Below are positions 1 to 64,000 of a stretch of DNA of 64,000 nt, one piece after another. The DNA is from Enterobacteria phage P922. Both the position numbers and the translations under genes were made by a program. The DNA lies in the sequence record OR999189.1. The stretch is one strand, 5' to 3'. The notes below the pieces were generated by a model. That model saw nothing but the letters and a program-made list of their open reading frames with translations. It had not been told where the DNA came from and ran no database searches. The stretch's first letter is position 1, and each line of letters starts with the position of its first letter.

Positions 1-2178
1 ATGATTATCACCACTGAAAAAGAAACAATTCTTGGCAATGGTTCTAAATCAAAAGCATTTAGCATCACAGCATCTCCTAAAGTATTTAAAATTCTGTCAT
101 CTGATTTGTATACAAACAAGATTCGTGCAGTAGTCCGTGAATTAATTACTAATATGATTGATGCCCATGCACTTAATGGAAATCCTGAAAAATTTATCAT
201 ACAAGTTCCAGGACGATTAGATCCGCGATTTGTTTGTCGAGATTTTGGTCCGGGTATGAGTGATTTTGATATTCAGGGTGATGATAATTCTCCTGGGTTA
301 TATAATTCATACTTCAGTTCATCTAAGGCTGAATCTAATGACTTTATTGGCGGGTTTGGTTTAGGTTCTAAATCTCCGTTTAGTTATACTGATACATTTA
401 GTATTACTTCGTATCATAAAGGTGAAATTCGTGGTTATGTAGCTTACATGGATGGTGATGGTCCACAGATTAAACCTACATTCGTAAAAGAAATGGGTCC
501 AGATGATAAAACTGGTATTGAAATCGTAGTTCCAGTTGAAGAAAAAGACTTTAGAAACTTTGCTTATGAAGTTTCTTATATCATGCGACCATTCAAAGAT
601 TTGGCTATCATTAATGGTCTTGACCGCGAAATTGATTATTTTCCGGATTTTGATGACTATTACGGTGTAAATCCAGAAAGATACTGGCCTGATCGTGGTG
701 GATTATATGCTATCTATGGCGGTATTGTTTATCCTATCGATGGTGTTATTAGAGACCGTAACTGGCTAAGCATTCGCAATGAAGTGAATTACATTAAGTT
801 TCCAATGGGTTCACTTGATATTGCTCCATCTCGCGAGGCTCTTTCACTGGATGATCGTACTCGTAAAAATATTATTGAACGAGTTAAAGAACTCAGTGAG
901 AAAGCATTTAATGAAGATGTAAAACGATTTAAAGAATCCACATCTCCCCGTCATACATATCGTGAATTGATGAAGATGGGGTATTCTGCTCGAGATTATA
1001 TGATTAGTAATTCAGTCAAATTTACGACTAAAAATCTGTCATATAAGAAGATGCAAAGCATGTTTGAACCTGATAGTAAGTTATGCAATGCAGGAGTTGT
1101 GTATGAAGTAAATCTTGACCCTCGACTGAAGCGCATTAAGCAAAGTCATGAAACTTCAGCCGTTGCATCAAGTTATCGTCTGTTTGGTATTAATGCAACA
1201 AAAATTAATATCGTTATTGATAATATTAAAAATCGTGTTAATATTGTCCGTGGATTAGCACATGCGTTAGATGATAGTGAATTTAATAACACTTTGAATA
1301 TTCATCACAACGAACGCCTTCTGTTTATTAATCCAGAAGTAGAATCGCAGATTGATTTGCTTCCTGATATTATGGCGATGTTTGAAAGTGATGAAGTTAA
1401 CATTCATTATTTGTCAGAAATTGAGGCTTTAGTTAAAAGTTATATTCCAAAGGCAGTAAAAAGTACAGCTCCTCGTCCTAAAACTGCTACTGCATTTAAG
1501 TTTGAAATTAAAGACGGGCGCTGGGAAAAAGAGGAACTGTTTACGCTCACATCAGAAGCAGATGAAATTACTGGTTATGTAGCATACATGCATCGTTCTG
1601 ATATTTTCTCTATGGATGGTACTACATCGCTTTGTCATCCATCTACGAATATTTTGATTCGTATAGCTAATCTTATTGGCATTAATGAATTTTATGTTAT
1701 TCGTCCGCTTTTACAGAAAAAGGTAAAAGAACTTGGTCAGTGCCAATGTATTTTTGAAACTCTGCGTGATTTATATGTAGATGCTTTTGATGATGTAGAT
1801 TATGATAAGTATGTAGGTTATTCAAGTTCAGCTAAACGATATATTGATAAAATTATCAAGTATCCTGAACTAGATTTTATGATGAAGTACTTCAGTGTAG
1901 ATGAAGTTTCTGAAGAATATACACGACTCGCTAATATGGTTAGTTCATTACAGGGTGTATATTTCAACGGTGGAAAAGATACCATCGGTCATGACATCTG
2001 GACAGTAACTAATCTTTTTGATGTATTATCAAATAATGCTTCAAAAAACAGTGATAAAATGGTTGCTGAGTTTACCAAGAAATTCCGTATTGTTTCCGAC
2101 TTCATCGGTTATCGCAACTCTTTAAGTGATGATGAAGTTTCTCAAATCGCTAAAACTATGAAGGCCCTTGCGGCCTAA
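1..2178 (+). CDS. rIIA: rIIA protein (lysis inhibition / exclusion, membrane-associated)
   Basis: 725 aa ORF, same length as T4 rIIA; immediately upstream of an ORF beginning MYNIKCLTKNEQAEIVK (rIIB). Confidence 0.9.
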
Positions 2179-2189
2179 TAAGGAAAATT

Positions 2190-3128
2190 ATGTACAATAT
2201 TAAATGCCTGACCAAAAACGAACAAGCTGAAATTGTTAAGCTGTATTCAAGTGGTAATTACACCCAACAGGAATTGGCTGATTGGCAAGGTGTATCGGTT
2301 GACACAATCCGTCGTGTTTTGAAAAATGCTGAAGAAGCTAAACGCTCTAAAGTTACTATTAGCGGTGATATTACAGTTAAAGTTAATAGCGATGTAGTTA
2401 TTGCTCCAGTTGCTAAATCTGACATTATTTGGAATGCATCTAAAAAATTCATTTCAATTACTGTTGACGGTGTAACTTATAACGCAACTCCTAATACTCA
2501 TTCAAACTTCCAGGAAATTCTTAATCTGCTTGTAGCGGATAAGTTGGAAGAAGCGGCACAAAAAATTAATGTTCGTCGCGCTGTTGAAAAATATATTTCC
2601 GGCGATGTTCGAATTGAAGGTGGAAGCTTGTTCTATCAAAATATTGAATTGCGATCTGGTTTGGTTGATCGTATTCTTGACTCGATGGAAAAAGGCGAAA
2701 ACTTTGAATTCTATTTTCCATTCTTGGAAAATCTGTTGGAAAACCCAAGCCAAAAAGCGGTATCTCGACTCTTTGATTTCTTGGTAGCAAACGATATTGA
2801 AATTACAGAAGATGGTTACTTCTATGCTTGGAAAGTAGTTCGCAGTAATTACTTTGACTGTCATTCAAATACTTTTGATAACAGTCCTGGTAAAGTAGTT
2901 AAAATGCCACGTACTCGTGTAAATGACGATGATACACAAACTTGTTCTCGTGGTCTGCATGTGTGTTCTAAATCTTATATTCGTCACTTTGGTAGTTCAA
3001 CCAGTCGAGTTGTAAAAGTTAAAGTGCATCCGCGTGATGTAGTATCAATTCCGATTGATTACAACGACGCTAAAATGCGTACCTGCCAATACGAAGTAGT
3101 TGAAGACGTTACTGAACAATTTAAATAA
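2190..3128 (+). CDS. rIIB: rIIB protein
   Basis: 312 aa; N-terminus MYNIKCLTKNEQAEIVKLYSSGNY matches T4 rIIB as recalled; classic AAGGAAAATTATG start context. Confidence 0.9.
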   Translation: MYNIKCLTKNEQAEIVKLYSSGNYTQQELADWQGVSVDTIRRVLKNAEEAKRSKVTISGDITVKVNSDVVIAPVAKSDIIWNASKKFISITVDGVTYNATPNTHSNFQEILNLLVADKLEEAAQKINVRRAVEKYISGDVRIEGGSLFYQNIELRSGLVDRILDSMEKGENFEFYFPFLENLLENPSQKAVSRLFDFLVANDIEITEDGYFYAWKVVRSNYFDCHSNTFDNSPGKVVKMPRTRVNDDDTQTCSRGLHVCSKSYIRHFGSSTSRVVKVKVHPRDVVSIPIDYNDAKMRTCQYEVVEDVTEQFK

Positions 3129-3140
3129 GGGCTTCGGCCC
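3129..3140 (+). promoter_or_regulatory. intercistronic stem-loop GGGC-TTCG-GCCC followed by GAGG Shine-Dalgarno, no U-run
   Basis: perfect 4 bp stem with UUCG tetraloop 1 nt after rIIB stop; same cassette recurs near 41879 and 58896. Confidence 0.5.
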
Positions 3141-3156
3141 TTAACTGAGGAAAATT

Positions 3157-3351
3157 ATGTTAGGTTATCAAGCACGAGTAAAAGAAGAATACGATCAATT
3201 AATGCTCAAAATTAATGCACTGAGCAAATTTTTAGAAAGCGCAAAGTTTCTAACAGTTAATGCAGTTGAGCAAGAACTGTTACTTTCGCAGTTTATCTCA
3301 ATGAAATCTTATGCTGAATGTCTAGAGAAAAGAATTGCACAATTCAAATAA
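3157..3351 (+). CDS. hypothetical small protein (64 aa)
   Basis: ATG preceded by GAGGAAAAT; ORF followed by terminator hairpin. Confidence 0.5.
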   Translation: MLGYQARVKEEYDQLMLKINALSKFLESAKFLTVNAVEQELLLSQFISMKSYAECLEKRIAQFK

Positions 3352-3354
3352 AAT

Positions 3355-3377
3355 AAGGGCTTCGGCCCTTTTGTTTT
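3355..3377 (+). terminator. rho-independent terminator (GGGCTTCGGCCC plus T-run)
   Basis: GC stem with UUCG loop followed by TTTTGTTTT. Confidence 0.6.
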
Positions 3378-3437
3378 AAGAGAAATTATGATTTATTATA
3401 TGAATACCAGTGATTCAGACATAAAAGGAAAGTTTAA

Positions 3438-3995
3438 ATGCAGAAAACGAATCCGGGGTTACAGAGACTATTTCAGATTCCGACATTTACCCTATCGAAC
3501 AGTGACTTGACTAGTGAAATGAAGGTCAAAATTGTTGATACTGCAAGATACTCTTTAAAACAAAACCCAAATCAGGATAAGGCAGAAGTTATCGAAAGAT
3601 GCCGTATCGCTGTGTACGCAGAGTTTTTTGTAGCAGATTGGCTGAGCGGGTATGTTAACAAAGGTCAAGAAGATGTCGATGATCCGTACACATATGCATG
3701 GGATGTATTGGCGCATCCAAGATACTGCGGGCTTCGTGTAGAAGTTAAGACACATCAAACTGACTCACGTTGGATTTCGGTGACAACAGGATGCAGCGGA
3801 GAGTATCCATATGGTTCTGGAATAAATCTAGGGCCCATTCTAAATCATCAAGTCGCTGACTGTATAATTATATTCAACACTAAAGAAATTCATCCAGGTG
3901 TCATCCAATACACTCCGAAGTTCATCGGTGATAGAGAAGACCTTCGTAAGGTTGTAAGAAAAAGCAACTACAGCGGATGGTATCTTTCCATTTAA
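3438..3995 (+). CDS. denB: endonuclease IV (dC-specific ssDNA endonuclease)
   Basis: 185 aa, same length and genomic position as T4 DenB (between rIIB and ndd). Confidence 0.8.
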   Translation: MQKTNPGLQRLFQIPTFTLSNSDLTSEMKVKIVDTARYSLKQNPNQDKAEVIERCRIAVYAEFFVADWLSGYVNKGQEDVDDPYTYAWDVLAHPRYCGLRVEVKTHQTDSRWISVTTGCSGEYPYGSGINLGPILNHQVADCIIIFNTKEIHPGVIQYTPKFIGDREDLRKVVRKSNYSGWYLSI

Positions 3996-4055
3996 AAAAT
4001 TTCACAAAATGGTTTACATACCACAAGGACCGTGGTACTATACAACTATCAACTG
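3995..4055 (+). promoter_or_regulatory. T4-type early promoter (GTTTAC -35, TGGTACTATAC -10 region)
   Basis: AAAAAATTTCACAAAATGGTTTACA...GTGGTACTATACAACTATCAACT; near-identical copies at approx 7660 and 24570. Confidence 0.55.
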
Positions 4056-4075
4056 ATACGGATTTGGAGAGTAAA

Positions 4076-4339
4076 ATGAAATTTAAATTTTATTACGCTA
4101 AACATAAAATAACTGATGAGTTTGTGTCAGTTGAATATTCTAGCGATGATGAAGGCATGATTTATACTCGCTTAGGATTATCGCATTGGGAGTCTGATAC
4201 GCCTTATTTTTCAACTCCCGAAGAAATTACACGCTTAGTTAATGGTCATATGAATGACCACTGGAATGTAATTCTTTCGGATAGTCTTAAAAATGCTATT
4301 AACAATAATGAAATGAAAATCGCTGAGATTGAACTATGA
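4076..4339 (+). CDS. hypothetical protein (87 aa)
   Basis: internal ATG with GGAGAGTAAA SD; the longer track ORF (3977) would include the promoter and overlap denB. Confidence 0.45.
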   Translation: MKFKFYYAKHKITDEFVSVEYSSDDEGMIYTRLGLSHWESDTPYFSTPEEITRLVNGHMNDHWNVILSDSLKNAINNNEMKIAEIEL

Positions 4340-4422
4340 GTTCATTATGGTGGTGTTTTGTTTGGTTAATTAGTATTCCATTAATTTGTTTAACATTTAC
4401 TTTTGTAATGAGGTTATTATGA
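4336..4422 (+). CDS. tiny hydrophobic peptide (28 aa)
   Basis: ATGA overlap with upstream ORF; W/C/F-rich; hand-translated, not in ORF track. Confidence 0.25.
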   Translation: MSSLWWCFVWLISIPLICLTFTFVMRLL

Positions 4423-4517
4423 AAATTTTGAATTCTGTACTTATTGCTTGTGCGTGGTGGGTTGCACAGGTTTCAGCGGTAGTAGTTGGTATTCACATTT
4501 ATTACGAATATTTTTAA
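4419..4517 (+). CDS. tiny hydrophobic peptide (32 aa)
   Basis: GAGG SD, start overlaps previous stop; single predicted TM segment. Confidence 0.3.
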   Translation: MKILNSVLIACAWWVAQVSAVVVGIHIYYEYF

Positions 4518-4519
4518 AA

Positions 4520-4560
4520 AAAGTTGTTTACAAGACTGTTCTTCCGTGGTACTATTACCC
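4520..4560 (+). promoter_or_regulatory. T4-type early promoter
   Basis: AAAAAAAGTTGTTTACAAG...GTGGTACTATTACCCTATCAACT. Confidence 0.5.
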
Positions 4561-4583
4561 TATCAACTACGGAGGAACAGAAA

Positions 4584-4697
4584 ATGAAAAAGATTGTTAA
4601 AGCTATATGGAATGTAGTTATAATACTAGTAGTTTTGAGTATATTCCTAATCGTTTTAATGATTGATGTATTAAACGCTTACTTTGGATTTATGTGA
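4584..4697 (+). CDS. small membrane peptide (37 aa)
   Basis: GGAGGAACAGAAAATG start; hydrophobic core. Confidence 0.35.
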   Translation: MKKIVKAIWNVVIILVVLSIFLIVLMIDVLNAYFGFM

Positions 4698-4704
4698 GGA
4701 AAAT

Positions 4705-4902
4705 ATGAAGCGTAAACGCAGTGCTTTTACATTTATTGAATGGTTTTTCGATAATATTTTTCCAGCTTTATTCATTTTCATGTTGATTTTCGCCTTGGGT
4801 TCAGTTGTAGTTGGAATTTATTTGATGGCAGTTGTCGGAATGGACATTCATCAAAATGGCTTAAAATCTGTGGTTGAAACAATTTGGAATGGTGTAAAAT
4901 GA
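4705..4902 (+). CDS. small membrane protein (65 aa)
   Basis: GAGGAAAATATG start; two hydrophobic segments. Confidence 0.4.
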   Translation: MKRKRSAFTFIEWFFDNIFPALFIFMLIFALGSVVVGIYLMAVVGMDIHQNGLKSVVETIWNGVK

Positions 4903-5009
4903 TGAATTTGCTGAGTGGTTGGTTTTATATTCTTATGTTTTACATTGGTGCAAATTTCCCATACTGGATGGGATGGTCAACAACTGCGTTTGGATTTTAT
5001 ACTCCTTGA
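4899..5009 (+). CDS. tiny hydrophobic peptide (36 aa)
   Basis: ATGA overlap with previous ORF; hand-translated. Confidence 0.3.
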   Translation: MMNLLSGWFYILMFYIGANFPYWMGWSTTAFGFYTP

Positions 5010-5017
5010 GGTGAATT

Positions 5018-5233
5018 ATGAAAAGTTTTAAAGATGTAAAAGTTGGTGAAATTTTTTGTTTAGATAACGGTGATCAGTTAATTCGTATTTCACCTCTTAA
5101 GAGCACTAGCGAAAAAATGACAGTTAATGCTACTTTAGCAAATAACAGTAATGAACGTTTCTGTATTGAAAATGATACTGAAACTTATACCGTAGAAGAG
5201 TTTTGGGAATTGAGCGTCGACTGCGACGATTAA
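5018..5233 (+). CDS. hypothetical protein (71 aa)
   Basis: GAGGTGAATTATG start; followed by a GC-rich hairpin. Confidence 0.45.
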   Translation: MKSFKDVKVGEIFCLDNGDQLIRISPLKSTSEKMTVNATLANNSNERFCIENDTETYTVEEFWELSVDCDD

Positions 5234-5295
5234 TTTAATGGCCGCGTGTATTCTCATGCGGCCTTGGAGTAGAAAATAATTTAGAGGAAATTAAT

Positions 5296-5754
5296 ATGAA
5301 ATACATGACTGTTACTGATCTGAATAATGCAGGCGCTACTGTTATTGGTACAATCAAGGGTGGTGAGTGGTTTTTGGGAACTCCGCATAAAGATATTTTA
5401 TCTAAACCTGGATTTTATTTTTTAGTAAGTAAATTAGATGGTCGTCCATTTAGTAATCCATGTGTGTCTGCACGATTTTATGTAGGTAATCAGCGTTCTA
5501 AGCAAGGATTCAGTGCAGTTCTAAGTCATATTCGTCAACGTCGGTCTCAGCTTGCACGTACTATTGCAAATAACAATATGGTATACACAGTATTTTATCT
5601 GCCTGCTTCTAAGATGAAACCTCTGACGACGGGATTTGGAAAAGGACAGTTAGCTTTAGCGTTTACTCGTAATCATCATTCTGAGTATCAAACACTTGAA
5701 GAAATGAACCGTATGTTGGCTGATAATTTTAAATTCGTTTTGCAGGCATATTAA
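5296..5754 (+). CDS. ndd: nucleoid disruption protein
   Basis: 152 aa; size and position (upstream of stp/ac/52) as in T4. Confidence 0.8.
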
Positions 5755-5834
5755 TGAGTAATTTCCACAACGAACACGTGATGCAGTTCTATCGTAATAA
5801 TCTTAAAACTAAAGGCGTCTTCGGACGCCAGTGA
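5754..5834 (+). CDS. stp: Stp peptide (26 aa; restriction inhibitor / PrrC anticodon nuclease activator)
   Basis: hand translation [26 protein letters not shown] matches T4 Stp as recalled; TAATG overlap with ndd. Confidence 0.8.
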
Positions 5835-5841
5835 GGAAAAT

Positions 5842-6000
5842 ATGAATATCGCAAAATTATTAGGAGTTATTTCATTTATTTGTTGGATAGTAGCATGTGT
5901 TTTAACTATCTGTATTGATGCCAGCAGTGTGTTTTCGCAAGCTTTAGCTCAGGGTATGTGTGCATATTTAACATTTGTGTTGTTATCTACTAATGATTAA
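5842..6000 (+). CDS. ac: acridine-resistance membrane protein
   Basis: 52 aa hydrophobic ORF directly after stp with GAGGAAAATATG start; T4 ac is about 51 aa at this position. Confidence 0.6.
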   Translation: MNIAKLLGVISFICWIVACVLTICIDASSVFSQALAQGMCAYLTFVLLSTND

Positions 6001-6133
6001 GAAAATCTTGGGCTATTCATTAGCCCTTGCTATTTTATTGATAGCATTATATTACGGAATAATGTTCGGATTAATTCAAGTCGTGCTTTTCATTTCTGAT
6101 GTTATTATGGCACTACATTCACTAGTATGGTAA
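5993..6133 (+). CDS. small membrane peptide (46 aa)
   Basis: overlaps ac stop; hydrophobic; ends 4 nt before gene 52. Confidence 0.35.
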   Translation: MIKKILGYSLALAILLIALYYGIMFGLIQVVLFISDVIMALHSLVW

Positions 6134-6137
6134 ATTT

Positions 6138-7466
6138 ATGCAACTGAATAATCGCGATTTAAAAAGTATCATTGATAATGAAGCATTGGCTTATGCTATG
6201 TACACGGTTGAAAATCGTGCCATTCCAAATATGATTGACGGATTTAAGCCAGTTCAACGATTTGTTATTGCTCGAGCTCTTGATTTGGCACGAGGAAATA
6301 AAGATAAGTTTCACAAACTCGCTTCTATCGCAGGCGGTGTAGCGGACCTTGGATATCATCATGGTGAAAACTCTGCGCAAGACGCAGGTGCTTTGATGGC
6401 TAACACTTGGAATAATAACTTTCCTCTGTTAGACGGTCAAGGAAACTTTGGTTCTCGTACTGTTCAAAAAGCAGCGGCAAGTCGTTATATTTTTGCTCGT
6501 GTAAGTAAAAATTTCTATAACGTATATAAAGATACTGAATATGCTCCGGTACATCAAGATAAAGAACACATTCCTCCTGCTTTCTATTTGCCTATTATTC
6601 CTACTGTTCTTCTTAATGGTGTTTCCGGTATTGCAACTGGTTATGCAACTTACATTCTTCCTCATAGTGTTTCTTCTGTCAAGAAAGCTGTACTACAAGC
6701 TCTTCAAGGAAAGAAAGTAACTAAACCGAAGGTAGAATTCCCAGAATTTCGTGGTGAAGTCGTTGAAATTGATGGCCAATATGAAATTCGTGGAACGTAC
6801 AAGTTTACTTCACGAACCCAAATGCATATCACTGAGATTCCATATAAGTATGATCGTGAAACTTATGTGAGTAAAATCTTAGACCCGCTTGAAGATAAAG
6901 GCTTCATTACATGGGATGATGCTTGTGGTGAGCATGGCTTTGGCTTTAAAGTTAAATTCCGCAAAGAATACTCTTTGAGCGATAACGAAGAAGAACGTCA
7001 CGCGAAAATTATGAAAGACTTCGGGTTGATTGAGCGTCGTTCCCAGAATATTACCGTTATTAATGAGAAAGGAAAGCTGCAAGTTTACGACAACGTAGTT
7101 GATTTAATCAAAGACTTCGTTGAAGTTCGTAAAACTTATGTCCAAAAACGAATTGATAACAAAATCAAAGAAACTGAATCAGCATTTCGTCTAGCCTTTG
7201 CCAAGGCACATTTCATTAAGAAAGTAATTTCAGGTGAAATTGTGGTGCAGGGTAAAACTCGCAAAGAACTGACCGAAGAACTTTCTAAAATTGATATGTA
7301 TTCTTCTTATGTCGATAAACTAGTCGGAATGAATATTTTTCATATGACTTCTGATGAAGCAAAGAAACTTGCTGAAGAAGCTAAAGCTAAGAAAGAAGAA
7401 AACGAATATTGGAAAACTACTGATGTAGTTACAGAATACACCAAAGATTTAGAGGAAATCAAATGA
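6138..7466 (+). CDS. 52: DNA topoisomerase II medium subunit
   Basis: 442 aa; type II topoisomerase breakage-reunion motifs (PNMIDGFKPVQRF...); same length as T4 gp52. Confidence 0.9.
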   Translation: MQLNNRDLKSIIDNEALAYAMYTVENRAIPNMIDGFKPVQRFVIARALDLARGNKDKFHKLASIAGGVADLGYHHGENSAQDAGALMANTWNNNFPLLDGQGNFGSRTVQKAAASRYIFARVSKNFYNVYKDTEYAPVHQDKEHIPPAFYLPIIPTVLLNGVSGIATGYATYILPHSVSSVKKAVLQALQGKKVTKPKVEFPEFRGEVVEIDGQYEIRGTYKFTSRTQMHITEIPYKYDRETYVSKILDPLEDKGFITWDDACGEHGFGFKVKFRKEYSLSDNEEERHAKIMKDFGLIERRSQNITVINEKGKLQVYDNVVDLIKDFVEVRKTYVQKRIDNKIKETESAFRLAFAKAHFIKKVISGEIVVQGKTRKELTEELSKIDMYSSYVDKLVGMNIFHMTSDEAKKLAEEAKAKKEENEYWKTTDVVTEYTKDLEEIK

Positions 7467-7609
7467 GTCCATTCATAGGTATTACAAGCGCGGCATTAGT
7501 ATCTGGCGGCATTTTACTAGCGGGGGTAGGTGTTGTTCCTGCCGTAGCAGGAGGTCTTCTTGCGTTCGGAATTCAACGTGTTATCATGACAGTTATCACA
7601 GTCATGTAG
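7463..7609 (+). CDS. small Gly/Val-rich membrane peptide (48 aa)
   Basis: ATGA overlap with gene 52 stop; followed by terminator. Confidence 0.4.
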   Translation: MSPFIGITSAALVSGGILLAGVGVVPAVAGGLLAFGIQRVIMTVITVM

Positions 7610-7617
7610 TAATTTTA

Positions 7618-7644
7618 GGGAGAGCCTCGGCTCTCCCTTTTTTA
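7618..7644 (+). terminator. rho-independent terminator
   Basis: GGGAGAGCC-TCGG-CTCTCCC followed by TTTTTT. Confidence 0.65.
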
Positions 7645-7659
7645 TTTCAAAATTTTTTT

Positions 7660-7705
7660 CACAAAACGGTTTACAACCAAAGCATACTGTGGTACTATAC
7701 AACTA
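7660..7705 (+). promoter_or_regulatory. T4-type early promoter upstream of motA
   Basis: CACAAAACGGTTTACAACC...GTGGTACTATACAACTATCAACT. Confidence 0.55.
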
Positions 7706-7739
7706 TCAACTACTGATACAGAATTACGGAGATTAGAAA

Positions 7740-8375
7740 ATGTCTAAAGTAACTTACATCATCAAAGCTTCTAACGATGTTCTGAATGAAAAAACTGCTG
7801 CGATTTTAATTACCATTGCTAAGAAAGATTTCATTGCAGCTGCAGAAGTTCGTGAGGTGCATCCAGATTTAGGTAATGCAGTAGTTAATAGTAATATTGG
7901 GGTATTGATTAAAAAAGGCCTAGTAGAGAAATCTGGTGATGGATTAATCATTACTGGTGAAGCTCAGGATATTATTTCAAATGCAGCAACTTTATACGCA
8001 CAGGAAAACGCTCCTGAACTGCTGAAAAAACGAGCAACTCGTAAAGCTCGCGAGATTACTTCTGATATGGAAGAAGATAAAGACTTTATGTTAAAACTTT
8101 TAGATGAAAATGGATTTGTTCTTAAAAAGGTTGAAACTTATCGTAGTAACTATCTCGCTATTTTAGAAAAACGCACTCACGGAATTCGTAATTTTGAAAT
8201 TAACAACAATGGAAATATGCGAATTTTTGGATACAAAATGATGGAACATCATATTCAGAAATTTATTGATATCGGAATGTCATGTAAAATCGCTAAAAAC
8301 GGTAATGTGTATCTTGACATTAAACGCTCAGCAGAAAACATTGAAGCTGTAATCACCGTAGCATCTGAACTATGA
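7740..8375 (+). CDS. motA: middle-promoter transcription activator MotA
   Basis: 211 aa, same as T4 MotA; position between 52 and asiA. Confidence 0.9.
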   Translation: MSKVTYIIKASNDVLNEKTAAILITIAKKDFIAAAEVREVHPDLGNAVVNSNIGVLIKKGLVEKSGDGLIITGEAQDIISNAATLYAQENAPELLKKRATRKAREITSDMEEDKDFMLKLLDENGFVLKKVETYRSNYLAILEKRTHGIRNFEINNNGNMRIFGYKMMEHHIQKFIDIGMSCKIAKNGNVYLDIKRSAENIEAVITVASEL

Positions 8376-8385
8376 GGAATAAATA

Positions 8386-8715
8386 ATGAACAAGTTAGAA
8401 ATTATCAATGAACTTCGTCGTTGTGCAGAACCTACTCAAGAGGGTTGGGATATTTGGTACCATGGAGCTTATCTTGGAACTATTGTAAAGATTAAGACTG
8501 GTAAATACATGATTATTCGTGAAAGTAAAGATGCTCCAGTAGGTATTCGCAATAATTTTATGGCAGCAATAAGTTCATTTACAGATGCAGCTTACGAAAT
8601 TTACCTTGCTGATTATAAAGAATTCCAGGAATCTCAACCAGTTATTCGCTCAATTGGTGTTAACAAAGCTCAGCAGAAAACTTTGTGGCAGCGTATTAAA
8701 GGATGGTTTAAATGA
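8386..8715 (+). CDS. hypothetical protein (109 aa)
   Basis: ORF with SD; in the motA-arn accessory cluster. Confidence 0.5.
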
Positions 8716-9173
8716 ATCCATTTATTAATCGTTTAAAAATGTTGAATGTTCCTTTATCTCGTGAAACTCCAGAAAGTCTTGTTGAAAAATTTAAAGCACA
8801 TGGTTATAAATGCACAGAAGAAGATATTCTAAAAGAAGTTCCTGAAATCTGTTGGCAGACCGCATATTGGGACGAAAACCAAAAGTATCAACGACGAATT
8901 GTTTGCGCAGCCAACCGTTTTAAATTAAAAGATGGACGAACTCTTATTATTCCGGGTGCTCGTCATTATTCTAAAGATATGGCAGAAGTTTTAGATGTAG
9001 TTAAACCTCAATTAGTTACTCAGCAAGTTTGTGATGATGATCAAGGGTTTATTGACCAATATAGCAATTACTGGACACGTGAAGAAGCAATGATTATTGC
9101 AACTTACGCTGGACAAGTGCGTATTGAACGTGGTGGTAGTGAAAAAGAACTTTACTCTGAGGACCTTTACTAA
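8712..9173 (+). CDS. hypothetical protein (153 aa)
   Basis: ATGA-coupled to upstream ORF. Confidence 0.5.
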
Positions 9174-9469
9174 TGAATATTAAAAAGTTTCAAATTGATG
9201 GAATTACTAATCAAATCCAGGCGTTGGAATATGCCAATAAAATGATGTCAACCAATTGGGGAATTTATGCTAATGAACCTGCATTTCAGTTTTGTGATAT
9301 GGAATTCACTAAAAAGCTCGTAGGAAAAGATTATGTATGCCCATTTAGTTATCCAGTAAATGGAATGCTAAAACTTGCTTTACGCGATCTTTATATTGCG
9401 ATGAACGAAGAGATGATAAAAGAGCTAAAACGCCAACTGAAGGTGATTCAATTTGGCCAGGGAAATTAA
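9173..9469 (+). CDS. hypothetical protein (98 aa)
   Basis: TAATG-coupled to upstream ORF. Confidence 0.5.
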   Translation: MNIKKFQIDGITNQIQALEYANKMMSTNWGIYANEPAFQFCDMEFTKKLVGKDYVCPFSYPVNGMLKLALRDLYIAMNEEMIKELKRQLKVIQFGQGN

Positions 9470-9671
9470 TTCAAAATCCGATTATTTTAATTCTCTCAAC
9501 GATAAAGATAAAAATCTAATACGGCATTTTATTGTTGAGATGGGATATACCGATACACGCGATTTAAGAGAACATATATTTGAATGTGGTGTAGCTAAAA
9601 AGTTTTCATTCACATGCAAATGTTTAAGAGAGGTAATTCAGCACTATGAACAATTTAGTCGCAAAGCATAA
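9453..9671 (+). CDS. hypothetical protein (72 aa from TTG; 43 aa if first ATG is used)
   Basis: track start is TTG; first in-frame ATG is 87 nt downstream; start uncertain. Confidence 0.3.
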   Translation: MAREINSKSDYFNSLNDKDKNLIRHFIVEMGYTDTRDLREHIFECGVAKKFSFTCKCLREVIQHYEQFSRKA

Positions 9672-9754
9672 TTTTAATAAAGCTTCTGTTCATAAGGATA
9701 AGAAGAAAGCGTTTAAAGAATCTAATCGCAAACAGAAACATAAGGGGAAGGTCT

Positions 9755-10033
9755 ATGATTATTGATTCTCAGTCCGTGGTTCAATACACAATCAAAATTG
9801 ATATTCTAGAAAAGCTATATAAGTTTCTACCAAACCTATACCATTCAATTGTCAATGAATTAGTTGAAGAGTTACATCTTGAGAATAATGATTTCTTGAT
9901 TGGAACTTATAAAGACCTCTCAAAAGCAGGATATTTTTACGTAATTCCAGCTCCAGGAAAAAGTATTGATGATGTATTAGAAACTATAATGATTTATGTC
10001 CATGATTACGAAATTGAAGATTATTTCGAATGA
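9755..10033 (+). CDS. arn: anti-restriction nuclease (McrBC inhibitor)
   Basis: 92 aa acidic protein immediately upstream of asiA, as T4 Arn. Confidence 0.7.
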   Translation: MIIDSQSVVQYTIKIDILEKLYKFLPNLYHSIVNELVEELHLENNDFLIGTYKDLSKAGYFYVIPAPGKSIDDVLETIMIYVHDYEIEDYFE

Positions 10034-10182
10034 GTCATAATCTTGAAAAGGTAATCGAGCATAATGTAGCTCAGGAACGCGAGTCGTTCAAGGAATTCGT
10101 AGAAAAAATTTTTGAAGAAAATAACACAGACCAGTTTACAAATCAAGCGTCTGATGATATTATAACAAAGTCAACTAATTGA
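10030..10182 (+). CDS. small acidic protein (50 aa)
   Basis: ATGA overlap with arn stop; hand-translated; below track size cutoff. Confidence 0.3.
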   Translation: MSHNLEKVIEHNVAQERESFKEFVEKIFEENNTDQFTNQASDDIITKSTN

Positions 10183-10194
10183 GTGGTATAGTTA

Positions 10195-10467
10195 ATGAAT
10201 AAAAACATTGATACAGTTCGTGAAATTATTACTGTTGCATCTATTTTGATTAAATTTTCCAGAGAAGATATTGTTGAGAATCGTGCTAATTTTATTGCAT
10301 TTCTTAATGAGATTGAAGTAACGCATGAAGGTAGAAAGTTAAATCAGAATTCATTTCGTAAAATTGTTTCTGAATTAACTCAAGAAGATAAGAAAACCCT
10401 CATCGATGAATTCAACGAGGGTTTTGAGGGTGTATATCGATATCTAGAAATGTATACGAACAAATAA
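10195..10467 (+). CDS. asiA: anti-sigma-70 factor AsiA
   Basis: 90 aa; begins MNKNIDTVREIITVASILIKF; same length as T4 AsiA. Confidence 0.9.
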   Translation: MNKNIDTVREIITVASILIKFSREDIVENRANFIAFLNEIEVTHEGRKLNQNSFRKIVSELTQEDKKTLIDEFNEGFEGVYRYLEMYTNK

Positions 10468-11124
10468 TTATTTAGCCCTTCCTAATATTCTGGCCGCCTG
10501 AGCACATATTGATTCAAGGCGGTCATTACTTATATGATCATTTCTATACCAGTACATGGTTATCGTTCCAGCATAGATATTATCCAAATTAAAATATGGA
10601 CAACTGTACATGTAGTTTATTTCGGGAGTAGGCTTTTTAGTTGGTAAAAAAGCAAATTTTGAGTCGGAATAATAATGACGTCCATTTAAATGAACTGTAT
10701 ATTCATCCATAGTTTTATCAACAGGATATCCTCCAAGTGATTTTTCACTTATTGTTGAAGGTAATTTTCCTTCATATGCTATAATATCAACAAAATAGTT
10801 TAAGTTTTTAGGGCGGAAAGAATACACCGCACTAAAGTCTGCCTCAGATGATATATGAACTATCTGGAGTTGTTCCAGGGCGACAGATTCAAAGCGTGCA
10901 TTTCTTTCCTTTTCAATAATTTCACTGTATGTTTCATACTTTGATTGCTTATAGTACTCAAAGAAACTATCTCCCCTATACCAAACAATCGCCATCATAA
11001 ATAAAAGAATTACGACAGCTACTCGGGAAGCAAGAACCTTCCCGGTAGCGTTATCTTTGAACAAGCGATCTAGAACACCAAACAGAATATCAGAGGGCGA
11101 AAATGATATTCTAGGTGCTGCCAT
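10468..11124 (-). CDS. t: holin / lysis inhibition protein T
   Basis: 218 aa with one N-terminal TM segment and large periplasmic domain; same length as T4 holin T. Confidence 0.9.
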   Translation of the reverse strand: MAAPRISFSPSDILFGVLDRLFKDNATGKVLASRVAVVILLFMMAIVWYRGDSFFEYYKQSKYETYSEIIEKERNARFESVALEQLQIVHISSEADFSAVYSFRPKNLNYFVDIIAYEGKLPSTISEKSLGGYPVDKTMDEYTVHLNGRHYYSDSKFAFLPTKKPTPEINYMYSCPYFNLDNIYAGTITMYWYRNDHISNDRLESICAQAARILGRAK

Positions 11125-11142
11125 AGACCCTCCTTTTAAGGG

Positions 11143-11150
11143 TATTTATT
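11143..11150 (-). promoter_or_regulatory. possible late promoter (AATAAATA variant) for gene t
   Basis: reverse complement GAATAAATACC located 18 nt upstream of t start, followed by AAGGAGGG SD. Confidence 0.3.
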
Positions 11151-11154
11151 CACA

Positions 11155-11937
11155 TTATACTCTTGGACCATATATTGCTCCAACATTTTGCCACGTTGGA
11201 GCAGACCCTATGACAGCATAACCAGCAGCGCCGCCATTATATTCAGATCCTTGACCGCGAATATTGCATCTACCTCCCGCGGAACCTACTTCACCACCGT
11301 TTCCACCATTATAGATACCATTCACGGATCCTGAGCCAGGTGCAGAAATAGTACCAGCAGTTGCGCCTGATTGCATATCAATAGATCCGCCAGGTGCACC
11401 AAACGGACGCCCACCACCACCGCCAAAGGTTAATCTCATTTGTGAAAAAGGAGAATAATATCCGCCGCCACCGCCACCGCCACCGCCAGCAATAGCTCCA
11501 CCATTATTAATTCTTAGTCTCCCACCAATATCGTTTTGAATACAATGACCTCCAGCTGAGCCAGGACTATTGCTACCACCATTACCGCCACGTCCATACA
11601 TCGTTACGCCATGTATATTTAACTGAACATATTCATTTGGTGTATCTCCGTACATGAAGAATAAAGGAACATCTTTAGAATATGATACTAAATCACCTGT
11701 AATATTAAACACTATAGGTGCACTACCTGCCTCAAAACATCTATCTCGGAACCATTGACCATTGAAGTTATGGTCTGCTCCAAGCGTGTGAATAATTTCT
11801 CGTGAGCGACCTGCAAATTGACTCATCCAGCAAGGAACACCCAATCTTAATTGACCAGCCGCTTGACTCATCCAGCGCTGTCCCGTTTCATTTACGGCTG
11901 AACTTCCAATCCAGCCAGGAACTCCAACTACTGCCAT
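11155..11937 (-). CDS. 38: gp38, T2/T6-type long tail fiber tip adhesin with glycine-rich motifs
   Basis: 260 aa; several poly-Gly blocks ([25 protein letters not shown]) separated by variable segments; T4-type gp38 would be about 183 aa without these. Confidence 0.8.
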
Positions 11938-11951
11938 AATTTATACTCCAA

Positions 11952-11967
11952 AGGGGGAAATTTCCCC
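11952..11967 (-). promoter_or_regulatory. perfect 16 bp palindrome GGGGGAAATTTCCCCC between genes 37 and 38
   Basis: lies between gene 37 stop and the gene 38 SD (GGAG). Confidence 0.5.
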
Positions 11968-11974
11968 CTTGCTG

Positions 11975-14923
11975 TTAGAATTTAAAATATTTACTAATTT
12001 TGCGAGCAATTTTAGTAAAGAGAGGCGTTTTCAATTCTTTAATTTCTTCATTCATTTCCTGAATAGCCTTAATTAAAAGAGCATTCACAGCAGAGTTAGA
12101 AATTGTCAGAACATCAGATCCATCAACTTCAACTTTAGATACAGCTTCCGGTAATTCCTTTTCAAGGTCCTGAGCAATAATACCAACTTCACGTTTAATA
12201 ACACTACGGTCTTTAATAGACTTAACTTTATCGTAAATATAAACTTTCAGTCGGCAAACTTTTTCGACCGCTCCATATTCTAATTCTTCTTTATTAATCT
12301 TGAGACGGGAGTCAGAACGAATATACACATCGCTAAAGCTACCATTTCCTGGTGTATAAAAGAATCCATCATGATGGAATTCAAACACAGCTTGTGGGTG
12401 TCCAGCATCAGGAGAAGCCTCCGTGGATCCGACACGAATGATTGCTTGCCCCCACTGTGATGGAATACGACGCATACCAAAGTCAACGGCGGTGCTATAT
12501 CCTTGATTGGTTATAACGCTTCTTGCTTTAAGAATAGGATAATAACTATCTTGACCAACATAACCATGATCAACGAATAATGGAGCTTCTACTCGCCATT
12601 GGTTGCCCCAATCACCCGGTTGTCTAGCAATCCATCCAGAACCGTTAATGTGTACACGGTCGCGGTTAACGTTAACCATTGCGGTATTTTGCGGGTTTAA
12701 CGCAATCTCACCATTGTTTGTGATATGTACTGCCGCCTGAGAAGCATAGCTATAAAATGCTAGCGAATTATCAGCACCACCCTTGCCAATATACCAGTTA
12801 CCAGTCCCGTCTATGTCACCGCGAATATGCAAAGAATTACTAGCAGTTGTTGATAATACAATAGAATCATTAGGTGCATTGATTGTTAACCGACCTGTCA
12901 TCGTATCACCGCTTTTACCTACGCGAGTATTCAAAGCAGCGTCTAAGTTGGTTGCATTGTTGTATTTCTTCCAGATTGAACCAGCAATGTTACCATCAGT
13001 GTTCAAGAATGCTGCGCCAGCATAAACTCGACTTTGTGACATGAATCGGCCAGACGGCAAGAAACGCCATGTAGCTAATTCATTAGCTGTAGTTCCAGTA
13101 GCGGATAAATCACCTTGAGCAATGATACGATATTCTGAACTAGCAATATCCATACCAGAAGCCATAGTAATATTTGTTACAGTGTTTTTCTGTTTTACAA
13201 TAGGAGCAAACTGGTTTTTATTTGAATCGTCAATGGCCTGATATAATGGTGCAATGGTAGTATTCTGATTCGCGTAAGTATTAGAACCAGAACCGCTAGC
13301 AGGGGCTTGAATATATGCTCCTGGAGCAAGTGAAATTTTCTGATTAGCACCAAGATTAACAGCAGCAGTGATATTCAACAATCCCCTAAAGTTTTGTTGA
13401 GCAGTCCAAGTATGTGATCCGTCTTCAAGAACAACACGGCGACAAGTGTTAGTCCTGTTTCCTGGATTTCCAGCTATACGCACAACAAAATAACGGTAGT
13501 TTGTCTGGGATACAGTACCACGCCAAACCTGAACAGTACGTCCTGTGCCAGTATGTTCGCTAGGACCAACAGAAAACATAATTAAGTTTCCGTCAATCGT
13601 ACCCCAATCCATATTAGCTGGCATGTTCTTTATTTTGTTCAAAGGAACGCTAAACATACTACCAGGAACAAAATCAAAGGTTTGCCAATCTAACTCCGCT
13701 AATTGAGCTTTAATACCACCCATACCCAAAGTAATTGGCAGAGAATAAGATGTATATACTTCGTTCCATGCACCCCACGCACCACCAGTATATGCACGCT
13801 CAAAAATACGATCGCGAGTAGTTGCACCCGTTCCTGCGGTAGTGAAACGTTGGAAAATAGCACCGCCAGAAGCACGCTGTTTAACTTCCAGCAAACCAAC
13901 AATAACAGTCGGCAAACCTTCACCTGTAGGACAGTTAATAACGGCATCAGTGCCTAAAATATTATATAACCCGGGAGTTTTAAAATCATTCAGATCTCCA
14001 TCATAGAAAGTCGCTGGTGTGCCATGACCAACCTGCTTCCATTCCTCCCACTTAGGTGCACTAGCATCCCATGCAGCAGCGAGACAACGAGTATAAACCA
14101 TACCCATGCGGGTAGTATAACGCTGAGTTCTCGTGTATAAACCACCTTCAAATATTTCTAAAAATCCTTGTGCGGCTGATCCTTCTTCTGGATAATGGCG
14201 ATCAAATGATGCGATTGCGCTTGAACTGTTTCGCCATAAGCCACAATGTTCTAATTCTCCCAAGCTATCAAGGTCAATCGTTTGTGAAAGTGGACGAGTT
14301 GACGCTTGAACATTACGCCACACACCCCATGGACCATCGACGCCATTCCATTTAGCAGATAAGGAACGAATATAGACGTTACCAGATCTTACAGTATAAC
14401 GCTGAGTGCCAGCAAATTGGCCGGCCACAAACACTTCTAGTACACCTACGGCATTTTCTTCTGGGAATTTATTTGCTGGTTGCGCATTTGTTGAAGTAGA
14501 TTTCGACCAAACACCAAGATATTCTTCAATGGGCCCATACGTATCTAAATTAGCATCAGTAGGTAATTCGCCATTATTTTTTATAAATGTTGTGCTATTG
14601 ACATTTATGTCAGATGGAGTTAAGGTAATGTCCTTTGACCCATCAAAAGATATACCATTAATTTTCCTAGGTGTTTGCAATTTAGTAGCTGTGCTAGAAT
14701 TTCCAATTAAAGTTCCAGTTATATTTTCTGTAACCTCTAAAGACCCATTTATAGTTCCTCCATATTTTAAACCTAATTCTATAACACTACCTGAGTCATC
14801 TTTTGTGAAAATTGTTTTATCTTTTAAGTTTATAGCCAATTCACCTTCGGCTAATACTGAAGCAGCAGGACGTTGACCTGCAGTTTTGCTTCTTTTAAAT
14901 TGTATTTGTTTTAAAGTAGCCAT
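11975..14923 (-). CDS. 37: gp37 long tail fiber distal subunit
   Basis: 982 aa; N-terminus [13 protein letters not shown]... matches T4 gp37; C-terminal region diverges and ends in a chaperone-like domain (...[25 protein letters not shown]). Confidence 0.85.
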
Positions 14924-14931
14924 AAGTCCTC

Positions 14932-15582
14932 TTAATAATAGCCGAAATCTTGAACAGAATCCTTAATTACGATTTGGTCAAATCGTGGAACGTGTGAAGG
15001 TTGAGATGCAGGATTCTGTGAAAAAAGGTTTGGCGCAGTTAAATTTCCTGTCATAGTGTCTCCAGAGCGTAATACCCTAGAGTTTGCATTTGCTGTAACA
15101 GTATTTATTGCTCCATCAACATAATCTTTGCGAGTAACATCAGATGCTGCGGAAGGAGTAGATGTAACAGTTACCGATGGAGCCGTTACAGCCCTGGTAA
15201 ATGTTGTCAAACCTTCTGGCGTAATAGTAATTTGTCCAGTAGTGATTTCACTACCTGCTGGTCTAAAACTAATACCGCCAGAAGAGCCACCAACTACAAG
15301 AGTATTACCAGTGCCGCCACCAGAACGAATTCGGATAGGGGTTTCATTATTACTTAATTGAAGATAACTATTTACCCCGTAATTAATAGTAATTGGACCG
15401 GCGTAAGTACCACCATTAGCTTTAGAAACGAAATCGTTATCAGCTGCCTGCGGTTTATTATATTCTGAATATATTTTAAATGATTTGTAGAGTACATCGT
15501 CACCGGCTGAATTCAATGGAAAATTTCCTTGATGCCAAATGACAGATCCACCCACAGTTGAACCTACTTTTAAATCAGCCAT
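14932..15582 (-). CDS. 36: gp36 long tail fiber hinge connector
   Basis: 216 aa; position between 35 and 37. Confidence 0.8.
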
Positions 15583-15605
15583 TATATGCCCCTTTATTTT
15601 AATAT

Positions 15606-15613
15606 TATTTATA
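15606..15613 (-). promoter_or_regulatory. late promoter TATAAATA upstream of gene 36
   Basis: reverse complement reads TATAAATA 24 nt upstream of gene 36 start. Confidence 0.55.
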
Positions 15614-15620
15614 AAGAAAA

Positions 15621-15640
15621 AGGGAACCCGAAGGCTCCCT
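15621..15640 (-). terminator. terminator hairpin downstream of gene 35
   Basis: minus-strand GGGAGCC-UUCG-GGUUCCC followed by U-run. Confidence 0.55.
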
Positions 15641-15644
15641 CAGT

Positions 15645-16760
15645 TTAAACTTCTCTAAATTCCTGTCCAAACACTTTGCCAGTTTTAGAAGAGGCTTGTG
15701 TAGGAAGTACCATTATATCTGGAGGTGAAGCCGATTCACAGACATAATTAACGCGAATACCGTTGACGCCAAATTCGGCAGGTTTTGAAATGCCGCCATT
15801 TCTTGATACTTCAGAAAAACTTAAATTTCTCATGCCGCCTTGACCTGCTTGAGCAGTTCTTTGTGCATATATCGTAAATCCTACGGCGTTTTCTGGAACA
15901 ACTACATAGTCTTCTTTTAATTCCCAAGACCCAGCTTGCCCAGTAAACTCAGCTTGGGTCGAGGAAATATATCCATTTGATGCATCATAAAAACGAATAG
16001 ATATATTTGTAGTTCCAAGATCAAGTAAATCAGCATCAGCATATAGTTGTGCTTTAAGATAAAGAACATCACCAGGAATTAAATTGTAGTCAGAAAGTTT
16101 ACTTATAGCAGCTGAAGTTGGCAATCGCGCAATTTCATTATTAGTTCCTCCAACCGCAGACATAAATTGCTCAACGCTTTCGTATGTTCTTTTAGGAAAT
16201 CCTGTAGCTCCGACGTCTTCTAAACTATCAAATACAACATCTAAAATAGTTTGATAATCATCTGTGCTTTTTCTATTACTTAGTTTAACATGCTCTAATG
16301 CAATAGCTCTTTTAGAAGAAGTATAAAAAGCAGCATATGATACGTCAAATCTTGACAATACTGAATCTGATGGAAAAACTGAAGTTCCTGCTCCCCTTAA
16401 CCAAGATACCACTTCAGGAGGAAAATTAACCTTTCCGCTAGTTAATATAGCAACAAGTCTATTGTTTGACAAAGAATTCATGAAACTGACAAAAGCGGCA
16501 GATGTTGTATTGTTTGAAGCAGAAAAAGCATATGACTTGCTATCAACTAATGCTCCCGTAGAAGGGTCAAAAACTCTTAAATGAAGACCTGCACTAAATG
16601 TTTGATTTCCAACGGGATTATCCTGAAATTTAACATATGGCCCCGCAGTAGAAAGCGGGCAAGAACCCGCTATGCTTATTTTATATCTTACTGAATTGCT
16701 TTCCGATAAAAATGGCGTTTGGACATATCCTTGTCCAAACTCTGCCATAAATTTTTCCAT
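15645..16760 (-). CDS. 35: gp35 long tail fiber hinge
   Basis: 371 aa (T4 gp35 is 372 aa); position. Confidence 0.8.
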   Translation of the reverse strand: MEKFMAEFGQGYVQTPFLSESNSVRYKISIAGSCPLSTAGPYVKFQDNPVGNQTFSAGLHLRVFDPSTGALVDSKSYAFSASNNTTSAAFVSFMNSLSNNRLVAILTSGKVNFPPEVVSWLRGAGTSVFPSDSVLSRFDVSYAAFYTSSKRAIALEHVKLSNRKSTDDYQTILDVVFDSLEDVGATGFPKRTYESVEQFMSAVGGTNNEIARLPTSAAISKLSDYNLIPGDVLYLKAQLYADADLLDLGTTNISIRFYDASNGYISSTQAEFTGQAGSWELKEDYVVVPENAVGFTIYAQRTAQAGQGGMRNLSFSEVSRNGGISKPAEFGVNGIRVNYVCESASPPDIMVLPTQASSKTGKVFGQEFREV

Positions 16761-16768
16761 AATACCTC

Positions 16769-19700
16769 TTATTCAACCCATTCAAATTTAACAGTTTTAT
16801 TCACTGGGTCAGGAATAATGCGAACATTACCAATTCGTAAGAAATCGCGAATAGTAAGATTACCTATTATTCCATTATCAGATGGGATCGCTCCTATATC
16901 TGAAGGTTGAGGAGGGTTACCTCCGTCAAATACCTGAACAAAACTTGACCAAGAGTTTTTGGTTTTCTGCCATGTACGTGTCCAGCGAGTGGTACGTGCT
17001 TCTGGGGTCGTTGGATAAGTAATCCAATCTTGGTAAAGTGAATCAAGTGTGTTACCAAACTGAGTCAATGTACCAGGAGATTTAACTTCTTCACCACGTT
17101 CTAAGTATGGAAGTCCAGTAACTTCATTAGTTTTTTCAACCATTTTAAAATAACCCGGGAACTGGTTATAAGTGGCTGAATCATTAATATCGATTGACCA
17201 GAATCCTACAGTATCAGATGTCGGCGCACGGGTATATAAATCAGATGTTTTAACACCTTGAGAACGAATTCTCGAGTTAACAGTTAAACCACCTGAATTT
17301 ATAGTAGCACCTTTAGCAATGATCAAGCTTTCACCAATTGTGACCTGCCCAGATTGATTATTAATGGACAATGGACGTAATCCATTAAATCCACCAGTTT
17401 GATTGCCTGATGCAGTAAGCATAAAATTCGTTACTGACCCGTCATTACGAATAATGAAACCATAATTTCCATTAATAGCACGGAAAGCATTTGCGCTTCG
17501 AGAAATAATTTCACCAGTTGCAGTGACTGAATTACCAAATGTAGCAACGCCATTCGCATTCAATGTTCCTGAAGCATTAACATTTATCGGTGTTACTGTA
17601 CCGTTGATATTAAATGTTATATTTCCAGCTTTATTACGCTGAGAATAAAAATGACTAGACGTTTCATCACTAACTTCAAATACGGTAGAACGTGTTGTGT
17701 CTGATTCCCCACTAAATTGATTTCCCCACACTCTGACTGTCATCGTTTGAGCCGGGTTTGTTCCAGTTTGAGGTCCTTTCTCAAAAATCAGACGAGTTGC
17801 CGTTCCAGTATTAGAAATAGTTAATGTACTATTTGCTGAAACTGATCCACCGAATGTAGCAGTACTAGATGATACAAGAGGGGCACCCAGATTCGTTTGT
17901 TGGGTTAAGGTTAGTGAACCATTAACTGTTTGTGCAATGTCCCTACGAATGAACTGGAGCGAATCTAGACCATCTAATAAATTACTATCTACGGCTTTTG
18001 CTTTTAATGGCAAATAATTTGCTAATACGCGATTTAATTCATATGGTGATACTGCATAACCATTTTTCTCATATGATTCTAATGGCTGTGTTGAACCAGC
18101 TGTATCATTACCAACGAATGTAATTGAGCCAGACGAAGTTTTAACAAAACCTCTTATCGCAGTAGTCGCTGCCCAAGTAGGTTCACTCTGCACAATCCAT
18201 TTTAAATTTTTTGGAGATACAGCAGTATTTGCTGACGTTCCAGCTACAGTTTCAGACCGAGTTGCAACTTTAATAACGCCTTCCTGTGCTTCAGTAGATT
18301 TAGTACCTAAAAGCTTTTTAGGAGTTATTAGAACATTATCCAATGTTCCTGCAGCAGCTTCAACTTGTGTAGCTACACGAAGTGTACCACGCTGTGTCTC
18401 ATTTGCTTCAAGAATATTAAGGGTATAATGGTCCCAGAGAGTTCCTGATTCAACTAATCCAGATAGAGCAACAACAGAAGTACGATCAGTACTATTAAAT
18501 CTGGTTTTAATTTTTAATGGTGTAGAGATACGAGTATCGTCGACGCCTGCGTCGAATTCAACTTGCGTAGCAATTTCAGCTATACCACTTAAACTTTCAG
18601 TTGCTCTACGGTCATTTAAAGTTTTAGGAGTGACTGCGCGAGTATAATCAGTTCCTGTATTAACTTCGCTTTGCGTAGCAATTTCAATTAAACCAATTCT
18701 TCCATCAGTTGATGTCTTTTTATGTAACGTTTCTGGTGTTACAACCGCATTTGCCCATCCTTCTTGGCTTTGTCCAGCAATTACTTCACTTTCAACTGCT
18801 AAAATTACTGCGCCTTGTTGCGTTGGAGTAGCTTTATACTGATCCAAAGCTTTAGGTGAAACAACTAAATTATTAGTGTTTTTATTATAAACATTTGTAC
18901 CATTTAATTCACGACTAGAAGCTGGAGTAGCTCCTGCAGTAGATACAAAAGTTACAATACCCGATAATGTTTCAGAACCTTGACGAGCTTGAAGCTTTTT
19001 AGGAGTGATGATTGTAGTATCATCGATACCTGTATTAGTTTCCTGCTGCGTAGCAATTTCAGCAACACCTCTGCGAGTTTCTGTAGCAGTTCTTTCATTC
19101 AGCTTTTTAGGAGTGATGATAAGGTCATCTGCAAAAGAGAATGTAGTGTTCTGATTTACTTGAGCAGTAGTTGCTATTCTTGCAATACCTCTGCGAGTTT
19201 CAGTAGCAGTACGATTAGCTAACGTTTCTGGAGTAATTGCTAATTCTTTTTGTGGAGAATTTTCTAAATCAGCATTTGCTTGAGCTTGTGTAGCTAAAGC
19301 AATTACGCCTAATCTTGCTCTAGTAGAATTATTTAAAGAATCGACTCTTTCAACTGTTGGAACGTTTTGCTGTACAACCCAGTATTTTCCATCAGAATCT
19401 TCTATATAAGCAAGTTGCAAAACTGGTACATAATTAGTTTCACCATTAAAAACTAATTCTTGAACTGTTACCCATTCAGCTTCAGGTGGATATTCTGAAC
19501 GTTTTGGGAATTGCAGCAATTGAACTGAAGAAGCAATTTTATCTTCACCAGCAGCTTTGATTTTAACTGTTTGTCCTTTTCTCATGTAATTCATGGAAAT
19601 TTTAACAGTATCACCAATGGAAATATCGGTTGGAAGTTGAAGTTCAATTGTTTGGGCTGTTCCGTTATTCGCACCAAATACCATAACTTCTTCATTTGGA

Positions 19701-20638
19701 CGAATATTAAAATTAGTTGTTATAATGCGTAAACGTGCTTTACTATCCCCGTCAAACAATCTCCATAATTTTTCATTATCGTCAAACATCAAGAAACCGT
19801 CAATCGATGTACGGCCTTCAATAGAATGAGTTCCAACTTCTTGTACTGAAGTTGTTTCATCATATGTCGTGACAATTGTATGATAAAGTGGATTTAATTT
19901 ATCTAAATCAACGAAATTAATAATATCGCCATGATTAGCAAATCTCGGAAGTTTAATATTAATCGGCGCAGCGGAAGTAAATCTACGCACGATAAAATCA
20001 TTAGATTGTGCTTGATATGCAGTCGATGGAGTAACAATCGCAGCTTCTCTGCTATAATCAGCAACATACATTTGCCACAAACGATTATTAAAAATGAATA
20101 TCATCTGTGACTTTGGATGAGTCATTAGAACTGAACGTACTTGTTCACCTCTAAAATTAACAATACTCTGATTTGAAGAATTTATTTTAACCTGATTTAT
20201 ACCAGGTTTTCCACCAATATCTTGAATTATTACGGTTTCTCCATCAAGCGGAGAAGGCGGTAAATTAAACTCAATGTCATTACCAACTGATGTATCTACT
20301 GAAATTGCTTCTCCGGATTTTAATTGATATGGTCCAGATGATACGGTTGTATATACGGCATCAGTACGTAATGCTTTCCAACGAATTCTATTAAAACTTC
20401 CAGCAGGTTTTGGAATATTATCCGTTGCTGCCCAAAAACGATTATTATAAATGATTACAAAATCTTTTAAATATCCACGAGTTGGATCATATTGTTGAAC
20501 TGTGTTTTCTTGAATTAAGTAATCAACGTTAACACCGTCAGTTCCTACGGTACGATCAGCTAAAGCTACGTTGATTATTTTATCGCCACCTGCGTCCAGA
20601 CCGTCTTCTGCTCTGAACTTTCTTTTAATCTCGGCCAT
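16769..20638 (-). CDS. 34: gp34 long tail fiber proximal subunit
   Basis: 1289 aa, identical in length to T4 gp34; internal approx 40 aa repeats (TPKKL...ATE..RGI..IAT). Confidence 0.9.
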   Translation of the reverse strand: MAEIKRKFRAEDGLDAGGDKIINVALADRTVGTDGVNVDYLIQENTVQQYDPTRGYLKDFVIIYNNRFWAATDNIPKPAGSFNRIRWKALRTDAVYTTVSSGPYQLKSGEAISVDTSVGNDIEFNLPPSPLDGETVIIQDIGGKPGINQVKINSSNQSIVNFRGEQVRSVLMTHPKSQMIFIFNNRLWQMYVADYSREAAIVTPSTAYQAQSNDFIVRRFTSAAPINIKLPRFANHGDIINFVDLDKLNPLYHTIVTTYDETTSVQEVGTHSIEGRTSIDGFLMFDDNEKLWRLFDGDSKARLRIITTNFNIRPNEEVMVFGANNGTAQTIELQLPTDISIGDTVKISMNYMRKGQTVKIKAAGEDKIASSVQLLQFPKRSEYPPEAEWVTVQELVFNGETNYVPVLQLAYIEDSDGKYWVVQQNVPTVERVDSLNNSTRARLGVIALATQAQANADLENSPQKELAITPETLANRTATETRRGIARIATTAQVNQNTTFSFADDLIITPKKLNERTATETRRGVAEIATQQETNTGIDDTTIITPKKLQARQGSETLSGIVTFVSTAGATPASSRELNGTNVYNKNTNNLVVSPKALDQYKATPTQQGAVILAVESEVIAGQSQEGWANAVVTPETLHKKTSTDGRIGLIEIATQSEVNTGTDYTRAVTPKTLNDRRATESLSGIAEIATQVEFDAGVDDTRISTPLKIKTRFNSTDRTSVVALSGLVESGTLWDHYTLNILEANETQRGTLRVATQVEAAAGTLDNVLITPKKLLGTKSTEAQEGVIKVATRSETVAGTSANTAVSPKNLKWIVQSEPTWAATTAIRGFVKTSSGSITFVGNDTAGSTQPLESYEKNGYAVSPYELNRVLANYLPLKAKAVDSNLLDGLDSLQFIRRDIAQTVNGSLTLTQQTNLGAPLVSSSTATFGGSVSANSTLTISNTGTATRLIFEKGPQTGTNPAQTMTVRVWGNQFSGESDTTRSTVFEVSDETSSHFYSQRNKAGNITFNINGTVTPINVNASGTLNANGVATFGNSVTATGEIISRSANAFRAINGNYGFIIRNDGSVTNFMLTASGNQTGGFNGLRPLSINNQSGQVTIGESLIIAKGATINSGGLTVNSRIRSQGVKTSDLYTRAPTSDTVGFWSIDINDSATYNQFPGYFKMVEKTNEVTGLPYLERGEEVKSPGTLTQFGNTLDSLYQDWITYPTTPEARTTRWTRTWQKTKNSWSSFVQVFDGGNPPQPSDIGAIPSDNGIIGNLTIRDFLRIGNVRIIPDPVNKTVKFEWVE

Positions 20639-20672
20639 TCTCCCGGGCTCCTATTGTGTTTTCAATAATAAG

Positions 20673-20680
20673 TATTTATA
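20673..20680 (-). promoter_or_regulatory. late promoter TATAAATA upstream of gene 34
   Basis: reverse complement TATAAATA approx 35 nt upstream of gene 34 ATG. Confidence 0.55.
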
Positions 20681-20742
20681 CTTGTTTACTTTAAGATTTG
20701 GATAGTATATAATAGAAATCTCACTAATTGAACGAGGTTCAT

Positions 20743-21660
20743 ATGGATTTAGAAATGATGCTGGATGAAGATTACAAAGAAGGAATCTGCTTAATTGACT
20801 TTAGTCAAATTGCGCTTTCAACTGCTTTGGTAAACTTCCCAGATAAAGAAAAAATTAATTTATCAATGGTTCGTCATTTGATATTGAACTCAATTAAGTT
20901 TAATGTCAAAAAAGCGAAAACTCTTGGATACACTAAAATTGTATTGTGTATTGATAACGCGAAATCTGGATACTGGCGTCGTGATTTCGCTTATTATTAT
21001 AAGAAAAACCGTGGAAAAGCACGAGAAGAATCTACTTGGGACTGGGAAGGTTATTTTGAATCCAGTCATAAAGTTATAGATGAATTGAAAGCTTATATGC
21101 CATACATCGTTATGGATATTGATAAGTATGAAGCAGATGATCATATCGCTGTTCTTGTTAAAAAGTTCTCTTTAGAAGGACACAAGATTTTAATCATTTC
21201 ATCGGATGGTGACTTTACTCAACTTCACAAATACCCAAATGTTAAGCAGTGGTCACCGATGCACAAGAAATGGGTTAAAATTAAAAGCGGTTCTGCTGAA
21301 ATTGACTGTATGACTAAAATCCTTAAAGGTGATAAAAAGGATAACGTTGCTTCAGTTAAAGTACGATCTGACTTTTGGTTTACCAGAGTTGAAGGTGAAC
21401 GAACTCCTTCAATGAAAACATCTGTTGTTGAAGCTATTGCTAATGACCGTGAGCAAGCTAAGGTGCTTCTCACTGAATCTGAATATAATCGATATAAAGA
21501 AAATTTAGTTCTAATTGATTTTGATTATATTCCTGATAATATTGCTTCAAACATTGTGAATTACTATAATTCATATAAATTACCACCGCGTGGCAAAATT
21601 TATTCATATTTTGTAAAAGCGGGTCTTTCTAAATTAACTAATAGCATTAATGAATTTTGA
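20743..21660 (+). CDS. rnh: RNase H (5'-3' exonuclease / flap endonuclease)
   Basis: 305 aa from ATG (track start is TTG); MDLEMMLDEDYKEGICLIDFSQIA matches T4 RNase H. Confidence 0.9.
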   Translation: MDLEMMLDEDYKEGICLIDFSQIALSTALVNFPDKEKINLSMVRHLILNSIKFNVKKAKTLGYTKIVLCIDNAKSGYWRRDFAYYYKKNRGKAREESTWDWEGYFESSHKVIDELKAYMPYIVMDIDKYEADDHIAVLVKKFSLEGHKILIISSDGDFTQLHKYPNVKQWSPMHKKWVKIKSGSAEIDCMTKILKGDKKDNVASVKVRSDFWFTRVEGERTPSMKTSVVEAIANDREQAKVLLTESEYNRYKENLVLIDFDYIPDNIASNIVNYYNSYKLPPRGKIYSYFVKAGLSKLTNSINEF

Positions 21661-21668
21661 GGTGAATA

Positions 21669-21938
21669 ATGGCTAAAAAAGAAATGGTTGAATTTGATGA
21701 AGCTATCCATGGCGAAGACTTGGCCAAATTTATCAAAGAAGCATCTGATCATAAACTGAAAATTTCTGGTTATAATGAATTGATTAAAGATATTCGAATT
21801 CGTGCTAAAGATGAACTTGGCGTTGATGGAAAGATGTTTAATCGTCTGTTAGCTTTGTATCATAAAGATAACCGTGATGTGTTTGAAGCTGAAACCGAAG
21901 AGGTAGTTGAACTTTATGACACAGTTTTCTCTAAATGA
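21669..21938 (+). CDS. dsbA: dsDNA-binding protein DsbA (late transcription)
   Basis: 89 aa; position between rnh and 33. Confidence 0.8.
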   Translation: MAKKEMVEFDEAIHGEDLAKFIKEASDHKLKISGYNELIKDIRIRAKDELGVDGKMFNRLLALYHKDNRDVFEAETEEVVELYDTVFSK

Positions 21939-22254
21939 TATTCGTCCGGTCGATGAGACCGGTCTTTCAGAAAAAGAACTTTCAATTAAGAAAGAAAAGG
22001 ATGAAATAGCAAAGCTTCTTGACCGCCAAGAAAATGGATTTATTATCGAAAAAATGGTAGAAGAGTTTGGAATGAGTTATCTTGAAGCTACAACAGCATT
22101 CTTGGAAGAAAATTCTATTCCTGAAACTCAATTTGCTAAATTTATTCCTTCGGGTATAATTGAAAAAATTCAGTCAGAAGCTATTGACGAAAATCTTTTA
22201 CGTCCTTCTGTTGTTCGTTGTGAAAAAACTAATACATTAGATTTTCTATTATGA
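21916..22254 (+). CDS. 33: gp33 late transcription co-activator
   Basis: 112 aa from ATG (MTQFSLNDIRPVDE...), matches T4 gp33. Confidence 0.85.
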   Translation: MTQFSLNDIRPVDETGLSEKELSIKKEKDEIAKLLDRQENGFIIEKMVEEFGMSYLEATTAFLEENSIPETQFAKFIPSGIIEKIQSEAIDENLLRPSVVRCEKTNTLDFLL

Positions 22255-22904
22255 TTAAACTCCGCATGCCTGCTGGTGGTGAAAGATATATTGATGGTAA
22301 ATCAGTTTATAAATTATACTTAATGATAAAACAACATATGAATGGAAAGTATGATGTAATTAAGTATAATTGGTGCATGCGGGTGTCTGATGCCGCTTAT
22401 CAAAAGCGAAGGGATAAGTATTTTTTCCAGAAGTTATCAGAAAAATATAAATTAAAGGAACTTGCTTTAATCTTTATAAGCAATCTTGTTGCTAACCAGG
22501 ATGCTTGGATTGGTGACATCTCTGACGCTGATGCACTTGTGTTTTATCGTGAATATATCGGACGCTTAAAGCAAATTAAATTTAAGTTTGAAGAAGATAT
22601 TCGCAATATTTACTATTTTAGTAAAAAAGTTGAAGTTTCTGCTTTTAAAGAAATCTTTGAATATAATCCAAAAGTTCAATCAAGTTATATTTTTAAACTA
22701 CTTCAATCGAATATAATTTCGTTTGAAACGTTTATCTTGCTTGATTCGTTTTTAAATATAATTGATAAACATGATGAACAGACTGATAATTTAGTCTGGA
22801 ATAATTATTCTATAAAGTTAAAGGCTTATAGAAAAATTTTAAATATTGATTCACAGAAAGCTAAAAGTGTTTTCATTGAAACTGTGAAATCTTGTAAGTA
22901 TTAA
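22251..22904 (+). CDS. 59: gp59 helicase loader
   Basis: 217 aa; MIKLRMPAGGERYIDGKSVYKLYLMIKQH matches T4 gp59. Confidence 0.9.
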   Translation: MIKLRMPAGGERYIDGKSVYKLYLMIKQHMNGKYDVIKYNWCMRVSDAAYQKRRDKYFFQKLSEKYKLKELALIFISNLVANQDAWIGDISDADALVFYREYIGRLKQIKFKFEEDIRNIYYFSKKVEVSAFKEIFEYNPKVQSSYIFKLLQSNIISFETFILLDSFLNIIDKHDEQTDNLVWNNYSIKLKAYRKILNIDSQKAKSVFIETVKSCKY

Positions 22905-22905
22905 T

Positions 22906-23538
22906 ATGAATATAGTATATTGGTTTACATTTGAAGACCGTGTCAAAAATAAGACTCCGCCGTACTACTATATCGGCAGTAAATTAAATTGCTCATTTGA
23001 GAATGGAATAATATATGACTCTTCCGGAAAGGAATACTGGAGTTCGTGTAAACAAAAAAGATTTTTAAATGCGGTAATGCTTCAAAAACCGAGCGTTAAA
23101 ATAATTCAAATTGATGATGATTTGGATGTTATTGAAGCAGAGCGAAAATACCAACTTGAAGTAAATGCCAGAGATAATCCAGACTATTTTAATCTGGTAT
23201 ATGCCGGTGGCGGATTTGGTGTGAGTGGTGAAACTCATCCAGCCAAAGACCCGGAAGTTAGAGAGCATATGAGATTGGCTAATTATATGAACCGTGACGA
23301 TTTTAGACCTTGGAAAACATCACGAGCTAATATAGAGTCTTGGAAATTATCTCATATTGCTTACGAGAATTATGTGTTATTATTATCCTCTAATCTGTAC
23401 GGTAAAACTCCTGGATGGCGAAGAGTTAAAGGTAATATAAATATAACTGATACAACTGCTAAATCGATGGTAAAGTATTTCAACTCAGGTTGGATACCTC
23501 TCGAAGACCCAGAGTATTGCGAATTATGCCAGCTATGA
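22906..23538 (+). CDS. segG: GIY-YIG homing endonuclease SegG
   Basis: 210 aa; GIY-YIG-like motif (VYWFTF...YYYIGSK); located between 59 and 32 as T4 segG. Confidence 0.75.
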   Translation: MNIVYWFTFEDRVKNKTPPYYYIGSKLNCSFENGIIYDSSGKEYWSSCKQKRFLNAVMLQKPSVKIIQIDDDLDVIEAERKYQLEVNARDNPDYFNLVYAGGGFGVSGETHPAKDPEVREHMRLANYMNRDDFRPWKTSRANIESWKLSHIAYENYVLLLSSNLYGKTPGWRRVKGNINITDTTAKSMVKYFNSGWIPLEDPEYCELCQL

Positions 23539-23593
23539 GGTAAAGTGTCATAGCACCAACTGTTAATTAAATTAAATTAAAAAGGAAATAAAA
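23539..23593 (+). promoter_or_regulatory. gene 32 translational operator (autoregulatory leader with pseudoknot region and A/U-rich tract)
   Basis: UGAGGUAAAGUGUCAUAGCACC followed by UUAAAUUAAAUUAAAAAGGAAAUAAAAAUG, as in the T4 gene 32 leader. Confidence 0.75.
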
Positions 23594-24502
23594 ATGTTTA
23601 AACGTAAATCTACTGCTGAACTCGCTGCACAAATGGCTAAACTGGCTGGAAATAAAGGTGGTTTTTCTTCTGAAGATAAAGGCGAGTGGAAACTGAAACT
23701 CGACAATGCGGGTAACGGTCAAGCAGTAATTCGTTTTCTTCCGTCTAAAAATGATGAACAAGCACCATTTGCACTTCTTGTAAATCACGGTTTCAAGAAA
23801 AATGGTAAATGGTATATCGAAACATGCTCATCTACCTACGGTGATTACGATTCTTGTCCAGTATGTCAGTACATCAGTAAAAATGATTTGTACAATACTG
23901 ACAATAAAGAGTATGGTCTTGTTAAACGTAAAACTTCTTACTGGGCTAACATTCTTGTAGTAAAAGACCCAGCTGCTCCAGAAAATGAAGGTAAAGTATT
24001 TAAATACCGTTTCGGTAAGAAAATCTGGGATAAAATCAATGCAATGATTGCAGTTGATGTTGAAATGGGTGAAACTCCGGTTGATGTAACTTGTCCGTGG
24101 GAAGGTGCTAACTTTGTACTGAAAGTTAAACAAGTTTCTGGTTTTAGTAACTACGACGAATCTAAATTCCTGAATCAATCTGCGATTCCAAACATTGATG
24201 ATGAATCTTTCCAGAAAGAACTGTTCGAACAAATGGTTGACCTTTCTGAAATGACTTCTAAAGATAAATTCAAATCGTTTGAAGAACTGAGCACTAAGTT
24301 CAGTCAAGTTATGGGAACTGCTGCTATGGGTGGTGCCGCAGCAACTGCCGCTAAGAAAGCTGATAAAGTTGCTGATGATTTGGATGCATTCAATGTTGAT
24401 GACTTCAAAACAAAAACTGAAGATGATTTTATGAGCTCAAGCTCTGGCAGTTCATCTAGTGCTGATGACACGGACCTGGATGACCTTTTGAATGACCTTT
24501 AA
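23594..24502 (+). CDS. 32: gp32 single-stranded DNA-binding protein
   Basis: 302 aa; [17 protein letters not shown]..., acidic Ser/Asp-rich C-terminus. Confidence 0.95.
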
Positions 24503-24524
24503 TAGATTATATTACTAATTAATT

Positions 24525-24550
24525 GGGGACCCTAGAGGTCCCCTTTTTTA
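24525..24550 (+). terminator. rho-independent terminator after gene 32
   Basis: GGGGACC-CTAGA-GGTCCCC followed by TTTTTT. Confidence 0.65.
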
Positions 24551-24569
24551 TTTCAAAAATTTTTCACAA

Positions 24570-24610
24570 AACTGTTTACATCTCTGTTCTTCTATGGTAC
24601 TATACAACTA
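24570..24610 (+). promoter_or_regulatory. T4-type early promoter
   Basis: TTTTTCACAAAACTGTTTACA...ATGGTACTATACAACTATC. Confidence 0.55.
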
Positions 24611-24646
24611 TCGGCAATACTGCTGACGGTTAAAGAGGAAAACAAT

Positions 24647-24874
24647 ATGGCTAAAGTTGATATTGACATCGTTGATTTTGAATATATTGAAGAAATTATT
24701 CGTAATCGTTATCCTGAACTTAGTATCACAAGCGTACAAGATTCTAAGTTTTGGAGTATTCAAATCGTTATTGAAGGTCCTTTAGAAGTTCTTGAGCGAT
24801 TTATGGCTAATGAATATTGTGATGGCATGGATGCTGAAGACGCAGAATTTTACATGGGACTGATTGAACAATAA
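24647..24874 (+). CDS. hypothetical acidic protein (75 aa)
   Basis: AGAGGAAAACAATATG start. Confidence 0.5.
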
Positions 24875-24919
24875 CTATCAAGGGGCTGTCAGGCCCTTAT
24901 TAAAATGAGGAAAATCAAA

Positions 24920-25306
24920 ATGGAAATCGGCAAAAAATATGAGTTAAATCCACATCGTATTAAATCTTTCATTGATATTAGTTCATCAAATGCTAATATG
25001 GTCGGTATCATTCAAGAAAATGGTGGTTGGTTTGAAGTTAAATCAATATCAAGTTTAGATGGCTTTGATTATGTAACCGAAATCATTTGTGCTAATGGCG
25101 AAATCTATTATAATGATGGCATAGGTGATGATTATTTTGAACTTAGTGAAGAAGAGTTTTATTGTTTCCGCGAGTATAAAGAACCGACTTCTGAAGAAGA
25201 TGAAGTCGAAGACAAGATTTCTGGCGTAACAAAAATTCACTGCATTGTAGACGAAAACAATGTAGATGAAATCATTGAACTTTTGCGAAAAACTTTCAAA
25301 AAGTAG
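24920..25306 (+). CDS. hypothetical protein (128 aa)
   Basis: second ATG preferred: TGAGGAAAATCAAAATG. Confidence 0.45.
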   Translation: MEIGKKYELNPHRIKSFIDISSSNANMVGIIQENGGWFEVKSISSLDGFDYVTEIICANGEIYYNDGIGDDYFELSEEEFYCFREYKEPTSEEDEVEDKISGVTKIHCIVDENNVDEIIELLRKTFKK

Positions 25307-25311
25307 TTTAC

Positions 25312-25350
25312 AGTAGGGTAGTAGTGTGATACTATTACCCTATCAACTAA
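25312..25350 (+). promoter_or_regulatory. T4-type early promoter
   Basis: GTAGTTTACAGTAGGGTAGTAGTGTGATACTATTACCCTATC; -10 region flanked by inverted repeat GGGTA/TACCC. Confidence 0.5.
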
Positions 25351-25360
25351 GGAGAATAAA

Positions 25361-25603
25361 ATGAGATTACAACGTCAGAGCATTAAAGATTCAGAAGTTA
25401 GGGGTAAATGGTATTTTAATATCATCGGTAAAGATTCTGAACTCGTTGAAAAAGCTGAACATCTTTTACGTGATATGGGATGGGAAGATGAATGTGATGG
25501 ATGCCCTCTTTATGAGGATGGAGAAAGCGCAGGGTTCTGGATTTATCATTCTGACGTCGATCAGTTTAAAGCTGATTGGAAAATTGTGAAAAAGTCTGTT
25601 TGA
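25361..25603 (+). CDS. hypothetical protein (80 aa)
   Basis: AAGGAGAATAAAATG start. Confidence 0.5.
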   Translation: MRLQRQSIKDSEVRGKWYFNIIGKDSELVEKAEHLLRDMGWEDECDGCPLYEDGESAGFWIYHSDVDQFKADWKIVKKSV

Positions 25604-25613
25604 GGAAAATATT

Positions 25614-25949
25614 ATGTCTGACATTCACGTAACTGGAATTGCCCAAGTAAACATCCGTTGCCAATTTAAAACTGTACCTGGGGTGACTCATATTACTTTA
25701 TCACACGACCCATATTCTCGTGGAAGACAGTTGACTGGTGCAATTAAGTTTTTTGGTGGAATTGGCGGAAACGAATTTACTATAGGCGATGACGAAATTG
25801 TTGGTTGTAAATTAAAAGTTCAGAAGGGAGTGTTAGAACTTTTTAGTGATGAAATTTTTAATGAAATCTCACAAGCAGTTAATAAAGGACTGCTAACGTT
25901 AATTAAAATGATTAAAGCCAGTGGATATGTTCCCGATCCTTTATATTAG
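25614..25949 (+). CDS. hypothetical protein (111 aa)
   Basis: GAGGAAAATATTATG start. Confidence 0.5.
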   Translation: MSDIHVTGIAQVNIRCQFKTVPGVTHITLSHDPYSRGRQLTGAIKFFGGIGGNEFTIGDDEIVGCKLKVQKGVLELFSDEIFNEISQAVNKGLLTLIKMIKASGYVPDPLY

Positions 25950-25957
25950 GAGATAAT

Positions 25958-26986
<1,029 letters not shown>

Positions 26987-26987
<1 letters not shown>

Positions 26988-27847
26988 TGAAACAATACCA
27001 ATTTTTAATTAAAGATATCCTGGAAAATGGTTACGAAACCGATGACCGAACAGGCACAGGAACAATTGCTTTGTTTGGTACTAAATTACGCTGGGATTTA
27101 ACTAAAGGTTTTCCTGCGGTAACAACTAAAAAATTAGCATGGAAAGCCTGTATTGCTGAGCTAATATGGTTTTTATCGGGAAGCACAAATGTCAATGATT
27201 TGCGATTAATTCAACATGATTCATTAATTCAAGGCAAAACAGTCTGGGATGAAAATTACGAAAATCAAGCAAAAGATTTAGGATATCATAGTGGTGAACT
27301 TGGTCCAATTTATGGAAAACAATGGCGTGATTTTGGCGGTGTAGACCAAATTATAGAAGTTGTTGATCGTATTAAAAAACTACCAAATGATAGGCGTCAA
27401 ATTGTTTCTGCATGGAATCCAGCTGAACTTAAATATATGGCATTACCGCCTTGTCATATGTTCTATCAGTTTAATGTGCGTAATGGCTATTTGGATTTGC
27501 AGTGGTATCAACGTTCGGTAGATGTTTTCCTCGGTCTTCCATTTAATATTGCATCATATGCTGCATTAGTTCATATTGTAGCTAAGATGTGTAATCTTAT
27601 TCCAGGAGATTTGATATTTTCTGGCGGTAATACTCATATCTATATGAATCACGTAGAACAATGTAAAGAAATTTTGCGTCGTGAACCTAAAGAGCTTTGT
27701 GAACTGGTAATAGGCGGATTGCCTTATAAATTCCGCTATCTTTCTACTAAAGAACAATTGGAATATGTTCTTAAACTCAGGCCTAAAGATTTCGTTCTCA
27801 AAGATTATCAGTCCCATGGTGTCTTGAAAGGAAAAATGGCGGTGTAA
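26987..27847 (+). CDS. td: thymidylate synthase, uninterrupted (no group I intron)
   Basis: 286 aa continuous ORF from ATG (track start is TTG); MKQYQ...; full ThyA fold including the catalytic PPCH motif. Confidence 0.9.
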
Positions 27848-27870
27848 TTAATTATTAATTGTGAGGATAT

Positions 27871-28134
27871 ATGATTTTACGATTTAAAGATACTTCTGGT
27901 GTAGTTCTTTTTACACTTCCTAACCCAAGCGAGTTAGAAGTTCCAGGACCAAATCAGCCTATTGTCATTTATGGCAAAAAATATTATACTCATAAAATGA
28001 CTCGTGAGTATTTTGATAATAAAATTTCCACAGTTAAAACTTCTTCAGATTGTTACTATGATATTACTGTTTTAACGGAAAAACAATATGACGAATTATC
28101 ACCGCGCGGGCCGTCTATGCCAGGTAGTGAATAA
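27871..28134 (+). CDS. hypothetical protein (87 aa)
   Basis: ORF between td and nrdA. Confidence 0.5.
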
Positions 28135-28414
28135 ATATAAATCCGACTTTGATGTTAATATTCACCGTGGTACATTTTGGGGAAATTACGTCGGTAAAGA
28201 TGCTGGCAGCCGGGAGGCTGCCATTGAATTATTCAAAAAAGATTTTATACGTCGAATTAAATCCGGAGAAATAACTAAAGCACATTTAGAGCCTTTACGT
28301 GGAATGAGGCTAGGATGCACATGTAAACCAAAGCCGTGTCATGGTGATATAATAGCTCATATAGTTAACCGATTGTTTAAAGACGATTTTCAAGTTGAGG
28401 ACTTATGCAATTAA
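28088..28414 (+). CDS. hypothetical protein (108 aa; start uncertain)
   Basis: ORF between td and nrdA overlapping the nrdA start. Confidence 0.45.
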
Positions 28415-30669
28415 TTAATGTTATCAAAAGTAGTGGTGTTTCTCAAAGCTTTGACCCGCAAAAAATTATTAAAGTTTTATCTTGGGCAGCTGAAGGAACA
28501 TCTGTAGATCCTTATGAATTATATGAAAATATTAAATCATATCTCCGTGATGGAATGACCACTGATGACATTCAAACCATTGTAATTAAGGCTGCTGCGA
28601 ATTCTATTTCAGTTGAAGAGCCTGATTATCAATATGTAGCTGCACGCTGTTTAATGTTTGCTCTTCGTAAGCATGTTTACGGACAGTATGAGCCCCGTTC
28701 ATTTATTGACCATATTTCTTACTGTGTAAATGAAGGTAAATACGACCCTGAATTGTTGTCAAAATATTCAGCAGAAGAAATTACATTTTTAGAATCAAAA
28801 ATTAAGCATGAGCGGGATATGGAATTTACTTATTCCGGGGCGATGCAATTAAAAGAAAAATATCTCGTTAAAGATAAAACCACTGGTCAAATTTATGAAA
28901 CTCCCCAGTTTGCATTTATGACTATTGGAATGGCATTACATCAAGATGAACCTGTTGATAGATTAAAACATGTTATTCGTTTTTATGAAGCAGTATCTAC
29001 TCGACAGATTTCACTGCCTACTCCTATTATGGCTGGATGTCGTACTCCGACTCGGCAATTTAGTTCATGCGTTGTTATTGAGGCAGGCGATTCGCTGAAG
29101 TCTATCAATAAGGCTTCTGCTTCAATTGTTGAGTATATTTCAAAACGAGCTGGAATCGGTATTAACGTTGGTATGATTCGTGCCGAAGGTTCTAAGATTG
29201 GCACAGGTGAAGTACGCCATACTGGTGTTATTCCTTTTTGGAAACATTTTCAGACTGCTGTTAAATCATGTTCACAGGGCGGAATTCGTGGCGGCGCTGC
29301 TACTGCTTATTATCCTATTTGGCATTTGGAAGTTGAAAATCTTCTCGTTTTGAAAAATAACAAAGGTGTAGAAGAAAACCGTATCCGTCATATGGATTAT
29401 GGCGTCCAGTTGAATGATTTGATGATGGAACGTTTTGGAAAGAACGATTACATTACTTTGTTCAGTCCGCATGAAATGGGTGGTGAGCTTTATTATTCTT
29501 ATTTTAAAGACCAAGACCGTTTCTGCGAATTATACGAAGCAGCAGAAAAAGACCCTAATATTCGCAAAAAGCGTATTAAAGCCCGTGAACTATTTGAATT
29601 ACTCATGACTGAACGATCAGGAACAGCAAGGATTTATGTGCAGTTCATTGATAATACGAATAACTATACTCCGTTTATTCGTGAAAAGGCGCCTATTCGC
29701 CAGAGTAACTTGTGTTGTGAAATTGCTATTCCAACAAATGATGTGAATAGTCCTGATGCTGAAATTGGATTGTGCACGTTATCTGCATTTGTGTTGGATA
29801 ACTTCGATTGGCAAGACCAAGATAAAATTAATGAATTAGCAGAAGTTCAAGTACGTGCACTTGATAACCTGTTAGACTATCAAGATTATCCGGTTCCAGA
29901 AGCTTTAAAAGCTAAAAAGCGTCGTAATCTCGGTGTTGGTGTTACGAACTATGCAGCTTGGCTGGCAAGTAACTTTGCTTCTTATGAAGATGCTAACGAT
30001 TTAACACATGAACTATTTGAGAGATTACAGTATGGGCTCATTAAAGCATCCATTAAGCTCGCCAAAGAAAAAGGACCTTGCGAATATTATTCAGACACTC
30101 GTTGGTCTCGAGGCGAATTACCTATCGACTGGTACAATAAAAAGATTGACCAAATCGCAGCTCCAAAATACGTTTGTGACTGGTCGTCGCTGCGGGAAGA
30201 CCTTAAGCTCTTTGGCATCCGTAATAGCACATTATCAGCACTTATGCCATGTGAGTCATCTTCCCAAGTTTCTAACAGTACAAACGGTATCGAGCCTCCA
30301 CGTGGACCAGTCTCTGTTAAAGAATCAAAAGAGGGTTCCTTTAATCAAGTCGTGCCCAATATTGAGCATAACATAGACCTCTATGATTATACGTGGAAAT
30401 TAGCTAAGAAAGGCAATAAACCTTATCTTACGCAGGTAGCTATTATGCTGAAATGGGTATGTCAATCAGCTTCAGCGAATACATATTATGACCCGCAGAT
30501 TTTTCCAAAAGGAAAGGTTCCAATGTCTGTAATGATTGATGACATGCTATACGGATGGTATTATGGCATTAAAAACTTCTATTATCATAATACTCGTGAT
30601 GGTTCCGGTACTGATGATTACGAAATAGAAACTCCAAAAGCCGATGATTGCGCAGCGTGTAAATTGTAA
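28405..30669 (+). CDS. nrdA: aerobic ribonucleotide reductase large subunit
   Basis: 754 aa, same length as T4 NrdA; class Ia RNR motifs. Confidence 0.95.
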   Translation: MQLINVIKSSGVSQSFDPQKIIKVLSWAAEGTSVDPYELYENIKSYLRDGMTTDDIQTIVIKAAANSISVEEPDYQYVAARCLMFALRKHVYGQYEPRSFIDHISYCVNEGKYDPELLSKYSAEEITFLESKIKHERDMEFTYSGAMQLKEKYLVKDKTTGQIYETPQFAFMTIGMALHQDEPVDRLKHVIRFYEAVSTRQISLPTPIMAGCRTPTRQFSSCVVIEAGDSLKSINKASASIVEYISKRAGIGINVGMIRAEGSKIGTGEVRHTGVIPFWKHFQTAVKSCSQGGIRGGAATAYYPIWHLEVENLLVLKNNKGVEENRIRHMDYGVQLNDLMMERFGKNDYITLFSPHEMGGELYYSYFKDQDRFCELYEAAEKDPNIRKKRIKARELFELLMTERSGTARIYVQFIDNTNNYTPFIREKAPIRQSNLCCEIAIPTNDVNSPDAEIGLCTLSAFVLDNFDWQDQDKINELAEVQVRALDNLLDYQDYPVPEALKAKKRRNLGVGVTNYAAWLASNFASYEDANDLTHELFERLQYGLIKASIKLAKEKGPCEYYSDTRWSRGELPIDWYNKKIDQIAAPKYVCDWSSLREDLKLFGIRNSTLSALMPCESSSQVSNSTNGIEPPRGPVSVKESKEGSFNQVVPNIEHNIDLYDYTWKLAKKGNKPYLTQVAIMLKWVCQSASANTYYDPQIFPKGKVPMSVMIDDMLYGWYYGIKNFYYHNTRDGSGTDDYEIETPKADDCAACKL

Positions 30670-31400
30670 TGAATTATCAAAAAATCTATAATGACCTAAT
30701 TTCCCGAGCTCAGGCTCGGGAATCTTTATCAGAATATAAAGAGACACATCATATAATCCCTAGATGTATGGGAGGTTCTGATGATAAGGAAAATTTAGTT
30801 GAATTAACAGCCAGAGAACATTTTATAGCTCATTTACTACTATGTAAGATAAATGAAGGCCATTTTGGGCTTGCCTCTGCGTTAACGTTAATGGCAACAG
30901 ATAAAGCTGGCAATAGAATTAATAACAGATTGTACAGCTTACACAGAAAATTATTTGCTAAAGCTAATTCTGAGTTCTTTAAGAAATATTGGAAAAATAA
31001 TCCTCATCCTAAAGGAATGTTAGGCAAGCACCATAAAAGCGAAACTAAACAGCATGTATCAAACGTGAATAGATATGCATGCCCATCTATAGAAATACAT
31101 AAATTCTCATTAGATGGGGATTTCATAGAAACCTTTCACTCTATTGCGGCAGCGTCCCGGTCAGTTAATGGAAACGGGTCAAATATCAAATATTGTGCCG
31201 AGGGTAAATTTCAATATGCTTATGGATTTAGATGGTCATATCAACTTGATGCAAAGTTTGACAAAATAAAACCAAGAGATTATAAAGGAATCCGCGGTAA
31301 GAAATGGATTAATAATGGAAGTGAATGCACGCTTATAGGTAAAGATGATATTATACCGCCAGGTTGGAAACACGGCAGAATTTTAAAGAGGAAAAATTAA
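30669..31400 (+). CDS. mobE: HNH homing endonuclease (MobE-like) between nrdA and nrdB
   Basis: 243 aa; HNH motif HHIIPRCMGGSDDKENLVELTAREHFIAH; position between nrdA and nrdB where T4 carries mobE. Confidence 0.7.
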   Translation: MNYQKIYNDLISRAQARESLSEYKETHHIIPRCMGGSDDKENLVELTAREHFIAHLLLCKINEGHFGLASALTLMATDKAGNRINNRLYSLHRKLFAKANSEFFKKYWKNNPHPKGMLGKHHKSETKQHVSNVNRYACPSIEIHKFSLDGDFIETFHSIAAASRSVNGNGSNIKYCAEGKFQYAYGFRWSYQLDAKFDKIKPRDYKGIRGKKWINNGSECTLIGKDDIIPPGWKHGRILKRKN

Positions 31401-32578
31401 TGTCTACAGTTTTTAATACAAACCCAGTTGATGTTTTAAAAGAACCTATGTTCTTCGGTTCAGGTCTTGGTATTGCGCGTTATGATATTCAACGTCATAA
31501 AGTTTTTGAAGATTTAACCGAAAAGCAGTTGTCATTTTTCTGGCGTCCTGAAGAAGTAAACTTAATGATGGATGCTGCACAATTTAACAAGCTTCCTCAG
31601 TATCAGCAAGATATTTTTACTAACAACCTGAAGTATCAATCACTTCTAGATAGCATTCAGGGTCGTGCACCGTCTGCAGTACTTATGTCATTAATTTCAG
31701 ACCCAAGTCTTGATACATGGGTTGCTACATGGACTTTTAGTGAAACTATTCATAGCCGTTCATATACCCATATCATGCGAAATCTTTATACTGATCCATC
31801 GAAGGTATTTGATGAGATTGTACTAGATGAAGCTATCATGAAACGTGCTGAATCTATCGGTCGCTATTATGATGATGTTCTGACTAAAACCCGTGAATGG
31901 GAAAATGCTAAAGAATTTACAGAACTAGCTAAAGAATCTCCTGATGCTGTTTTTCGTTTAAATCGAGCTATTAAACAAGAAGCCGAAGCTAAACGAGCAC
32001 TAATGAAATCTCTTTACCTCTGTTTGCACGTTATTAATGCCTTAGAAGCTATTCGTTTTTATGTATCTTTTGCATGTACCTTTAACTTCCATAAGAACAT
32101 GGAAATCATGGAAGGTAATGCCAAGATTATGAAGTTCATTGCACGTGATGAGCAGCTTCACCTTAAAGGCACCCAATATATTATTCGTCAACTTCAATCC
32201 GGTACTGATGGCGGCGAATGGGTTAAAATTGCTCAAGAGTGTGAACAAGAAGCAGTTGATATTTTCATGGAAGTTAACCGCCAAGAAAAAGATTGGGCAG
32301 TTCATTTATTTAAAGATGGCGATGTTCCTGGATTAAATACAAATAGCATGTGGAGCTTTATTGATTACTTAACTGTATCTCGTATGAAACAGTGCGGTCT
32401 TCCATGCCCAATTACCGATGCTCCGGTTAAACATCCATATCCTTGGATTCGTGAATACCTTAATTCTGATAATGTTCAATCCGCGCCACAAGAAGTAGAA
32501 CTGTCATCTTACCTTGTTGCACAGATTGATAATGATGTTGATGATAAAGTTATGATGAGTTTTAAAAAATACTTTTAA
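31400..32578 (+). CDS. nrdB: aerobic ribonucleotide reductase small subunit, uninterrupted
   Basis: 392 aa continuous from ATG (track start is TTG); di-iron/tyrosyl radical family. Confidence 0.9.
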   Translation: MSTVFNTNPVDVLKEPMFFGSGLGIARYDIQRHKVFEDLTEKQLSFFWRPEEVNLMMDAAQFNKLPQYQQDIFTNNLKYQSLLDSIQGRAPSAVLMSLISDPSLDTWVATWTFSETIHSRSYTHIMRNLYTDPSKVFDEIVLDEAIMKRAESIGRYYDDVLTKTREWENAKEFTELAKESPDAVFRLNRAIKQEAEAKRALMKSLYLCLHVINALEAIRFYVSFACTFNFHKNMEIMEGNAKIMKFIARDEQLHLKGTQYIIRQLQSGTDGGEWVKIAQECEQEAVDIFMEVNRQEKDWAVHLFKDGDVPGLNTNSMWSFIDYLTVSRMKQCGLPCPITDAPVKHPYPWIREYLNSDNVQSAPQEVELSSYLVAQIDNDVDDKVMMSFKKYF

Positions 32579-32583
32579 GGAGT

Positions 32584-32597
32584 GGGCCGCAAGGCCC
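32584..32597 (+). promoter_or_regulatory. stem-loop GGGCC-GCAA-GGCCC between the AAGGAG SD and the denA start codon
   Basis: hairpin sits between SD (AAGGAG) and the first ATG of the denA reading frame. Confidence 0.45.
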
Positions 32598-32605
32598 ATT
32601 TTATT

Positions 32606-34191
<1,586 letters not shown>

Positions 34192-34193
<2 letters not shown>

Positions 34194-34250
34194 CTGTTTA
34201 CAAGTCCCTCGTGTTGTGTTATAGTAGACTTACTGACATAACATGAGGGC
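34192..34250 (+). promoter_or_regulatory. T4-type early promoter plus structured leader (duplicate of cassette at 50004)
   Basis: GTTTACAAGTCCCTCGTGTTGTGTTATA...ACATAACATGAGGG; 28 nt identical to 50005 region. Confidence 0.55.
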
Positions 34251-34253
34251 TTT

Positions 34254-34760
34254 ATGATGGATTTACAGCTTATTACTACTGAAATGGTCGTTGAAGCATA
34301 TGGTGATACTACAGATGGGATTTCTGTATTTAAAGGAAATCGTCGAGTTGGATATATCACCGATCTTAAGAAAGATTTAGCTAAGCAAGTCAAGCGGAAA
34401 ACGACCATTAAAGAATATCGAAATCGTCGTCTTGAGCAAGCCCGTGATATGCTTCCTGATGCGGTTGAGGAGATGAAAGTCTTTTTAGAAAATCAGCTTG
34501 CGAAATATGATTGCGAAGTATTCATTAATCAGACTCAACCTAATGTTCACATTAATAGCTGTAAATGCTACATCATCGTTAATCCTTTGACGGGAAAACA
34601 TCGTCTTGGAATTAGCAATCCAAATCGTAGTGCATCAGATATGGCAGAAGATGTTGAGGCATGCTTTAAAATTTCTAAATCTCCAGCTGAACATCATATT
34701 TTAATTAACGGTCTTTCTCAAGACGATATTGTAGAGGTTATTAAAACTTTATGCATGTAA
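34254..34760 (+). CDS. alc: Alc (blocks host transcription elongation on dC-DNA)
   Basis: 168 aa; size and position between rnlA and pseT cluster as T4 alc. Confidence 0.65.
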   Translation: MMDLQLITTEMVVEAYGDTTDGISVFKGNRRVGYITDLKKDLAKQVKRKTTIKEYRNRRLEQARDMLPDAVEEMKVFLENQLAKYDCEVFINQTQPNVHINSCKCYIIVNPLTGKHRLGISNPNRSASDMAEDVEACFKISKSPAEHHILINGLSQDDIVEVIKTLCM

Positions 34761-35104
34761 GTAATTTTACAGCTGGATTGCTATTACTTGTAATAGCATT
34801 TGGCGGAACTTCTTTAATTTTAAAAAGTAAAATTGAAAGATTAGAAACGTCTGTTGTAGAAATTACAAAAACGGCCAATGAAAACGCTTTAGCATTAAAT
34901 AATTTGCGAATTCAGTATAATTATATTGATGCGATGAATAATAAAAATCGTGAGGCAATTGCTGCTATTGAGCGTGAAAATGAAAAACTGCGCAAAGATG
35001 CAAAGAAGGCGGATGTGGTGGCTAATAAGCCAGGATTGGTTGAAAAACAAATCAACAACTCCTTCAACAAGTTCGCAGAAGACATCCAGGACCTTTCTAA
35101 ATGA
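34751..35104 (+). CDS. membrane-anchored coiled-coil protein (117 aa)
   Basis: N-terminal TM segment (GLLLLVIAFGGTSLIL). Confidence 0.5.
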   Translation: MHVSNFTAGLLLLVIAFGGTSLILKSKIERLETSVVEITKTANENALALNNLRIQYNYIDAMNNKNREAIAAIERENEKLRKDAKKADVVANKPGLVEKQINNSFNKFAEDIQDLSK

Positions 35105-35400
35105 TTAAACTATCAGCAGTAATATTATCTATTGGTCTTCTAGTTGGTTGTTCGACAAAGCCTCTAGAAGTAAAGAAAGAAACAGTTCATCCTAATTGGC
35201 CTGTGCAAATAAAGTCATATGACGAAGCTAAACTATCTTGGCAAGTTAAAGTTATTGATGGTAAAGCTTGGGTCGGTATGCCATTCGAAGATTCTCAGGA
35301 ATTTCGTATTTGGCTTAATGATGTAAAACGATATGTACATGACCAAAAAACTATGATATGTTATTATCGTCAAGAGCTAAAAGAGGATAAATGTAAATGA
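35101..35400 (+). CDS. predicted lipoprotein (99 aa)
   Basis: signal peptide with lipobox LLVGC. Confidence 0.5.
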   Translation: MIKLSAVILSIGLLVGCSTKPLEVKKETVHPNWPVQIKSYDEAKLSWQVKVIDGKAWVGMPFEDSQEFRIWLNDVKRYVHDQKTMICYYRQELKEDKCK

Positions 35401-35623
35401 TTTCATGGCATCAATTTGAACATCTCAAAGGATTGATTTATGAATCTGAGATGGCTGCAATGATTTATGGACGCCAGATTCAACGATTAGAATCTTTACC
35501 TCCAACTAATGATGTTTTATTAGCTCAATCACGTGCTAATCTCAAAAATGAATATCAAAATAAGTGGGGCAAAGCATCTAAAGACCTGCATGATTATATT
35601 CAATCATTGGTTGAGAAAAATAA

Positions 35624-35627
<4 letters not shown>
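35397..35627 (+). CDS. hypothetical protein (76 aa)
   Basis: ATGA-coupled ORF. Confidence 0.45.
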
Positions 35628-36845
<1,218 letters not shown>

Positions 36846-36846
<1 letters not shown>

Positions 36847-37043
36847 TGGCTTGGCATCATGAAACTTGGTCTATTGTTATTGTAAATAGCGGTTTAGTTG
36901 GTACTAGTAATGGGCAATTTTGTGTTTTCACTAGTGAAAACAGAGCTTGGGAGGAATGTCTTAAATTAAGAGAAAAGAATCCTGATGTTGAACTAACAGT
37001 AAAGAAAACTAAACTGCCTTTACCATGGAAAACTTATGAATAA
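36846..37043 (+). CDS. hypothetical protein (65 aa)
   Basis: TAATG-coupled to pseT. Confidence 0.4.
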
Positions 37044-37236
37044 TCTAGAAAAGATTTATCGACTTTGTGATAAAATTGAAAAAGAAAAGAAATATCTATT
37101 TTGTTTATGGCCTATTGTAGATGGAAGAGTAGGCTTAGATGTTCTTGATTATGAAACAGAAGACAAAGTAGATGGTTCAATTTTTGATAACGCTTTGGAT
37201 GTTATTGATTGGCTTGAAGAAAATTATGTGAGGTAA
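37036..37236 (+). CDS. hypothetical acidic protein (66 aa)
   Basis: coupled ORF. Confidence 0.4.
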   Translation: MNNLEKIYRLCDKIEKEKKYLFCLWPIVDGRVGLDVLDYETEDKVDGSIFDNALDVIDWLEENYVR

Positions 37237-37238
37237 AT

Positions 37239-37514
37239 ATGTTTCCGACTTACTCTAAAATCGTAGAAGTAGTGTTTAGCCAAATTATCGCTAATAACAT
37301 GTTTGAAAAGCTTGATAACGCAGCTGAGCTTCGAATTCATGCTCAAGTGACTCATGTATTGAACGCTTTGCTTCCAGACCAAGTGGATTCTATTGCAATT
37401 ACGCTGTATCCAGGTTCCGCGCATATCATTGTCGTATTCGGTCTTGATGCTGAGCTAGTCATCAAAGGCGATATTCGTTTTGAATCGCAGACAGCAGAAT
37501 TCAAAGCAATTTAA
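37239..37514 (+). CDS. hypothetical protein (91 aa)
   Basis: ORF with SD. Confidence 0.4.
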   Translation: MFPTYSKIVEVVFSQIIANNMFEKLDNAAELRIHAQVTHVLNALLPDQVDSIAITLYPGSAHIIVVFGLDAELVIKGDIRFESQTAEFKAI

Positions 37515-37550
37515 CAGTTTACTTTAAGGTAGAGTTGTGATATTATAGCT
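37515..37550 (+). promoter_or_regulatory. T4-type early promoter with -10 flanked by inverted repeat
   Basis: GTTTACTTTAAGGTAGAGTTGTGATATTATAGCTCTACC. Confidence 0.5.
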
Positions 37551-37576
37551 CTACCAAAACAAATGAGGAAATTGAA

Positions 37577-38104
37577 ATGAGCGAATGGTTTGAAGAAGAT
37601 AAGGTTTATCGCTTTAAAGCTGGATATAAAGATATTTTTAATGAAACTTGTGGGGCTAATAAACGAATTGCCCAGTTTATTGGGGAAAATTCATTTAAAG
37701 TAAAAATAGATCCTGCGAAAAATGTTATTAGTATTAAACGCGAAATTGACGATTGCTGGTATAAAGCTGTTGATGTAATGGGCGAATCTTATAAAGATAG
37801 CCCGCTATTTTCAATTACTTATATGTCAGAATATTATTTTTTCGAAGAAGTTCAAAAAGATGACTCTATCAGTAAATTTGAAATTAAAACTGATAAAGAA
37901 ATTAAGTGGAAAGTAGTAGGTATTACTGGTTGTATGTTTTATATCTATGCTCAAACTGATACGAAGGAAGAAGCTAAAAAGAAAGCTCTAGAATATCTTG
38001 AAGAGTATGAAGAAGGCCCGGTAATGATTACCCAAGATGCCGAATTAGTTTCTGTCAAATTAGTTAAAAACGTTGAAAGTAAGGAGCTAGGATCAACATG
38101 CTAA
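37577..38104 (+). CDS. hypothetical protein (175 aa)
   Basis: GAGGAAATTGAAATG start. Confidence 0.5.
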   Translation: MSEWFEEDKVYRFKAGYKDIFNETCGANKRIAQFIGENSFKVKIDPAKNVISIKREIDDCWYKAVDVMGESYKDSPLFSITYMSEYYFFEEVQKDDSISKFEIKTDKEIKWKVVGITGCMFYIYAQTDTKEEAKKKALEYLEEYEEGPVMITQDAELVSVKLVKNVESKELGSTC

Positions 38105-38334
38105 GCGAAAAACCAATTACTGTTAAAGAATTCCAAGAAAAAGTTAAACTATTTGCTCAGGAATTGGTAAATAAGGTTTCTGAACGATTTCCTGAAACAT
38201 CGGTTCGTGTTATTACCGAAACTCCTCGTTCAGTATTAGTAATTGTGAATCCAGGCGATGGTGACCAAATAACACATCTTAAACTGGATTTTGATGGATT
38301 AGTTGAAGCACAAAGGGTGTATGGCGTACTATGA
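38098..38334 (+). CDS. hypothetical protein (78 aa)
   Basis: coupled ORF. Confidence 0.45.
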   Translation: MLSEKPITVKEFQEKVKLFAQELVNKVSERFPETSVRVITETPRSVLVIVNPGDGDQITHLKLDFDGLVEAQRVYGVL

Positions 38335-38669
38335 TGAATTTAACTGATATAATTGATAATTGTCTTGAAAATGATACTGGCGATCATAGAGCGCTTGATT
38401 CTGAAACAGCACAGTTCATTAGAATAACTTTAATGAATGATACTCTAGTGAATAGTATTCATCCTTCTGTGTATGATGCTATTATTGTGACGAAGTATCC
38501 AGTTGAGCTTCACAAAAAGATGGCTGGTGCAATTTTTATTGATAAGAAAAACCGCTTTAAAGATGGGCAGAATATAATTAGTTCTGTTATTAAAAGTATA
38601 ACTAAACTTCGCCACGAAATTTATCGTGTTGAAACTGCTAAATCTGCTTATCTGGTGATTATGAAATGA
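38331..38669 (+). CDS. hypothetical protein (112 aa)
   Basis: coupled ORF. Confidence 0.45.
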   Translation: MMNLTDIIDNCLENDTGDHRALDSETAQFIRITLMNDTLVNSIHPSVYDAIIVTKYPVELHKKMAGAIFIDKKNRFKDGQNIISSVIKSITKLRHEIYRVETAKSAYLVIMK

Positions 38670-39247
38670 AAGCGAGTACAGTACTTCAAATTGCATATTT
38701 AGTATCACAAGAATCAAAATGTTGCTCCTGGAAGGTAGGAGCAGTAATTGAAAAGAATGGACGTATTATTTCTACCGGATATAATGGTTCACCTGCAGGT
38801 GGTGTGAACTGTTGTGATTATGCTGCTGAGCAAGGTTGGTTGCTGAATAAACCTAAACATACTATCATTCAAGGTCATAAGCCCGAATGTGTATCATTTG
38901 GTTCAACGGATCGTTTTGTCTTAGCGAAAGAACACCGTAGTGCTCACTCTGAATGGTCGTCTAAAAATGAAATTCATGCTGAACTAAATGCGATTTTGTT
39001 TGCTGCACGAAACGGTTCTTCAATTGAAGGTGCTACTATGTATGTAACACTTTCTCCTTGCCCAGATTGTGCAAAAGCGATAGCTCAATCTGGTATTAAA
39101 AAGCTGGTTTATTGCGAAACATACGATAAAAATAAACCTGGCTGGGATGATATTCTGCGAAATGCGGGTATTGAAGTGTTTAATGTTCCTAAGAAAAACT
39201 TAAATAAGTTAAATTGGGAAAATATCAACGAATTCTGTGGTGAATAA
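38666..39247 (+). CDS. cd: dCMP deaminase
   Basis: 193 aa; zinc-binding HAE...PCxxC deaminase motifs (HAELNAI, SPCPDCAK). Confidence 0.9.
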   Translation: MKASTVLQIAYLVSQESKCCSWKVGAVIEKNGRIISTGYNGSPAGGVNCCDYAAEQGWLLNKPKHTIIQGHKPECVSFGSTDRFVLAKEHRSAHSEWSSKNEIHAELNAILFAARNGSSIEGATMYVTLSPCPDCAKAIAQSGIKKLVYCETYDKNKPGWDDILRNAGIEVFNVPKKNLNKLNWENINEFCGE

Positions 39248-39483
39248 TGAAATTTCGTTTGGTACAGCTCACAGCAATTAGTTCTTATTCTAACGAGAAC
39301 ATTTCATTTGCTGTAGAGTATAAGAAATATTTTTTCTCTAAATGGAAGCAGTATTATAAGTCAGAATGGGTTTGTATTGATAGACCGTATAGTTGGAAAT
39401 CTGATTTAGAAAAATGCCAAAAATTGCTTTCCACTCTTAAAGAACGTGGAACAACTCATATTAAAACTGTAATAGGTAAATAA
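39247..39483 (+). CDS. hypothetical protein (78 aa)
   Basis: TAATG-coupled to cd. Confidence 0.45.
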   Translation: MKFRLVQLTAISSYSNENISFAVEYKKYFFSKWKQYYKSEWVCIDRPYSWKSDLEKCQKLLSTLKERGTTHIKTVIGK

Positions 39484-39792
39484 ATGAAACTGACAACTGA
39501 ACAGAAAGTAGCAATTCGTGAAATTTTGAAAACTAAATTGTCCATGGGTATTTCAAACGTGGTTTTTGAAAAGTCTGATGGTACTATTCGTACTATGAAA
39601 GGCACTCGTGATGCTGACTTTATGCCAACTATGCAAACCGGTAAATTGACTGAATCTACTCGGAAAGAATCTACTGATATGATTCCGGTATTTGATGTTG
39701 AGCTCGGTGCATGGCGAGGTTTTTCTATTGACAAATTGATTTCCGTTAATGGTATGAAAGTTGAGCATTTGCTTCAATTTATTGGTAAATAA
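39484..39792 (+). CDS. hypothetical protein (102 aa)
   Basis: ORF directly after previous stop. Confidence 0.45.
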   Translation: MKLTTEQKVAIREILKTKLSMGISNVVFEKSDGTIRTMKGTRDADFMPTMQTGKLTESTRKESTDMIPVFDVELGAWRGFSIDKLISVNGMKVEHLLQFIGK

Positions 39793-39848
39793 ATGCTTTA
39801 AGAATTATTTGTTATTATTAATTCATCTGTTAACAAAAAGGAAAAACG

Positions 39849-40184
39849 ATGTCTGAAGTACAACAGCTACCAATTCGTGCTGTCGGTGAATATGTTATTT
39901 TAGTTTCTGAACCTGCGCAAGCCGGTGATGAAGAAGTTACAGAATCAGGACTTATTATCGGTAAACGTGTTCAAGGTGAAGTTCCTGAACTGTGTGTAGT
40001 TCACTCCGTTGGTCCTGATGTTCCTGAAGGTTTCTGCGAAGTTGGTGATTTGACTTCTCTTCCAGTTGGTCAAATTCGAAACGTTCCGCATCCTTTTGTA
40101 GCTCTGGGACTTAAGCAGCCAAAAGAAATTAAACAAAAATTCGTTACCTGTCACTATAAAGCTATTCCGTGTCTTTATAAGTGA
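39849..40184 (+). CDS. 31: gp31 co-chaperonin (GroES homologue)
   Basis: 111 aa; same length and position as T4 gp31. Confidence 0.85.
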
Positions 40185-40331
40185 TATAAATAATAATATG
40201 AATTGGGTGTCGGAATAATAAGTTAACCGAACAATTCTACGTGGTAGTCTACAACTGAGAGATCTGTCGAAAGAAGATGAAATTCAGAAGAACGTGACTA
40301 CCGAGTTTTAATCTCTAACGAGAATTTTTAA

Positions 40332-40580
40332 ATGATTAAACAATTACAACACGCTCTTGAACTGCAACGAAACGCATGGAATAATGGTCACGAAAACTAT
40401 GGCGCATCTATTGATGTTGAAGCCGAAGCTCTTGAAATCCTGCGTTATTTCAAACATCTGAATCCTGCTCAAACTGCATTAGCTGCTGAGCTTCAGGAAA
40501 AAGATGAACTTAAATATGCTAAGCCTTTGGCTTCTGCCGCACGAAAAGCAGTTCGTCACTTTGTGGTAACACTGAAGTAA
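40332..40580 (+). CDS. rIII: rIII lysis inhibition accessory protein
   Basis: 82 aa, same as T4 RIII; position next to 31. Confidence 0.8.
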   Translation: MIKQLQHALELQRNAWNNGHENYGASIDVEAEALEILRYFKHLNPAQTALAAELQEKDELKYAKPLASAARKAVRHFVVTLK

Positions 40581-40818
40581 TTTATTGGAGATTCACTGCC
40601 TTAGTGTGAGCTAAAATCGAGGAGCCGTCGAACTGTCTGATTAATGATTTGCGAATCATTATAGTTTTAAGACCCCGACAGTTTTACGGTGTACCTCTTG
40701 AATGTTGACGAGGTTTATGGTTATCCTGTCGGTAAATATTCAAAACCTAAGTACCCCTTGAGGGCTTTCGCAGGCAATGCCAATAAGTCCTGCATTTTCA
40801 TTTAAAAGAGAATTTATA

Positions 40819-40995
40819 ATGGCAAAACAAGCTAAAGCAAAGAAAGCAGTTGAAAAGAAAGTTGGTGATTCTAAACGCGCTGGCTACAAGCGTGGGTCGA
40901 ACTCTCGTATCAATCAAACTGTTGAGAAGATCATGCGCCGAGCACGTGCGGTTCTTCGAGATGATGCTTCTCGTTTTGGTAAGCAGAAAGCATAA
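40819..40995 (+). CDS. small basic protein (58 aa)
   Basis: AAAAGAGAATTTATAATG start; Lys/Arg-rich. Confidence 0.4.
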   Translation: MAKQAKAKKAVEKKVGDSKRAGYKRGSNSRINQTVEKIMRRARAVLRDDASRFGKQKA

Positions 40996-40998
40996 GTT

Positions 40999-41029
40999 GA
41001 GGACTCCTTCGGGAGTCCTTTTTTATTTT
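40999..41029 (+). terminator. rho-independent terminator
   Basis: GGACTCC-TTCG-GGAGTCC followed by TTTTTTATTTT. Confidence 0.65.
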
Positions 41030-41044
41030 CCAAAGATTGCACAA

Positions 41045-41085
41045 AGTTGTTTACAGTATGGTTCCTTTGTGATAGTATTATCTTA
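41045..41085 (+). promoter_or_regulatory. T4-type early promoter
   Basis: GTTGTTTACAGTATGGTTCCTTTGTGATAGTATTATCTTACA. Confidence 0.5.
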
Positions 41086-41105
41086 CACAAACAAAGGAGA
41101 ATAAA

Positions 41106-41429
41106 ATGAAAACGATTAATCTGAACGCTACAGTTAAAACTAAATGCTTCAATGGTAAATATGATGAAACTATGTGGTTCTTAATGGCAGTTGAAGGTGA
41201 TATTATTGAAGTAGAAACAACAGAAGGTATGGGAACAGATTTCACCTTTACAATTCAAGTTCATAATTTCTTTACTGGTTGGATTTATGAATTGAATACA
41301 GTAATCGTTGGAAAAATTGAACAAAATGAATTAGGTGAATGGTATTATGTTACAGCGCGCCAACGTGCCGAACGCTTAATTGAGAAGATGAAAAAGTTGG
41401 TAAACTTGACATGCAGCACTGGAAAGTAG
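41106..41429 (+). CDS. hypothetical protein (107 aa)
   Basis: AAGGAGAATAAAATG start. Confidence 0.45.
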   Translation: MKTINLNATVKTKCFNGKYDETMWFLMAVEGDIIEVETTEGMGTDFTFTIQVHNFFTGWIYELNTVIVGKIEQNELGEWYYVTARQRAERLIEKMKKLVNLTCSTGK

Positions 41430-41437
41430 TAAAATAA

Positions 41438-41478
41438 TTGTTTACTTTGGTACAGGATATGATATTATATACCTGTAC
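41438..41478 (+). promoter_or_regulatory. T4-type early promoter; -10 enclosed by perfect 8 bp inverted repeat GGTACAGG/CCTGTACC
   Basis: TTGTTTACTTTGGTACAGGATATGATATTATATACCTGTACC. Confidence 0.5.
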
Positions 41479-41504
41479 CGCAATTAAACATCTCGGAGAA
41501 TAAA

Positions 41505-41870
41505 ATGAACTACATCAACTTTGAACGTAAATATGTTTCTAACGGTATTGCAGGTTCTATTGATACTATCTGCCTTTGGAAACATCAAAATGGATCAGTA
41601 TGCGAAATTGAACAGTATATGACTCCTAATTACGTTTATATGCGATTTGAAAATGGCATCACGGTTTCAATCACGAAAGAAGGTTCTTCTTTTAAAATCG
41701 CATTAGATGATGATTTTCGTCAACGTGATTTAGGTACCCATCCTTGCTGGAACGGCGTTAATCGTAAGCTTCTGGTTAAAACTTGGATTCGTCATATTCT
41801 GAGTAACAGAGCTAAACCTGAGCATCTTGAAGCAATCTTTGATGTAGTTCTTAACGAATTTGATATTTAA
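41505..41870 (+). CDS. hypothetical protein (121 aa)
   Basis: GGAGAATAAAATG start. Confidence 0.45.
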   Translation: MNYINFERKYVSNGIAGSIDTICLWKHQNGSVCEIEQYMTPNYVYMRFENGITVSITKEGSSFKIALDDDFRQRDLGTHPCWNGVNRKLLVKTWIRHILSNRAKPEHLEAIFDVVLNEFDI

Positions 41871-41878
41871 AATAAAAC

Positions 41879-41897
41879 AGGGGCTTCGGCCCCTTAC
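41879..41897 (+). promoter_or_regulatory. intercistronic stem-loop GGGGC-TTCG-GCCCC followed by GAGG SD
   Basis: same cassette as at 3129. Confidence 0.5.
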
Positions 41898-41910
41898 TGA
41901 GGAAAATACT

Positions 41911-42198
41911 ATGTTTATGACTACTTATTTTGATACCCGCAAAAATTTCTGTGAAGTAGTTTTCTCTAAGGCGCCTAAAGACCTTCCTGCTCATTTGCAG
42001 CCTACCAGTGAATCGATTAAAAACTACGTTAATGTAGTCTGCCCTTTAGAGTTCCGTACTGTAAATGGGCGTGATACTCTAGCTATCACTAAACTCAATC
42101 GTGAAATTGACATTGACCCTTCAATTGCGCATGAAATTAATATTTCTGACATTGGTGGTGGTAATGTTAAATCGCACGGATTTCAGATGAGGTTCTAA
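41911..42198 (+). CDS. hypothetical protein (95 aa)
   Basis: ATG after hairpin and GAGGAAAATACT; the longer track ORF would read through the hairpin. Confidence 0.4.
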   Translation: MFMTTYFDTRKNFCEVVFSKAPKDLPAHLQPTSESIKNYVNVVCPLEFRTVNGRDTLAITKLNREIDIDPSIAHEINISDIGGGNVKSHGFQMRF

Positions 42199-42395
42199 TG
42201 AAATTCTTTTTGGGTCAAACTGTTGAATTAAAGGGAGTCGGTATACCTGGATTAATTTCTAAGGTTTTGCCTGCATTTAAATGGAGAGACGTTCAAATAA
42301 AAGAAGCTTATATTGTTTCTTGGGTAGATGGAAATGAAGACCTTCGTATGGGCGATGAATTATCTCCTATCTATGGATTAAAGGAATTAGTATGA
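42198..42395 (+). CDS. hypothetical protein (65 aa)
   Basis: TAATG-coupled. Confidence 0.4.
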   Translation: MKFFLGQTVELKGVGIPGLISKVLPAFKWRDVQIKEAYIVSWVDGNEDLRMGDELSPIYGLKELV

Positions 42396-42598
42396 ATATA
42401 ATTAATAAGATTTTTGGAATTCAGTACATTAAGGTCACATATAAAGTAACATATAAAGGTCCGTATACCGATGAACATGAAGAACCACAAGTTAAGTCTA
42501 TTATATTAGAAAAGGACCCTAACTGGCCAGTTGAATTTCGTCTTCCTTGCTATGGTCATTGGGCTGATGTTGAAATTATAAGTATTGAAAATGTCTGA
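42392..42598 (+). CDS. hypothetical protein (68 aa)
   Basis: ATGA-coupled. Confidence 0.4.
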   Translation: MNIINKIFGIQYIKVTYKVTYKGPYTDEHEEPQVKSIILEKDPNWPVEFRLPCYGHWADVEIISIENV

Positions 42599-43049
42599 GC
42601 TAGAGATAAGAAGCAATTTTAGATGGCCATCATGTGCATTAAGCAATTTCGCTCAATGGCCTTTCGTTATGGATGGTATCCAATTTGGAGGTCTCGAAGG
42701 ATTCCTCCAAGGATGTAAGGTGAAAAATGTTGAGCAGCAAAGACGTATATTTGGGATGTCCGGGCTTGCCGCCCAACAAGCTGGAAGGTCTTATGCTAGA
42801 GCTCAGGACCGTGGGACCCTCTTTTGGCTTGGAGTTCCATTTTCAAGATACTCTCCAGCATGGAAAGAATTATACACAAATGCATATTTTGAAGCAGCAA
42901 TCCAAAACAGGGGCTTTCGTGATGCATTACAAGCCTCAAAAGGAAAAGTTTTGAAGCACAGCATGGCTAGTGGTCTAACAAAAGATGATACAATACTAAC
43001 CGAAGCTGAATTTATTGATGTGTTAAACCTATTAAGAGACTCTCTATGA
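42585..43049 (+). CDS. NADAR / YbiA-like (DUF1768) domain protein
   Basis: 154 aa; SNFAQWPF...GIQFGGLEGFLQGCK resembles the YbiA/NADAR N-glycosidase family; call from pattern memory, not searched. Confidence 0.55.
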   Translation: MKMSELEIRSNFRWPSCALSNFAQWPFVMDGIQFGGLEGFLQGCKVKNVEQQRRIFGMSGLAAQQAGRSYARAQDRGTLFWLGVPFSRYSPAWKELYTNAYFEAAIQNRGFRDALQASKGKVLKHSMASGLTKDDTILTEAEFIDVLNLLRDSL

Positions 43050-43885
43050 AGCCAACTATTTTAACTGATATTGATGGAGTATGTTTAAGCTGGCAATCAG
43101 GCCTTCCTTATTTTGCTCAGAAATATAATCTTCCATTAGAACATATTTTAAAAATGATCCAAGATGAGAAATTTATTTCTCCGGGTAAACTCTTTAATTG
43201 TGACGAAGAACTTGGCGTCAAGTTAATTGAAAAATACAATCGTTCAGATTTTATTCGTTACTTGTCTCCGTATAAAGATGCCCTGTGTGTAATTAACAAA
43301 TTAAAAGAAGATTATAATTTTGTAGCTGTTACAGCATTGGGTGATTCTATTGACGCTCTGTTGAATCGTCAATTTAATTTGAATGCTCTTTTTCCTGGTG
43401 CTTTCTCGGAAGTAATGATGTGTGGTCATGATTCTTCAAAAGAAGAGCTGTTCAAAAAGGCAAAAGAGAAATATAACGTAATTTGTTATATTGACGATCT
43501 CGCTCATCACTGCGATCATGCGAGTGAAATATTAAATGTTCCAGTTTATTGGATGGCTCGAGGAGAGCGTGACAATATTCCAAAAACTGCGCAGCGAGTT
43601 TATACATGGAATGATGTAGAAAATAAGCTTTTTTCACCAAAGGAAAATAAAGAAAGTTTTGATAGTGAAAAAGCTATAAAAGATTTAATTGAGAAGATGG
43701 TTAAAAACGATTCTTTTCCTTGGAACACTACCTGGAGAACGCCTGGATTAAATCCTTATAATCATCTATATCATCCATATCAGACACATCCGTTTCAGAC
43801 ATGGAACTATATTAAACCTGGTGGCATAGAGTATTTGTATAATAGACCTACTAGTGGTGATAATATTTTTCAAGGAGCATTCTAA
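43046..43885 (+). CDS. HAD-superfamily phosphatase-like protein
   Basis: 279 aa; N-terminal LTDIDGV motif typical of HAD hydrolases/nucleotidases. Confidence 0.5.
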   Translation: MKPTILTDIDGVCLSWQSGLPYFAQKYNLPLEHILKMIQDEKFISPGKLFNCDEELGVKLIEKYNRSDFIRYLSPYKDALCVINKLKEDYNFVAVTALGDSIDALLNRQFNLNALFPGAFSEVMMCGHDSSKEELFKKAKEKYNVICYIDDLAHHCDHASEILNVPVYWMARGERDNIPKTAQRVYTWNDVENKLFSPKENKESFDSEKAIKDLIEKMVKNDSFPWNTTWRTPGLNPYNHLYHPYQTHPFQTWNYIKPGGIEYLYNRPTSGDNIFQGAF

Positions 43886-44154
43886 TGTTTGTTGTTCATA
43901 CTATTTATGAAAATGAAGGTAATACTACACGTGATTACGGCCACGTAAATCAATTTTTTAGATGCAATCCAGAATTCCGAGCTCAAAAAGACGAACGAAT
44001 TTTTAAAAAATGTGTAGAACAAGGTTTCATTTACGTCAAGCACTGGATGCAAGGAAATAAAGTTAGAACTACATATCATAAGTCTTTGCCTGAGCTTAAT
44101 GATGAATTGATTTATAATAGAGCTGTAAACCAAACCCTGAAGGATGAGCAATGA
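43885..44154 (+). CDS. hypothetical protein (89 aa)
   Basis: coupled ORF upstream of ligase. Confidence 0.45.
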   Translation: MFVVHTIYENEGNTTRDYGHVNQFFRCNPEFRAQKDERIFKKCVEQGFIYVKHWMQGNKVRTTYHKSLPELNDELIYNRAVNQTLKDEQ

Positions 44155-45611
44155 TTCTTAAAATTCTGAATGAAATAGCATCTATTGGATCAACTAAACA
44201 GAAGCAAGCAATTCTTGAAAAGAATAAAGATAATGAATTGCTTAAACGAGTATATCGTCTGACTTATTCTCGTGGGTTACAGTATTATATCAAGAAATGG
44301 CCTAAACCTGGTATTGCTACCCAGAGTTTTGGAATGCTGACTATTACTGATATGCTTGACTTCATTGAATTCACGTTAGCTACTCGGAAATTAACTGGCA
44401 ATGCAGCAATTGAGGAATTAACTGGATATATCACCGATGGTAAAAAGGATGATGTTGAAGTTTTGCGTCGAGTTATGATGCGAGACCTTGAATGTGGTGC
44501 TTCAGTATCTATTGCAAACAAAGTTTGGCCAGGTTTAATTCCTGAACAACCTCAAATGCTGGCAAGTTCTTATGATGAAAAAGGCATTAGTAAGAATATC
44601 AAGTTTCCAGCCTTTGCGCAGTTAAAAGCAGACGGAGCTCGGTGTTTTGCTGAAGTCCGAGGCGATGAATTAGATGATGTTCGTCTTTTATCACGAGCTG
44701 GTAATGAATATCTAGGATTAGATCTTCTTAAGGAAGAGTTAATCAAAATGACTGCTGAAGCCCGCCAGATTCATCCAGAAGGTGTGTTAATTGATGGCGA
44801 ATTGGTATACCATGAGCAAGTTGAAAAGGAACCAGAAGGCCTAGATTTTCTTTTTGATGCTACTGAAATCAGTAAAGCTAAAGACTTCACAGAAGTAGCT
44901 GAATCTCGTACTGCTTCTAATGGAATCGCTAATAAATCTTTAAAGGGAACCATTTCTGAAAAAGAAGCCAAATGCATGAAGTTTCAGGTCTGGGATTATG
45001 TCCCGTTGGTAGAAATATACGGTCTTCCGGCGTTTCGTTTAAAATATGATGTACGTTTTTCTAAACTAGAACAAATGACATCAGGATATGATAAAGTAAT
45101 TTTAATTGAAAACCAGGTAGTAAATAACCTAGATGAAGCTAAGGTAATTTATAAAAAATATATTGACCGAGGTCTTGAAGGTATTATTCTCAAAAATACC
45201 GATGGATTGTGGGAAAATGCTCGTTCAAAAAATCTCTATAAATTTAAAGAAGTAATTGATGTTGATTTAAAAATTGTAGGAATTTATCCTCACCGTAAAG
45301 ACCCTACTAAAGCAGGTGGATTTATTCTTGAATCAGAATGCGGAAAAATTAAAGTAAACGCTGGTTCAGGTTTAAAAGATAAAGCTGGTGTAAAATCACA
45401 TGAACTTGACCGTACTCGCATTATGGAAAACCAAAATTATTATATTGGAAAAATTCTAGAGTGCGAATGCAATGGTTGGTTAAAATCTGATGGCCGCACT
45501 GATTACGTTAAATTATTTCTTCCAATTGCGATTCGTTTACGTGAAGATAAAACTAAAGCTAATACATTCGAGGATGTATTTGGTGATTTTCATGAGGTAA
45601 CTGGTCTATGA
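44151..45611 (+). CDS. 30: ATP-dependent DNA ligase
   Basis: 486 aa; MILKILNEIASIGSTKQKQAILEK...; adenylation lysine motif KADGAR. Confidence 0.9.
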   Translation: MILKILNEIASIGSTKQKQAILEKNKDNELLKRVYRLTYSRGLQYYIKKWPKPGIATQSFGMLTITDMLDFIEFTLATRKLTGNAAIEELTGYITDGKKDDVEVLRRVMMRDLECGASVSIANKVWPGLIPEQPQMLASSYDEKGISKNIKFPAFAQLKADGARCFAEVRGDELDDVRLLSRAGNEYLGLDLLKEELIKMTAEARQIHPEGVLIDGELVYHEQVEKEPEGLDFLFDATEISKAKDFTEVAESRTASNGIANKSLKGTISEKEAKCMKFQVWDYVPLVEIYGLPAFRLKYDVRFSKLEQMTSGYDKVILIENQVVNNLDEAKVIYKKYIDRGLEGIILKNTDGLWENARSKNLYKFKEVIDVDLKIVGIYPHRKDPTKAGGFILESECGKIKVNAGSGLKDKAGVKSHELDRTRIMENQNYYIGKILECECNGWLKSDGRTDYVKLFLPIAIRLREDKTKANTFEDVFGDFHEVTGL

Positions 45612-45796
45612 AAGCTTACTTAGAAACAATTGTCGTTGCTCAAAAAGAAGGTGGAGATGTTTCTACTTCTGTATCACAAATCGTTCTTGAATTTGTAGAT
45701 GCATATGCTTATAATAAATTTACAGAAACATTTGATGCCTATGAAAAAGGTCCGAAGTTTGAAATATACCGTACTCTCTTACCACTAGATTATTAA
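45608..45796 (+). CDS. hypothetical protein (62 aa)
   Basis: ATGA-coupled to ligase; followed by hairpin. Confidence 0.4.
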   Translation: MKAYLETIVVAQKEGGDVSTSVSQIVLEFVDAYAYNKFTETFDAYEKGPKFEIYRTLLPLDY

Positions 45797-45812
45797 AGGC
45801 CTTCGGGCCTTT
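45796..45812 (+). terminator. stem-loop AAAGGCC-TTCG-GGCCTTT (weak terminator or RNA stability element)
   Basis: perfect 7 bp stem with UUCG loop; A/T-rich after. Confidence 0.45.
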
Positions 45813-45848
45813 AATTTTATAAATAGAATAAACACTAGAGAGGATATG

Positions 45849-47942
45849 ATGGAACTCATTACAGAATTATTTGACGAAGATACTACTCTTCCGATTACAA
45901 ACTTAAATCCAAAGAAGAAAATACCGCAAATTTTTTCAGTTCATGTTGATGACGCAATTGAACAACCAGGCTTTCGTTTATGTACCTATACATCTGGAGG
46001 TGATACTAATCGCGATTTAAAAATGGGCGATAAAATGATGCATATTGTTCCTTTTACATTAACTGCTAAAGGTTCAATTGCTAAATTAAAAGGTCTCGGT
46101 CCAAGCCCAATTAATTATATCAATTCAGTTTTTACTGTTGCAATGCAGACGATGCGTCAGTATAAAATTGATGCCTGTATGCTCCGTATTCTTAAGTCTA
46201 AAACTGCTGGTCAAGCTCGACAAATTCAAGTTATTGCTGATAGACTTATCCGTAGTCGTTCAGGTGGCAGATACGTCCTTCTTAAGGAACTCTGGGATTA
46301 CGATAAAAAGTATGCATATATTCTTATACATCGCAAAAATGTATCACTAGAAGACATTCCAGGAGTTCCGGAAATTAGTACCGAGCTCTTTACTAAAGTT
46401 GAATCGAAAGTCGGCGATGTTTATATCAATAAAGATACTGGTGCTCAAGTAACTAAAAATGAGGCAATTGCAGCATCTATTGCGCAAGAAAATGATAAAC
46501 GCTCTGACCAAGCTGTAATCGTTAAAGTTAAAATTTCCCGTAGAGCAATTGCGCAAAGTCAATCATTAGAATCTTCTAGATTTGAAAGCGAATTATTCCA
46601 GAAGTATGAATCTACTGCAGCTAATTTCAATAAACCTGCTACTGCTCCTTTAATTCCAGAAGCAGAAGAAATGAAGCTTGGAATTAATTCATTAGCTTCT
46701 AAAACTAAGGCAGCAAAAATTATTGCTGAAGGAACTGCAGATGAACTTCACTATGACTATAAATTCTTTTCAAAAAGTGAGGTTAATGAAGTTTCTGAAA
46801 AAATTAAAGATGTAATTCTTAATGCGATTAAAAATGAACCAACTACTTCAATAAAATGTTTAGAGAAATACGCAGCAGCTGTTAATAAATTCTTTGAAGA
46901 ATACAAAGATAAATGGCTTGATAAACATAATAAAACCCGTAAAGGACAGCCAGATGAAGTCTGGGAAGAAATAACTAAAAATTCCTGGAACGCAGCAAAA
47001 ACTAAATTCCTCAAACGAATGATTTATAGTTTTTCTGGAATTGGTGCAGGTCCAATGATTGATATTACCATTGCACGCGATGGTTCTAAATATACTCCAT
47101 CGCAAAAGCGCGGCATTAGAGAGTATTGTGGATCAGGATATACTGACATCAATAATCTTCTTTTAGGCCGCTACAATCCAGAACGATATGATGTAATGAG
47201 TGAAAAAGAAATTGAATCTGCTATAAATAACTTAGATTCAGCTTTTGAAAATGGTGACCGTATACCAGAAGGCATTACAGTTTATCGTGCTCAAAGTATG
47301 ACTGCTCCTATATACGAAGCACTAGTTAAAAATAAAGTGTTCTATTTCAGAAATTTTGTATCTACTTCTTTAACTCCTATCATTTTTGGACGTTTTGGAA
47401 TTACACATGCTGGTATTGGTCTTTTAGAACCAGAAGCTCGTAATGAATTGACAGTTGATAAAAATGAAGAAGGAATAACTATTAATCCAAACGAAATAAG
47501 AGCGTATAAAGAAAATCCTGAATACGTTAAAGTTCAAATAGGATGGGCAATTGATGGAGCTCATAAAGTTAATGTTGTATATCCAGGAAGTCTCGGAATA
47601 GCAACAGAAGCTGAAGTTATTCTACCGCGCGGATTGATGGTCAAAGTTAATAAAATAACTGATGCTTCTAATAATGACGGAACAACATCTAATAATACAA
47701 AACTCATTCAAGCTGAAGTTATGACTACAGAAGAACTCACCGAATCAGTAATTTATGATGGAGACCATTTAATGGAAACTGGTGAAGTAGTTGCAATGAC
47801 AGGTGATATTGAAATAGAAGACAGAGTTGACTTTGCATCATTTGTTTCATCAAACGTTAAACAGAAAGTAGAATCATCTCTTGGAATTATTGCGTCTTGC
47901 ATAGATATTACAAACATGCCTTACAAGTTCGTTCAAGGATAA
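45849..47942 (+). CDS. alt: Alt ADP-ribosyltransferase (packaged, modifies host RNA polymerase)
   Basis: 697 aa from second ATG; MELITELFDEDTTLPITNL... matches T4 Alt; C-terminal R / STS / EAE ART signature. Confidence 0.85.
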   Translation: MELITELFDEDTTLPITNLNPKKKIPQIFSVHVDDAIEQPGFRLCTYTSGGDTNRDLKMGDKMMHIVPFTLTAKGSIAKLKGLGPSPINYINSVFTVAMQTMRQYKIDACMLRILKSKTAGQARQIQVIADRLIRSRSGGRYVLLKELWDYDKKYAYILIHRKNVSLEDIPGVPEISTELFTKVESKVGDVYINKDTGAQVTKNEAIAASIAQENDKRSDQAVIVKVKISRRAIAQSQSLESSRFESELFQKYESTAANFNKPATAPLIPEAEEMKLGINSLASKTKAAKIIAEGTADELHYDYKFFSKSEVNEVSEKIKDVILNAIKNEPTTSIKCLEKYAAAVNKFFEEYKDKWLDKHNKTRKGQPDEVWEEITKNSWNAAKTKFLKRMIYSFSGIGAGPMIDITIARDGSKYTPSQKRGIREYCGSGYTDINNLLLGRYNPERYDVMSEKEIESAINNLDSAFENGDRIPEGITVYRAQSMTAPIYEALVKNKVFYFRNFVSTSLTPIIFGRFGITHAGIGLLEPEARNELTVDKNEEGITINPNEIRAYKENPEYVKVQIGWAIDGAHKVNVVYPGSLGIATEAEVILPRGLMVKVNKITDASNNDGTTSNNTKLIQAEVMTTEELTESVIYDGDHLMETGEVVAMTGDIEIEDRVDFASFVSSNVKQKVESSLGIIASCIDITNMPYKFVQG

Positions 47943-47945
47943 ATC

Positions 47946-50003
47946 ATGGAACTTATTACAGAATTATTTGACGGCGCTTCGGCGCCGGTTGTTAACTTAA
48001 ACCCGAAGCATAAAATACCTCAAATTTTTGCTATTCAAGCAGGTGAAGAAAGCGTGCTTCCTGGATTTAGATTTTGTACATACACCTCTGGCGGTGATAC
48101 AAATAAAAACGTTAAGCCAGGCGATAAAATGATGCATATCGTAATGATAGGTGTCAATGAAAAGCTATCATTAGTTAAACTTAAAAACTTAGGTGGAAAT
48201 CCAATTGGTGTCATTAATGCGGTTTTTGATACTGCTCTTCAAACAATGAAACAGTATAAAATTGATGCATGCTTATTCCGCGTACTAAAGAGCAAAACAA
48301 ATGGAGCTGCTCGTCAAATGCAAGTTATTGCCGACCGTTTAGTACGTACTAAAGGAGCAGGTCGATATGTTCTTTTAAAGGAAATCTGGGACTATGATAA
48401 GAAATATGCATATATTATGGTTTACCGCAAAAATGCCAATTTAGAAGACATTCCAGGTGTACCTCCTATTTCAACTGAGTTATTCACAAAGGTTGAATCA
48501 AAGGTTGGTGATGTTTATGTAGATGTTAAAACAGGTAATGCTGTTCCTAAAGCTGTTGCTGTTGCTGCTTCTATTGCTTTAGAAAATGATAAGCGCACAG
48601 ATCAAGCTGTAATTCAGAAAACTAAAATTAGTCGTCGATTAGCAGCACAAGCTCAATACTCTACTGTCGATGCTTCACTTCAGGGTGATAGCTTCGCCGC
48701 TAAGAAATATCAAGAGTTTGAATCTAAAGTTCCGGTATATAAAGCAGAAGGACCAATGAACTCCGGCGTTATTCAGGTTGGTTCAAACTTCAGCAAAGGA
48801 GCTATCGGTGGTATGAGGAGTGCTTCTCGTTTTAAATCTAGTGATTATGAACTAGAAAGCTTCCGAAATCATATTGCATTGGCCCATGCGCGTTTACGTG
48901 ATCCATCTATTAAATTACAGAGCGATATAACATATCAAGGTTCTCAAGAATATTTAAAGAATAAAGAATTTTTTGATTATAAAACTGATAAAATTTTAAG
49001 CGATCTTGCTGACATTAATATTTCTAATAGCTTTGATGTTATTAAGAAAATTGTCAATGATTTAGTTAAAGGTTCTAAAGCCACGCCAGACGAAAAGGTA
49101 GCTATTGTTCAATTTGTCATGAATGGCATTTATAAATTGATTAATGAGTCTGCTTCTCAAGCGTATGAATATGCAAGTACTGAAGTACCCCCAAAAGGAT
49201 TAACTCAGGCTGAGTCTGATGTAATTGAAGATTATTGCGCGGATTCATATGTTGAAATGAACTCGTTCCTTTTAGGTAAACCGGATTCTACTCGTGAAGA
49301 ATACATGGAACGAGCTATTAAACACATCGAGACAATGGATTCTGCCTTTGCCAAAGGATCAGTTCTTCCTCCAGGAACTACGCTTTATCGTGGACAAGAA
49401 GTTACCTTTAAAACTTTACGTCATAATATTGAAAATAAAATGTTCTATTTTAAGAACTTCGTATCCACATCGCTTAAACCAAATATCTTCGGTGAGTATG
49501 GTAAAAACTATATGGCTCTAGATGATTCCAGTACAGTATTTTCTGGTGAAGGAGAAGGTTCAGTTGACGCAGAAGATTTGATGCATATGGGCAGTCATTC
49601 TTCTTATGCGAATGAAGATGCTGAAACTAGCGTGGGTATGGTAATTAAAGGAGCTGAGCGAATCAAAGTTATCGTTCCGGGTCATTTATCAGGATTTCCA
49701 TCAGAAGCTGAAGTTATTTTACCACGTGGAATTTTGCTGAAGATTAATAAAGTGAGTACGTACATGATGAAAGAAACTGCTTATAACAAGTATTTAATCG
49801 AAGGCACAATCGTTCCTCCTTCTGAACAATTAGAAGAATCGGTATATGATGGCGATCATCTGATGGAAACTGGTGAAGTTCGTCCAATGGCTGGGTTTAA
49901 TCAATTCCTTGTAGAAGAATCAAAAGAAGAGGAAAACGAAGTTTCTCAAATCTTAGCTTCTTTGGTTAACATCAACGGAATGTCTAAAAAGTTCAAGATG
50001 TAG
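47946..50003 (+). CDS. Alt-like ADP-ribosyltransferase paralogue
   Basis: 685 aa; N-terminus MELITELFDGASAPVVNLNPKHKIPQIF parallels Alt; conserved FVSTSL and SEAEVILPRG motifs; middle region divergent. Confidence 0.75.
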   Translation: MELITELFDGASAPVVNLNPKHKIPQIFAIQAGEESVLPGFRFCTYTSGGDTNKNVKPGDKMMHIVMIGVNEKLSLVKLKNLGGNPIGVINAVFDTALQTMKQYKIDACLFRVLKSKTNGAARQMQVIADRLVRTKGAGRYVLLKEIWDYDKKYAYIMVYRKNANLEDIPGVPPISTELFTKVESKVGDVYVDVKTGNAVPKAVAVAASIALENDKRTDQAVIQKTKISRRLAAQAQYSTVDASLQGDSFAAKKYQEFESKVPVYKAEGPMNSGVIQVGSNFSKGAIGGMRSASRFKSSDYELESFRNHIALAHARLRDPSIKLQSDITYQGSQEYLKNKEFFDYKTDKILSDLADINISNSFDVIKKIVNDLVKGSKATPDEKVAIVQFVMNGIYKLINESASQAYEYASTEVPPKGLTQAESDVIEDYCADSYVEMNSFLLGKPDSTREEYMERAIKHIETMDSAFAKGSVLPPGTTLYRGQEVTFKTLRHNIENKMFYFKNFVSTSLKPNIFGEYGKNYMALDDSSTVFSGEGEGSVDAEDLMHMGSHSSYANEDAETSVGMVIKGAERIKVIVPGHLSGFPSEAEVILPRGILLKINKVSTYMMKETAYNKYLIEGTIVPPSEQLEESVYDGDHLMETGEVRPMAGFNQFLVEESKEEENEVSQILASLVNINGMSKKFKM

Positions 50004-50062
50004 TTTACAAGTCCCTCGTGTTGTGTTATAATAATTTTACTTACATAACATGAGGAACACAA
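50004..50062 (+). promoter_or_regulatory. T4-type early promoter plus structured leader (duplicate of cassette at 34192)
   Basis: GTTTACAAGTCCCTCGTGTTGTGTTATAATAATTTTACTTACATAACATGAGG. Confidence 0.55.
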
Positions 50063-50063
50063 A

Positions 50064-50354
50064 ATGAAATCTTCTTTACGCTTTTTAGGTCAAGAGCTTG
50101 TAGTTGAAGGCGTTATTCCTGCTGATAACGCTTTTAATGAAGCAGTTTACGATGAATTTATCAAAATTTTTGGAACAGATAAAAAGTTCGGAATTTTTCC
50201 TTCTGAAAATTTCTCAAAGCCAGAACAGACTGAAAGCATTTTCCAGGGTGTAGTAACAGGTAAATTTGAGTCAGAAGCTCCGGTAAAAATTGAAGTTTAT
50301 ATTGAAGACAGTTTAGTTGCTTCAGTTGCTGCTTTTATTTCATTCCGTAAATAA
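50064..50354 (+). CDS. hypothetical protein (96 aa)
   Basis: GAGGAACACAAAATG start. Confidence 0.45.
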   Translation: MKSSLRFLGQELVVEGVIPADNAFNEAVYDEFIKIFGTDKKFGIFPSENFSKPEQTESIFQGVVTGKFESEAPVKIEVYIEDSLVASVAAFISFRK

Positions 50355-50358
50355 AAAT

Positions 50359-50380
50359 ATGGGGACCGAAAGGTCCCCAT
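50359..50380. terminator. bidirectional terminator between convergent + and - transcription units
   Basis: ATGGGGACC-GAAA-GGTCCCCAT with A-run on one side and T-rich on the other. Confidence 0.6.
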
Positions 50381-50382
50381 TG

Positions 50383-51348
50383 TTATATTGCTCCTAATAT
50401 TTTACTTTGCGAATTGACAATTCCTGTCATAGTATTAATGTTTGAAATGCTTCCCGCAGTTCCTCCTAATCTACTAAGTCGTGAAAGCGAATTAGATAGT
50501 CCAGTAACACCTCCACTATTTCCGAGAACGCTTTGAATGCCATTTATAGCAGCAGATTCAAGCCACTCAAGCGCAGCTTGTCTATCAACCGACCCAGCCT
50601 GCATGACTCTATACGCAAAAGTAACATCAAATGTAGTTATTTGGTTATCTCCATCATATGATAACTCAGGAGCACTCACTGACACTGGAATGCATCCGGT
50701 GAACATCACAGCAGTATGAGGTAATCCATTACGAGCATGAAGATTAACCTGAATGTCTGCCTCGACATCTTGCGGCAAAGCACGCAGTCCAGTTACTGGG
50801 TCTTGAACAGCATTAACCCAGTCTTGCATTGCACGATAGTTACAAGCTTCTGAATCCATCCTAAATGAAATAACCAAAGGGTCTAATTCTCTCCCAGTTA
50901 TACGAATATTAGGAGAATTATAGTTCCAGTCAGTTTCATAGGATAATCTATTCTCTGGCATTTTTACGGAATATATCATCAATCCAGATGAGTTATATGC
51001 CATGTTAAAGAAGTCAATTAAATATGTACCAACTGTAAATGAGCCCAATAAACTTTGAACTGTACGTTGACTCATGGCACCAATAAGATATTTACTAACC
51101 CCTGATTTTCTTATCAGTTTTTGTGTGCCAGCGGTAATTAGCGTGGTAATTCCCTGATTAATATCGCCTTGAGTCAATCCTAACCAATCTGAATTTAGAC
51201 CCAAGTTATTATAAGAAAAGTTGCTAATTGAACTTATCAACGAAGAGCTTTTAGTTGATGGAGCTGTCGCAAAAACGCAGCTAAACATATTATTACGCTG
51301 GAAATCTGCGTTTATTGCTTGATTATTAAATTCCTCTAAAGAATACAT
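50383..51348 (-). CDS. 54: gp54 baseplate tail tube initiator
   Basis: 321 aa; size and position as T4 gp54. Confidence 0.85.
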   Translation of the reverse strand: MYSLEEFNNQAINADFQRNNMFSCVFATAPSTKSSSLISSISNFSYNNLGLNSDWLGLTQGDINQGITTLITAGTQKLIRKSGVSKYLIGAMSQRTVQSLLGSFTVGTYLIDFFNMAYNSSGLMIYSVKMPENRLSYETDWNYNSPNIRITGRELDPLVISFRMDSEACNYRAMQDWVNAVQDPVTGLRALPQDVEADIQVNLHARNGLPHTAVMFTGCIPVSVSAPELSYDGDNQITTFDVTFAYRVMQAGSVDRQAALEWLESAAINGIQSVLGNSGGVTGLSNSLSRLSRLGGTAGSISNINTMTGIVNSQSKILGAI

Positions 51349-52442
51349 TAAAAAGTCCCCGCATATAAAGAAGCACGGTTTAACGTGATAATTTCTCTCA
51401 TAGTAATCTCGAGAGTAAATGTACTAGGGAGGTTTGGAGCAATAGCTAATCCGTTAAAGTTACCATTAGGTGTTTTATCAAATCTGATGCTTTGTATTTG
51501 GCATGGGCCAAATATTTCTGTTTTTCCATCAAACTTAGATGTTGCACCAAAGTTTTTCACCATCCAAATTGTCGGGTTTGAAACTACTAGAACGTTAGTT
51601 AAACTCGATGTCATTTTCTCAAATAGTGTTTTATTTTTAGCTGCGTCTTCCGGAGATAAAGGTTCAATTAACGTAGAACGATACCAATCATCTAAATACC
51701 CCTTTATTTCAGCAGCATATTGAGATTTGCCAGTTTCACCATAAGAAAAATAGTTAAAATATTGATAGATATTAATAATAGCCATTAAATCTTCTGTGGA
51801 ACGTGGAGTCAAATCCCATGTAAACACTTTAGTTCTATTTTCAGCGCCACCATACATACTTCTGGCTGTCGTATAAATCTGTTCATTATTATCAGCCATT
51901 ATACCTTGTGTTATACTTTCCAGTGCCCCAAATACTGCAGTTGAAGCAATATTACTTAGCACACCAGTAGCAGTACCTCCGCCTCTGCTGATAAGACTTT
52001 CTTGAACATCATTAAATCTATGTGACGACGTATCAACGTCAGATTTAGATCTCGGTAAAAGAATGTTTGCGACAGGAGCTTTACTTATTGTTCCTGAATT
52101 ATTATCTGATATTAATCCATTTGACAGTTTTGATACTGTATTACTGATAGTGTTTCTGGCTGTACGTAAAATACTCGAAGATGAAGAAGAGTAGTTAGAT
52201 CTCATCGATCTAAGACTTCCAGAATCCCTAGATGACATATTGTATGCAGTAAATAATAATCCATTCTTATATAGATCTGTTACCTGGAAGTCTCCTGTAG
52301 TGTCATTACCACTAGCACGCCCAGTTGGAAACTGGGCAGTGTATGTTTTAGTTGCTACTTCTGATTTAGTACTCTGTCCGGCTGAAATTTTCTCACCGGA
52401 CTTTTTAATTAAATCAGCAGTTATTTCTTTAACAATTGCCAT
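51348..52442 (-). CDS. 48: gp48 baseplate tail tube cap
   Basis: 364 aa, same as T4 gp48. Confidence 0.85.
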   Translation of the reverse strand: MAIVKEITADLIKKSGEKISAGQSTKSEVATKTYTAQFPTGRASGNDTTGDFQVTDLYKNGLLFTAYNMSSRDSGSLRSMRSNYSSSSSSILRTARNTISNTVSKLSNGLISDNNSGTISKAPVANILLPRSKSDVDTSSHRFNDVQESLISRGGGTATGVLSNIASTAVFGALESITQGIMADNNEQIYTTARSMYGGAENRTKVFTWDLTPRSTEDLMAIINIYQYFNYFSYGETGKSQYAAEIKGYLDDWYRSTLIEPLSPEDAAKNKTLFEKMTSSLTNVLVVSNPTIWMVKNFGATSKFDGKTEIFGPCQIQSIRFDKTPNGNFNGLAIAPNLPSTFTLEITMREIITLNRASLYAGTF

Positions 52443-52450
52443 ATTATTCC

Positions 52451-54223
52451 TTAATTAACTCCAGTCGCATCAAATACACCGGGAGCAGTCGTGCTCGTTA
52501 CGGGTGTCATATTATGAACGACAGTATTTTTCTTAATAACATTATTAGTATTATTGATCGAAGGAGATGCTTGTTGAGCAGGAGCTTGCTGTGCTTTGTT
52601 CTTTTCTATTACCTGGACTTGTTTTGCTTCTGGCGATTTAGCAGAAGTTTCAGGTTTGGCATTAGGCTGATTTTTCTTGAGCTCTTGATAAGTAGCGTCA
52701 ATTTTAGAAAATCTAGCAGCAAGTTCTTTTTTAACTGCCGGTGAATTATTTAAATCCGGGTCATCCATCCGTTTTTTAAGGTCTTCATAGGCAGCTTCAA
52801 CTGATTTAACTGTTGAGTCTTTACTCATATCAGCTGAATCAGCATATTTTTCAAAGCGAATCATTGCGGCACGGGCTTCATTAGCCTTCATTAAAGCATT
52901 TTTTCTTTCTTCAGGTGAAAGTTGCTTTAATTTTTCTTCTTCTGCTGCACGTTCTTCGTCAGTAGTTAGTGCTTCTTTATTATCAACCCCACGAATCCAG
53001 TTAGATGCACGAGTTTTCCAATTAGCAATTTTGTCTAGTCCTTCTGCTATCGGACCAAGGTCTCCATTCATTCGTTTATCTTGATAATTCGCAACTTTTT
53101 CCTGGTCTTCTTTATTGAGAGATGCTCCAGTAGAATTTTGGAAATTTTCTAGTGCTCTTCCTTCTACTTCATCAGCAGTATCCTTCATACCAGGAATAAC
53201 TCGAAGAATTGCAGCAGATAATTTAGCCATTCCAAGCTGAATAAGTTCTCCTAAATTATAAAGAACTTTTCCAAGCCCTTCTACAATAGCTACCGTCAAA
53301 CCGCCCCAATCTCCCGCTTCCCAGAATTTTTTAATTTCATCAATAGAACTAAAGATGCTCTGTAATAAAGGACCCCATGTTCCGGTTTCGCTAGAGAATT
53401 TAGTAAAGTCTGCACTAAACAAATCCCAAGCCTGCGAAAATTTATCTGACCAATATTTAAAGTGAACCATCAGCAGATCTATTCCAACAACAACAGCCAA
53501 TATCATTGCAGTCATTTTAGCGGCTTCAATAGCAGCACTGACAGTATACTTAAATAACATGCTTGATATTTTATCAGTAATTGAAATAGATTTCTTAAAT
53601 CCAAAATCAACAGTCTTCGTTAATTTATCTAAAGCTTGAGATAATTTTAAGTTAAATGCGTCTTTTTTCTGTTTTTCTTCTGGCGATTCTTGTTTAGGTT
53701 CAACTGGCTGAGGGGTAGGGAAAAAATCAGCATCAGGATCATTATTAACTGCTTCAGGAGCTGGTAATAAAGGACCAACAGATTCAGCTGTATCATCCTC
53801 AACGACTTTAACAGGAATAGCGCTTTCAACAGTGGCTAAACTGGTTCCTGTTTGTTGAATTCCAGCTGTCTGAATTTTTTGCTCTAATAAACTCGTTAAT
53901 TTATCTAATTTACTCCCGAGCGATTCACCGATTTCTTTATTAATATTGTTGCCAATTTCGACAGTTTCAGCAATTAACTCAGAACCAGCAGTATTATCAC
54001 TCACTGCGTTTTCGACGTTGTCAATTGCTCCAATTATTTCATTCGATTTTTCTTCGACAGTTTGAGCAATTAATTCAGAAGCAGCTTGAGCATCATCCAA
54101 TTTCGTAGATATATCGTTAAGTCCAGATAAAGTATTGGAAGCGGATTTAGCCGCTTCCTGTGTTGGTTTATTATCTGAAATAACTTTTCTACGCATCGTT
54201 TGCATTTCTTGTGGCTTTTTCAT
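52451..54223 (-). CDS. 29: gp29 tail tape measure / baseplate hub protein
   Basis: 590 aa, same as T4 gp29. Confidence 0.85.
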   Translation of the reverse strand: MKKPQEMQTMRRKVISDNKPTQEAAKSASNTLSGLNDISTKLDDAQAASELIAQTVEEKSNEIIGAIDNVENAVSDNTAGSELIAETVEIGNNINKEIGESLGSKLDKLTSLLEQKIQTAGIQQTGTSLATVESAIPVKVVEDDTAESVGPLLPAPEAVNNDPDADFFPTPQPVEPKQESPEEKQKKDAFNLKLSQALDKLTKTVDFGFKKSISITDKISSMLFKYTVSAAIEAAKMTAMILAVVVGIDLLMVHFKYWSDKFSQAWDLFSADFTKFSSETGTWGPLLQSIFSSIDEIKKFWEAGDWGGLTVAIVEGLGKVLYNLGELIQLGMAKLSAAILRVIPGMKDTADEVEGRALENFQNSTGASLNKEDQEKVANYQDKRMNGDLGPIAEGLDKIANWKTRASNWIRGVDNKEALTTDEERAAEEEKLKQLSPEERKNALMKANEARAAMIRFEKYADSADMSKDSTVKSVEAAYEDLKKRMDDPDLNNSPAVKKELAARFSKIDATYQELKKNQPNAKPETSAKSPEAKQVQVIEKNKAQQAPAQQASPSINNTNNVIKKNTVVHNMTPVTSTTAPGVFDATGVN

Positions 54224-54753
54224 TCAAATAATCCAATAATATTGCCAATTCCGGTTATTGGACCATTAGGGCCAGGAATTGCTAAAGTTGTAAAAATGTC
54301 ATTTGCCCATTTTAAAACGAATGCTGGCATCTCAAGAAAATTAATTTCTTTAACTTCATCATTGATCTTAAGCAAGCATTTGGATAACATATCGCTCACA
54401 GTTAAAAATTGTTCAAATTTTCCAGGAGGTCTAAAATAAAATGTATTTCCTTGGTATTGAAATTCCAATCTTTGACATACATAAACATCATTAATGTCAT
54501 AAGTATAACCATCTATTTCTTTACGAGATTTAATTTTTCCATTAAATTCCAATAAATGAATAGAAACGAAATCAACTTCTGCCGGTGATAAATTCGGACA
54601 AATAGAATCAATAAGAAGTTTTAAATTTTCATCAGGACCTTTAACATCTTTTAAAATGTTATAATGTTTAAGACCCATTTTAGGAATAGAAACTTCTTTA
54701 TTGCTTATTGGAAGAACTACTTTCTTCAGTGGTAGTATCAGATTTAAATTCAT
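54220..54753 (-). CDS. 28: gp28 baseplate hub distal subunit
   Basis: 177 aa, same as T4 gp28; overlaps gene 27 3' end. Confidence 0.8.
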
Positions 54754-55873
54754 TTTTAACCTTAACTGGGTCTATTGTTTCCAGTTTCGTTGCATTAGTG
54801 AACATATATAGATGAGTTACTGAATTATTATTGGATAATTCATGGATGACTTCATCAACGTAAAATTCTGTTTTAAATTGGTTTTTACTATCATTAAAAA
54901 TAATTTTAACGCCAGGAGTTAAGTTAAAATTACCGACAGTAGAACATTTAGCATAGCCATCGTATTGCGCCATAGTTTGAAGACGAATAGCTTCTTCATA
55001 TCCATTCCTATAAGTCATTTCAGAATAAGCACCTGACCTTGACACTACAATAGAGTTTTCGCCCTTTCCTGTAGTAATCATTGGCAATGAAGAATCTAAA
55101 AATGAATGCGCATAGATAGTAGCGTTTTTCATTGGGTCACGTTTGTGAGGATTCGATTTAGTCAACCAAACGAAATCATATGCTAATGGATATTTTAATT
55201 CTTGGATGAATTGACCTATTAAAGATGGCTCACCGACAATCATTGGATATGGTTCTTGATTTATCATCATATCATAGTCCATCATGTTAACTCCCATGAT
55301 GTCTTGCCACACAAATACAAATTTGTCACTTCCTACAGCTAGAGCAACTTCTCTGACATATGACAAATAGTTTTCAAATGTACTAGTCCATGGAATATCA
55401 GGAACATAAGCATTTATAGCATTTATCGCTGGAGTTAATAATGTGCGATCTTGATAGATGACGCCAAGCATTTCCTTTATAGATTCACCTGCATCAGGGA
55501 AAAACGGTCTGCCAAATTTAAGATTTTCTATAGAATGAATAGTTCCCAATTCAATAGCAATGATGTTATCACCCTTTGAATCTACTGACACGGAAAAATG
55601 CTTACATCCATAAATTCGTGTTTTAACATTATTAATATCGTTTGCATTAGCTACAGAAATCTGAATTATTTCATTTCCATCCATTTTTGTATGGATGTTT
55701 TTAGAATCATAAAACTGCAGCATTCCTTCATTTCGGCCATAAAGAGAATCCCGCATAGTTAATGTGGTAATAGTAGCAGCTAATTCAACAAATCTATTAT
55801 TACTCCAAGCGTCGTAGCTATCAAATAATTTAACGCTGAGATTTGGATATCCTGGGCGTTGCAACATACTCAT
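54698..55873 (-). CDS. 27: gp27 baseplate hub subunit
   Basis: 391 aa, same as T4 gp27. Confidence 0.85.
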
Positions 55874-56622
55874 TATTGTTTATCCTTCTCAATCAGTTTT
55901 AATACGAATCCGCGCTCGGCAGGAATCATTTTCATTATTGAATTTAAGCTATAATTACTTTTTACAAGTGTGTGATTAATTTGATAAAAAGTAAATATCT
56001 CATCTGGGTTAACTAATAGCTTAAACACATCTACTATATCAGTGTATTTTTTTACATACTTGTCGCAGCAGGACATATGTAGCGTTAAATTAATAGGATT
56101 CATTGCATCAAGAATTTTTTCTAATGTTTCTATCTCGATGGCATCAACAAGTTCTATTTGACTTGATTCGCTAATTTCCTTCCAATCATACCATGTTTCA
56201 TCTACTTGAACAGAATGAATATTTTCAGTAATCATCTTTGCTTTATTTTCATAAAACTCAGAAGGAAACTTTAATTTAATTTTAACATTAGCTACATCAA
56301 AAACAGGTTCCTTTAATTCTTTTTGATATATTTCAAATGGAACTGTCTTTTCTTTTTTACATTTTGGACATACAAATGTGACCGGTACTTTAGTTTTACC
56401 TATTGACCCTACAAATACCTGCAAAAATATAAATGGTTGCCAAGTCTTCGGATAGTCTCCAAAATAATCAGCAATTAAATCAGCAATTATTTCTTTTTGT
56501 TCTTGTGGTGACCGATGTTCTATATCGTTTCGAACTAACAAAAAATCTCGATAATCTTCTACCGTAAATGGTTTAAAACGATGAACACCATCTGGTAATT
56601 TACAACGAATAATGTTTGCCAT
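55873..56622 (-). CDS. 51: gp51 baseplate hub assembly catalyst
   Basis: 249 aa, same as T4 gp51. Confidence 0.8.
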
Positions 56623-56639
56623 AGATGCTCCTTTTATTC

Positions 56640-56651
56640 TATTTATAAATA
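56640..56651. promoter_or_regulatory. overlapping divergent late promoters (palindromic TATTTATAAATA) for genes 51 and 26
   Basis: TATAAATA readable on both strands, each followed by AAGGAG and an ATG at suitable spacing. Confidence 0.55.
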
Positions 56652-56672
56652 TGATAAATAAAGGAGCTAAAT

Positions 56673-57299
56673 ATGTATGAATACAAATTTGATGTGAGAG
56701 TTGGTTCTAAAATAATCAACTGTCGCGCATTTACTCTTAAAGAATATCTAGAACTTATTACTGCTAAAAAGAACGGTTCAGTCGAAGAGATCGTTAAAAA
56801 GCTAATCAAAGACTGTACAAATGCAAAAGATTTAAACCGCCAAGAATCAGAACTACTATTGATTCATTTATGGGCGCATTCTCTTGGAGAAGTTAATCAC
56901 GAAAACTCCTGGAAGTGCACCTGTGGAACTGAAATACCAACCCATATAAATCTATTACATACGCAAATAGATGCACCAGAAGACCTCTGGTATACACTGG
57001 GTGACATTAAAATTAAGTTCCATTACCCTAAAATTTTTGATGATAAAAATATAGCCCACATGATAGTATCGTGTATAGAAACGATTCATGCTAACGGGGA
57101 AAGCATTCCAATTGAAGACTTAAATGAAAAAGAGTTGGAAGATTTATATTCTATCATCACAGAGTCAGATATTGTAGCTATAAAAGATATGCTTTTAAAG
57201 CCTACTGTTTATTTGGCTGTTCCAATTAAGTGTCCAGAGTGTGGAAAAACTCACGCTCATGTAATAAGAGGACTCAAAGAATTCTTTGAGCTATTGTAA
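56673..57299 (+). CDS. 26: gp26 baseplate hub subunit
   Basis: 208 aa, same as T4 gp26. Confidence 0.8.
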
Positions 57300-57697
57300 T
57301 GGCAAATATTAATAAGCTTTATTCTGACATTGACCCAGAAATGAAAATGGATTGGGACAAAGACGTTTCCAGATCTCTTGGATTAAGGTCAATTAAAAAT
57401 AGTCTTTTAGGAATTATTACAACCAGGAAAGGGTCAAGGCCATTTGACCCAGAATTTGGATGCGATTTATCTGATCAGCTTTTTGAGAATATGACTCCTC
57501 TTACTGCTGATACAGTTGAGCGTAACATTGAAAGCGCAGTAAGAAACTATGAGCCACGTATTGATAAATTAGCAGTTAATGTAATACCAGTTTATGATGA
57601 TTATACTCTTATAGTAGAAATACGCTTTTCGGTCATCGATAACCCTGATGATATTGAGCAGATAAAACTGCAACTGGCTTCTAGTAATAGAGTATAA
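57299..57697 (+). CDS. 25: gp25 baseplate wedge subunit
   Basis: 132 aa; [22 protein letters not shown] matches T4 gp25. Confidence 0.85.
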   Translation: MANINKLYSDIDPEMKMDWDKDVSRSLGLRSIKNSLLGIITTRKGSRPFDPEFGCDLSDQLFENMTPLTADTVERNIESAVRNYEPRIDKLAVNVIPVYDDYTLIVEIRFSVIDNPDDIEQIKLQLASSNRV

Positions 57698-57725
57698 TGC
57701 TTCACGTGTAAACGTGGTATAATGA
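57695..57725 (+). promoter_or_regulatory. middle promoter for uvsY (MotA box ATGCTTCA plus TATAAT)
   Basis: TAATGCTTCACGTGTAAACGTGGTATAATG, 13 nt between MotA box and -10. Confidence 0.7.
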
Positions 57726-57763
57726 ATCTAAGTCCATCCAATAACAATTGAATAGAGAACAAT

Positions 57764-58177
57764 ATGAAATTAGAAGATCTTCAAGAAGAATTGAAGAAAG
57801 ATGTGTTTATAGATTCGACTAAATTACAGTATGAAGCAGCTAATAATGTGATGTTATATAGTAAATGGCTTAATAAGCATTCAAGTATTAAAAAGGAAAT
57901 GCTTAGAATTGAAGCACAGAAAAAAGTTGCTCTTAAAGCTAAATTAGACTACTACTCGGGACGAGGAGATGGTGATGAATTTAGTATGGATCGTTATGAA
58001 AAATCAGAAATGAAGACAGTTCTATCAGCTGATAAGGACGTTTTAAAAGTTGATACTTCATTGCAATATTGGGGAATTTTATTAGATTTCTGTAGCGGAG
58101 CTCTTGATGCTATTAAATCACGTGGATTTGCTATTAAGCATATTCAAGACATGCGAGCATTTGAGGCTGGAAAATAA
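57764..58177 (+). CDS. uvsY: UvsY recombination mediator
   Basis: 137 aa; matches T4 UvsY as recalled. Confidence 0.9.
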   Translation: MKLEDLQEELKKDVFIDSTKLQYEAANNVMLYSKWLNKHSSIKKEMLRIEAQKKVALKAKLDYYSGRGDGDEFSMDRYEKSEMKTVLSADKDVLKVDTSLQYWGILLDFCSGALDAIKSRGFAIKHIQDMRAFEAGK

Positions 58178-58401
58178 TGAAATATAGCATTGATGATGCT
58201 TTTAATTATGAAGAAGAATTCGAAACGGAAATTCAATTCTTAATGAAAAAGTATAATCTCAAGCGTCAGGATATTCGTATCCTGGCTGACCACCCATGCG
58301 GTGAAGATGTACTTTACATTAAAGGAAAATTTGCCGGATATCTTGATGAATATTTTTATTCTAAAGATATGGGCATTGATATGCATATGAGAGTTATATA
58401 A
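58177..58401 (+). CDS. hypothetical protein (74 aa)
   Basis: TAATG-coupled to uvsY. Confidence 0.45.
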   Translation: MKYSIDDAFNYEEEFETEIQFLMKKYNLKRQDIRILADHPCGEDVLYIKGKFAGYLDEYFYSKDMGIDMHMRVI

Positions 58402-58429
58402 ATAGATATATAATTTAGAGGAGACAATC

Positions 58430-58597
58430 ATGTCAGATAAGATTTGTGTTGTCTGTAAAACTCCAATCGATTCTGCATTGGTTGTTGAAACAGACAAAGG
58501 TCCTGTACATCCTGGGCCTTGCTATAATTACATTAAAGAACTACCAGTTTCAGAAAGTTCGGAAGAACAATTAAATGAAACACAACTTTTGCTATAG
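58430..58597 (+). CDS. small Cys-containing protein (55 aa), possible zinc ribbon
   Basis: GAGGAGACAATCATG start; CVVC...PGPC; hand-translated. Confidence 0.35.
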   Translation: MSDKICVVCKTPIDSALVVETDKGPVHPGPCYNYIKELPVSESSEEQLNETQLLL

Positions 58598-58616
58598 TGT
58601 GACCTTTAGTCTATAG

Positions 58617-58650
58617 TTTTGGCCCTTCCTTTTTGGTTGGGCCTTTTTTT
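58617..58650. terminator. bidirectional terminator region
   Basis: GGCCC...GGGCC stem followed by TTTTTTT; lies between convergent ORFs. Confidence 0.5.
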
Positions 58651-58653
58651 AAT

Positions 58654-58896
58654 TTAAAAGCTTTCTTCTACTTCATCGTCTGAATCTTCTAATTCAGCTC
58701 TTTTTCCTGCCAAAGCATCTCTAACTGAGATGTCATCAGTATCTTTTAATTCAGTTTCTTTAACTCTTTTCTTATAATAAGCTTCAAGTTCTTCTAAACC
58801 TTCTAATGTTTGGCATGATGCAATTTTACCCATAAATTCATCAATAGAAGCTTCATAAAGAAATTGTTTAAATTCTAGTAACATCTTTTTCTCCAA
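58654..58896 (-). CDS. UvsW.1-like acidic protein
   Basis: 80 aa directly downstream of uvsW on the minus strand. Confidence 0.6.
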   Translation of the reverse strand: MEKKMLLEFKQFLYEASIDEFMGKIASCQTLEGLEELEAYYKKRVKETELKDTDDISVRDALAGKRAELEDSDDEVEESF

Positions 58897-58911
58897 AGGG
58901 CCGAAGCCCTT
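58896..58911 (-). promoter_or_regulatory. intercistronic stem-loop (GGGCUUCGGCCC) between uvsW and downstream ORF
   Basis: overlaps uvsW stop; followed on minus strand by GGAG SD. Confidence 0.45.
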
Positions 58912-60418
58912 ATAAATTAACTGTTTTCATTACGTAATTAAATTTTTCATCTGCGTAGCGCTGAATACGATCAATGCCGTGTTTTAAAAGATAGTTCAAA
59001 TGAACATATTTCTTTTTCGTATTAGCAGATTTTGGCTTAACACCGCAATCATCAATGAGGTCCCAGACCGTTGCGATTGTTTTAGAACCATGCTTACGTA
59101 ATACACGACCTATTGTTTGCAATACAATAATTTTAGATTTAACGCCGTGCGCTAAAACAACGTGATGCAGATTTTTAACTGAAATACCAGTAGAAAATAC
59201 ACCATAACTAGCTACTATAATTATTCCTTTACCGTTTTCAGCTAAGGTTTTCATTACATTGCGTGTTTCAGTATCAACTTCCCCTGATACGTAATAAACT
59301 TTATCGTATTCATTTTTAATTAAATCGAAAATAGCTTTACCATGTGATACATGTTTAAACATGACAAAAGCGTTTTCATCTTTTTGCGCAAGTTTAATAG
59401 CTAATTTAGCGATCCATTTATTTCTTTTACTGAGCCCAGTAATAATTTTTATTTCTTCTTGGTAAGTTTTTCCCTTTAATTTAGTAGTGAACTCATCGGG
59501 ATAACGAAGAAAAATACTATTAATTTTTAACTCAGTTACTTGTCCATCTTCCATTAATTTAGAAGTCGTTACTGGCTTAAATATTTCACCAAACATTCCA
59601 ACATACTGCATGATATTGGCTTTGCCATCACGTAATGAACCAGACAAACCGAATTTGAACATGCAGTTATTTAAACCTGATATGATAGATGAAATACTTT
59701 TTCCTGTAGCAAGATGGCATTCATCATTCATCATCATTCCAAACTGTGAGAACCATTCTTTTGGTTGTTTTACTACAGTTTGCCATGTACCAACAATTAC
59801 CGGTGCATCATTTTTATATTTATCATCTTTTGATGCTCCGCCGCCAATTTTCTTTATCATTGCATGACTGAATAAACGATAATCAACAAAGTCATCAGCC
59901 ATCTGAGTTGTCAGAGCAGTTGTTGGAACAATGATAAGAATTTTACCTTCATAATTTTCCAAATAATAACGTGCAAGCAAAGCTTGAATTAAAGATTTAC
60001 CTGCGGATGTTGGAAGATTAAGAATTCTACGACGATTAACTAATCCTTCGAACACTGCATCTTTTTGATACCAGTGTGGTTCAATTCTTTTATTTCCTGA
60101 ATAGATTTCTAATTTAGAAAGCCATTCATCAAAATCTTTTCTTGATAATTCTTCTTTTTCGTTAATCTGTGGGTCAATCCAAGCTTTATAGCCAAAGTTA
60201 TCACAGAACTTTTTAATTTGCCCGACTAAGCCGAATGGAAGAAGGCGATTATAATCTAAAAGACGGATTCGTCCATCCCAGTTGCCATATCTGAAGCGAG
60301 GATTAAACCTATATCCATCGGCCTCAAACGAAAAGAAATCTCTTAATTCGTGGAACGTGCTCTCTTCACAATCGATGCGTACATGACTGAAGTCGTGAAA
60401 ATGTACTTTAATATCCAT
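58910..60418 (-). CDS. uvsW: UvsW DNA/RNA helicase
   Basis: 502 aa; SF2 helicase motifs (PTSAGKS, DECH). Confidence 0.9.
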   Translation of the reverse strand: MDIKVHFHDFSHVRIDCEESTFHELRDFFSFEADGYRFNPRFRYGNWDGRIRLLDYNRLLPFGLVGQIKKFCDNFGYKAWIDPQINEKEELSRKDFDEWLSKLEIYSGNKRIEPHWYQKDAVFEGLVNRRRILNLPTSAGKSLIQALLARYYLENYEGKILIIVPTTALTTQMADDFVDYRLFSHAMIKKIGGGASKDDKYKNDAPVIVGTWQTVVKQPKEWFSQFGMMMNDECHLATGKSISSIISGLNNCMFKFGLSGSLRDGKANIMQYVGMFGEIFKPVTTSKLMEDGQVTELKINSIFLRYPDEFTTKLKGKTYQEEIKIITGLSKRNKWIAKLAIKLAQKDENAFVMFKHVSHGKAIFDLIKNEYDKVYYVSGEVDTETRNVMKTLAENGKGIIIVASYGVFSTGISVKNLHHVVLAHGVKSKIIVLQTIGRVLRKHGSKTIATVWDLIDDCGVKPKSANTKKKYVHLNYLLKHGIDRIQRYADEKFNYVMKTVNL

Positions 60419-60420
60419 AA

Positions 60421-61038
60421 TTATGCCTTACTAAATTTGCCTTTAGAATCTCTTTTCATGAGACGACCTTTAATAAATCCGTCGGGAATAATACCGTCTG
60501 GTTGTATTAATTTATTTATTGCGCCATTATTGACCCAAAAAGTTCCTGTTGTAGTCGGTTTGACTTTACATCCTTTTCTGGACTTTCTATTAGGATGAAC
60601 CATCCCTTTTACAAATCCTTCTGGAACAAGTTCTCCAGGCTTAATAAAAATATTTTTAGTTCCATTAGTGTAACAAGTTGTACCTAATACCGTGCCCGGT
60701 GAGTTTTCAAATCTCTTAGCGGAAGATTCTTTCATCTTTGCTATAACCTCTGTAGTCATAACAATTCCACCAATTCCACCAGGTTTCATATTATAATAAT
60801 TTTTGCTTTTTATTAGTTCAGGAGTTATAATTTCTTCTTCATACATGTACGCTTCTTCGGAAGTTTTAAACTCTTTTAGTATTTTTCTAGAGAAATTGTT
60901 TTCACCATATTTCTTTATAGCCTGCTGAATTGCCTTACCGGAACCAATGTAGCCATCATTCAGGTCGTCAGTAGAGTGCTTTCCTATATACTTTTTACCA
61001 TTTATTAGATTTGTTGTTTCATATACAAAGTGGTACAT
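60421..61038 (-). CDS. segF: GIY-YIG homing endonuclease (SegF-like)
   Basis: 205 aa; GIY-YIG motif HFVYETTNLINGKKYIGKHS; position between uvsW and inh as T4 segF. Confidence 0.7.
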   Translation of the reverse strand: MYHFVYETTNLINGKKYIGKHSTDDLNDGYIGSGKAIQQAIKKYGENNFSRKILKEFKTSEEAYMYEEEIITPELIKSKNYYNMKPGGIGGIVMTTEVIAKMKESSAKRFENSPGTVLGTTCYTNGTKNIFIKPGELVPEGFVKGMVHPNRKSRKGCKVKPTTTGTFWVNNGAINKLIQPDGIIPDGFIKGRLMKRDSKGKFSKA

Positions 61039-61066
61039 ACTATTTTCCGAGTAATAAATATATCTA

Positions 61067-61074
61067 TATTTATA
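61067..61074 (-). promoter_or_regulatory. candidate late promoter TATAAATA upstream of segF
   Basis: reverse complement TATAAATA 28 nt upstream of segF ATG. Confidence 0.35.
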
Positions 61075-61087
61075 CTGAGGAAATATT

Positions 61088-61768
61088 ATGATAGATAAAG
61101 ATTATATTGCAGAGCTGAAGGCTCTTGATGATAATAAAGAAGCTAAGGCTAAATTAGCTGAATATGCTGAACAGTTTGGTATAAAGGTCAAAAAGAATAA
61201 ATCTTTTGATAATATTGTTATTGATATTGAAGAAGCCCTCCAGAAGCTCGCTAGTGAACCTATGCCAGAGACTGATGGGTTATCTATTAAAGACTTAATT
61301 GATGCTGCTGATGCTGCAGAGGGATTAAAATATGACGATGAAGAGGTCAATCCAGAAGCAGCACTTCTGATTGATTCTCCGGTTAAATCTGATATTAAAA
61401 TTGAAGTAGTCGAAACGGATAAAATTCCTGAAAATACCGATGTTTTGATTGAAGATACTCCTTTTGTTGAAGAAAAATTTGAGCAGGCTGTAGCTGAGAT
61501 TATTGAATCTGAAAAGCCGTCTGTATTTACTCTTCCGGAAAACTTTAGTCCGAATCTTCAGCTGATTGGAAAAAATCCAGGATTCTACACTGTTCCTTGG
61601 TGGATTTACCAGTGGATTGCTGAAACTCCGGATTGGAAATCTCACCCAACTAGTTTTGAACACGCGTCAGCACACCAAACTTTATTTAGCTTAATTTACT
61701 ACATTAACCGTGACGGATCAGTTTTAATTCGTGAAACACGCAACTCTTCTTTCGTAACATTAAAATAA
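61088..61768 (+). CDS. inh: Inh, inhibitor of prohead protease gp21
   Basis: 226 aa acidic protein immediately upstream of hoc; size and position as T4 inh. Confidence 0.65.
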   Translation: MIDKDYIAELKALDDNKEAKAKLAEYAEQFGIKVKKNKSFDNIVIDIEEALQKLASEPMPETDGLSIKDLIDAADAAEGLKYDDEEVNPEAALLIDSPVKSDIKIEVVETDKIPENTDVLIEDTPFVEEKFEQAVAEIIESEKPSVFTLPENFSPNLQLIGKNPGFYTVPWWIYQWIAETPDWKSHPTSFEHASAHQTLFSLIYYINRDGSVLIRETRNSSFVTLK

Positions 61769-61777
61769 GGATAACTT

Positions 61778-62908
61778 ATGGCTTTTACAGTTGATATAAC
61801 TCCTAAAACACCAACAGGGGTTATTGATGAAACCAAGCAGTTTACTGCTACACCCAGTGGTGAAACTGGAGGTGGAACTATTACCTATGCTTGGAGCGTA
61901 GATAATGCTCCCCAAGAAGGATCAGCAGCAACTTTTGATTATGTATTAAAAGGACCTGCTGGTCAAAAGACTATTAAGGTAGTTGCAACAAATACTATTC
62001 CTGATTCTGAAGCTGAAACAGCTGAAATTAGTACAACTATCACAGTTCAAAATAAGACACAGACAACTACCTTAGCTGTAACTCCTAATAGTCCTCCAGA
62101 AGGAGTAATCGGAACAGCCGTTGAATTTACTGCTGCCTTAGCTTCACAGCCATCGGGCGCATCCGCTACGTATCAATGGTACGTTGACGGTTCTCCTGTG
62201 GGCGAAGCAACTTCTGCTGCATTCAATTATACTCCTACTACAAGCGGAGTTAAAAAAATTAAATGCGTAGCCCAAGTAACTGCAGAAAATTATAATGAAA
62301 AGGAAGTTACTTCCAATGAAGTATCATTGACAGTTAATAAGAAGACAATGAATCCACAGGTTACATTGACTCCTCCTTCTATTAATGTTCAGCAAGATGC
62401 TTCGGCTACATTTACTGCTAATGTTACTGGCGCACCTGAAGCAGCACAAATTACTTACTCATGGAAGAAAGATTCTTCTCCTGTAGAAGGGTCAACTAAT
62501 GTATACACCGTTGATACATCATCTATTGGAAGTCAAACTATTGAAGTTACTGCAACTGTTACTGCCACTGATTATGATAGCAAAACTATTACAGCAGAAG
62601 GTCAAGTTCAGGTAACTGATAAAGTTGCTCCGGAACCAGAAGGTGAATTGCCTTATGTTCATCCTCTTCCACATCGTACTTCAGCTTATATCTGGTGCGG
62701 TTGGTGGGTTATGGATGAAATCCAAAAAATGACTGAAGAAGGTAAAGATTGGAAAACTGACGACCCAGATAGTAAGTACTACTTGCATCGTTACACTCTT
62801 CAAAAGATGATGAAAGACTATCCAGAAGTTGATGTTCAAGAATCGCGCAATGGATACATCATTCATAAAACTGCTTTAGAAACTGGTATCATCTATACCT
62901 ATCCATAA
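61778..62908 (+). CDS. hoc: Hoc, highly immunogenic outer capsid protein
   Basis: 376 aa; three Ig-like repeats and C-terminal capsid-binding domain; same length as T4 Hoc. Confidence 0.85.
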   Translation: MAFTVDITPKTPTGVIDETKQFTATPSGETGGGTITYAWSVDNAPQEGSAATFDYVLKGPAGQKTIKVVATNTIPDSEAETAEISTTITVQNKTQTTTLAVTPNSPPEGVIGTAVEFTAALASQPSGASATYQWYVDGSPVGEATSAAFNYTPTTSGVKKIKCVAQVTAENYNEKEVTSNEVSLTVNKKTMNPQVTLTPPSINVQQDASATFTANVTGAPEAAQITYSWKKDSSPVEGSTNVYTVDTSSIGSQTIEVTATVTATDYDSKTITAEGQVQVTDKVAPEPEGELPYVHPLPHRTSAYIWCGWWVMDEIQKMTEEGKDWKTDDPDSKYYLHRYTLQKMMKDYPEVDVQESRNGYIIHKTALETGIIYTYP

Positions 62909-62912
62909 TCAT

Positions 62913-62938
62913 AAGGGGCTTCGGCCCCTTTCTTCATT
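62913..62938 (+). terminator. rho-independent terminator after hoc
   Basis: AAGGGGC-TTCG-GCCCCTT followed by T-rich tract. Confidence 0.6.
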
Positions 62939-62997
62939 TTGAAAGCACACAAAACACAATCAGAAAACGATGTATATAATGGCACCAACTCGATAAC

Positions 62998-63213
62998 ATG
63001 AGATTGATTATGAGAACTGAGGTTGTGGTGTTTACACTCCATGAGTCTGGAAAGTCATTCATTGAAATTGCTCGTGAATTGAACTTACAGGCAAAAGAAG
63101 TGGCTGTATTATGGGCTCGAGCTATGACTGCTAAGAATAAATTTGAGACTCGAGAAAAAGTTGTCTATAGAAAAAGACATATTAATAAAAAGGTGAAAAA
63201 TGGAACAGTATGA
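62998..63213 (+). CDS. hypothetical protein (71 aa)
   Basis: ORF between hoc and rnlB. Confidence 0.4.
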   Translation: MRLIMRTEVVVFTLHESGKSFIEIARELNLQAKEVAVLWARAMTAKNKFETREKVVYRKRHINKKVKNGTV

Positions 63214-63478
63214 TCTTTATGAAAATGAATCTTTTGCTAATCAATTACGTGAAAAAGCACTTAAAAGTAAACAGTTTAAACTAGAGTGTTTTATTAAAGA
63301 TTTTTCGGAACTTGCTAATAAAGCAGCTGAACAAGGTAAAACATATTTTAGTTATTATTGCACTGCTCGTGATAAATTGATTACTGAAGAAATTGGTGAT
63401 TGGCTGAGAAAAGAAGGATTTAGCTTTAAAGTCAATAGTGATCAGCGTGATGGTGATTGGTTAGAAATTACATTTTGA
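63200..63478 (+). CDS. hypothetical protein (92 aa)
   Basis: ORF between hoc and rnlB. Confidence 0.45.
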   Translation: MEQYDLYENESFANQLREKALKSKQFKLECFIKDFSELANKAAEQGKTYFSYYCTARDKLITEEIGDWLRKEGFSFKVNSDQRDGDWLEITF

Positions 63479-63487
63479 GGATTAATT

Positions 63488-64000
63488 ATGTTTAAAAAGT
63501 ATAGCAGTCTTGAAAATCATTACAATTCTAAATTCATTGAAAAACTTTACAGTTTAGGATTGACTGGCGGCGAATGGGTAGCTCGTGAAAAGATTCATGG
63601 CACAAATTTCTCACTGATTATTGAACGCGATAAAGCAACTTGTGCTAAACGTACTGGACCGATTCTTCCTGCTGAAGATTTCTTTGGGTATGAAATTATT
63701 CTAAAGAATTACGCTGATTCCATTAAAGCAGTACAAGATATTATGGAAACTTCGGCAATTGTATCTTATCAAGTCTTCGGCGAATTCGCTGGACCTGGCA
63801 TTCAGAAGAATGTCGATTATGGCGATAAAGATTTTTATGTATTTGACATTATTGTTACTACCGAAAGTGGTGATGTGACTTATGTCGATGATTATATGAT
63901 GGAATCATTCTGTAATACATTTAAATTTAAAATGGCTCCACTTTTGGGTCGTGGTAAATTTGAAGAACTTATTAAATTGCCAAATGATTTAGATTCTGTC
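63488..64000 (+). CDS. rnlB: RNA ligase 2, 5' portion (runs off the window end)
   Basis: hand translation [43 protein letters not shown] matches T4 Rnl2 N-terminus; no stop within window. Confidence 0.85.

Follow-up and report, generated by a model that had tools for sequence, protein, structure and literature searches.

CUUCGG hairpins at gene boundaries of a T4-like phage: members of a long-known class that occur with and without a U-run

The 64,000 nucleotides of Enterobacteria phage P922 analysed here (OR999189.1; hereafter the window) contain short UUCG-loop hairpins that stand between the stop codon of one gene and the Shine-Dalgarno sequence (SD) of the next. Some of these hairpins are followed by a U-run and others are not, and the question raised by the second kind is what a very stable hairpin does directly in front of a gene if it lacks the tail of a terminator. 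The initial annotation had described the U-less form, at 3129, 41879 and 58896 (minus strand), as a recurrent cassette of stop codon, hairpin, GAGG and ATG. It had listed versions with a U-run as terminators at 3357, 24525, 40999 and 62913, and had suggested that the hairpin-only form is an RNA stability barrier or a processing determinant.

A 2-kb piece around the hairpins is 99.5 % identical to Escherichia phages vB_EcoM_G29 and G9062 and matches 528 phage records, nearly all of them Tequatrovirus, which identifies the window as part of a T4-like Tequatrovirus. The plus strand of the window is the complement of the T4 map (2190 corresponds to T4 168,903, the rIIB start, and 54,197 to T4 118,904), and the gene span runs from rIIA through early genes, tail-fibre genes, gene 32, nrd and alt to hoc. 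Two introns of T4, the td intron with I-TevI and the one in nrdB, are missing, as seen from alignment gaps of ~1,018 bp (~27535) and ~600 bp (~32075), and the window has no Rfam match to a group I intron. Two tandem alt-like ORFs, 45846..47942 and 47946..50003, are found where T4 has one alt gene and alt.-1/-2 fragments, and positions 45846-50003 align poorly with T4 (69-79 % identity). A Rfam scan of the whole window returned no match at gathering score to any curated covariance model. The relatives used for comparison are T4-like contigs in IMG/VR, which were gathered through the conserved neighbouring proteins of each junction because the denB.1 protein as a query retrieved only 5 near-identical loci.

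The hairpins share a 12-mer, GGGCTTCGGCCC, which has five exact copies, at 3129-3140, 3357-3368, 41881-41892 and 62916-62927 on the plus strand and at 58898-58909 on the minus strand. With up to two mismatches there are 7 copies, compared with 0.53 +/- 0.67 expected, and none of 100 shuffles reached 7. A scan of the window for CTTCGG with flanking complementarity yielded ten stable CUUCGG hairpins, which start at 3126, 3355, 5814, 40999, 41879, 45792, 47972 and 62913 on the plus strand and at 58911 and 15641 on the minus strand. All C(UUCG)G sites feature CTTCGG at the centre, a closing C-G pair and complementary arms. The stems have 6-10 bp and predicted energies of -8.8 to -14.9 kcal/mol, and 8 of the 10 hairpins lie between genes or overlap a stop codon. 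The minimum-energy fold predicted in context is the hairpin itself, with the SD and AUG unpaired, and its z scores against shuffles are modest (-1.0 to -3.1). ORF maps place the UUCG in the local mRNA sense in all ten hairpins, on either strand. Since a feature of the DNA only would be indifferent to orientation, this invariant sense orientation marks the hairpins as an RNA-level feature.

Six sites have a hairpin followed by an SD in place of a U-run. Four of them are UUCG hairpins and two have other loops in the same layout.

2162..2176, plus strand: AGGCC-CUUGC-GGCCU, non-UUCG, in the last rIIA codons (KALAA), with the stop codon at 2176-2178; AAGGA and then the rIIB ATG (2190) follow
3126..3143, plus strand: UUCG hairpin TAAGGGCUUCGGCCCUUA between rIIB and denB.1; the rIIB stop TAA (3126-3128) is the stem base; no U-run; GAGG at 3147-3150, 3 nt past the stem; denB.1 ATG at 3157
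5814..5829, plus strand: UUCG hairpin GGCGUCUUCGGACGCC in the last codons of stp (26 codons; GGC GUC UUC GGA CGC = GVFGR); the stop TGA (5832-5834) overlaps the GAGG (5833-5836) of the next gene, whose ATG is at 5842
24881..24898, plus strand: AGGGGCUGUCAGGCCCUU, non-UUCG, between frd.3 and frd.2; GAGG 8 nt later, ATG at 24920
41879..41894, plus strand: UUCG hairpin AGGGGCUUCGGCCCCU between 30.7 and 30.6; 30.7 stop at 41868-41870, 8 nt before the hairpin; no U-run; GAGG at 41899-41902, 4 nt past the stem; 30.6 ATG at 41911
58896..58911, minus strand: UUCG hairpin AAGGGCUUCGGCCCUU between uvsW and uvsW.1; the uvsW stop TAA (58912-58910) overlaps the stem base; GGAG at 58894-58891, 1 nt past the stem; uvsW.1 ATG at 58884

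At these six sites the 8 nt past the stem hold at most 3 U (1-2 at the four UUCG sites, 1-3 over all six), the SD begins 1-8 nt past the stem, and there is neither a promoter match nor room for -35 and -10 elements. The upstream stop codon lies in or beside the stem at five of the six. In T4 the junction of frd.3 and frd.2 reads AGGGGCU-AUCA-AGCCCCU, so the structure is kept there. The hairpins at 2162 and 5814 are part of coding sequence, which accounts for some of their conservation. The hairpins themselves encode the C-terminal residues of RIIA (KALAA, 2162-2178) and of Stp (GVFGRQ, 5814-5834), and the hairpin of relatives that have stp tolerates a G-U pair as well as the synonymous replacement of UUC by UUU. 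The denB.1 initiation region, GAGGAAAAUUAUGU (3147-3160), has AAAAUUAUGU in common with the rIIB RegA operator AAAAUUAUGUAC (PMC3014915), and by this likeness denB.1 may be repressed by RegA.

The U-tailed CUUCGG hairpins of the window are listed below with the gene 32 terminator, which has a different loop, and with the one CUUCGG hairpin that lies well inside an ORF.

3355..3370, plus strand: UUCG hairpin AAGGGCUUCGGCCCUU then UUUUGUUUU, past denB.1; terminator form
15620..15641, minus strand: CUUCGG hairpin GAGGGAGCCUUCGGGUUCCCUU and U-run between genes 35 and 36, then the late promoter TATAAATA
24525..24543, plus strand: gene 32 terminator GGGGACC-CUAGA-GGUCCCC and U6, then an early promoter; not UUCG
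40999..41020, plus strand: CUUCGG hairpin GAGGACUCCUUCGGGAGUCCUU and U-run, past gene 30.9; early promoter 29 nt downstream; a PeSL-type unit
45792..45815, plus strand: UUCG hairpin AUUAAAGGCCUUCGGGCCUUUAAU with the alt.1 stop in the stem; the late promoter TATAAATA for alt directly after
47972..47987, plus strand: UUCG hairpin CGGCGCUUCGGCGCCG within the second alt-like ORF (47946..50003), 26 nt past its ATG
62913..62930, plus strand: UUCG hairpin AAGGGGCUUCGGCCCCUU then UCUUCAUUUU, past hoc; terminator form

The U-tract of an intrinsic terminator, taken as about at least 5 U in 8 nt, is present at 3355, 40999, 62913, 15641 and 24525. Three hairpins, at 7617, 24525 and 40999, have a tail with 7 U in its first 8 nt and a T4 early promoter at +29 to +31. 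Of the 8 nt past the stem, 4 are U at 45792 and 6 at 15641, and both of these hairpins have TATAAATA at +2 to +6. The 50359/50380 and post-hoc hairpins have at least 5 U of 8 and stand at transcription-unit ends. The listed features reveal that the U-tail tracks a downstream promoter or the end of a unit, and an independent consensus scan agrees in that it flags none of the U-less sites in the sense direction. This indicates one hairpin type whose tail is tuned to the need for read-through. The sole exception to this two-form split is the denB.1 hairpin at 3355, which has a U-run yet no recognisable promoter downstream. Transcription has to pass the hairpins in front of an SD, since the genes behind them lack promoters. 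These hairpins resemble intrinsic terminators in being G+C-rich hairpins right past a stop codon, and the U-run forms at 3355, 40999, 62913 and 15641 fit that description fully; the hairpin-then-SD sites, however, have no U-tract.

Several points of the initial annotation stand on these data. The hairpins at 3129, 41879 and 58896 are genuine, as each contains an exact copy of GGGCTTCGGCCC and the number of copies is far above that in shuffled sequence, and the U-run is indeed absent at all three (1-2 T in the 8 nt past the stem; a sense-strand terminator scan flags none). The layout of stop codon, hairpin, SD and ATG is seen in the ORF maps at the three sites, except that the SD at 58896 is GGAG and not GAGG. 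Its U-run terminators are a mixed group: 3357 and 62913 are UUCG hairpins, 40999 has the CUUCGG loop on a different stem (GAGGACUCC), and 24525 has the loop CUAGA. Its list did not include the UUCG hairpin before an SD at 5814, the U-tailed hairpins at 45792 and 15641 (minus strand), the hairpin inside an ORF at 47972, or the non-UUCG hairpins at 2162 and 24881.

Three units of the PeSL type, with stem-loop, U-run and early promoter, are located at 7617-7700, 24525-24610 and 40999-41080. Two of these have near-identical spacers (TTTTTTATTTCAAAA.TTTTT..CACAAAAC.GTTTACA) despite different stems and loops (CUCG, CUAGA, UUCG). Additionally, a bidirectional terminator, AUGGGGACC-GAAA-GGUCCCCAU, lies at 50359-50380 between the convergent genes 54 and alt.-3. 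It has U-rich tails on both strands, and its loop reads GAAA or, on the opposite strand, UUUC.

Since 1988 the CUUCGG hairpins found between T4 genes have been part of the textbooks, and it is from them that the UUCG tetraloop became a model RNA. The window hairpins are members of this long-known T-even class of C(UUCG)G mRNA hairpins, and because the class has been known between T4 genes since 1988 the present finding is a correct rediscovery and not new. It was in the intercistronic regions of T4 that the C(UUCG)G hairpin was originally described (Tuerk et al. 1988, PNAS 85:1364; as summarised in PMC8948821). In that summary, which cites Tuerk 1988, CUUCGG hairpins are mostly intergenic and especially abundant in T4, one of them stabilises gene 32 mRNA, and a role in mRNA stability is already proposed for the T4 hairpins (PMC8948821). 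The T4 hairpins of Tuerk 1988 are alike in their C-G-closed CUUCGG loops, short G+C-rich stems and mostly intergenic positions, and some of them are terminators while others are not. The class is further characterised by complementary arms of 2-8 bp, by unusual thermal stability and by reverse-transcriptase stops; for the window hairpins, an indirect hint of such stability is the loss of bases from these stems in the old T4 record described below. Nothing essential differs between that class and the window hairpins; what is added here is the explicit split into U-run and U-less forms and the comparative evidence. The 2010 review of T4 post-transcriptional control (PMC3014915) contains neither UUCG hairpins nor a class of hairpins 5' of the SD, which suggests that no test of what the read-through form does has ever been made. 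What that review does cover are the inhibitory structures of e, soc, 49 and I-TevI and, for genes 25 and 38, the split-SD hairpins.

The split-SD hairpins of T4 genes 25 and 38 (PMC3014915) are likewise small stable hairpins in T-even initiation regions that occur in close T-even phages only. They sit between the SD and the AUG and shorten the spacing, whereas the window hairpins are 5' of the SD at all six sites. One other structure of the window, at the junction of nrdB and denA (32579-32602, plus strand), reads GGAG-UGGGCC-GCAA-GGCCCA-UUUUAUU-AUG, with a GNRA-capped hairpin between GGAG and the denA start. The spacing there is 23 nt, or 7 nt with the hairpin looped out; the hairpin has a predicted energy of -18 kcal/mol (z = -4.2) and is identical in T4. 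It is the only one that resembles the split-SD type of genes 25 and 38, or else its SD is held in G-U pairs.

Comparison with relatives reveals selection on the structure of the hairpins. Eleven distinct sequences (the window, T4 and T4-like IMG/VR contigs) keep the stem at the 30.7 end, in the forms GGGGC/GCCCC, GGAGGC/GCCUCC and GGGC/GCCC. Of its cells, 98 % are paired, two positions have double changes from G-C to A-U, and 3 of 500 shuffles reach the observed covariation. The loop changes from UUCG to GAAA (GNRA), UUUG or UUCA, and in one relative the hairpin past rIIB is capped by CUUG. A stem that is kept while the loop swaps among stable tetraloop classes points to selection for the stability of the hairpin and not for a sequence read by a protein. 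The hairpin past rIIB also differs in its tail. More distant relatives have GGGGACUUCGGUCCCC followed by UUUUUCUUU or UUUCUUAU, the terminator form; in T4-type phages this junction has the U-less form, GGGCUUCGGCCC with UUAACU after it. The strength of the U-run is therefore tunable at a single junction.

The presence of the hairpins varies as well. Only the three closest contigs carry the hairpin between uvsW and uvsW.1; in about 45 further T4-like contigs uvsW is coupled directly to uvsW.1 (UGAggaaacuAUG, or an overlap AUGA or UAAUG) without a hairpin, so it is not essential. The post-ndd hairpin is found only where stp is present, and elsewhere ndd runs directly into the next gene. The absence of the hairpin from most relatives at the uvsW junction, and past ndd where stp is missing, indicates that its benefit is small or lineage-specific. 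At two junctions the hairpin is kept with the upstream gene while the downstream gene is different (post-rIIB in L081-83; post-30.7 in L130, L131 and L138, where GAGGAAAAU is kept alongside the hairpin). In L010, genes 30.8 and 30.7 are deleted, the deletion ends just 5' of the hairpin, and the hairpin stays with the downstream gene. The stop-hairpin-SD-ATG layout also occurs in unrelated viral contigs of 46-48 % GC. Two otherwise T4-type contigs (L038 and L041, 779-860) have a different uvsW C-terminus, followed by AT-rich sequence and a different hairpin, GAGCCCAGAAUCGGGCUC, in place of the UUCG hairpin and uvsW.1.

The most probable explanation of the U-less hairpins, at about even odds (roughly 0.5), is that they are read-through elements which act as barriers to 3' exonucleases in polycistronic mRNA, perhaps with slight attenuation. 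One very stable type of mini-hairpin would serve the phage as punctuation, and its tail would decide the effect. At the end of a unit, or where the next gene has its own promoter, hairpin and U-run would form an intrinsic terminator. Where the next gene relies on read-through there would be no U-run, RNA polymerase would pass, and the hairpin would stay in the polycistronic mRNA. After a cut further downstream it would halt 3'-to-5' exonucleases (PNPase, RNase II, RNase R), so that the upstream cistron would outlast the downstream one; a small attenuation could occur in addition. The barrier role is suggested by the stability-directed selection described above, by the known behaviour of stem-loops at mRNA 3' ends and by the literature, in which delayed-early T4 RNA is reported to need protection from nucleases (PMC2988021). 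Against it speak the short stems (5-7 bp, about -8 to -12 kcal/mol) with their modest z scores, the absence of the hairpin between uvsW and uvsW.1 in most T4-like phages and past ndd where stp is missing, the share of protein coding in the conservation at 2162 and 5814, and the exception at 3355. What the data show is the class to which the hairpins belong, their restriction to the sense strand, the link between U-run and context and the selection on structure; the barrier role is a proposal built on these.

In the form of an analogy, the barrier would be comparable to that of bacterial intercistronic elements. REP elements in E. coli operons are intercistronic stem-loop stabilisers that are proposed to block 3' exonucleases and to protect the upstream cistron. 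The phage hairpins are alike in being stable hairpins within polycistronic mRNA for which an exonuclease block is proposed. They differ in that their sequence is unrelated and in that they are much shorter, a single tetraloop hairpin, and the effect here is proposed by analogy.

The closest alternative, which is unlikely but has several points in its favour, is that the U-less hairpins are weak or leaky intrinsic terminators or pause sites, at which 2-3 U would release some polymerases and produce a fixed step-down in expression. The hairpin type is the same as that of the true terminators of the window, the homologous hairpin past rIIB has a U-run in relatives, and the annotators of G9062 called the rIIB/denB.1 and stp hairpins putative transcriptional terminators. 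The tails speak against it: there are 1-3 T in 8 nt across the six sites, none of which the sense-strand scan flags, and the stem at 5814 is directly followed by AGUGAGG, with no U at all right after the stem. Furthermore, five of the six sites have the stop codon in or beside the stem, and there a polymerase-coupled ribosome would block folding of the hairpin. The interpretation given in the initial annotation is borne out in part. That the hairpin-only form is not a plain terminator, as the initial annotation had proposed, is upheld by the missing U-tract and by its presence only where the downstream gene is promoterless. A leaky terminator is plausible alongside the exonuclease barrier, as the two are compatible and not exclusive.

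A more doubtful reading regards the hairpins as evolutionary leftovers or recombination joints, a promoterless version of the PeSL at points where gene modules are swapped, with a small present function in RNA. PeSL cassettes (Arbiol 2010, Comeau 2014) are similar in that a stem-loop stands beside an SD and ATG at the edges of small genes that vary, and PeSLs and 'degraded' PeSLs have been described in T4/PST (PMC4122927). They differ in having a -35/-10 promoter between stem-loop and SD, which the hairpin-then-SD sites do not have and which is present at 7617, 24525 and 40999. The distribution among relatives is consistent with a joint: the uvsW/uvsW.1 hairpin is a lineage-specific insertion, the stp module ends in a hairpin and is absent as a block elsewhere, and the different genes downstream of the kept hairpins past 30.7 (with GAGGAAAAU) and rIIB, like the L010 deletion that ends just 5' of the hairpin, are of the kind that a joint would give. 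An element acting at the DNA level, however, would not need UUCG on the sense strand in 10 of 10 hairpins, and neither compensatory changes in the stem nor swaps between stable tetraloops would be needed by a DNA joint. The common sequence is only about 12-30 nt, and none of the breaks in synteny between the window and T4 coincides with a hairpin. In its more specific form, which is also doubtful, the U-less hairpin together with the GAGGAAAAU ribosome-binding site would be a portable promoterless relative of the PeSL, a joint where T-even phages insert, delete or swap small genes. The uvsW.1 junction, the stp module and the alternative genes after 30.7 and rIIB would then be examples of it, and its stability as RNA would let the joint sit harmlessly inside operons.

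It is improbable that the hairpins tune translation of the downstream gene, whether as a shield of the ribosome-binding site, as a standby platform or by uncoupling it from the terminating ribosome. Such a role is consistent with the position of the stem, which ends 1-8 nt before the SD at all six sites and which the terminating ribosome must melt at five of them, with the unpaired SD and AUG in the predicted folds, and with the direct stop/start coupling at uvsW/uvsW.1 in relatives that have no hairpin. However, the predicted energy to open the SD-to-AUG region is equal with the hairpin and with the hairpin deleted (2.5 versus 2.7 and 2.9 versus 2.9 kcal/mol at the two sites where the calculation was usable, as the test window overlapped the stem at the other four), and shuffling the hairpin bases worsens it by only about 1 kcal/mol. 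The SD spacing is not conserved, ranging from 2 to 10 nt among relatives, and the same hairpins serve as terminators with no adjoining ribosome-binding site. The term 'recurrent cassette' in the initial annotation is too strong. That the hairpin is found right before the SD is most simply put down to the very short intergenic spaces, as a compact genome forces this closeness on any intergenic hairpin, and the distance from hairpin to SD varies from 1 to 10 nt across the sites and relatives. The proximity to the SD is probably a by-product and does not represent a functional coupling to the ribosome-binding site.

A further reading, in which the hairpins are one-way antisense terminators whose upstream A-rich run supplies the U-run on the opposite strand, is very improbable. 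The terminator scan flags 2162, 3126, 5814 and 41879 as terminator-like on the antisense strand only; it flags neither 58911 nor 24881, however, and the A-run is weaker in L017-19. On the antisense strand the loop would be CGAA, which is not a special tetraloop, and the fold would be about 1 kcal/mol weaker; UUCG, moreover, is invariably in the sense orientation. The count of upstream A is barely above that of the true terminators (a mean of about 4.5 versus 3.6 of 8), and the A-runs are weak and vary among relatives.

RegB cuts GGAG in the SDs of early genes, with the consensus GG*AGRAYARAA, and needs GGAG/U and an unstructured A-rich 3' context, secondary structure being protective (PMC3014915). 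That the hairpins guide a specific endonuclease such as RegB or RNase E, a link made in the initial annotation, can be set aside as most improbable: although the uvsW.1 site has GGAG only 1 nt past its stem (58894), the SD is GAGG at the other three of the four UUCG sites (3147, 5833 and 41899) and AAGG in relatives, which leaves RegB without support from its motif, structure is reported to protect against it, and the loop change from UUCG to GAAA argues against sequence-specific recognition.

The same hairpins also affect the sequence record of T4. In comparison with the window, NC_000866 is missing 1-2 G/C bases in these stems (AAG--CTTCGGCCC, AAGG-CTTCGGCCC and GGGCTTCGGCC-TTTT), with gaps that correspond to window 58896-58911 (T4 about 114,186), 3127-3142 and 3355-3370. 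The gap at uvsW coincides with the annotation of uvsW and uvsW.1 as one fused ORF of 587 aa. In KJ477684, the re-sequenced 'wild' isolate of T4, the hairpin is complete and does not differ from that of the window, and the missing bases in the old record are consistent with gel compression. Judged from these alignments, the missing bases are hairpin-induced sequencing errors and the fusion of uvsW and uvsW.1 is false.

The GenBank/RefSeq record of G9062 (L001, NC_054920.1) labels the hairpins at 948-965 and 3632-3647 as 'putative transcriptional terminator' and leaves stp unannotated. These two hairpins correspond to window 3126-3143 and 5814-5829, both of the U-less form, and the labels are probably over-calls by a terminator predictor. 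As a discovery the window hairpins carry little weight, since the class has long been known. Their meaning for T4-like phages is of a practical kind: annotation pipelines, as in the case of phage G9062, label U-less hairpins as terminators, which is probably wrong, and these hairpins lie behind base-calling errors in the T4 reference record, the false uvsW/uvsW.1 fusion included.

Follow-up and report, generated by a model that had tools for sequence, protein, structure and literature searches.

Five small ORFs between denB and ndd of Enterobacteria phage P922 correspond to T4 genes ndd.6 to ndd.2 and probably encode accessory membrane micro-proteins in two early units

Enterobacteria phage P922 is a T4-like Tequatrovirus, and five small ORFs located between its denB and ndd genes (28, 32, 37, 65, and 36 aa; nt 4336–5009) correspond, by sequence and position, to the T4 genes ndd.6, ndd.5, ndd.4, ndd.3 plus ndd.2a, and ndd.2, respectively. 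With high probability they are genuine accessory genes for membrane micro-proteins, organized in two units (Table 1). Positions are those of the window, that is, the whole stretch of 64,000 nt that was analysed. Nucleotides 3990–5300 were collinear with nt 166029–167109 of T4 (NC_000866) and its feature table, on the same strand and in the same order. T4 ndd.6 to ndd.2 (T4p275 to T4p270) shared junctions, position, and order with the genes described here at approximately 97% nucleotide identity, and their products were identical or nearly so to the window peptides (0 to 5 residue differences). Each ORF gave a full-length match to one PHROG family (phrog_8851, 5011, 3098, 2401, and 4135; E = 3e-17 to 3e-30). 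The five ORFs are already known: T4 annotations have listed them since the 1990s, and about 500 sequenced relatives carry them. A preliminary description based on the letters of the DNA had regarded such an array as mostly unstudied, which holds for the products, still described as unknown (PMC6071114), but not for the genes, which are annotated in T4 and belong each to a PHROG family and in one case to a Pfam family. In the T4 annotation, the neighbourhood is a host-interaction accessory cluster comprising rIIB, denB, ndd, stp, and ac.

Table 1. Features of the region between denB and ndd in the window
Feature	Position (nt)	Strand	Family, score or annotation
T4-type early promoter 1 (GTTTACA ... 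GTGGTACTAT)	4012–4041	+	Promoter scan (4013–4041), extended -10 TG
87-aa soluble ORF, RB69 ORF270c type	4076–4339	+	phrog_2390; first cistron of unit A
ndd.6, 28-aa predicted single-TM peptide (MSSLWWCFVWLISIPLICLTFTFVMRLL)	4336–4422	+	T4 annotation; phrog_8851, E = 3e-17; pN/pS 0.15
ndd.5, 32-aa predicted single-TM peptide, GAGG SD, ATGA-coupled to ndd.6	4419–4517	+	phrog_5011; pN/pS 0.08
T4-type early promoter 2 (GTTTACA ... GTGGTACTAT)	4526–4555	+	Promoter scan (4527–4555); annotated early promoter in relatives
ndd.4, 37-aa predicted single-TM peptide, GGAGGA SD at 4571–4576	4584–4697	+	phrog_3098; N-terminal KK..K, predicted N-in
65-aa DUF7248 protein (T4 'ndd.3' and 'ndd.2a' as one gene)	4705–4902	+	Pfam PF23906; phrog_2401; pN/pS 0.08
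ndd.2, 36-aa aromatic-rich, uncharged, weakly hydrophobic peptide	4899–5009	+	phrog_4135; pN/pS 0.13; TGATG/ATGA overlap
ndd.1, acidic soluble 71-aa protein; final small cistron of unit B	5018–5233	+	phrog_2183; pN/pS 0.095
Stable 9-bp GC-rich RNA hairpin, no U-tract, between ndd.1 and ndd	5240–5263	+	-19.4 kcal/mol, z = -4.2

The sizes and coordinates first assigned to the five + strand ORFs were correct, as was their linkage by ATGA overlaps or short gaps. Junctions within the array were ATGA overlaps or gaps of 7 to 8 nt, the overlaps lying at nt 4336 (with the upstream 87-aa ORF), 4419, and 4899. The 65-aa ORF was preceded by a 7-nt gap and its Shine-Dalgarno sequence (SD) overlapped the stop codon of the previous ORF (TGAGGAAAATATG), while the 66-nt gap before the 37-aa ORF contained a T4-type early promoter and a GGAGGA SD. 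SDs, originally ascribed to all five, were evident for the 32-aa (GAGG), 37-aa (GGAGGA), and 65-aa ORFs, but those of the 28-aa and 36-aa ORFs were weak, and these two look dependent on coupling to the upstream ORF.

Unit A would run from early promoter 1, whose homologous counterpart in related phages carries a T4 early promoter annotation, through the 87-aa ORF and ndd.6 to ndd.5, with two ATGA overlaps. The 87-aa ORF was hypervariable (73% variable columns in the alignment) and is swapped for another gene in T2 and RB7; in T4, the ORF upstream of ndd.6 is reduced to an 8-codon mini-ORF (MKIAEIEL), whereas the window has the full 87 aa. Its last ~27 nt together with the ATGA were retained in 20 of 20 sequences examined, and the 8-codon tail plus ATGA upstream of ndd.6 was kept across five different upstream contexts. 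Since ndd.6 has almost no SD of its own, its synthesis probably depends on ribosomes that finish the upstream ORF and re-initiate. Homologues of ndd.6 with 43% to 54% identity were present in RB69 (Mosigvirus, where it is unannotated) and Gaprivervirus, all with an (A/T)TGA overlap. No homologue of ndd.5 was detected outside Tequatrovirus; a 36-aa TM ORF at the ndd.5 position of RB69 was rejected as a homologue, as it gave no alignment and had no detectable similarity.

Unit B would extend from early promoter 2 through ndd.4, the DUF7248 gene, and ndd.2 to ndd.1, coupled by SDs overlapping the preceding stop codons and by one ATGA/TGATG overlap. Promoter 2 and a piece of the 5'UTR were the only part of the block that matched other T4 loci. 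The T4 annotation of ndd.4 uses an upstream ATG (42 aa), which is ACG in the window, where the gene starts at the second ATG. The first ATG of ndd.2 is ATA in many relatives; thus, the conserved start would be the second ATG at nt 4902, giving 35 aa. The SD of ndd.1 (GAGGTGA) overlapped the ndd.2 stop codon, and the ndd.1 protein was found early in T4 proteomics (PMC9697503). In annotations of related phages, the hairpin downstream of ndd.1 figures as a rho-independent terminator, and no Rfam family matched nt 3300–6200 at E ≤ 1.

In a 20-sequence alignment, pooled pN/pS was 0.125 in the annotated frames versus 1.45 and 1.70 in the +1 and +2 frames, respectively. Variants at codon positions 1, 2, and 3 numbered 28, 10, and 62 (62% third-position), 52 variant codons were synonymous and 36 nonsynonymous, and the five frames were intact in nearly all aligned sequences. 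Four ORFs had the low individual values given in Table 1. The pN/pS of ndd.4 within Tequatrovirus was 0.80, with only 9 variable sites, all hydrophobic swaps; this ORF was intact in 19 of 19 natural sequences, and the case for it is made by its intactness and its conservation between genera, without clear codon-level constraint within Tequatrovirus. ORFs covered 89% of the 674 nt, compared with a mean of 20% after shuffling, and none of 5000 shuffles reached 89%; at least five ATG-initiated ORFs of at least 28 aa arose by chance with a frequency of 0.0018 (5000 shuffles). The T content was 40.7% in the region versus 31.7% in the window. The ORFs are judged to be genuine coding genes on three grounds: they are under purifying selection, vary mainly at third codon positions, and are conserved between genera.

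Conservation in related phages, proposed beforehand as a check, was borne out at two distances: the complete block was found at ≥94% identity in 491 phage records, and homologues of four of the five peptides occurred in other Tevenvirinae genera, the peptide being conserved where the DNA no longer aligned. Both ndd.4 and the DUF7248 gene had homologues in Gaprivervirus, Karamvirus, Jiaodavirus, and a 177-kb IMG/VR contig, and those of ndd.2 were found in Karamvirus, the 177-kb IMG/VR contig, and 25 Klebsiella phages, with the common motif Y.G.N..YW.G.S. Remote homologues were beyond the sensitivity of tblastn with ndd.4 (a 100% identical match scored only E = 3e-4), and the cross-genus homologues were found by synteny; the IMG/VR scans covered 5 and 12 loci only and gained one extra lineage, numbers too few for statistics. 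The sequence TGAGGAAAATAT lay before the DUF7248 gene in four genera, and in a fifth lineage the same junction preceded an ndd.2-like ORF, which there comes after ndd.4. The ndd.4, DUF7248, and ndd.2 families were found together in at least three genera, which suggests that they act together, and the presence or absence of the modules among genera was mosaic. Judged from these comparisons, the array is made up of two modules, each translationally coupled and distributed independently of the other. The five would be translated early genes of a T4-like phage that encode unrelated small hydrophobic peptides; as tandem paralogues the peptides were rejected, the best E value in an unfiltered all-against-all BLASTP being only 0.09, and BLASTP revealed no second copy of any of the five elsewhere in the 64-kb window.

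The 65-aa protein matched PF23906 with 71.9 bits against a gathering threshold of 27 (E = 4.4e-20; residues 6–63 on profile positions 4–57/58). In the T4 reference, this single gene appears as ndd.3 (26 aa, in the wrong frame) and ndd.2a (40 aa) because one G is missing in codon 2. Only the original T4 sequence records lacked this G, and the 65-aa frame was intact in 496 of 499 records; T2 carried a nonsense codon in the gene. The sequence comparison gives no support to the ndd.3/ndd.2a pair and indicates that the true gene is that of the 65-aa DUF7248 protein. KRKR stands at the N-terminal end of the protein, followed by a single long hydrophobic helix; its C-terminal tail (NGLKSVVE.IWNG) was conserved, and G52, L53, K54, S55, W61, and G63 were invariant in the cross-genus alignment. 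The best-conserved part was this short polar tail and not the TM segment; thus, the tail would be the natural place to seek a host partner. A single-sequence AF2 model gave one helix spanning residues 6–64 (pLDDT 89.7), a result compatible with one TM helix and with a hairpin. In Pfam, DUF7248 is a very narrow family of unassigned function, and database relatives of the 65-aa protein have the same domain. A HMMER search with the 65-aa protein gave approximately 3 genuine representative clusters among 1.84 billion proteins, all from T4-like phages, the other matches being hydrophobic low-complexity stretches in giant proteins, and a homologous-protein search gave 8 clusters, again all from T4-like phages. 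No publication on ndd.2a or DUF7248 was found in the literature searched.

Each peptide had been credited with one or two TM helices, which was overstated. With a Kyte-Doolittle 19-residue mean of at least 1.6 as the criterion for a TM-length segment, four of the five passed with one segment each (best windows: ndd.6, 2.31; ndd.5, 2.17; ndd.4, 3.33; DUF7248, 2.71), but the maximum for ndd.2 was 1.17; with no charged residue and 33% aromatic residues, a TM helix in this peptide is doubtful. Of the residues said to be abundant, Trp (5.6%) and Phe (10.1%) were indeed enriched in the pooled composition, but Cys accounted for 1.5% and was present only in the 28-aa (two) and 32-aa (one) peptides. 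Positive charges were located at the N-terminus of ndd.4 (KK..K) and DUF7248 (KRKR). Insertion of the peptides into the host inner membrane during the first minutes of infection is most likely on these predictions, and the suggested action there during host takeover is plausible. None of the five matched NCBIfam or PADLOC, and a PDB sequence search gave no meaningful match.

Two T4 proteins encoded in the same D region (window nt 5842–6133), Ac (51 aa) and gp52.1 (46 aa), are of similar size, have one TM-like segment each, and, as the ndd.x peptides, are early, dispensable, and undetected by proteomics. Neither resembled any of the five peptides in sequence, and for Ac a genetic phenotype is known (acridine sensitivity or resistance), whereas the ndd.x peptides have none. 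Bacterial single-pass inner-membrane peptides of 30–65 aa, such as AcrZ, MgtS, KdpF, and CydX, bind larger membrane proteins. By analogy, we favour action of this type as the working model for DUF7248 and its neighbours, although no homology was seen in Pfam or NCBIfam and the ndd.x peptides differ in being phage-encoded and early.

The transcripts of ndd.2 to ndd.6 were classed as 'early' in T4 (PMC9697503 Table S2), and none of the peptides was detected by T4 shotgun proteomics (Class_P = NA; PMC9697503). This absence is weak negative evidence, because the small proteins Ac and Stp, which are genetically proven, were likewise missed. No T4 ribosome-profiling study was found in the literature searched, the text of the CRISPRi-ART T4 fitness supplement contained no ndd entries, and the ndd.x ORFs were not covered by the CRISPR-escape and toxicity-screen papers. 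The sa-delta-9 mutant (deleted from 52.1 to denB) gave a phage yield of approximately 50% of wild-type (PMC6071114), and an engineered T4 without ndd.5 to ndd.3 exists. The genes are accessory, being dispensable on laboratory hosts and kept by selection in nature.

In the mechanism proposed here, ndd.4, DUF7248, and ndd.2 might constitute a small membrane complex, in which the KRKR end of DUF7248 would be cytoplasmic and its C-terminal tail periplasmic, where it would contact a component of the host envelope. We infer membrane insertion, topology, complex formation, and a host target, with gene neighbourhood and the positive-inside rule as the basis for the complex and its topology. In its full form, an inner-membrane complex of the three, conserved across Tevenvirinae, whose periplasmic tail binds an envelope enzyme or sensor, such that phospholipid synthesis is switched (stimulation of phosphatidylglycerol) or a membrane-based defence disarmed, the proposal is a long shot, and any particular host target is improbable or less.

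An explanation of a different kind, improbable but still to be taken seriously, is that the peptides are anti-defence or host-range factors that neutralize, or avoid triggering, membrane-associated abortive-infection or exclusion systems of natural hosts. It would account for dispensability on laboratory strains despite conservation, and for genes that are under purifying selection yet lost or broken in the laboratory phages T4 (reference sequence) and T2; the position of the cluster next to the accessory genes rIIB, denB, ndd, stp, and ac and the mosaic distribution of the modules are also in its favour. However, no match to a defence or counter-defence family was obtained in PADLOC, Pfam, or NCBIfam, and the literature searched contained no published phenotype.

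Somewhat less probable again is a reprogramming of lipid synthesis or envelope physiology, in which at least one peptide would cause the T4-specific stimulation of phosphatidylglycerol synthesis. The sa-delta-9 deletion abolishes the stimulation of both phospholipid and phosphatidylglycerol synthesis by T4, and the authors of that study drew attention to several predicted membrane proteins among the products of the region (PMC6071114). A TM-length hydrophobic segment is present in four of the five peptides. However, sa-delta-9 is a 3.4-kb deletion that takes out more than 12 genes, also removing denB, ndd, stp, ac, and 52.1, and a dCTPase/EndoIV/Alc mutant loses the stimulation as well (PMC6071114); thus, denB or cytosine-containing DNA may be the cause. 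Similarity to lipid-metabolism proteins was found in neither Pfam nor NCBIfam.

That the peptides are membrane-damaging toxins of host shutoff, depolarizing or permeabilizing the inner membrane early in the manner of type I toxins or holins, is decidedly unlikely. Such short, strongly hydrophobic, Trp- and Phe-rich peptides would suit this role, and many small immediate-early genes of T4 are lethal to the host when cloned (Kutter et al.). Against it, no homology to a toxin or holin family was found in Pfam, NCBIfam, PADLOC, PDB, or PHROGs (type I toxins included, for PHROGs and Pfam), an early collapse of membrane potential would hurt the phage itself, and the conserved polar tail of DUF7248 fits specific binding better than bulk membrane damage.

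Superinfection exclusion, the other role raised in the preliminary description, found nothing in its support. Early expression and a probable membrane location are generic points for peptides that would keep secondary T-even phages from penetrating the envelope or delivering their DNA. Imm (83 aa), which confers superinfection immunity in T4, is likewise a small early inner-membrane protein acting at the envelope, but it is multi-helix with a defined partner, the tape-measure protein gp29, whereas the five peptides have at most one TM segment each and no Imm-family homology in Pfam (E ≤ 1) or PHROGs. Spackle also contributes to T4 exclusion. Since exclusion in T4 has been attributed to Imm through binding of the tape-measure protein (bioRxiv 10.64898/2026.03.06.709160) and no exclusion defect of D-region deletions is reported in the literature searched, this role is highly improbable. 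Equally remote is the idea that translation alone matters, with a ribosome relay shielding the early mRNA from polarity or RNase and feeding ndd.1 and ndd, or that the ORFs are chance products of a T-rich leader, for although T-rich sequence (40.7% T here) readily yields hydrophobic ORFs, the cistrons are tightly coupled, and the peptides were unseen in proteomics, the selection data (pN/pS of 0.08 to 0.15 in four ORFs versus >1 in other frames, the third-position concentration of variants, amino-acid motifs shared between genera with DNA beyond alignment, and ORF tiling reproduced in 0 shuffles) have largely refuted it already.

As a discovery, the array carries little weight, and its value is that of a tractable case of phage "dark matter": five micro-proteins under clear selection, whose expression falls within the first minutes after infection by the best-understood phage. 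The new points are the single 65-aa DUF7248 gene, the two coupled modules, the co-occurrence of the ndd.4, DUF7248, and ndd.2 triad, and the conserved polar C-terminal tail. Published work offers a single lead on a target: with deletions of the region, the phosphatidylglycerol synthesis induced by T4 is lost (Kutter et al. 2018). If the proposed inner-membrane complex were true, it would be the first phage micro-protein complex to receive a defined function, and this in the best-studied phage.

The window at 3400–6200 was collinear with the T4 "D region" in reversed orientation, as judged by alignment and the T4 features, the gene order being denB, an 87-aa ORF (orf87), five small ORFs, ndd.1, ndd, stp, ac, 52.1, and gene 52. 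The five small ORFs, of 28, 32, 37, 65, and 36 aa, were found at exactly the positions given in the preliminary description, and comparison with the sequence and annotated features of NC_000866 identified them as ndd.6, ndd.5, ndd.4, ndd.3+ndd.2a, and ndd.2, respectively. Each belonged to a separate PHROG family, and the 65-aa protein was a full-length member of Pfam DUF7248 (71.9 bits versus a cutoff of 27). The genes are real and were correctly observed, but they had already been annotated.

Genes and signals from denB to ndd in the window
Feature	Position	Remarks
denB	3438–3995	
Early promoter 1	4012–4041	upstream of orf87
orf87	4076–4339	87 aa
ndd.6	4336–4422	28 aa
ndd.5	4419–4517	32 aa
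Early promoter 2	4526–4555	T4-type, GTTTACA-N-GTGGTACTAT; inside the 66-nt gap before the 37-aa ORF
ndd.4	4584–4697	37 aa
DUF7248 gene	4705–4902	65 aa
ndd.2	4899–5009	36 aa
ndd.1	5018–5233	
Hairpin	5240–5263	between ndd.1 and ndd; 9-bp GC, very stable (-19.4 kcal/mol, z = -4.2), without U-tract
ndd	5296–5754	

Junctions of the ATGA type linked orf87 to ndd.6 and ndd.6 to ndd.5, the latter with GAGG 7 nt upstream. The gap preceding ndd.4 contained an early promoter and a GGAGGA Shine-Dalgarno (SD) sequence, the junction of ndd.4 with the DUF7248 gene was TGAGGAAAATATG, the ATGATG of ndd.2 overlapped the TGA stop of the DUF7248 gene, and TGAGGTGAATTATG preceded ndd.1. The tiling of ORFs was far beyond chance: coverage was 89% versus a mean of 20% after shuffling, a value reached in none of 5000 shuffles, and the chance of at least five such ORFs was 0.0018 (n = 5000). 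Farther downstream, ac (52 aa) and 52.1 (46 aa), at 5842–6133 on the same strand, were also small hydrophobic ORFs, with a mutual overlap of 8 nt; with these two, the number of membrane-type micro-ORFs in the D region rises from five to at least seven.

In an alignment of the window, T4, and 19 further relatives, the five frames were intact in nearly all sequences. Pooled pN/pS, based on pairwise counts that are not phylogenetically independent, was 0.125 in the annotated frames versus 1.45 and 1.70 in the two other frames, the contrast between frames serving as internal control. Values for single ORFs were 0.15 (ndd.6), 0.08 (ndd.5), 0.80 (ndd.4), 0.08 (65 aa), and 0.13 (ndd.2); ndd.4 had only 9 variable sites, every replacement being a hydrophobic swap. 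Variants at codon positions 1, 2, and 3 numbered 28, 10, and 62. One of the two relatives IMG/VR 2974742932 and fFiEco06 had a 2-nt GG insertion breaking the ATGA overlap at the ndd.6/ndd.5 junction, and the other a 44-nt insertion splitting ndd.1; both could be either genuine lesions or artefacts of assembly.

A total of 491 phage records, each of Tequatrovirus type, contained the 674-nt block at ≥94% identity, and DNA matches outside Tequatrovirus were limited to its promoter and 5'UTR piece. This piece (4499–4591, GTTTACA, GTGGTACTAT, and CTATCAACTA in that order) was a repeated element with 77–89% DNA matches at other T-even loci, for example near dmd and ipI, and was the only such part of the block. 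Automated names of the micro-ORFs and their neighbours in relatives were unreliable and had spread between records: "outer membrane protein", "periplasmic protein", "naphthalene 1,2-dioxygenase", and "chaperone for long tail fiber formation" occurred, ac was called "sugar ABC transporter permease", and ndd.6 or ndd.2 was left unannotated in many genomes.

Relative to window 4705–4712, codon 2 of the DUF7248 gene was one G short in the T4 reference (NC_000866 166548–166628; ATGAA-CGT), and the gene is thereby divided into "ndd.3" (26 aa, in a frame without selection) and "ndd.2a" (40 aa, its C-terminal portion). Among the records listed, an 80-nt probe over this site matched only X75802.1, AF158101.6, and NC_000866.4 at 100% identity, a fourth, unlisted record lying in the ≥99% band. 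The extra base was present in three other T4 records (OZ209023, OZ209057, and T4T HM137666) and about 484 others, and two further T4 records code for the intact 65-aa protein. Either a sequencing error or a lesion confined to the originally isolated strain accounts for the split. In T2 (MH751506, 1269–1466 in the extracted locus), an in-frame stop (GGA to TGA) at codon 45 deleted the conserved DUF7248 tail, and a second T2 record (95.4% identity) was consistent with this stop. Thus, both classic laboratory phages, T4 as its reference sequence, have a damaged DUF7248 gene.

Homologues in other genera, where DNA no longer aligns, were found by synteny at the peptide level. Conservation extended across genera for four of the five ORFs, and for these four the refuting condition of the preliminary description, reading frames not conserved in relatives, clearly fails; ndd.5 was conserved in Tequatrovirus but not beyond. 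Gaprivervirus (TH57 and VR20) had ndd.6 with a TTG start in a TTGA overlap, ndd.4, DUF7248, and ndd.1; Karamvirus Pet-CM3-4 had an ndd.4-like ORF (39 aa), DUF7248 (69 aa), and an ATGA-coupled ndd.2-like ORF (41 aa); Jiaodavirus had an ndd.4-like ORF, DUF7248, and a 29-aa transmembrane (TM) ORF; and a 177-kb IMG/VR contig had the order ndd.4-like, ndd.2-like, a 45-aa ORF, DUF7248, and ndd. RB69 (Mosigvirus) possessed an 87-aa ORF coupled by ATGA to an unannotated 28-aa ndd.6 homologue and by a second ATGA to a 36-aa TM ORF, with no ndd.4, DUF7248, or ndd.2 at the locus. Both RB69 micro-ORFs (NC_004928, 3773–3966 in the extracted locus, minus strand) are missing from RefSeq, which has a 250-nt annotation gap between ORF270c and ndd.1. 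Invariant residues numbered 11 of 28 in ndd.6; ndd.4 showed the pattern MKK..K.IW...D, ndd.2 the motif Y.G.N..YW.G.S, and DUF7248 a freely variable TM part followed by a C-terminal tail with invariant GLKS..(5)..W.G. The five peptides were unrelated to each other and had no relative elsewhere in the 64-kb window.

The array comprises two modules rather than a single one, and these were distributed independently among genera. Module A runs from promoter 1 through orf87 and ndd.6 to ndd.5, and module B from promoter 2 through ndd.4, DUF7248, ndd.2, and ndd.1 to the hairpin just before ndd. This hairpin, for which relatives carry a terminator annotation, could serve to stabilise or process the mRNA. 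The 87-aa ORF was hypervariable (73% variable columns, three strongly diverged allelic types); in T2 and RB7 its place was taken by an unrelated gene of 68 aa, and in T4 a deletion between AAAATGAAA repeats has left only the 8-codon mini-ORF MKIAEIEL. The last 27 nt or so of the ORF and the ATGA junction were kept in 20 of 20 sequences and five contexts, and the SD of ndd.6 itself was almost absent, a combination best read as a putative requirement for termination-reinitiation. The first-cistron SD of each unit, TTTGGAGAG (4060–4075) and ACGGAGGAAC (4568–4583), contained GGAG, the motif cleaved by T4 RegB endoribonuclease in early mRNAs; thus, both units may be RegB targets, shut off a few minutes after infection.

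By Kyte-Doolittle (KD) analysis, ndd.6, ndd.5, and ndd.4 each had one strong TM-length segment, and the 65-aa protein had a KRKR N-terminus followed by about 33–38 hydrophobic residues; ndd.2 was weakly hydrophobic (KD maximum 1.17), uncharged, and 33% aromatic. The peptides, described earlier as rich in Trp, Phe, and Cys, had pooled contents of 5.6%, 10.1%, and 1.5%, respectively, all three Cys residues belonging to ndd.6 or ndd.5. By the positive-inside rule, ndd.4 and DUF7248 are predicted to be oriented N-in/C-out, in which case the conserved tail of DUF7248 would be periplasmic. A single-sequence AF2 model of the 65-aa protein was one helix (residues 6–64, pLDDT 89.7). A natural in-frame fusion in Shigella phage Sf25 (62 aa; Pfam PF26889 and PF23906), joining the N-terminal TM half of ndd.4 to the C-terminal half of the DUF7248 protein, is compatible with the same membrane orientation for both.

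Transcripts of ndd.2 to ndd.6 were classed as early, and their proteins, like Ac and Stp, were undetected (Wolfram-Schauerte et al. 2022, PMC9697503 Table S2); the products of ndd.1 to ndd.6 were stated to be unknown (Kutter et al. 2018, PMC6071114). GenBank contains an engineered T4 without ndd.5 to ndd.3. Searches against RNA families, defence families, solved structures, and NCBIfam gave no match. Among the candidate roles, action against host defences or on host range ranks first yet is unlikely. Lipid or envelope reprogramming ranks next and is doubtful: the sa-delta-9 deletion (52.1 to denB) yields 50% of wild-type and abolishes T4-induced stimulation of phospholipid and phosphatidylglycerol synthesis, but a dCTPase/EndoIV/Alc mutant also lacks the stimulation (Kutter et al. 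2018, PMC6071114), and the link to the peptides is therefore a lead only. A membrane toxin, for which the strong TM segments could be invoked, is improbable. Superinfection exclusion, proposed in the preliminary description, is very improbable, and equally so a mere translation relay or chance ORFs, given the tiling and the frame-specific pN/pS. The best supported reading is one of genuine accessory genes, expressed early from two coupled operons and coding for small peptides of the inner membrane; ndd.4, DUF7248, and ndd.2, which are conserved together, probably act jointly at the envelope. As the rediscovery of an already annotated, uncharacterised, and dispensable gene set, the finding is of modest interest.

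Follow-up and report, generated by a model that had tools for sequence, protein, structure and literature searches.

The interval between motA and asiA in the genome of Enterobacteria phage P922 (OR999189.1) is filled by a run of small reading frames around the anti-McrBC gene arn, and the question it raises is whether these frames form an accessory neighbourhood of anti-restriction or host-takeover functions, as an earlier note on this DNA had suggested, or something else. We analysed a stretch of 64,000 nt, referred to here as the window; the genes, pairing site, RNase E motif and promoter-like sites discussed below are on its + strand. It is the string of early genes that a Tequatrovirus carries from motA to asiA, namely the “arn operon” together with asiA.1, and it encodes seven small proteins in translationally coupled frames. 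Its upstream border is motA (7740-8375), which encodes the 211-aa activator of middle transcription with 97-99% protein identity to the annotated motA of T4 and its relatives, and its downstream border is asiA (10195-10467), which encodes the 90-aa anti-sigma-70 factor (Pfam AsiA, E=3e-41). Between them the ORF list places arn.4 (8386-8715; 109 aa, ATG start), arn.3 (8712-9173; 153 aa), arn.2 (9173-9469; 98 aa, phrog_1844), arn.1 (9453-9671; 72 aa from a UUG at 9453, a model that also draws on comparative data), an unnamed gene that we call orf39 (9646-9765; 39 aa, Pfam DUF7230, phrog_1359) and asiA.1 (10030-10182; 50 aa, acidic, pI 4.6, phrog_3762), and arn itself (9755-10033; 92 aa) is recognised as an acidic DNA mimic by Pfam DM_Arn (E=2.4e-53) and by the annotation of related phages. 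The list and the junctions agree with the note's description of tightly coupled small ORFs around arn: from arn.4 to asiA.1 the junctions are, in order, ATGA, TAATG, overlaps of 17, 26 and 11 nt, and ATGA. The six ORFs that it counted are all present, but it gave only five sizes, and the 39-codon ORF is the sixth. Most starts of the block have a purine-rich motif resembling a Shine-Dalgarno sequence ahead of them; for orf39 (11-12 nt upstream) and asiA.1 it is weak or badly spaced.

Six of these genes (arn.4, arn.3, arn.2, arn.1, arn, and asiA.1) have one-to-one counterparts in T4 (RefSeq NC_000866), and their proteins are 95-100% identical to those of T4. Gene order between motA and asiA, opposite the holin gene t, is as in the T4 feature table, and the phages JK08 and PYPS2T have an identical motA-to-asiA layout. 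At the DNA level, tequatroviruses are 97-98% identical to the window, and T4 is 97-99% identical to it across the stretches 8340-8720 and 9440-9780. The small early genes around arn are mostly known already, and the new part of our results consists of corrected gene models. One of these concerns arn.4, which has a normal ATG and 109 aa here, whereas T4 has ATA at this position and an annotated protein of 68 aa.

All seven genes of the block are genuine and under purifying selection. Each ORF has protein-level matches in 484 to 1,504 phage records, dN/dS is well below 1 for every gene, and the alternative frames contain stops or have a dN much greater than dS. It could be argued that orf39 and asiA.1, with their 39 and 50 codons, are open by chance and are not genes, as both are very short, the T4 RefSeq entry carries no orf39 annotation, and asiA.1 contains the promoter for asiA. 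This reading is already disfavoured, and we consider it very improbable. orf39 scores above the cut-off of a curated Pfam family (DUF7230, PF23876; 44.9 bits, where 27 are required, E=1.2e-11, with residues 2-35 aligned to profile positions 4-35 of 42), and it was found in all 19 T4-like phage loci compared and in 1,196 phage records, with a dN/dS of about 0.13 (0.155/1.231 in its non-overlapping part, where each other frame either contains stops or shows dN above dS). The asiA.1 protein has been detected in T4, and other genera have its N-terminal motif at the corresponding place. Few genes of the block are as widespread as orf39, which shares its first nucleotides with the end of arn.1 and its last with the start of arn; its product is very basic (pI 10.2, net charge +9), and the gene that follows it always encodes an acidic protein. 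Plasmids gave no orf39 matches. The T7 gene 1.1 protein is like it in being about 40 aa long, rich in lysine and arginine, early, and encoded upstream of a host-interaction gene, a likeness that is compositional only; T7 gp1.1 was rejected as a relative, as it belongs to a different Pfam family (Phage_1_1) with no cross-match. The distribution of asiA.1 is narrower (484 records, essentially Tequatrovirus only), and proteins with an MSHNLE-type N-terminus, longer or shorter than AsiA.1, are encoded upstream of asiA in Mosigvirus, Dhakavirus, Gaprivervirus, and EcS1.

Expression data for these genes come from T4. The supplements of PMC9697503 list RNAs and proteins of arn, arn.1-arn.4, and asiA.1 as detected and class them as early; the T4 expression studies covered annotated genes, and the unannotated orf39 falls outside that scope. 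In the window, a sigma-70 early promoter-like site (TTTACA-17-TACTAT with TG) lies upstream of motA at 7670-7698 and is the likely source of a transcript across the whole block, which would be reached by read-through from this early promoter before motA. The sole terminator that we found is upstream of the block at 7617-7638, no MotA-box consensus was detected within the block, and Rfam had no match across 7400-10600. A second sigma-70 promoter-like site (TTTACA-17-TATTAT with TG), at 10135-10163 inside asiA.1, was the top match of the region in our promoter scan (10/12) and is positioned to drive asiA. The preprint 10.64898/2026.06.19.733364 terms the arn cluster “middle” rather than early. 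By the T4 knock-down data, arn.1-arn.4 and asiA.1 are dispensable on a laboratory host: every CRISPRi-ART guide against them was scored “Not Fit”, with the guides, like the T4 proteomics, designed on the truncated T4 annotations. The main texts of the HIDEN-SEQ and CRISPRi-ART studies make no mention of the small genes of the block.

To assign functions to the flanking ORFs, we searched sequence, profile and structure resources. The earlier note had called these ORFs uncharacterised, and this holds: the preprint 10.64898/2026.06.19.733364 describes the functions of arn.1-arn.4 as unknown, and nothing functional was returned by Pfam, NCBIfam, PADLOC, or PHROGs. Beyond DUF7230 and DM_Arn, the matches of all ORFs in Pfam, NCBIfam, and PADLOC were sub-threshold noise (Prok-E2_B, Nif11 leader, REase_II, Thr_dehydrat_C), and the PHROGs hit by the flanking ORFs were families of unknown function only. 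Neither the PADLOC models nor solved structures gave a defence or anti-defence family match for the flanking ORFs, none of the six matched DM_Arn (PF22134) even at E<=1, and sequence and profile searches of the PDB with Arn.3, Arn.4, Arn.2, and Arn.1 returned nothing below an E of about 0.3. Literature searches on PF26092, PF26821, DUF7230, and asiA.1 gave no relevant result. The remote-homology and structure comparisons ended with two good models, of Arn.3 and Arn.4, no informative neighbour, and no function assigned. The only characterised gene of the block is arn, an inhibitor of McrBC and H-NS (the latter activity is cited in PMC6024815), and the label “anti-restriction nuclease” that arn.1-arn.4 carry in GenBank and in phrog_4452 derives from the gene name only.

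Within the conserved part of the block, Arn.3 has a lineage-specific helical N-terminus and a conserved C-terminal domain of ~95 aa (residues ~56-153, ending ...SEDLY), which was found in 3,402 protein clusters and in well over a thousand sequenced phages, reaching other phage families. About 12 positions of this domain do not vary among the thousands of clusters, which come from unrelated phage families, and the invariant polar residues are R61, R84, H85, Q111, D115, Y120, R123, and Q135. Judged from this pattern, the invariant residues look like a ligand-binding or active site, and Arn.3 is the only candidate enzyme of the block. The earlier note saw no obvious enzymatic motif among these ORFs; no known enzyme family matches Arn.3, but its constellation of invariant polar residues makes that statement questionable. 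The confidently predicted Arn.3 fold has no neighbour in the PDB. Foldseek aligned the model with three “large polyvalent proteins” of uncultured phages at a probability of about 1.0 and weak E values (2e-3 to 2e-2); these targets are 767-1,354 aa long and were compared by annotation only, and no Pfam LPD family matches Arn.3. BFVD contained only uncharacterised phage homologues and weak polyvalent-protein matches. In fused proteins that carry the domain (244-434 aa), the N-terminal partners had no Pfam or annotated PHROG match, the neighbours of the homologues in Kuttervirus SFP10 and Phapecoctavirus nieznany are hypothetical proteins, and a scan of bacterial genomes found two loci only, both phage-like and with no informative neighbourhood. 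The gene upstream of the SFP10 homologue was considered as a relative of Arn.4 and rejected (hhalign probability 0.1). Arn.4 is a basic protein (pI 9.2) formerly named motA.-1 in T4. arn.2, which has matches in 941 phage records, is the fastest-evolving gene of the conserved part: identity to the Mosigvirus and Dhakavirus orthologues is 37-40%, compared to 75-84% for arn.4 and arn.3, and its dN/dS is the highest within Tequatrovirus, yet still 0.15 or below. Its set of homologues is shallow, consisting of 23 near-identical sequences.

A second gene model that differs from the reference is that of arn.1, for which the T4 annotation contains the last 43 codons only (9540-9671); the internal ATG at 9540 that gives these 43 aa also accounts for the “up to 72” codons given in the earlier note. 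If the T4 and T2 annotation is right, then arn.1 begins at AUG 9540 and the stretch 9470-9539 is a non-coding spacer for ArcZ and RNase E. This would fit the reporter constructs of the preprint, which behave as an RNA element would, and the Tequatrovirus-specific hairpin with an RNase E motif that lies in these 70 nt; in addition, the upstream UUG is a weak start codon. The comparative data, from which we infer the initiation site, point instead to a 72-aa protein starting at UUG 9453. The stretch is open in the arn.1 frame, and a Shine-Dalgarno sequence (AGGUGAU, 9441-9447) precedes the UUG by 5 nt. The orthologues of Mosigvirus (ATG ATG), of Klebsiella phage F48 and the Kosakonia, Enterobacter, and Klebsiella K65 phages (ATG or GTG), and of a T5-like Serratia phage all begin at the upstream position that aligns with it, and the internal Met30 is replaced by Leu or Val in five of the six other lineages. 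Selection on the N-terminal extension is the same as on the remainder of the gene (dN/dS 0.208/1.588, a ratio of 0.13), and none of the eight variable sites among 11 Tequatrovirus sequences changes an amino acid. The extension contains DYFNSLN, the best-conserved motif of the family, and in 802 of the 807 records at least 80% of the 72 aa is covered, which means that most of the 29-residue extension is conserved. The 43-aa model is therefore already disfavoured, and we regard it as improbable. With a start at UUG 9453, the “70-nt intergenic region” of T4 and T2 is coding. In the 72-aa protein, H41, C45, C57, and H64 are invariant in seven lineages, the T5-like phage included, and Arn.1 is probably a small protein with a putative HCCH zinc-binding site; no zinc-finger Pfam family matched it above noise. 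Peptides that the revised gene models predict include EINSKSDYFNSLNDK and those from MNNLVAK...GKVYDY.

The revised start of arn.1 coincides with a site of pairing to the host sRNA ArcZ. The site is bipartite (9431-9465) and consists of CGCCAAC (9431-9437) and GCCAGGGAAA (9456-9465). Using the ArcZ sequence from NC_000913, we found that 17 contiguous nt of the sRNA pair with both segments (10 + 7 bp), and that the 18-nt loop between them holds the Shine-Dalgarno sequence and UUG start of arn.1; the site thus brackets the ribosome-binding site and start codon of this gene. The ArcZ-seed duplex has an energy of -26.2 kcal/mol, where the mean is -10.5 (sd 3.1), ranking first among 12,790 + strand windows and ahead of every - strand window of the 64 kb, and the net gain on cofolding with ArcZ is about -14 kcal/mol. 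According to the preprint 10.64898/2026.06.19.733364, ArcZ stabilises the arn transcript and protects it from RNase E, pairing at a RIL-seq-derived site at +285..+294 of arn.2 (9457-9466 in the window). The RNase E motif of the preprint, GCAUU, is found here at 9524-9528, within codons 24-26 of arn.1, and both the ArcZ site and the position of the motif 11 nt before AUG 9540 match the published description, to which the second pairing segment (9431-9437) is an addition. GCAUU lies in the loop of a hairpin (9494-9505/9528-9539), towards its 3' side, with the last base of the motif opening the 3' arm; this hairpin (-13.8 kcal/mol, z=-2.7) is present in Tequatrovirus only, and in L001, L002, and L005 a CGG-to-AGA change, which is synonymous, turns the motif into ACAUU. 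A conserved RNA hairpin in the N-terminal region of arn.1 was rejected, as it had no support in other genera.

Because the ArcZ site brackets the start of arn.1, ribosome traffic over the supposedly “intergenic” RNase E site is probably part of the ArcZ control. More tentatively, translating ribosomes, rather than mere masking by ArcZ, would shield the RNase E site, which, if true, would account for the stabilisation of the arn mRNA by pairing at a distance of 57 nt. By the usual rules, pairing at +4 to +13 of arn.1 would be expected to block initiation rather than promote it. ArcZ is known to activate rpoS by an anti-antisense opening of an inhibitory hairpin. The arn.1 site is similar: a small hairpin holds the arn.1 UUG in its 3' arm, and the ArcZ seed that acts on rpoS pairs with its 5' arm (9431-9437). 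Unlike in rpoS, ArcZ also pairs at +4 to +13 here, the site is inside an upstream coding region (arn.2), the hairpin is weak (-8 kcal/mol, in a 146-nt stretch, 9415-9560, that folds no better than shuffles, z=-0.73), and the effect published for arn is protection from RNase E. Taking these results together with those on Arn.3, we offer a tentative joint reading in which ArcZ would control UUG initiation of a zinc-binding, 72-aa Arn.1, and in which Arn.3 would be an enzyme-like domain of new fold with a universal host target. In this role Arn.3 would act on a molecule such as a signal derived from nucleotides or the end of a nucleic acid; the invariance of its domain across unrelated phages argues for a universal ligand over a strain-specific defence protein.

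A comparison of presence and absence across T-even genomes bears directly on the suggestion of a typical accessory neighbourhood, and it divides the block in two. arn.4, arn.3, arn.2, and orf39 keep their order and are conserved in some 940 to 1,200 phage genomes from several Tevenvirinae genera, and between genera the distal end alone (arn and asiA.1) is replaced. The accessory description is apt for this variable end but not for the four conserved genes, whose conservation fits conserved early genes rather than patchy anti-defence cargo. The block may then be viewed as a core conserved across T4-like genera (Arn.4, Arn.3, Arn.2, and the basic 39-aa peptide) and a variable tail of small acidic proteins, Arn-type DNA mimics and AsiA.1-type proteins, that would act as binders; it is this tail that would resemble an island of anti-restriction or host-takeover functions. 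The proteins found in place of Arn in Mosigvirus, F48, and EcS1 resemble it in length (about 90-100 aa), net charge (-10 to -12) and an acidic-aromatic C-terminal end. In contrast to acidic Arn, the Arn.4, Arn.2, Arn.1, and orf39 proteins are basic, and asiA.1 is the only one of the six flanking ORFs with an acidic product.

If the whole block were an anti-defence island, each of the six ORFs would inhibit a different host defence system. They do adjoin arn and are co-transcribed with it, they are expressed early and are dispensable on the laboratory host, and other genera have different small acidic proteins in place of the arn/asiA.1 end. The rapid evolution of arn.2 and the weak Foldseek matches of Arn.3 to domains of polyvalent proteins, which are thought to be active in early host conflict, point in the same direction, and the authors of 10.64898/2026.06.19.733364 also speculate on counter-defence roles. 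Nevertheless, synteny of four of the genes in about 1,000 genomes is unlike the usual patchy distribution of anti-defence cargo, the Arn.3 domain is invariant at its 12 or so positions in unrelated phage families, and none of the ORFs is similar to a solved structure, those of anti-defence proteins included. We therefore consider this possible but unlikely. Rather unlikely, in our estimate, is a module for the takeover of transcription or the nucleoid, in which the genes would act with MotA, AsiA, and Arn on RNA polymerase, the nucleoid, or RNA metabolism. The position of the block between motA and asiA, conserved in every T4-like genus examined, would suit such a module, as would the inhibition of H-NS by Arn, the wiring of the mRNA into the Hfq/ArcZ network, and the basic orf39 product and putative zinc-binding Arn.1, which are typical of nucleic-acid or polymerase binders. 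It is difficult to reconcile with the knock-downs, which had no fitness effect, with the presence of the Arn.3 domain in phages that have no motA or asiA and of an Arn.1 homologue in a T5-like phage, and with searches that found no homology or fold match to DNA-, RNA-, or polymerase-binding families. The explanation that we favour, and hold to be probable, is a seven-gene early string of heterogeneous, conditionally useful host-interaction factors rather than one system. Most likely they would act early in infection by binding, stoichiometrically, host targets that are associated with nucleic acids, as suggested by size, charge, and neighbourhood only.

These results have consequences for the reference annotation of T4, in which the models of arn.1 and arn.4 are truncated and the conserved 39-aa gene is missing, and they need to be corrected. 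The errors in these models affect proteomics searches, the design of knock-down guides, and the interpretation of ArcZ/RNase E control. The name “anti-restriction nuclease” is misleading as well, having spread widely onto arn.1-arn.4 without an experimental basis. Arn.3 is a good target for biochemistry, as it combines a large domain family with no known fold and conservation resembling that of an active site. On the revised models, the ArcZ/RNase E control element of the arn operon would lie inside coding sequence and directly atop a start codon.

The window comes from a T-even phage; across 7500-11000 it shares 97-98% identity with many genomes of Tequatrovirus. A mechanical list of its ORFs maps one-to-one onto the T4 RefSeq table: gene 52 (6138-7466), the T4 gene "motA.1" (7463-7609, 48 aa), a terminator (7617-7638), an early promoter (7670-7698) and motA (7740-8375) precede arn.4 (8386-8715, 109 aa), arn.3 (8712-9173, 153 aa), arn.2 (9173-9469, 98 aa), arn.1 (9453-9671 or 9540-9671, 72 or 43 aa), an unnamed gene referred to here as orf39 (9646-9765, 39 aa), arn (9755-10033, 92 aa), asiA.1 (10030-10182, 50 aa) and asiA (10195-10467), after which holin gene t lies on the opposite strand. 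The earlier note had described tightly coupled ORFs around arn at 8386-10182, and this is confirmed by the ORF list and by the junctions, which from arn.4 to asiA.1 are ATGA, TAATG, overlaps of 17, 26 and 11 nt, and ATGA; the ends of that interval are exactly the arn.4 start and the asiA.1 stop. Most starts have a purine-rich Shine-Dalgarno-like motif, which is weak or badly spaced for orf39 and asiA.1.

Some features surrounding the block were also recorded. The motA.1 ORF (7463-7638 region) overlaps the gene 52 stop and encodes a hydrophobic, nearly uncharged product that is predicted to be periplasmic or membrane-located, and the intrinsic terminator between it and the motA promoter is strong, with a 9-bp GC-rich stem and a T run. 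The sequence in the region that most resembles a sigma-70 promoter (10135-10163, TTTACA-17-TATTAT, with an extended -10 TG) lies within asiA.1, about 30 nt 5' of asiA, which suggests that asiA is probably transcribed from an early promoter of its own inside asiA.1. The next gene past the holin encodes gp38 (11155-11937, - strand), a glycine-rich tail-fibre adhesin of 260 aa that is of the T2/T6 type rather than the 183-aa assembly chaperone of the T4 type. Host recognition in P922 is therefore T2/T6-like, although the phage differs little from T4 in the arn region.

That the small ORFs are genes is borne out by protein-level conservation, by dN far below dS, and by expression classes in T4. 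Using tblastn against 50,697 phage records, we found arn.4 in 1,001, arn.2 in 941, the 72-aa form of arn.1 in 807, orf39 in 1,196, asiA.1 in 484, and the core domain of Arn.3 in at least 1,504. Within Tequatrovirus, dN is far lower than dS for every gene of the block. In comparison to Mosigvirus, dN/dS is approximately 0.1-0.13 for arn.4, arn.1 and orf39 and 0.3 for arn.3, the low values extend to parts that lack T4 annotation, and alternative frames are either closed or have dN greater than dS. In T4, arn and arn.2-arn.4 have been classed as "early RNA / early protein", arn.1 as "early / middle" and asiA.1 as "early / late" (PMC9697503 supplements). A genome-wide dCas13d knock-down scored every guide against arn.1-arn.4 and asiA.1 as "Not Fit", meaning no fitness cost in a laboratory host (PMC11879866, supplementary file 25).

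These are T4 genes that were annotated long ago, and it is common knowledge that they carry the label "function unknown"; the finding as such adds little. The sole characterised gene is arn, whose product matches Pfam DM_Arn and acts as a DNA mimic to inhibit McrBC and H-NS (PMC6024815). A preprint of June 2026 described the T2 "arn operon" and gave the functions of arn.1-arn.4 as unknown (10.64898/2026.06.19.733364). [quoted passage not shown]

Three gene models required correction. Judging from its reading frame and conservation, the arn.1 protein is predicted to be 72 aa, not 43. After a stop at 9444-9446 the frame stays open, and its first start codon is a UUG at 9453, preceded at 5 nt by AGGUGAU. 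The Mosigvirus orthologue has ATG ATG at the aligned position, and upstream ATG/GTG starts are present in Klebsiella phages F48 and K65, Kosakonia phage 305, Enterobacter phage RZH and a T5-like Serratia phage. The internal Met30 is Leu or Val in five of the six other lineages. The strongest motif of the family, DYFNSLN, falls within the N-terminal extension, where dN/dS (0.208/1.588) resembles that of the remainder (0.177/1.447), and where eleven Tequatrovirus sequences differ, at eight sites, every change is synonymous. Of the 807 records, 802 conserve 80% or more of the 72 aa and hence most of the 29-residue extension. Because H41, C45, C57 and H64 are invariant, the alignment suggests that Arn.1 is a putative small zinc-binding protein. 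A 94-aa homologue with the same H/C/C/H residues is encoded between the D2 gene and DNA ligase in Serratia phage Kamaji (Demerecviridae, T5-like; L027 1414-1698), and the family is thus not confined to T4-like phages.

The second correction is orf39, which is a gene. Its protein (pI 10.2, net charge +9) matches Pfam DUF7230 above threshold, and it occurs in all 19 T4-like phage loci compared, even in genera without arn.1, arn or asiA.1. In every case it is followed by an acidic protein, which is Arn, Arn-like (charge -10 to -12) or AsiA.1-like. The third is arn.4, which is 109 aa; T4 has ATA where the window has ATG, and for this reason the T4 model lacks the most conserved 41 residues.

[quoted passage not shown] The preprint placed the proposed cleavage site, GcAUU, 11 nt ahead of the arn.1 AUG, where a "70-nt intergenic region" ends, and called the 57-nt gap between the two sites puzzling. 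Both elements are found in the window (ArcZ site 9457-9466, RNase E motif 9524-9528), and the RNase E motif falls in arn.1 codons 24-26. With the E. coli K-12 ArcZ sequence, 17 contiguous nt of the seed, UUUCCCUGGUGUUGGCG, are predicted to pair with 9456-9465 and 9431-9437, leaving an 18-nt loop that holds the arn.1 Shine-Dalgarno (9441-9447) and UUG (9453). It is because of this loop that the published element is predicted to sit on the translation start of arn.1. No other ArcZ-seed duplex on either strand of the 64-kb window is as good (-26.2 kcal/mol; background -10.5 ± 3.1), and the net cofolding gain is about -14 kcal/mol; the mRNA alone can form a weak hairpin (-8 kcal/mol) between UUGGC (9453-9457) and GCCAA (9432-9436). 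Ribosome occupancy of the 5' stretch of arn.1 may connect ArcZ pairing with protection from RNase E. The predicted duplex extends over +4 to +13 of arn.1 as well, so pairing might either favour or hinder its translation. The G of GCAUU is not conserved, since a synonymous change in an Arg codon gives ACAUU in several Tequatroviruses, and the ArcZ site is absent from Mosigvirus.

Two further observations concern RNA structure. In Tequatrovirus a 12-bp hairpin, CUCAACGAUAAA / UUUAUUGUUGAG (9494-9539; -13.8 kcal/mol, z=-2.7), lies within the arn.1 coding region, its loop bearing GCAUU on the 3' side; conservation is only loose in Klebsiella phages and is lost in Mosigvirus. The second-best ArcZ-seed complementarity of the 64-kb window (~12371-12420, + strand, -25.2 kcal/mol) is nearly continuous and lies in the tail-fibre gene region, whose genes are on the - strand, so it would be visible only in antisense or read-through RNA.

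None of the six ORFs had a functional match in the libraries searched. Arn.4 is restricted to T4-like phages, and Arn.2, with a shallow homologue set, has diverged more than any other gene in the conserved part of the block. For Arn.3, an alignment of 63 homologues has 12 invariant columns, including R61, R84, H85, Q111, D115, Y120, R123 and Q135, and SEDLY always forms the extreme C-terminus. Searching 1.84 billion cluster representatives with a profile recovered 3,402 relatives, of which 1,392 have E<=1e-10. Stand-alone proteins of 83-110 aa are numerous among them, and in some others of 244-434 aa the domain is a C-terminal fusion, with no match found for the partner regions. Among phages, the domain is present in Straboviridae, Ackermannviridae, rV5-like and jumbo phages, and it is almost absent from bacterial genomes; BFVD returned uncharacterised phage homologues and weak matches to "large polyvalent protein" domains. 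Arn.3 is thus best described as a phage-specific domain with a predicted new fold and a conservation pattern like that of an enzyme or ligand site. A joint reading, in which ArcZ would act at the arn.1 start through ribosome shielding and Arn.3 would be enzymatic or ligand-binding, seems to us rather unlikely as a whole. In Salmonella phage SFP10, from the unrelated family Ackermannviridae, an Arn.3-domain gene (L035 2860-3273) likewise lies just 3' of genes for the topoisomerase II subunits and for a small membrane protein, an arrangement reminiscent of 52 - small hydrophobic ORF - ... - arn.3 in T4. The gene in between is not homologous to Arn.4.

The earlier note had also called the region an accessory neighbourhood of the kind that gathers anti-restriction or host-takeover functions; an anti-defence role of the small ORFs is plausible as a candidate. 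In Mosigvirus, Dhakavirus, Gaprivervirus, Kagamiyamavirus, Kanagawavirus, Karamvirus, Marfavirus and Merlin-like phages the genes usually run in the order motA - arn.4 - arn.3 - arn.2 - (arn.1) - orf39 - acidic protein(s) - asiA; Marfavirus F48 has no arn.2 and carries its arn.1 homologue upstream of arn.3. Presence differs between genera only for the 3' acidic proteins (of the Arn and AsiA.1 types) and in part for arn.1, so the description fits the arn/asiA.1 end and does not hold for the first four genes. Where arn is "missing" (Mosigvirus, EcS1), its slot holds proteins of 92-99 aa with a net charge of -10 to -11 (related phage loci L014 3155-3454, L018 3491-3769 and L017 3461-3721) and an Arn-like, acidic-aromatic C-terminus (…DIQDYI…, …CDFEDYL). 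They directly follow orf39 in Mosigvirus and F48, with one 88-aa gene between in EcS1, and are probably divergent DNA-mimic analogues. Taken together, the useful outcomes are the three gene-model corrections, the ArcZ/RNase E element predicted to lie over the corrected start of arn.1, and the assignment of Arn.3 to a large family with a predicted new fold.

Follow-up and report, generated by a model that had tools for sequence, protein, structure and literature searches.

A T6-type tail-fibre tip module with a predicted Tsx-class adhesin in Enterobacteria phage P922

The window analysed here is a stretch of 64,000 nucleotides from Enterobacteria phage P922 (sequence record OR999189.1). It contains the long tail-fibre genes in the canonical T-even order 34-35-36-37-38-t, and the two open reading frames of the host-range module, situated between gp36 and the t holin, lie on the minus strand exactly where a preliminary description of this DNA had placed them. 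The adhesin gene g38 follows immediately on g37, whose product carries an intramolecular chaperone (IMC) at its C-terminus, and precedes t:

11975-14923, minus strand: g37, open reading frame for the 982-aa distal long-tail-fibre subunit (precursor)
11953-11968, minus strand: hairpin GGGGGAAATTTCCCCC in the intergenic gap, after the g37 stop and before the g38 Shine-Dalgarno sequence
11155-11937, minus strand: g38, open reading frame for the T6-type adhesin (260 aa) of the tail-fibre tip, with its stop codon at 11155-11157

The hairpin gives an RNA fold of -18.6 kcal/mol (z -2.9), and the Shine-Dalgarno sequence of g38 is GGAG at 11946-11949. When a late promoter for g38 was sought, the sole TATAAAT-like sequence was TATAAATT at 11938-11945, which was rejected because it lies past the Shine-Dalgarno sequence and ahead of the ATG, too near to serve g38. 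Exact TATAAATA sites occur upstream of g36 (15606-15613) and g34 (20673-20680); across the whole window the late-promoter motif is not enriched (11 found vs. 9.3 expected).

The product of g38 belongs to a family of tail-fibre adhesins. It matches the Pfam family GP38 (PF05268) with 3e-72 and 243.4 bits (cut-off 25) at aa 47-260, which spans the whole profile (positions 1-218 of 218), as well as Gp38_N (PF21721) with 1.2e-20 and 73.6 bits (cut-off 25) at aa 1-42, and it falls into PHROG 2056, "tail fiber protein; host specificity" (3e-113). Moreover, it aligns lengthwise to the solved adhesin of S16 (PDB 6F45_D; aa 5-257, E 3e-50) and over aa 38-260 to that of PP01 (PDB 9V85; E 5e-79). The following parts can be distinguished, in which the scheme of hypervariable segments (HVS) and glycine-rich motifs (GRM) follows Trojet 2011:

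11812-11937, minus strand: N-terminal attachment domain, aa 1-42, from the Gp38_N match
11221-11592, minus strand: receptor-specificity region, aa 116-239, in which glycine-rich motifs and hypervariable segments alternate
aa 122-128 of gp38 (approximate): HVS1, SNSPGSA
aa 160-171 of gp38 (approximate): HVS2
aa 181-210 of gp38 (approximate): HVS3
aa 223-234 of gp38 (approximate): HVS4
11158-11220, minus strand: conserved C-terminal motif, aa 240-260, from alignment columns

The HVS boundaries were read from the conserved and variable columns of an alignment of 11 adhesins, not from the figure of Trojet 2011. As noticed earlier from the letters alone, the 260-aa protein contains poly-glycine blocks separated by variable segments: Gly accounts for 24% of all residues and for 33% of aa 110-260, and it forms 12 runs of at least two residues, among them nine at 151-159 and five at 172-176. 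In the 11-adhesin alignment the Gly positions do not vary, in contrast to the short segments between them, which change from phage to phage. The same alignment revealed invariant "prong" tryptophans W9, W22 and W37, i.e. the three Trp that dock onto the gp37 trimer tip in the S16 structure (PMC6851490), and a C-terminal group of invariant or near-invariant columns (A241, V242, G244, P247, W249, G253, I255, Y256 and G257). By homology with the solved adhesins, gp38 probably adopts a polyglycine-II sandwich fold.

The partner protein gp37 is assigned to PHROG 1699, "long tail fiber protein distal subunit" (9e-204), and shows the following organization:

14732-14923, minus strand: T-even-conserved N-terminus, aa 1-64, presumed gp36 junction, from identity to T4 and T2
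12824-13423, minus strand: exchangeable central cassette (mosaic segment), aa ~501-700, from per-bin identities
12317-12331, minus strand: DVYIR, aa 865-869, predicted last strand of mature gp37 and gp38 docking surface, aligned with DLNVS of S16
11978-12316, minus strand: C-terminal intramolecular chaperone (Peptidase_S74), aa 870-982, with predicted auto-cleavage at R869^S870 and 113 aa released

The preliminary description had ascribed to gp37 a T4-like N-terminus followed by a different distal part, which agrees with the alignments. The first 64 aa are 75% identical to aa 1-64 of T4 gp37, and aa 1-71 are 73% identical to T2; past aa 64 the sole similarity to T4 gp37 is a central stretch (aa 496-648, 28% identity to T4 aa 627-790), and no T4 gp37 alignment was found beyond T4 aa 790, leaving the T4 tip unmatched. 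The chaperone-like C-terminal domain, also proposed there, can be identified as the Peptidase_S74 intramolecular chaperone (PF13884; 6.3e-10, 39.6 bits with a cut-off of 22, aa 870-928, profile positions 1-57 of 58). The alignment of gp37 to the S16 IMC in the PDB (6f45_A) is weak by itself (E 0.005). At the start of the P922 domain, the sequence DVYIR^SDSRLK (R869/S870) lines up with DLNVS^SDRRIKK, where cleavage of S16 gp37 is known from experiment, and the S[DN]xRxK motif at 870 is present likewise in gp37 of T6, T2 and AV119. Given that S16 gp37 is cut at S^SDRRIKK and loses the C-terminal 113 residues, auto-cleavage of P922 gp37 at R869^S870 with release of 113 aa is predicted by analogy.

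The S16 tip complex (PDB 6F45) consists of a trimeric gp37 with a 113-residue auto-cleaved IMC, for which P922 is predicted to be alike, and a monomeric gp38 cap with Trp-prong attachment domain, beta-helix and polyglycine-II sandwich, an architecture to which that of P922 can be likened from sequence. However, the two sequences are distant, their HVS differ, gp37 is alignable over the IMC only, and S16 has a host and a receptor other than those of P922. In the PP01 gp38 (PDB 9V85) the beta-helix region and the GRMs are highly similar to P922, but overall identity is 67% and HVS1-4 are all different; PP01 gp38 is reported to bind OmpC.

Based on these homologues, a sequence of events can be proposed. 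The 982-aa gp37 would trimerise with the aid of the intramolecular chaperone at its C-terminus (aa 870-982), which would then cleave itself off between R869 and S870. The exposed tip, with the DVYIR strands at its end, would be capped by one gp38 copy via W9, W22 and W37, i.e. in a 3:1 docking as in the solved complex. The glycine-rich motifs in the C-terminal half of gp38 would form the polyglycine-II sandwich that places the hypervariable loops at the distal end of the fibre, where they may bind an outer membrane protein of the host reversibly, such that baseplate triggering starts. The idea that the variable segments choose the outer membrane protein, put forward in the earlier description, is backed by literature.

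The same description had called the module T2/T6-type and not T4-type. The second half of this statement is clearly upheld. P922 and T4 share the locus and its neighbours, with identities of 99% for the t holin, 96% for gp35 and 91% for gp34, but these values drop to 67, 22 and 10% for gp36, gp37 and gp38. T4 gp38, a chaperone of 183 aa, is unrelated to P922 gp38, a member of the adhesin family. In gp37, T4 has eight HxH motifs but lacks an IMC; P922 has one IMC and no HxH. Both observations that would have spoken for a T4-type tip were looked for. A full-length alignment of gp38 to T4 gp38 does not exist (best BLASTP E 1.7 over 12 residues), and the His-rich needle of T4 is absent from gp37 (0 HxH vs. 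8); the PDB matches of gp37 include no T4 gp37 structure. It is true that g38 has the name and position of the T4 gene and that T6 gp38 appears in older annotations as "distal long tail fiber assembly catalyst", which would fit a T4-like situation with gp38 acting as assembly chaperone only and the gp37 tip reading the receptor. But the missing similarity to T4 gp38, the matches to the adhesin family and along the length of two solved adhesin structures, and a gp37 ending in a removable IMC instead of the HxH needle all argue against it, as does the literature report that T6 g38 amber mutants produce normal virions unable to adsorb. Such a function of P922 gp38 is therefore regarded as extremely improbable.

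The first half of the statement was too broad, since the module is specifically related to T6. Identities to T6 gp36, gp37 and gp38 are 98, 78-79 and 94%, compared to 66, 22 and 52-54% for T2. A strictly T2-type module, which would use FadL or OmpF as receptor, could be invoked because gp38 falls into the same Pfam families as that of T2 and because T2 has the gp37 N-terminus and the IMC in common with P922. Nevertheless, all four HVS of gp38 differ from T2, gp37 is 359 aa shorter with an unlike shaft, and gp36 is likewise much closer to T6, which makes the T2 subtype a candidate with hardly any probability left. In the classical Tsx-binding phage T6 (MH550421) the gene order is the same, gp34, gp35 and gp36 each share 98% identity with P922, and the same four HVS types occur in gp38. 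The two gp37 proteins are near-identical in their N-terminal 500 aa and C-terminal ~280 aa, and the IMC and the DVYIR^SDSRLK site are shared; P922 gp37 is 12 aa shorter and differs in the cassette at aa ~501-700. Between the two gp38 proteins 16 differences exist, of which five are found in HVS (S165P, D187N, A194G, A199S and N234D). Altogether, with a probability of about 0.88, the P922 module is the T6-type version of the host-recognition module on the distal long tail fibre of a Tequatrovirus, with a Tsx-class adhesin and a cleave-and-cap tip.

Among the other phages compared, whole-module DNA identity reaches 98.2% to Shigella phage S2_01 and 97.2% to WilhelmHis (Bas35), the module of AV121 is 97.9% identical, and at least 80% of the module is covered in 75 phage records. 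The P922 module is already known; it is a common and well-studied T6-type tip, and the finding is correct but ordinary. This tail-fibre tip architecture was described in the 1980s, and its structure was solved in 2018. Dozens of annotated phages are near-identical.

Along gp37, identity per 50-aa bin is 94-100% to WilhelmHis and AV121. In the central cassette the values are 12-54% to T6 and KarlGJung (Bas37) vs. 94-100% to WilhelmHis, AV121 and Paracelsus (Bas36); KarlGJung has a T6-like cassette, unlike P922, and Paracelsus gp37 diverges from P922 at aa 51-300. The gp38 of KarlGJung differs from that of P922 only by V15A in the attachment domain; in Paracelsus S39I is the one further change, and both residues lie outside the specificity domain. 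WilhelmHis gp38 shows seven differing residues, one of them in the specificity domain, while RB14 and CM8 are three and four residues off, respectively, the three of RB14 being situated in the specificity domain. The gp38 of fPS-65 equals that of KarlGJung and is thus one residue off P922. Residue 15 is V in P922, T6 and PST and A in the BASEL phages KarlGJung, Paracelsus and WilhelmHis. The specificity region (aa 116-239) is 100% identical in P922, KarlGJung, Paracelsus and fPS-65.

The receptor class was assigned from the hypervariable segments by an alignment of adhesins, as had been proposed, and the result is the Tsx class. P922 gp38 carries the T6 set of four HVS, which is the Tsx-specific subtype (Trojet 2011), and KarlGJung and Paracelsus, with their identical specificity domain, are reported Tsx users. 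Therefore, the nucleoside channel Tsx is predicted as the primary receptor of P922 on E. coli K-12. For these two phages and WilhelmHis the use of Tsx is reported in the literature citing Maffei 2021; the tsx dependence of WilhelmHis was confirmed by complementation. CM8 was assigned to Tsx/HepI by RB-TnSeq, and RB14 and other T6-like adhesins recognise Tsx. Adhesins for other receptors have HVS different from P922, e.g. those of AV119 (OmpA, 69%), PP01 (OmpC), fPS-90 (OmpF, 69%) and T2. The OmpA class was also considered because AV121, with its closely similar module, is a predicted OmpA user (PMC10844046). However, the HVS of AV121 gp38 are those of the Tsx phages with three extra Gly and are unlike those of AV119, for which OmpA dependence is experimental, hence this class was rejected.

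It has to be considered that very small changes in HVS can shift the specificity; Q206L in RB68 switches from OmpF to OmpW. PST deviates from T6 by only three HVS residues (Q167R, M168I and G208I) and has thereby acquired recognition of OmpA and Yersinia. Low-frequency plating on Yersinia is seen with T6-like phages, e.g. RB14, and the closest backbone relatives of P922 include the Y. pseudotuberculosis isolates PYps15T and PYps14T. The phage fPS-65, with the specificity domain of P922, infects Y. pseudotuberculosis and Y. pestis; it was isolated on Y. pseudotuberculosis, which is reported to be without a Tsx homologue, and it selects hldD/hldE mutants, resistance thus mapping to LPS heptose genes. 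Since its gp38 equals that of KarlGJung, this Tsx-less host suggests that the adhesin may not be strictly Tsx-specific on other hosts. Hence, one might assume that the module is T6-type but its receptor is not Tsx alone, being bispecific or using OmpA, LPS or another protein. This is rated as unlikely. At the PST-specific positions P922 holds the T6 residues (Q166, M167 and G207), the phages with the identical specificity domain are reported to be Tsx-dependent on K-12, CM8 has been found to use Tsx/HepI, and the need of fPS-65 for LPS heptose might be due to a secondary receptor of the short tail fibre (gp12) and not of gp38.

A related suggestion is that one specificity domain addresses two unrelated receptors, Tsx in E. 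coli and, in Y. pseudotuberculosis and Y. pestis, another surface structure, either an outer membrane protein or the inner core of the LPS. It is raised by the identical domain of fPS-65 and the isolation of the closest backbone relatives of P922 on Yersinia, and we consider it doubtful. If true, a natural cross-genus host range of P922 would be set by one monomeric tip protein.

For the T6-type module with Tsx as predicted receptor, the exact specificity domain is present in phages with a published receptor, and no new biological question is opened. Its practical value is found in annotation and host-range prediction, for which the label T6-type, Tsx-class gp38 adhesin is appropriate. With an adhesin of the Tsx class, host resistance is expected to arise first through loss of tsx. 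To retarget P922, the piece to swap would be g38 from HVS2 onwards, the part that was exchanged in CM8 x EV240 and resulted in a receptor switch.

In the window, the tail-fibre genes follow the canonical T-even late order 34-35-36-37-38-t, and g37 and g38 together span exactly the interval given in the preliminary description:

gp34: 16769-20638, upstream of g37, ORF
gp35: 15645-16760, minus strand, upstream of g37, hinge protein
gp36: 14932-15582, upstream of g37, ORF
g37: 11975-14923, minus strand, ORF of 982 aa
g38: 11155-11937, minus strand, ORF of 260 aa
t holin: 10468-11124, downstream of g38 (Pfam Phage_holin_T, 2e-117)

The first 25 kb are approximately 97% identical to many Tequatrovirus genomes, e.g. 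PYps15T, a51 and ES19, hence the window stems from a T4-like phage, one whose group is densely sampled.

Protein identity of the window to T6, T2 and T4
gp34: 98%, 90%, 91%
gp35: 98%, 95%, 96%
gp36: 98%, 66%, 67%
gp37: 79%, 22%, 22%
gp38: 94%, 52%, 10%
t: 98%, 97%, 99%

According to these values, the segment departing from T4 runs from within g36 to the stop codon of g38. The preliminary description had called the host-range module T2/T6-type; judged by gp36, gp37 and gp38 this label is too broad, and by protein identity the module classes as T6-type, not T2-type. Within gp37, aa ~501-700 (12824-13423, minus strand) represent a mosaic cassette, unrelated to the corresponding part of T6 and KarlGJung gp37 (12-54% identity per bin) but 94-100% identical to WilhelmHis, AV121 and Paracelsus; the flanks are near-identical in all of these. 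This swap is usual tail-fibre mosaicism.

The adhesin layout previously proposed for gp38 is well supported. The protein matches Pfam GP38 over the full profile (3e-72), Gp38_N (1.2e-20) and PHROG 2056 'tail fiber protein; host specificity' (3e-113), and aligns lengthwise to two solved adhesins, PP01 gp38 (9V85, 5e-79) and gp38 of Salmonella phage S16 (6F45_D, 3e-50). A T4-type chaperone could be ruled out, since gp38 matches these families and structures and shows no similarity to T4 gp38 (best E 1.7). Residues 110-260 contain 33% glycine in 12 runs, including G9 at 151-159 and G5 at 172-176, which accounts for a local G+C increase to 0.48. Across 11 aligned adhesins, the Gly blocks, the N-terminal W9/W22/W37 and the C-terminal motif are invariant, whereas the segments separating the Gly blocks differ. 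Trojet et al. (2011) had set out this alternation of glycine-rich motifs with hypervariable segments (HVS), and the S16 complex provides its structural explanation: there the motifs build a polyglycine-II sandwich, and receptor binding is proposed to occur at the distal loops. The gp38 of FriedrichMiescher (comparison record L011, 301-1086) is chimeric, with 110 T2-like N-terminal aa and HVS2-HVS4 of nearly T6/window type.

Assigning the receptor class by gp38 alignment, as had been suggested, pointed to Tsx.

Differences of related gp38 proteins from the window, and receptor evidence
KarlGJung: V15A only (attachment domain); published receptor Tsx
Paracelsus: V15A, S39I; published receptor Tsx
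fPS-65: V15A only; Yersinia phage, resistant mutants hldD/hldE
WilhelmHis: 7 differences, of which A194G alone falls within the specificity domain; Tsx, complemented
RB14: A194G, A199S, N234D; published receptor Tsx
CM8: V15A, W37L, A194G, N234D; Tsx/HepI by RB-TnSeq

For KarlGJung, Paracelsus and WilhelmHis, Tsx is given as the receptor in a paper citing Maffei et al. (2021). Adhesins for other receptors differ in the HVS, namely AV119 (OmpA, 69% identity to the window), PP01 (OmpC, 67%), fPS-90 (OmpF, 69%) and T2 (FadL, 53-54%). Near-identical gp38 in Tsx phages together with different HVS in non-Tsx adhesins lead us to predict that this phage uses Tsx as primary receptor when it infects E. 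coli K-12. The receptor of CM8 switched once the part of its g38 beginning with HVS2 had been replaced by an OmpA allele. CM8 gp38 (record L014, 51-833) carries Leu in place of W37, one of the three N-terminal Trp described as docking prongs and otherwise invariant in the alignment, and CM8 is still a working Tsx phage. For AV121 gp38 (L007, 3501-4292), OmpA was predicted from a tree (PMC10844046); it has Tsx-type HVS and a long poly-G run extended by three glycines, and is unlike OmpA-dependent AV119.

One to three residues can set gp38 specificity, as reported for PST vs T6 and RB68 Q206L; where PST departs from T6, the window has retained the T6 residues (Q166, M167 and G207). The one complication for the receptor call, already noted in the literature, concerns fPS-65, whose gp38 (L013, 101-883) is identical to that of KarlGJung and shares the window's specificity domain. 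This phage was isolated on Yersinia pseudotuberculosis, which has no Tsx homologue according to Trojet et al., and mutants resistant to it are affected in hldD and hldE, genes for LPS heptose. Either this adhesin has a second target on Y. pseudotuberculosis, or the need for heptose stems from the receptor of the short tail fibre, for which CM8 (Tsx/HepI) offers a comparison. The fPS paper credits the loops for a 'unique receptor' of fPS-65; identical loops are linked to Tsx on E. coli.

The fibre subunit gp37 matches this adhesin and has a chaperone, predicted to be removable, in place of the T4 needle. As anticipated, only its N-terminus is T4-like: the first 64 residues are 75% identical; HxH motifs number 0 (8 in T4), and its PDB matches include no T4 gp37 chain. 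The C-terminal chaperone-like domain was confirmed as an intramolecular chaperone of the Peptidase_S74 family (aa 870-928, 39.6 bits, cut-off 22). In S16, auto-cleavage at DLNVS^SDRRIKK removes the last 113 residues of gp37 and exposes the gp38 docking surface. By analogy, we infer that gp37 of phage P922 would auto-cleave at DVYIR^SDSRLK (predicted cut R869/S870), likewise releasing 113 residues. Three tandem repeats of ~90 aa occupy the proximal half (aa 119-392; 13748-14569, minus strand), share motifs such as G.W, P.E, G.LE, QR.T and W..W..V, and match PHROG 4618 'tail collar fiber protein' but no Pfam family.

The 3.8-kb module shares 98.2% identity with Shigella phage S2_01, EC.W15-3 and EC.W15-4, at least 80% of it is covered by 75 phage records, and 89 records encode gp38 at least 95% identical to the window's. 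Architecture, mechanism and this exact specificity domain have all been described previously. The preliminary description was right in what it observed and in how it read it; our analysis narrows the type to T6 and the class to Tsx, and places the predicted cleavage site at R869^S870.

The g37-g38 spacer (37 nt, 11938-11974, minus strand) contains a perfect GC-rich hairpin, GGGGGAAATTTCCCCC (11953-11968; RNA fold z -2.9); next come GGAG and TATAAATT, immediately 5' of the g38 ATG. In the fPS-65 record a terminator is annotated at the equivalent position on the opposite strand. Just upstream of g36 (15606-15613) and of g34 (20673-20680), both on the minus strand, there is an exact copy of the T4 late-promoter consensus TATAAATA; across the window the motif is not enriched (11 found vs 9.3 expected). 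Finally, residues 58-112 of gp35 match Pfam ILEI (PF15711, 'Interleukin-like EMT inducer'; E 8e-8, 33.1 bits, cut-off 27), an unexpected domain name in a phage tail-fibre hinge protein.

Follow-up and report, generated by a model that had tools for sequence, protein, structure and literature searches.

The window (the whole stretch of 64,000 nucleotides that was analysed) derives from a Tequatrovirus carrying a T2-type adhesin, and its closest GenBank matches over 11100-12400 are ES21, ES19 and fPS-65, at about 99%. Three genes follow one another on the late (-) strand. Gene 37 (11975-14923) codes for the distal subunit of the long tail fibre, a protein of 982 aa with a C-terminal Peptidase_S74 chaperone domain and the gp37 trimerisation region; gene 38 (11155-11937) codes for a T2-type adhesin of 260 aa (Pfam GP38 and Gp38_N, 3e-72); and the t holin gene (10468-11124) was recognised by a T holin domain match. 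Gene 37 and its counterpart in fPS-65 share about 99% identity at the 3' end, with a sharp divergence and many indels at about 12547-13500 (-), in a mosaic distal shaft. At the other end of this group of genes, a 14-bp imperfect inverted repeat flanked by AAAA/TTTT (10393-10425) lies in the 3' end of asiA, just beyond the stop of the convergent t gene (10468); the terminator scan calls it on the late strand, and the fPS-65 annotation has a terminator there too.

The nearest upstream exact match to the late-promoter motif, TATAAATA, is found at 15606-15613 (-), before gene 36. It directly follows a UUCG-capped terminator-like hairpin, GAGGGAGCCUUCGGGUUCCCUU plus UUUCUUU, at 15620-15641 (-), and the two together mark the start of the 36-37-38 transcription unit. 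A motif scan returned no further exact late-promoter match between this site and gene 38. Gene 38 is accordingly expressed from a polycistronic mRNA, 36-37-38, inside which the hairpin described below lies. The sequence TATAAATT, which fills the spacer between the gene 38 Shine-Dalgarno (SD) sequence and its AUG, overlaps the T4 late-promoter motif pattern at 7 of 8 positions (11940-11947, -). It was rejected as a late promoter: the match is only 7/8 and the start would fall inside gene 38. Since the motif, moreover, varies within the clade of the window (UAUAAUU, AUAAAUU, AAAAUU) and is missing outside it, a promoter function is improbable.

The palindrome between genes 37 and 38

Read along the - strand, the junction consists of TAA (the gene 37 stop, 11977-11975), CAGC, AAGGGGGAAATTTCCCCCTT, T, GGAG (the gene 38 SD, 11949-11946), TATAAATT and ATG (the gene 38 start, 11937-11935), and the late-strand RNA reads TAA-CAGC-AAGGGGGAAAUUUCCCCCUU-U-GGAG-UAUAAAUU-AUG. 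The stop codon is 4 nt upstream of the hairpin, and the SD begins 1 nt 3' of it, 8 nt before the AUG. A sequence-only reading of this DNA had reported an exact palindrome of 16 bp, GGGGGAAATTTCCCCC, at 11952-11967, between the gene 37 stop and the gene 38 ribosome-binding site on the late strand. The placement agrees with the junction as we read it, and the exact symmetry is real; the coordinates, however, were wrong by one base, since the window has a single copy of the 16-mer, at 11953-11968 (-), and the length was underestimated, perfect symmetry extending over 20 bp (11951-11970).

Such an element is unlikely to have arisen by chance. Matches to the 16-mer with up to two mismatches are expected 0.01 times per dinucleotide-shuffled window. 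Perfect palindromes of at least 20 bp number 2 in the window against 0.125 expected, and GC-rich palindromes of at least 16 bp number 1 against 0.07 expected. The second perfect 20-bp palindrome, TGTTTTCACTAGTGAAAACA, is located at 36923-36942, within a small + strand ORF (36846-37043).

As RNA, the 20-mer (11951-11970, -) folds into an 8-bp stem, AAGGGGGA/UCCCCCUU, with AAUU as the loop and an energy of -13.0 kcal/mol; being perfectly palindromic, the 20-mer has this energy on either strand. The stable hairpin that had been predicted for the late mRNA, immediately upstream of the gene 38 initiation region, is thus borne out, its 3' end lying one base from the SD.

Conservation of the hairpin at related junctions

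To the 78 gene 37-38 junctions (49 unique) found in IMG/VR, metagenomes and GenBank via the N-terminal domain of gp38, we added 16 GenBank alleles of the clade of the window, as well as T2, RB14, T4 and T6. Wherever a T4-like junction has an intergenic spacer, a GC-rich hairpin occupies the corresponding position (about 40 distinct junctions of T2-type phages, besides T2, T6 and T4). It starts 1 to 4 nt past the gene 37 stop, and mostly ends 0 to 2 nt before the gene 38 SD. The stems themselves differ: AGAGGGC-UUCG-GCCCUCU in T2, AAGGGGC-UUU-GCCCCUU in T6, AAGGGGG-AAAUG-CCCCCUU in RB14 and AGAGGGGC-UUCG-GCCCUUCU in T4. Among 44 unique 45-nt junctions, 19 distinct stem entries were listed, at least 17 of which are genuine junction hairpins. 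The median hairpin energy of these 44 junctions is -11.4 kcal/mol, versus -1.35 for shuffled sequences, and 41 of them are better in hairpin energy than at least 99% of their own shuffles.

The pattern of substitutions points in the same direction. When 25 junctions are aligned with MAFFT, pairing holds in 90% of cells, and four of the seven base pairs have changed on both sides, one stem position occurring as G-C, C-G and U-A. Covariation scores 0.251, versus 0.099 in shuffled alignments (reached in 0 of 500), and all slid registers give worse scores. Because MAFFT places the clade of the window one column out of register, these covariation figures are conservative. Given that differing stems with compensatory changes occupy the same place, it is the hairpin structure that is conserved, and neither its sequence nor its palindromy; from these comparisons, the stem appears to be under purifying selection across Straboviridae. 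In the comparison with T2, T6 and relatives that the sequence-only reading proposed, the structure is kept, whereas the sequence of the palindrome is not.

More distant gp38-like loci (L030, L048, L059, L060, L063-L066, L068 and L072-L075) have no hairpin; their stop and start codons simply overlap, for which reason the hairpin would be dispensable for fibre assembly as such. In another group of loci (L053-L057 and L061, on IMG/VR contigs of about 176-180 kb), the gene 37 stop UAA is inside the hairpin loop (GGGGC-GUAAU-GCCCC), so that coding sequence makes up the 5' arm.

The allele of the window

No identical junction was found among 50,697 GenBank phage records, the best match being an RB14-type allele at 95.8%, and T2, T6, RB14 and T4 all differ; the palindrome as a conserved sequence must thus be abandoned. 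Exact copies of the 18-mer AGGGGGAAATTTCCCCCT in IMG/VR were considered as homologues and rejected: the 9 matches are on unrelated contigs, mostly as terminators of the A-run/T-run type, and no T-even junction is among them.

Within the clade of the window the flanks are nearly invariant and the top of the hairpin is variable, with 4 to 6 G-C pairs and the loops AAAUG, AAC, AUU, UUU and AAAUUU. Between fPS-65 and the window, 11 differences were counted over 11100-12480, 3 of them inside the hairpin region. Relative to the common allele, the window has a G->T substitution and a one-base insertion, which turn AAATG into AAATTT. This change makes the loop self-complementary, with a gain of one or two A-U pairs. 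In Ripley's model, quasipalindromes template mutations in which one arm is copied from the other. As AAATTT is exactly the outcome expected from copying the 5' arm of the hairpin, we infer that a single quasipalindrome-templated event may have produced the allele. Perfect palindromy is probably incidental, a private variant of this genome.

The hairpin as a late-strand RNA

A hairpin acting as RNA of the late strand is indicated by loop type, by G·U pairing and by orientation. The UUCG loop is present in 17 of the 44 unique junctions, on 9 different stems. This loop is exceptionally stable only in RNA, and the opposite strand reads CGAA. In T4, one stem pair is G·U; its counterpart on the opposite strand is an A·C mismatch, and the hairpin is there 4.8 kcal/mol weaker (-13.0 versus -8.2 kcal/mol). 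Finally, each of the 10 CUUCGG hairpins of the window has the sense orientation relative to the genes beside it. We consider it very probable that a conserved late-strand RNA hairpin resides at the 37-38 junction.

The same layout, in which a stop codon is followed by a C(UUCG)G hairpin, an SD and an AUG, also occurs at 3126-3143 (+), 5814-5829 (+), 41879-41894 (+) and 58893-58911 (-). In these four junctions the UUCG is sense and the hairpin ends 13 to 17 nt before the next ATG. The 37-38 hairpin thus belongs to a family of intercistronic hairpins spread over the genome, which the sequence-only reading did not recognise, and because the layout recurs at four other junctions of the window, its role would be general rather than specific to fibre genes.

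A different arrangement is seen at 32576-32608 (+), where the TAA stop of an nrdB-like gene is followed by GGAG, the hairpin TGGGCC-GCAA-GGCCCA, and TTTTATT-ATG of denA (endonuclease II-like, GIY-YIG). The SD is here 5' of the hairpin, at a linear distance of about 22 nt from the AUG, which is the split layout of T4 genes 38 and 25.

Comparison with known elements

The closest known system is the hairpin at the same junction of T4. According to the review of Uzan & Miller (2010, PMC3014915), which cites Nivinskas et al. (1999), this hairpin forms on the mRNA and is compatible with gene 38 initiation, the initiation region being split. Both hairpins come right after the gene 37 stop, have a short GC stem, belong to late mRNA and are predicted at -13.0 kcal/mol. 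They differ, however, in the position of the SD, which in T4 is 5' of the hairpin, with a gap of 22 nt to the AUG that is bridged, and in the window 3' of the hairpin, 8 nt from the AUG. They also differ in the loop (AAUU in the window, UUCG in T4) and in the downstream gene, T4 gene 38 being an unrelated chaperone gene and that of the window a T2-type adhesin gene. The window thus shares the locus with the split initiation regions of T4 genes 38 and 25, and lacks their defining hairpin between an SD and an AUG more than 15 nt apart.

Extra-stable C(UUCG)G hairpins are said to have been described in T4 intercistronic regions by Tuerk and colleagues. As in that class, the hairpin of the window is short, GC-rich and sense, and stands between cistrons; T2, T4 and 17 of the 44 unique junctions carry UUCG, whereas the allele of the window is without the UUCG tetraloop and has the loop AAUU (AAAUUU). 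What it shares with T-even intercistronic hairpins in general is its sense position between cistrons of one mRNA, an energy of -13.0 kcal/mol for 20 nt, and compensatory change. Because its loop lacks C(UUCG)G, we file it under the broader class of intercistronic hairpins and not as a CUUCGG hairpin proper.

Stable hairpins of the REP or terminator type that act as 3' stabilisers in polycistronic mRNAs are barriers to PNPase and RNase II. The element of the window resembles them as a stable stem-loop just past a stop codon within an operon, from which protection of the upstream cistron and unequal expression would be expected. REP elements are, however, far larger and form a repeated family, whereas the hairpin of the window is small and belongs to no repeated sequence family.

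Two further classes are more remote. T4 genes e, soc and I-TevI have hairpins that sequester the ribosome-binding site (PMC3014915). The window shares with them an RNA structure at a T4-type translation-initiation region, but in these genes the SD or the AUG is inside the stem, whereas the conserved stem of the window excludes both, and the pairing predicted for its SD is not above chance. PeSL cassettes combine an early promoter and a stem-loop (Arbiol et al. 2010; Comeau et al. 2014, PMC4122927); they likewise show a stem-loop of the GN-loop-CN type at a gene boundary of T4-like genomes, with mosaic flanks. They lie, however, in hyperplastic early regions, whereas the hairpin of the window is in a late operon with no adjacent promoter: a scan of both strands beside 11951-11970 for a promoter-like site (early sigma-70, the promoter that defines PeSL) found none. 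Rfam covariance models gave no match over 10000-16000 at E<=1.

Proposed role of the hairpin

The question is what such a hairpin would do in the late mRNA. Our main reading, to which we assign a probability of about 0.45, is that the palindrome of the window is the local allele of a small, stable, GC-rich RNA hairpin that is kept between genes 37 and 38 of T4-like phages as a barrier to mRNA decay and a boundary of the gene 38 initiation region. The mechanism specifically, which is drawn from analogy, we hold still more tentatively. Selection would act on the stem alone, palindromy being incidental. Behind a ribosome terminating on gene 37 the hairpin would refold autonomously, and it would stop 3'->5' exonucleases or fix processed ends, whereby the 36-37 segment would outlive the 38-t segment. 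It would also delimit the gene 38 initiation region at a fixed point on its 5' side, while leaving the SD uncovered. The net outcome would be a gp37:gp38 output set by the hairpin. The suggestion in the sequence-only reading that the hairpin may tune the amount of adhesin relative to the fibre shaft would agree with this mechanism, although the hairpin does not occlude the ribosome-binding site.

In the tail fibre, trimeric gp37 bears a single gp38, and a message that lasts longer for 36-37 than for 38-t would suit this composition. We infer the decay-barrier role by likening the hairpin to stable 3' hairpins and to the C(UUCG)G class mentioned above. The only experimental literature on this position, that on T4 as reviewed in PMC3014915, speaks of a translational role and not of stability. 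A literature search for a T4 transcript-end map found none, and the comparative gp38 paper of Trojet 2011 makes no mention of the hairpin.

Predictions for the initiation region differ between types of junction. For UUCG-type junctions an open SD is predicted (probability of being unpaired 0.5 to 0.9), and 82 to 98% of shuffled 5' flanks pair more with the initiation region than the real flank does. In the clade of the window the SD is predicted to be mostly paired (probability of being unpaired 0.02 to 0.31), a prediction more in keeping with repression or coupling than with an open boundary. The predicted pairing in this clade is, however, without a consistent partner and not above chance.

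Alternative explanations

The alternative that retains most weight, though we judge it rather unlikely, is that the hairpin acts on translation, being a part of the gene 38 initiation region that sets how frequently ribosomes start there. In one variant it would seed a more extensive helix, in which SD and AUG are paired to the final codons of gene 37 and translation of the two genes is thereby coupled; in others it would stack on the helix formed by SD and anti-SD, or limit re-initiation by ribosomes terminating on gene 37. The T4 hairpin at the same position is described in PMC3014915 as shortening the distance between SD and AUG from 22 nt to 5 nt. The SD of the window is already 8 nt from the AUG, unlike that of T4, so that bridging is unneeded. 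A translational role is consistent with the adjacency of hairpin and SD in most junctions (0 to 2 nt), although the SD itself is outside the conserved hairpin.

RNAfold does lengthen the stem in the clade of the window, GGAG pairing with UUCU of the gene 37 end, so that the predicted probability of an unpaired SD falls to 0.05; when both arms are removed in silico, SD accessibility rises to 0.5-0.6. This extension adds only -6.0 kcal/mol, however, which is equalled by 156 of 500 shuffled 5' flanks, its partner differs among near-identical alleles, and among 17 alleles of the clade no covariation was seen between the terminal codons of gene 37 and the gene 38 spacer. UUCG-type junctions, moreover, keep the SD open. 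We therefore reject, for lack of support, the model of an extended stem that sequesters the SD and couples translation: shuffled flanks do as well, partners are inconsistent and covariation is lacking. A hairpin sequestering the ribosome-binding site was rejected as well, as the core stem excludes SD and AUG and the extended stem is absent in UUCG clades.

A leaky intrinsic terminator of late transcription after gene 37, letting fewer transcripts into gene 38, seems to us very improbable. A strong GC hairpin is indeed followed by UUU on the late strand, and several relatives have 3 to 5 U after the stem (L051, L067 and L069-L071). A simple terminator scan nevertheless made no call on the - strand at the hairpin, where the tail is UUUGGAGU, and most relatives have 0 to 2 U after the stem (GGCCCUGGAGG, GCCCUCUAAGGA), T4 having CUAAAUAUG. 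Efficient termination on the late strand would in addition be lethal, because gene 38 is without a promoter of its own. A canonical intrinsic (Rho-independent) terminator of the late strand is in any case rejected, there being no direct U-tract after the stem, in the tail UUUGGAGU, and no call by the scan.

That the hairpin might instead work on the + strand, as a terminator in the early direction halting read-through from the asiA/motA side that would be antisense to t and gene 38, we regard as highly doubtful. The consensus scan calls the site on the + strand only, marginally (CTTGCTGTTA); the fPS-65 record annotates a 'terminator' at the hairpin, on the strand opposite to genes 37 and 38; and the antisense tail of relatives is U-rich (4 to 6 U in 8). 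This last feature is due to the A-rich end of gene 37, and is expected anyway from an A-rich, AT-rich coding end; in the window itself just 2 U directly follow the stem on the + strand (UUGCUGUUAG). The preference for UUCG, which reads as an unremarkable CGAA on the other strand, on 9 different stems, the loss of 4.8 kcal/mol by the T4 hairpin on the + strand, and the fact that hairpins of the same class are always sense to their genes, all argue against an antisense function.

An element acting as DNA, whether a cruciform, a palindrome bound by a protein or a short conserved linker for recombination of adhesin cassettes, is scarcely credible to us. It would account for the nearly identical junction hairpins of T4 and T2 (AGAGGG(G)CTTCGGCCCT(T)CTAA) despite unrelated gp37 ends and gp38 genes, for the AGGGCCTTCGGGCCCT hairpin found with several different flanks, and for the 3 out of 11 differences from fPS-65 (11100-12480) that are within the hairpin region, and the stem-loops of PeSL cassettes have been proposed as sites of recombination in T4-like genomes (PMC4122927). 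But short GC stems capped by UUCG make up a small sequence space, in which identical hairpins may be convergent, and the palindromy of the loop is private to the genome of the window. A sequence-specific DNA site is excluded, since the sequence varies freely while pairing is maintained.

Conclusions

The hairpin is, in our opinion, an ordinary instance of an already known type of element, and involves no new kind of biology. We view as improbable a combined reading, in which it is a linker for swapping receptor-binding cassettes that also sets a gp37:gp38 ratio of roughly 3:1 through segmental mRNA decay. If true, the linker reading would make the hairpin a late-operon counterpart of the PeSL cassettes, with roles in both expression and recombination.

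For the family, the consequences are of a practical kind. When gene 37/38 cassettes are swapped to change the host range of T2-type phages, it may be worthwhile to keep or rebuild the hairpin and its spacing to the SD, since the stem appears to be under purifying selection and its T4 counterpart is required for gene 38 translation; the value of this would be modest. The set of at least 17 compensating stems would, furthermore, constitute a natural series for testing the roles of T-even hairpins, decay barrier versus initiation architecture, at a junction where the ratio of the two proteins is known.
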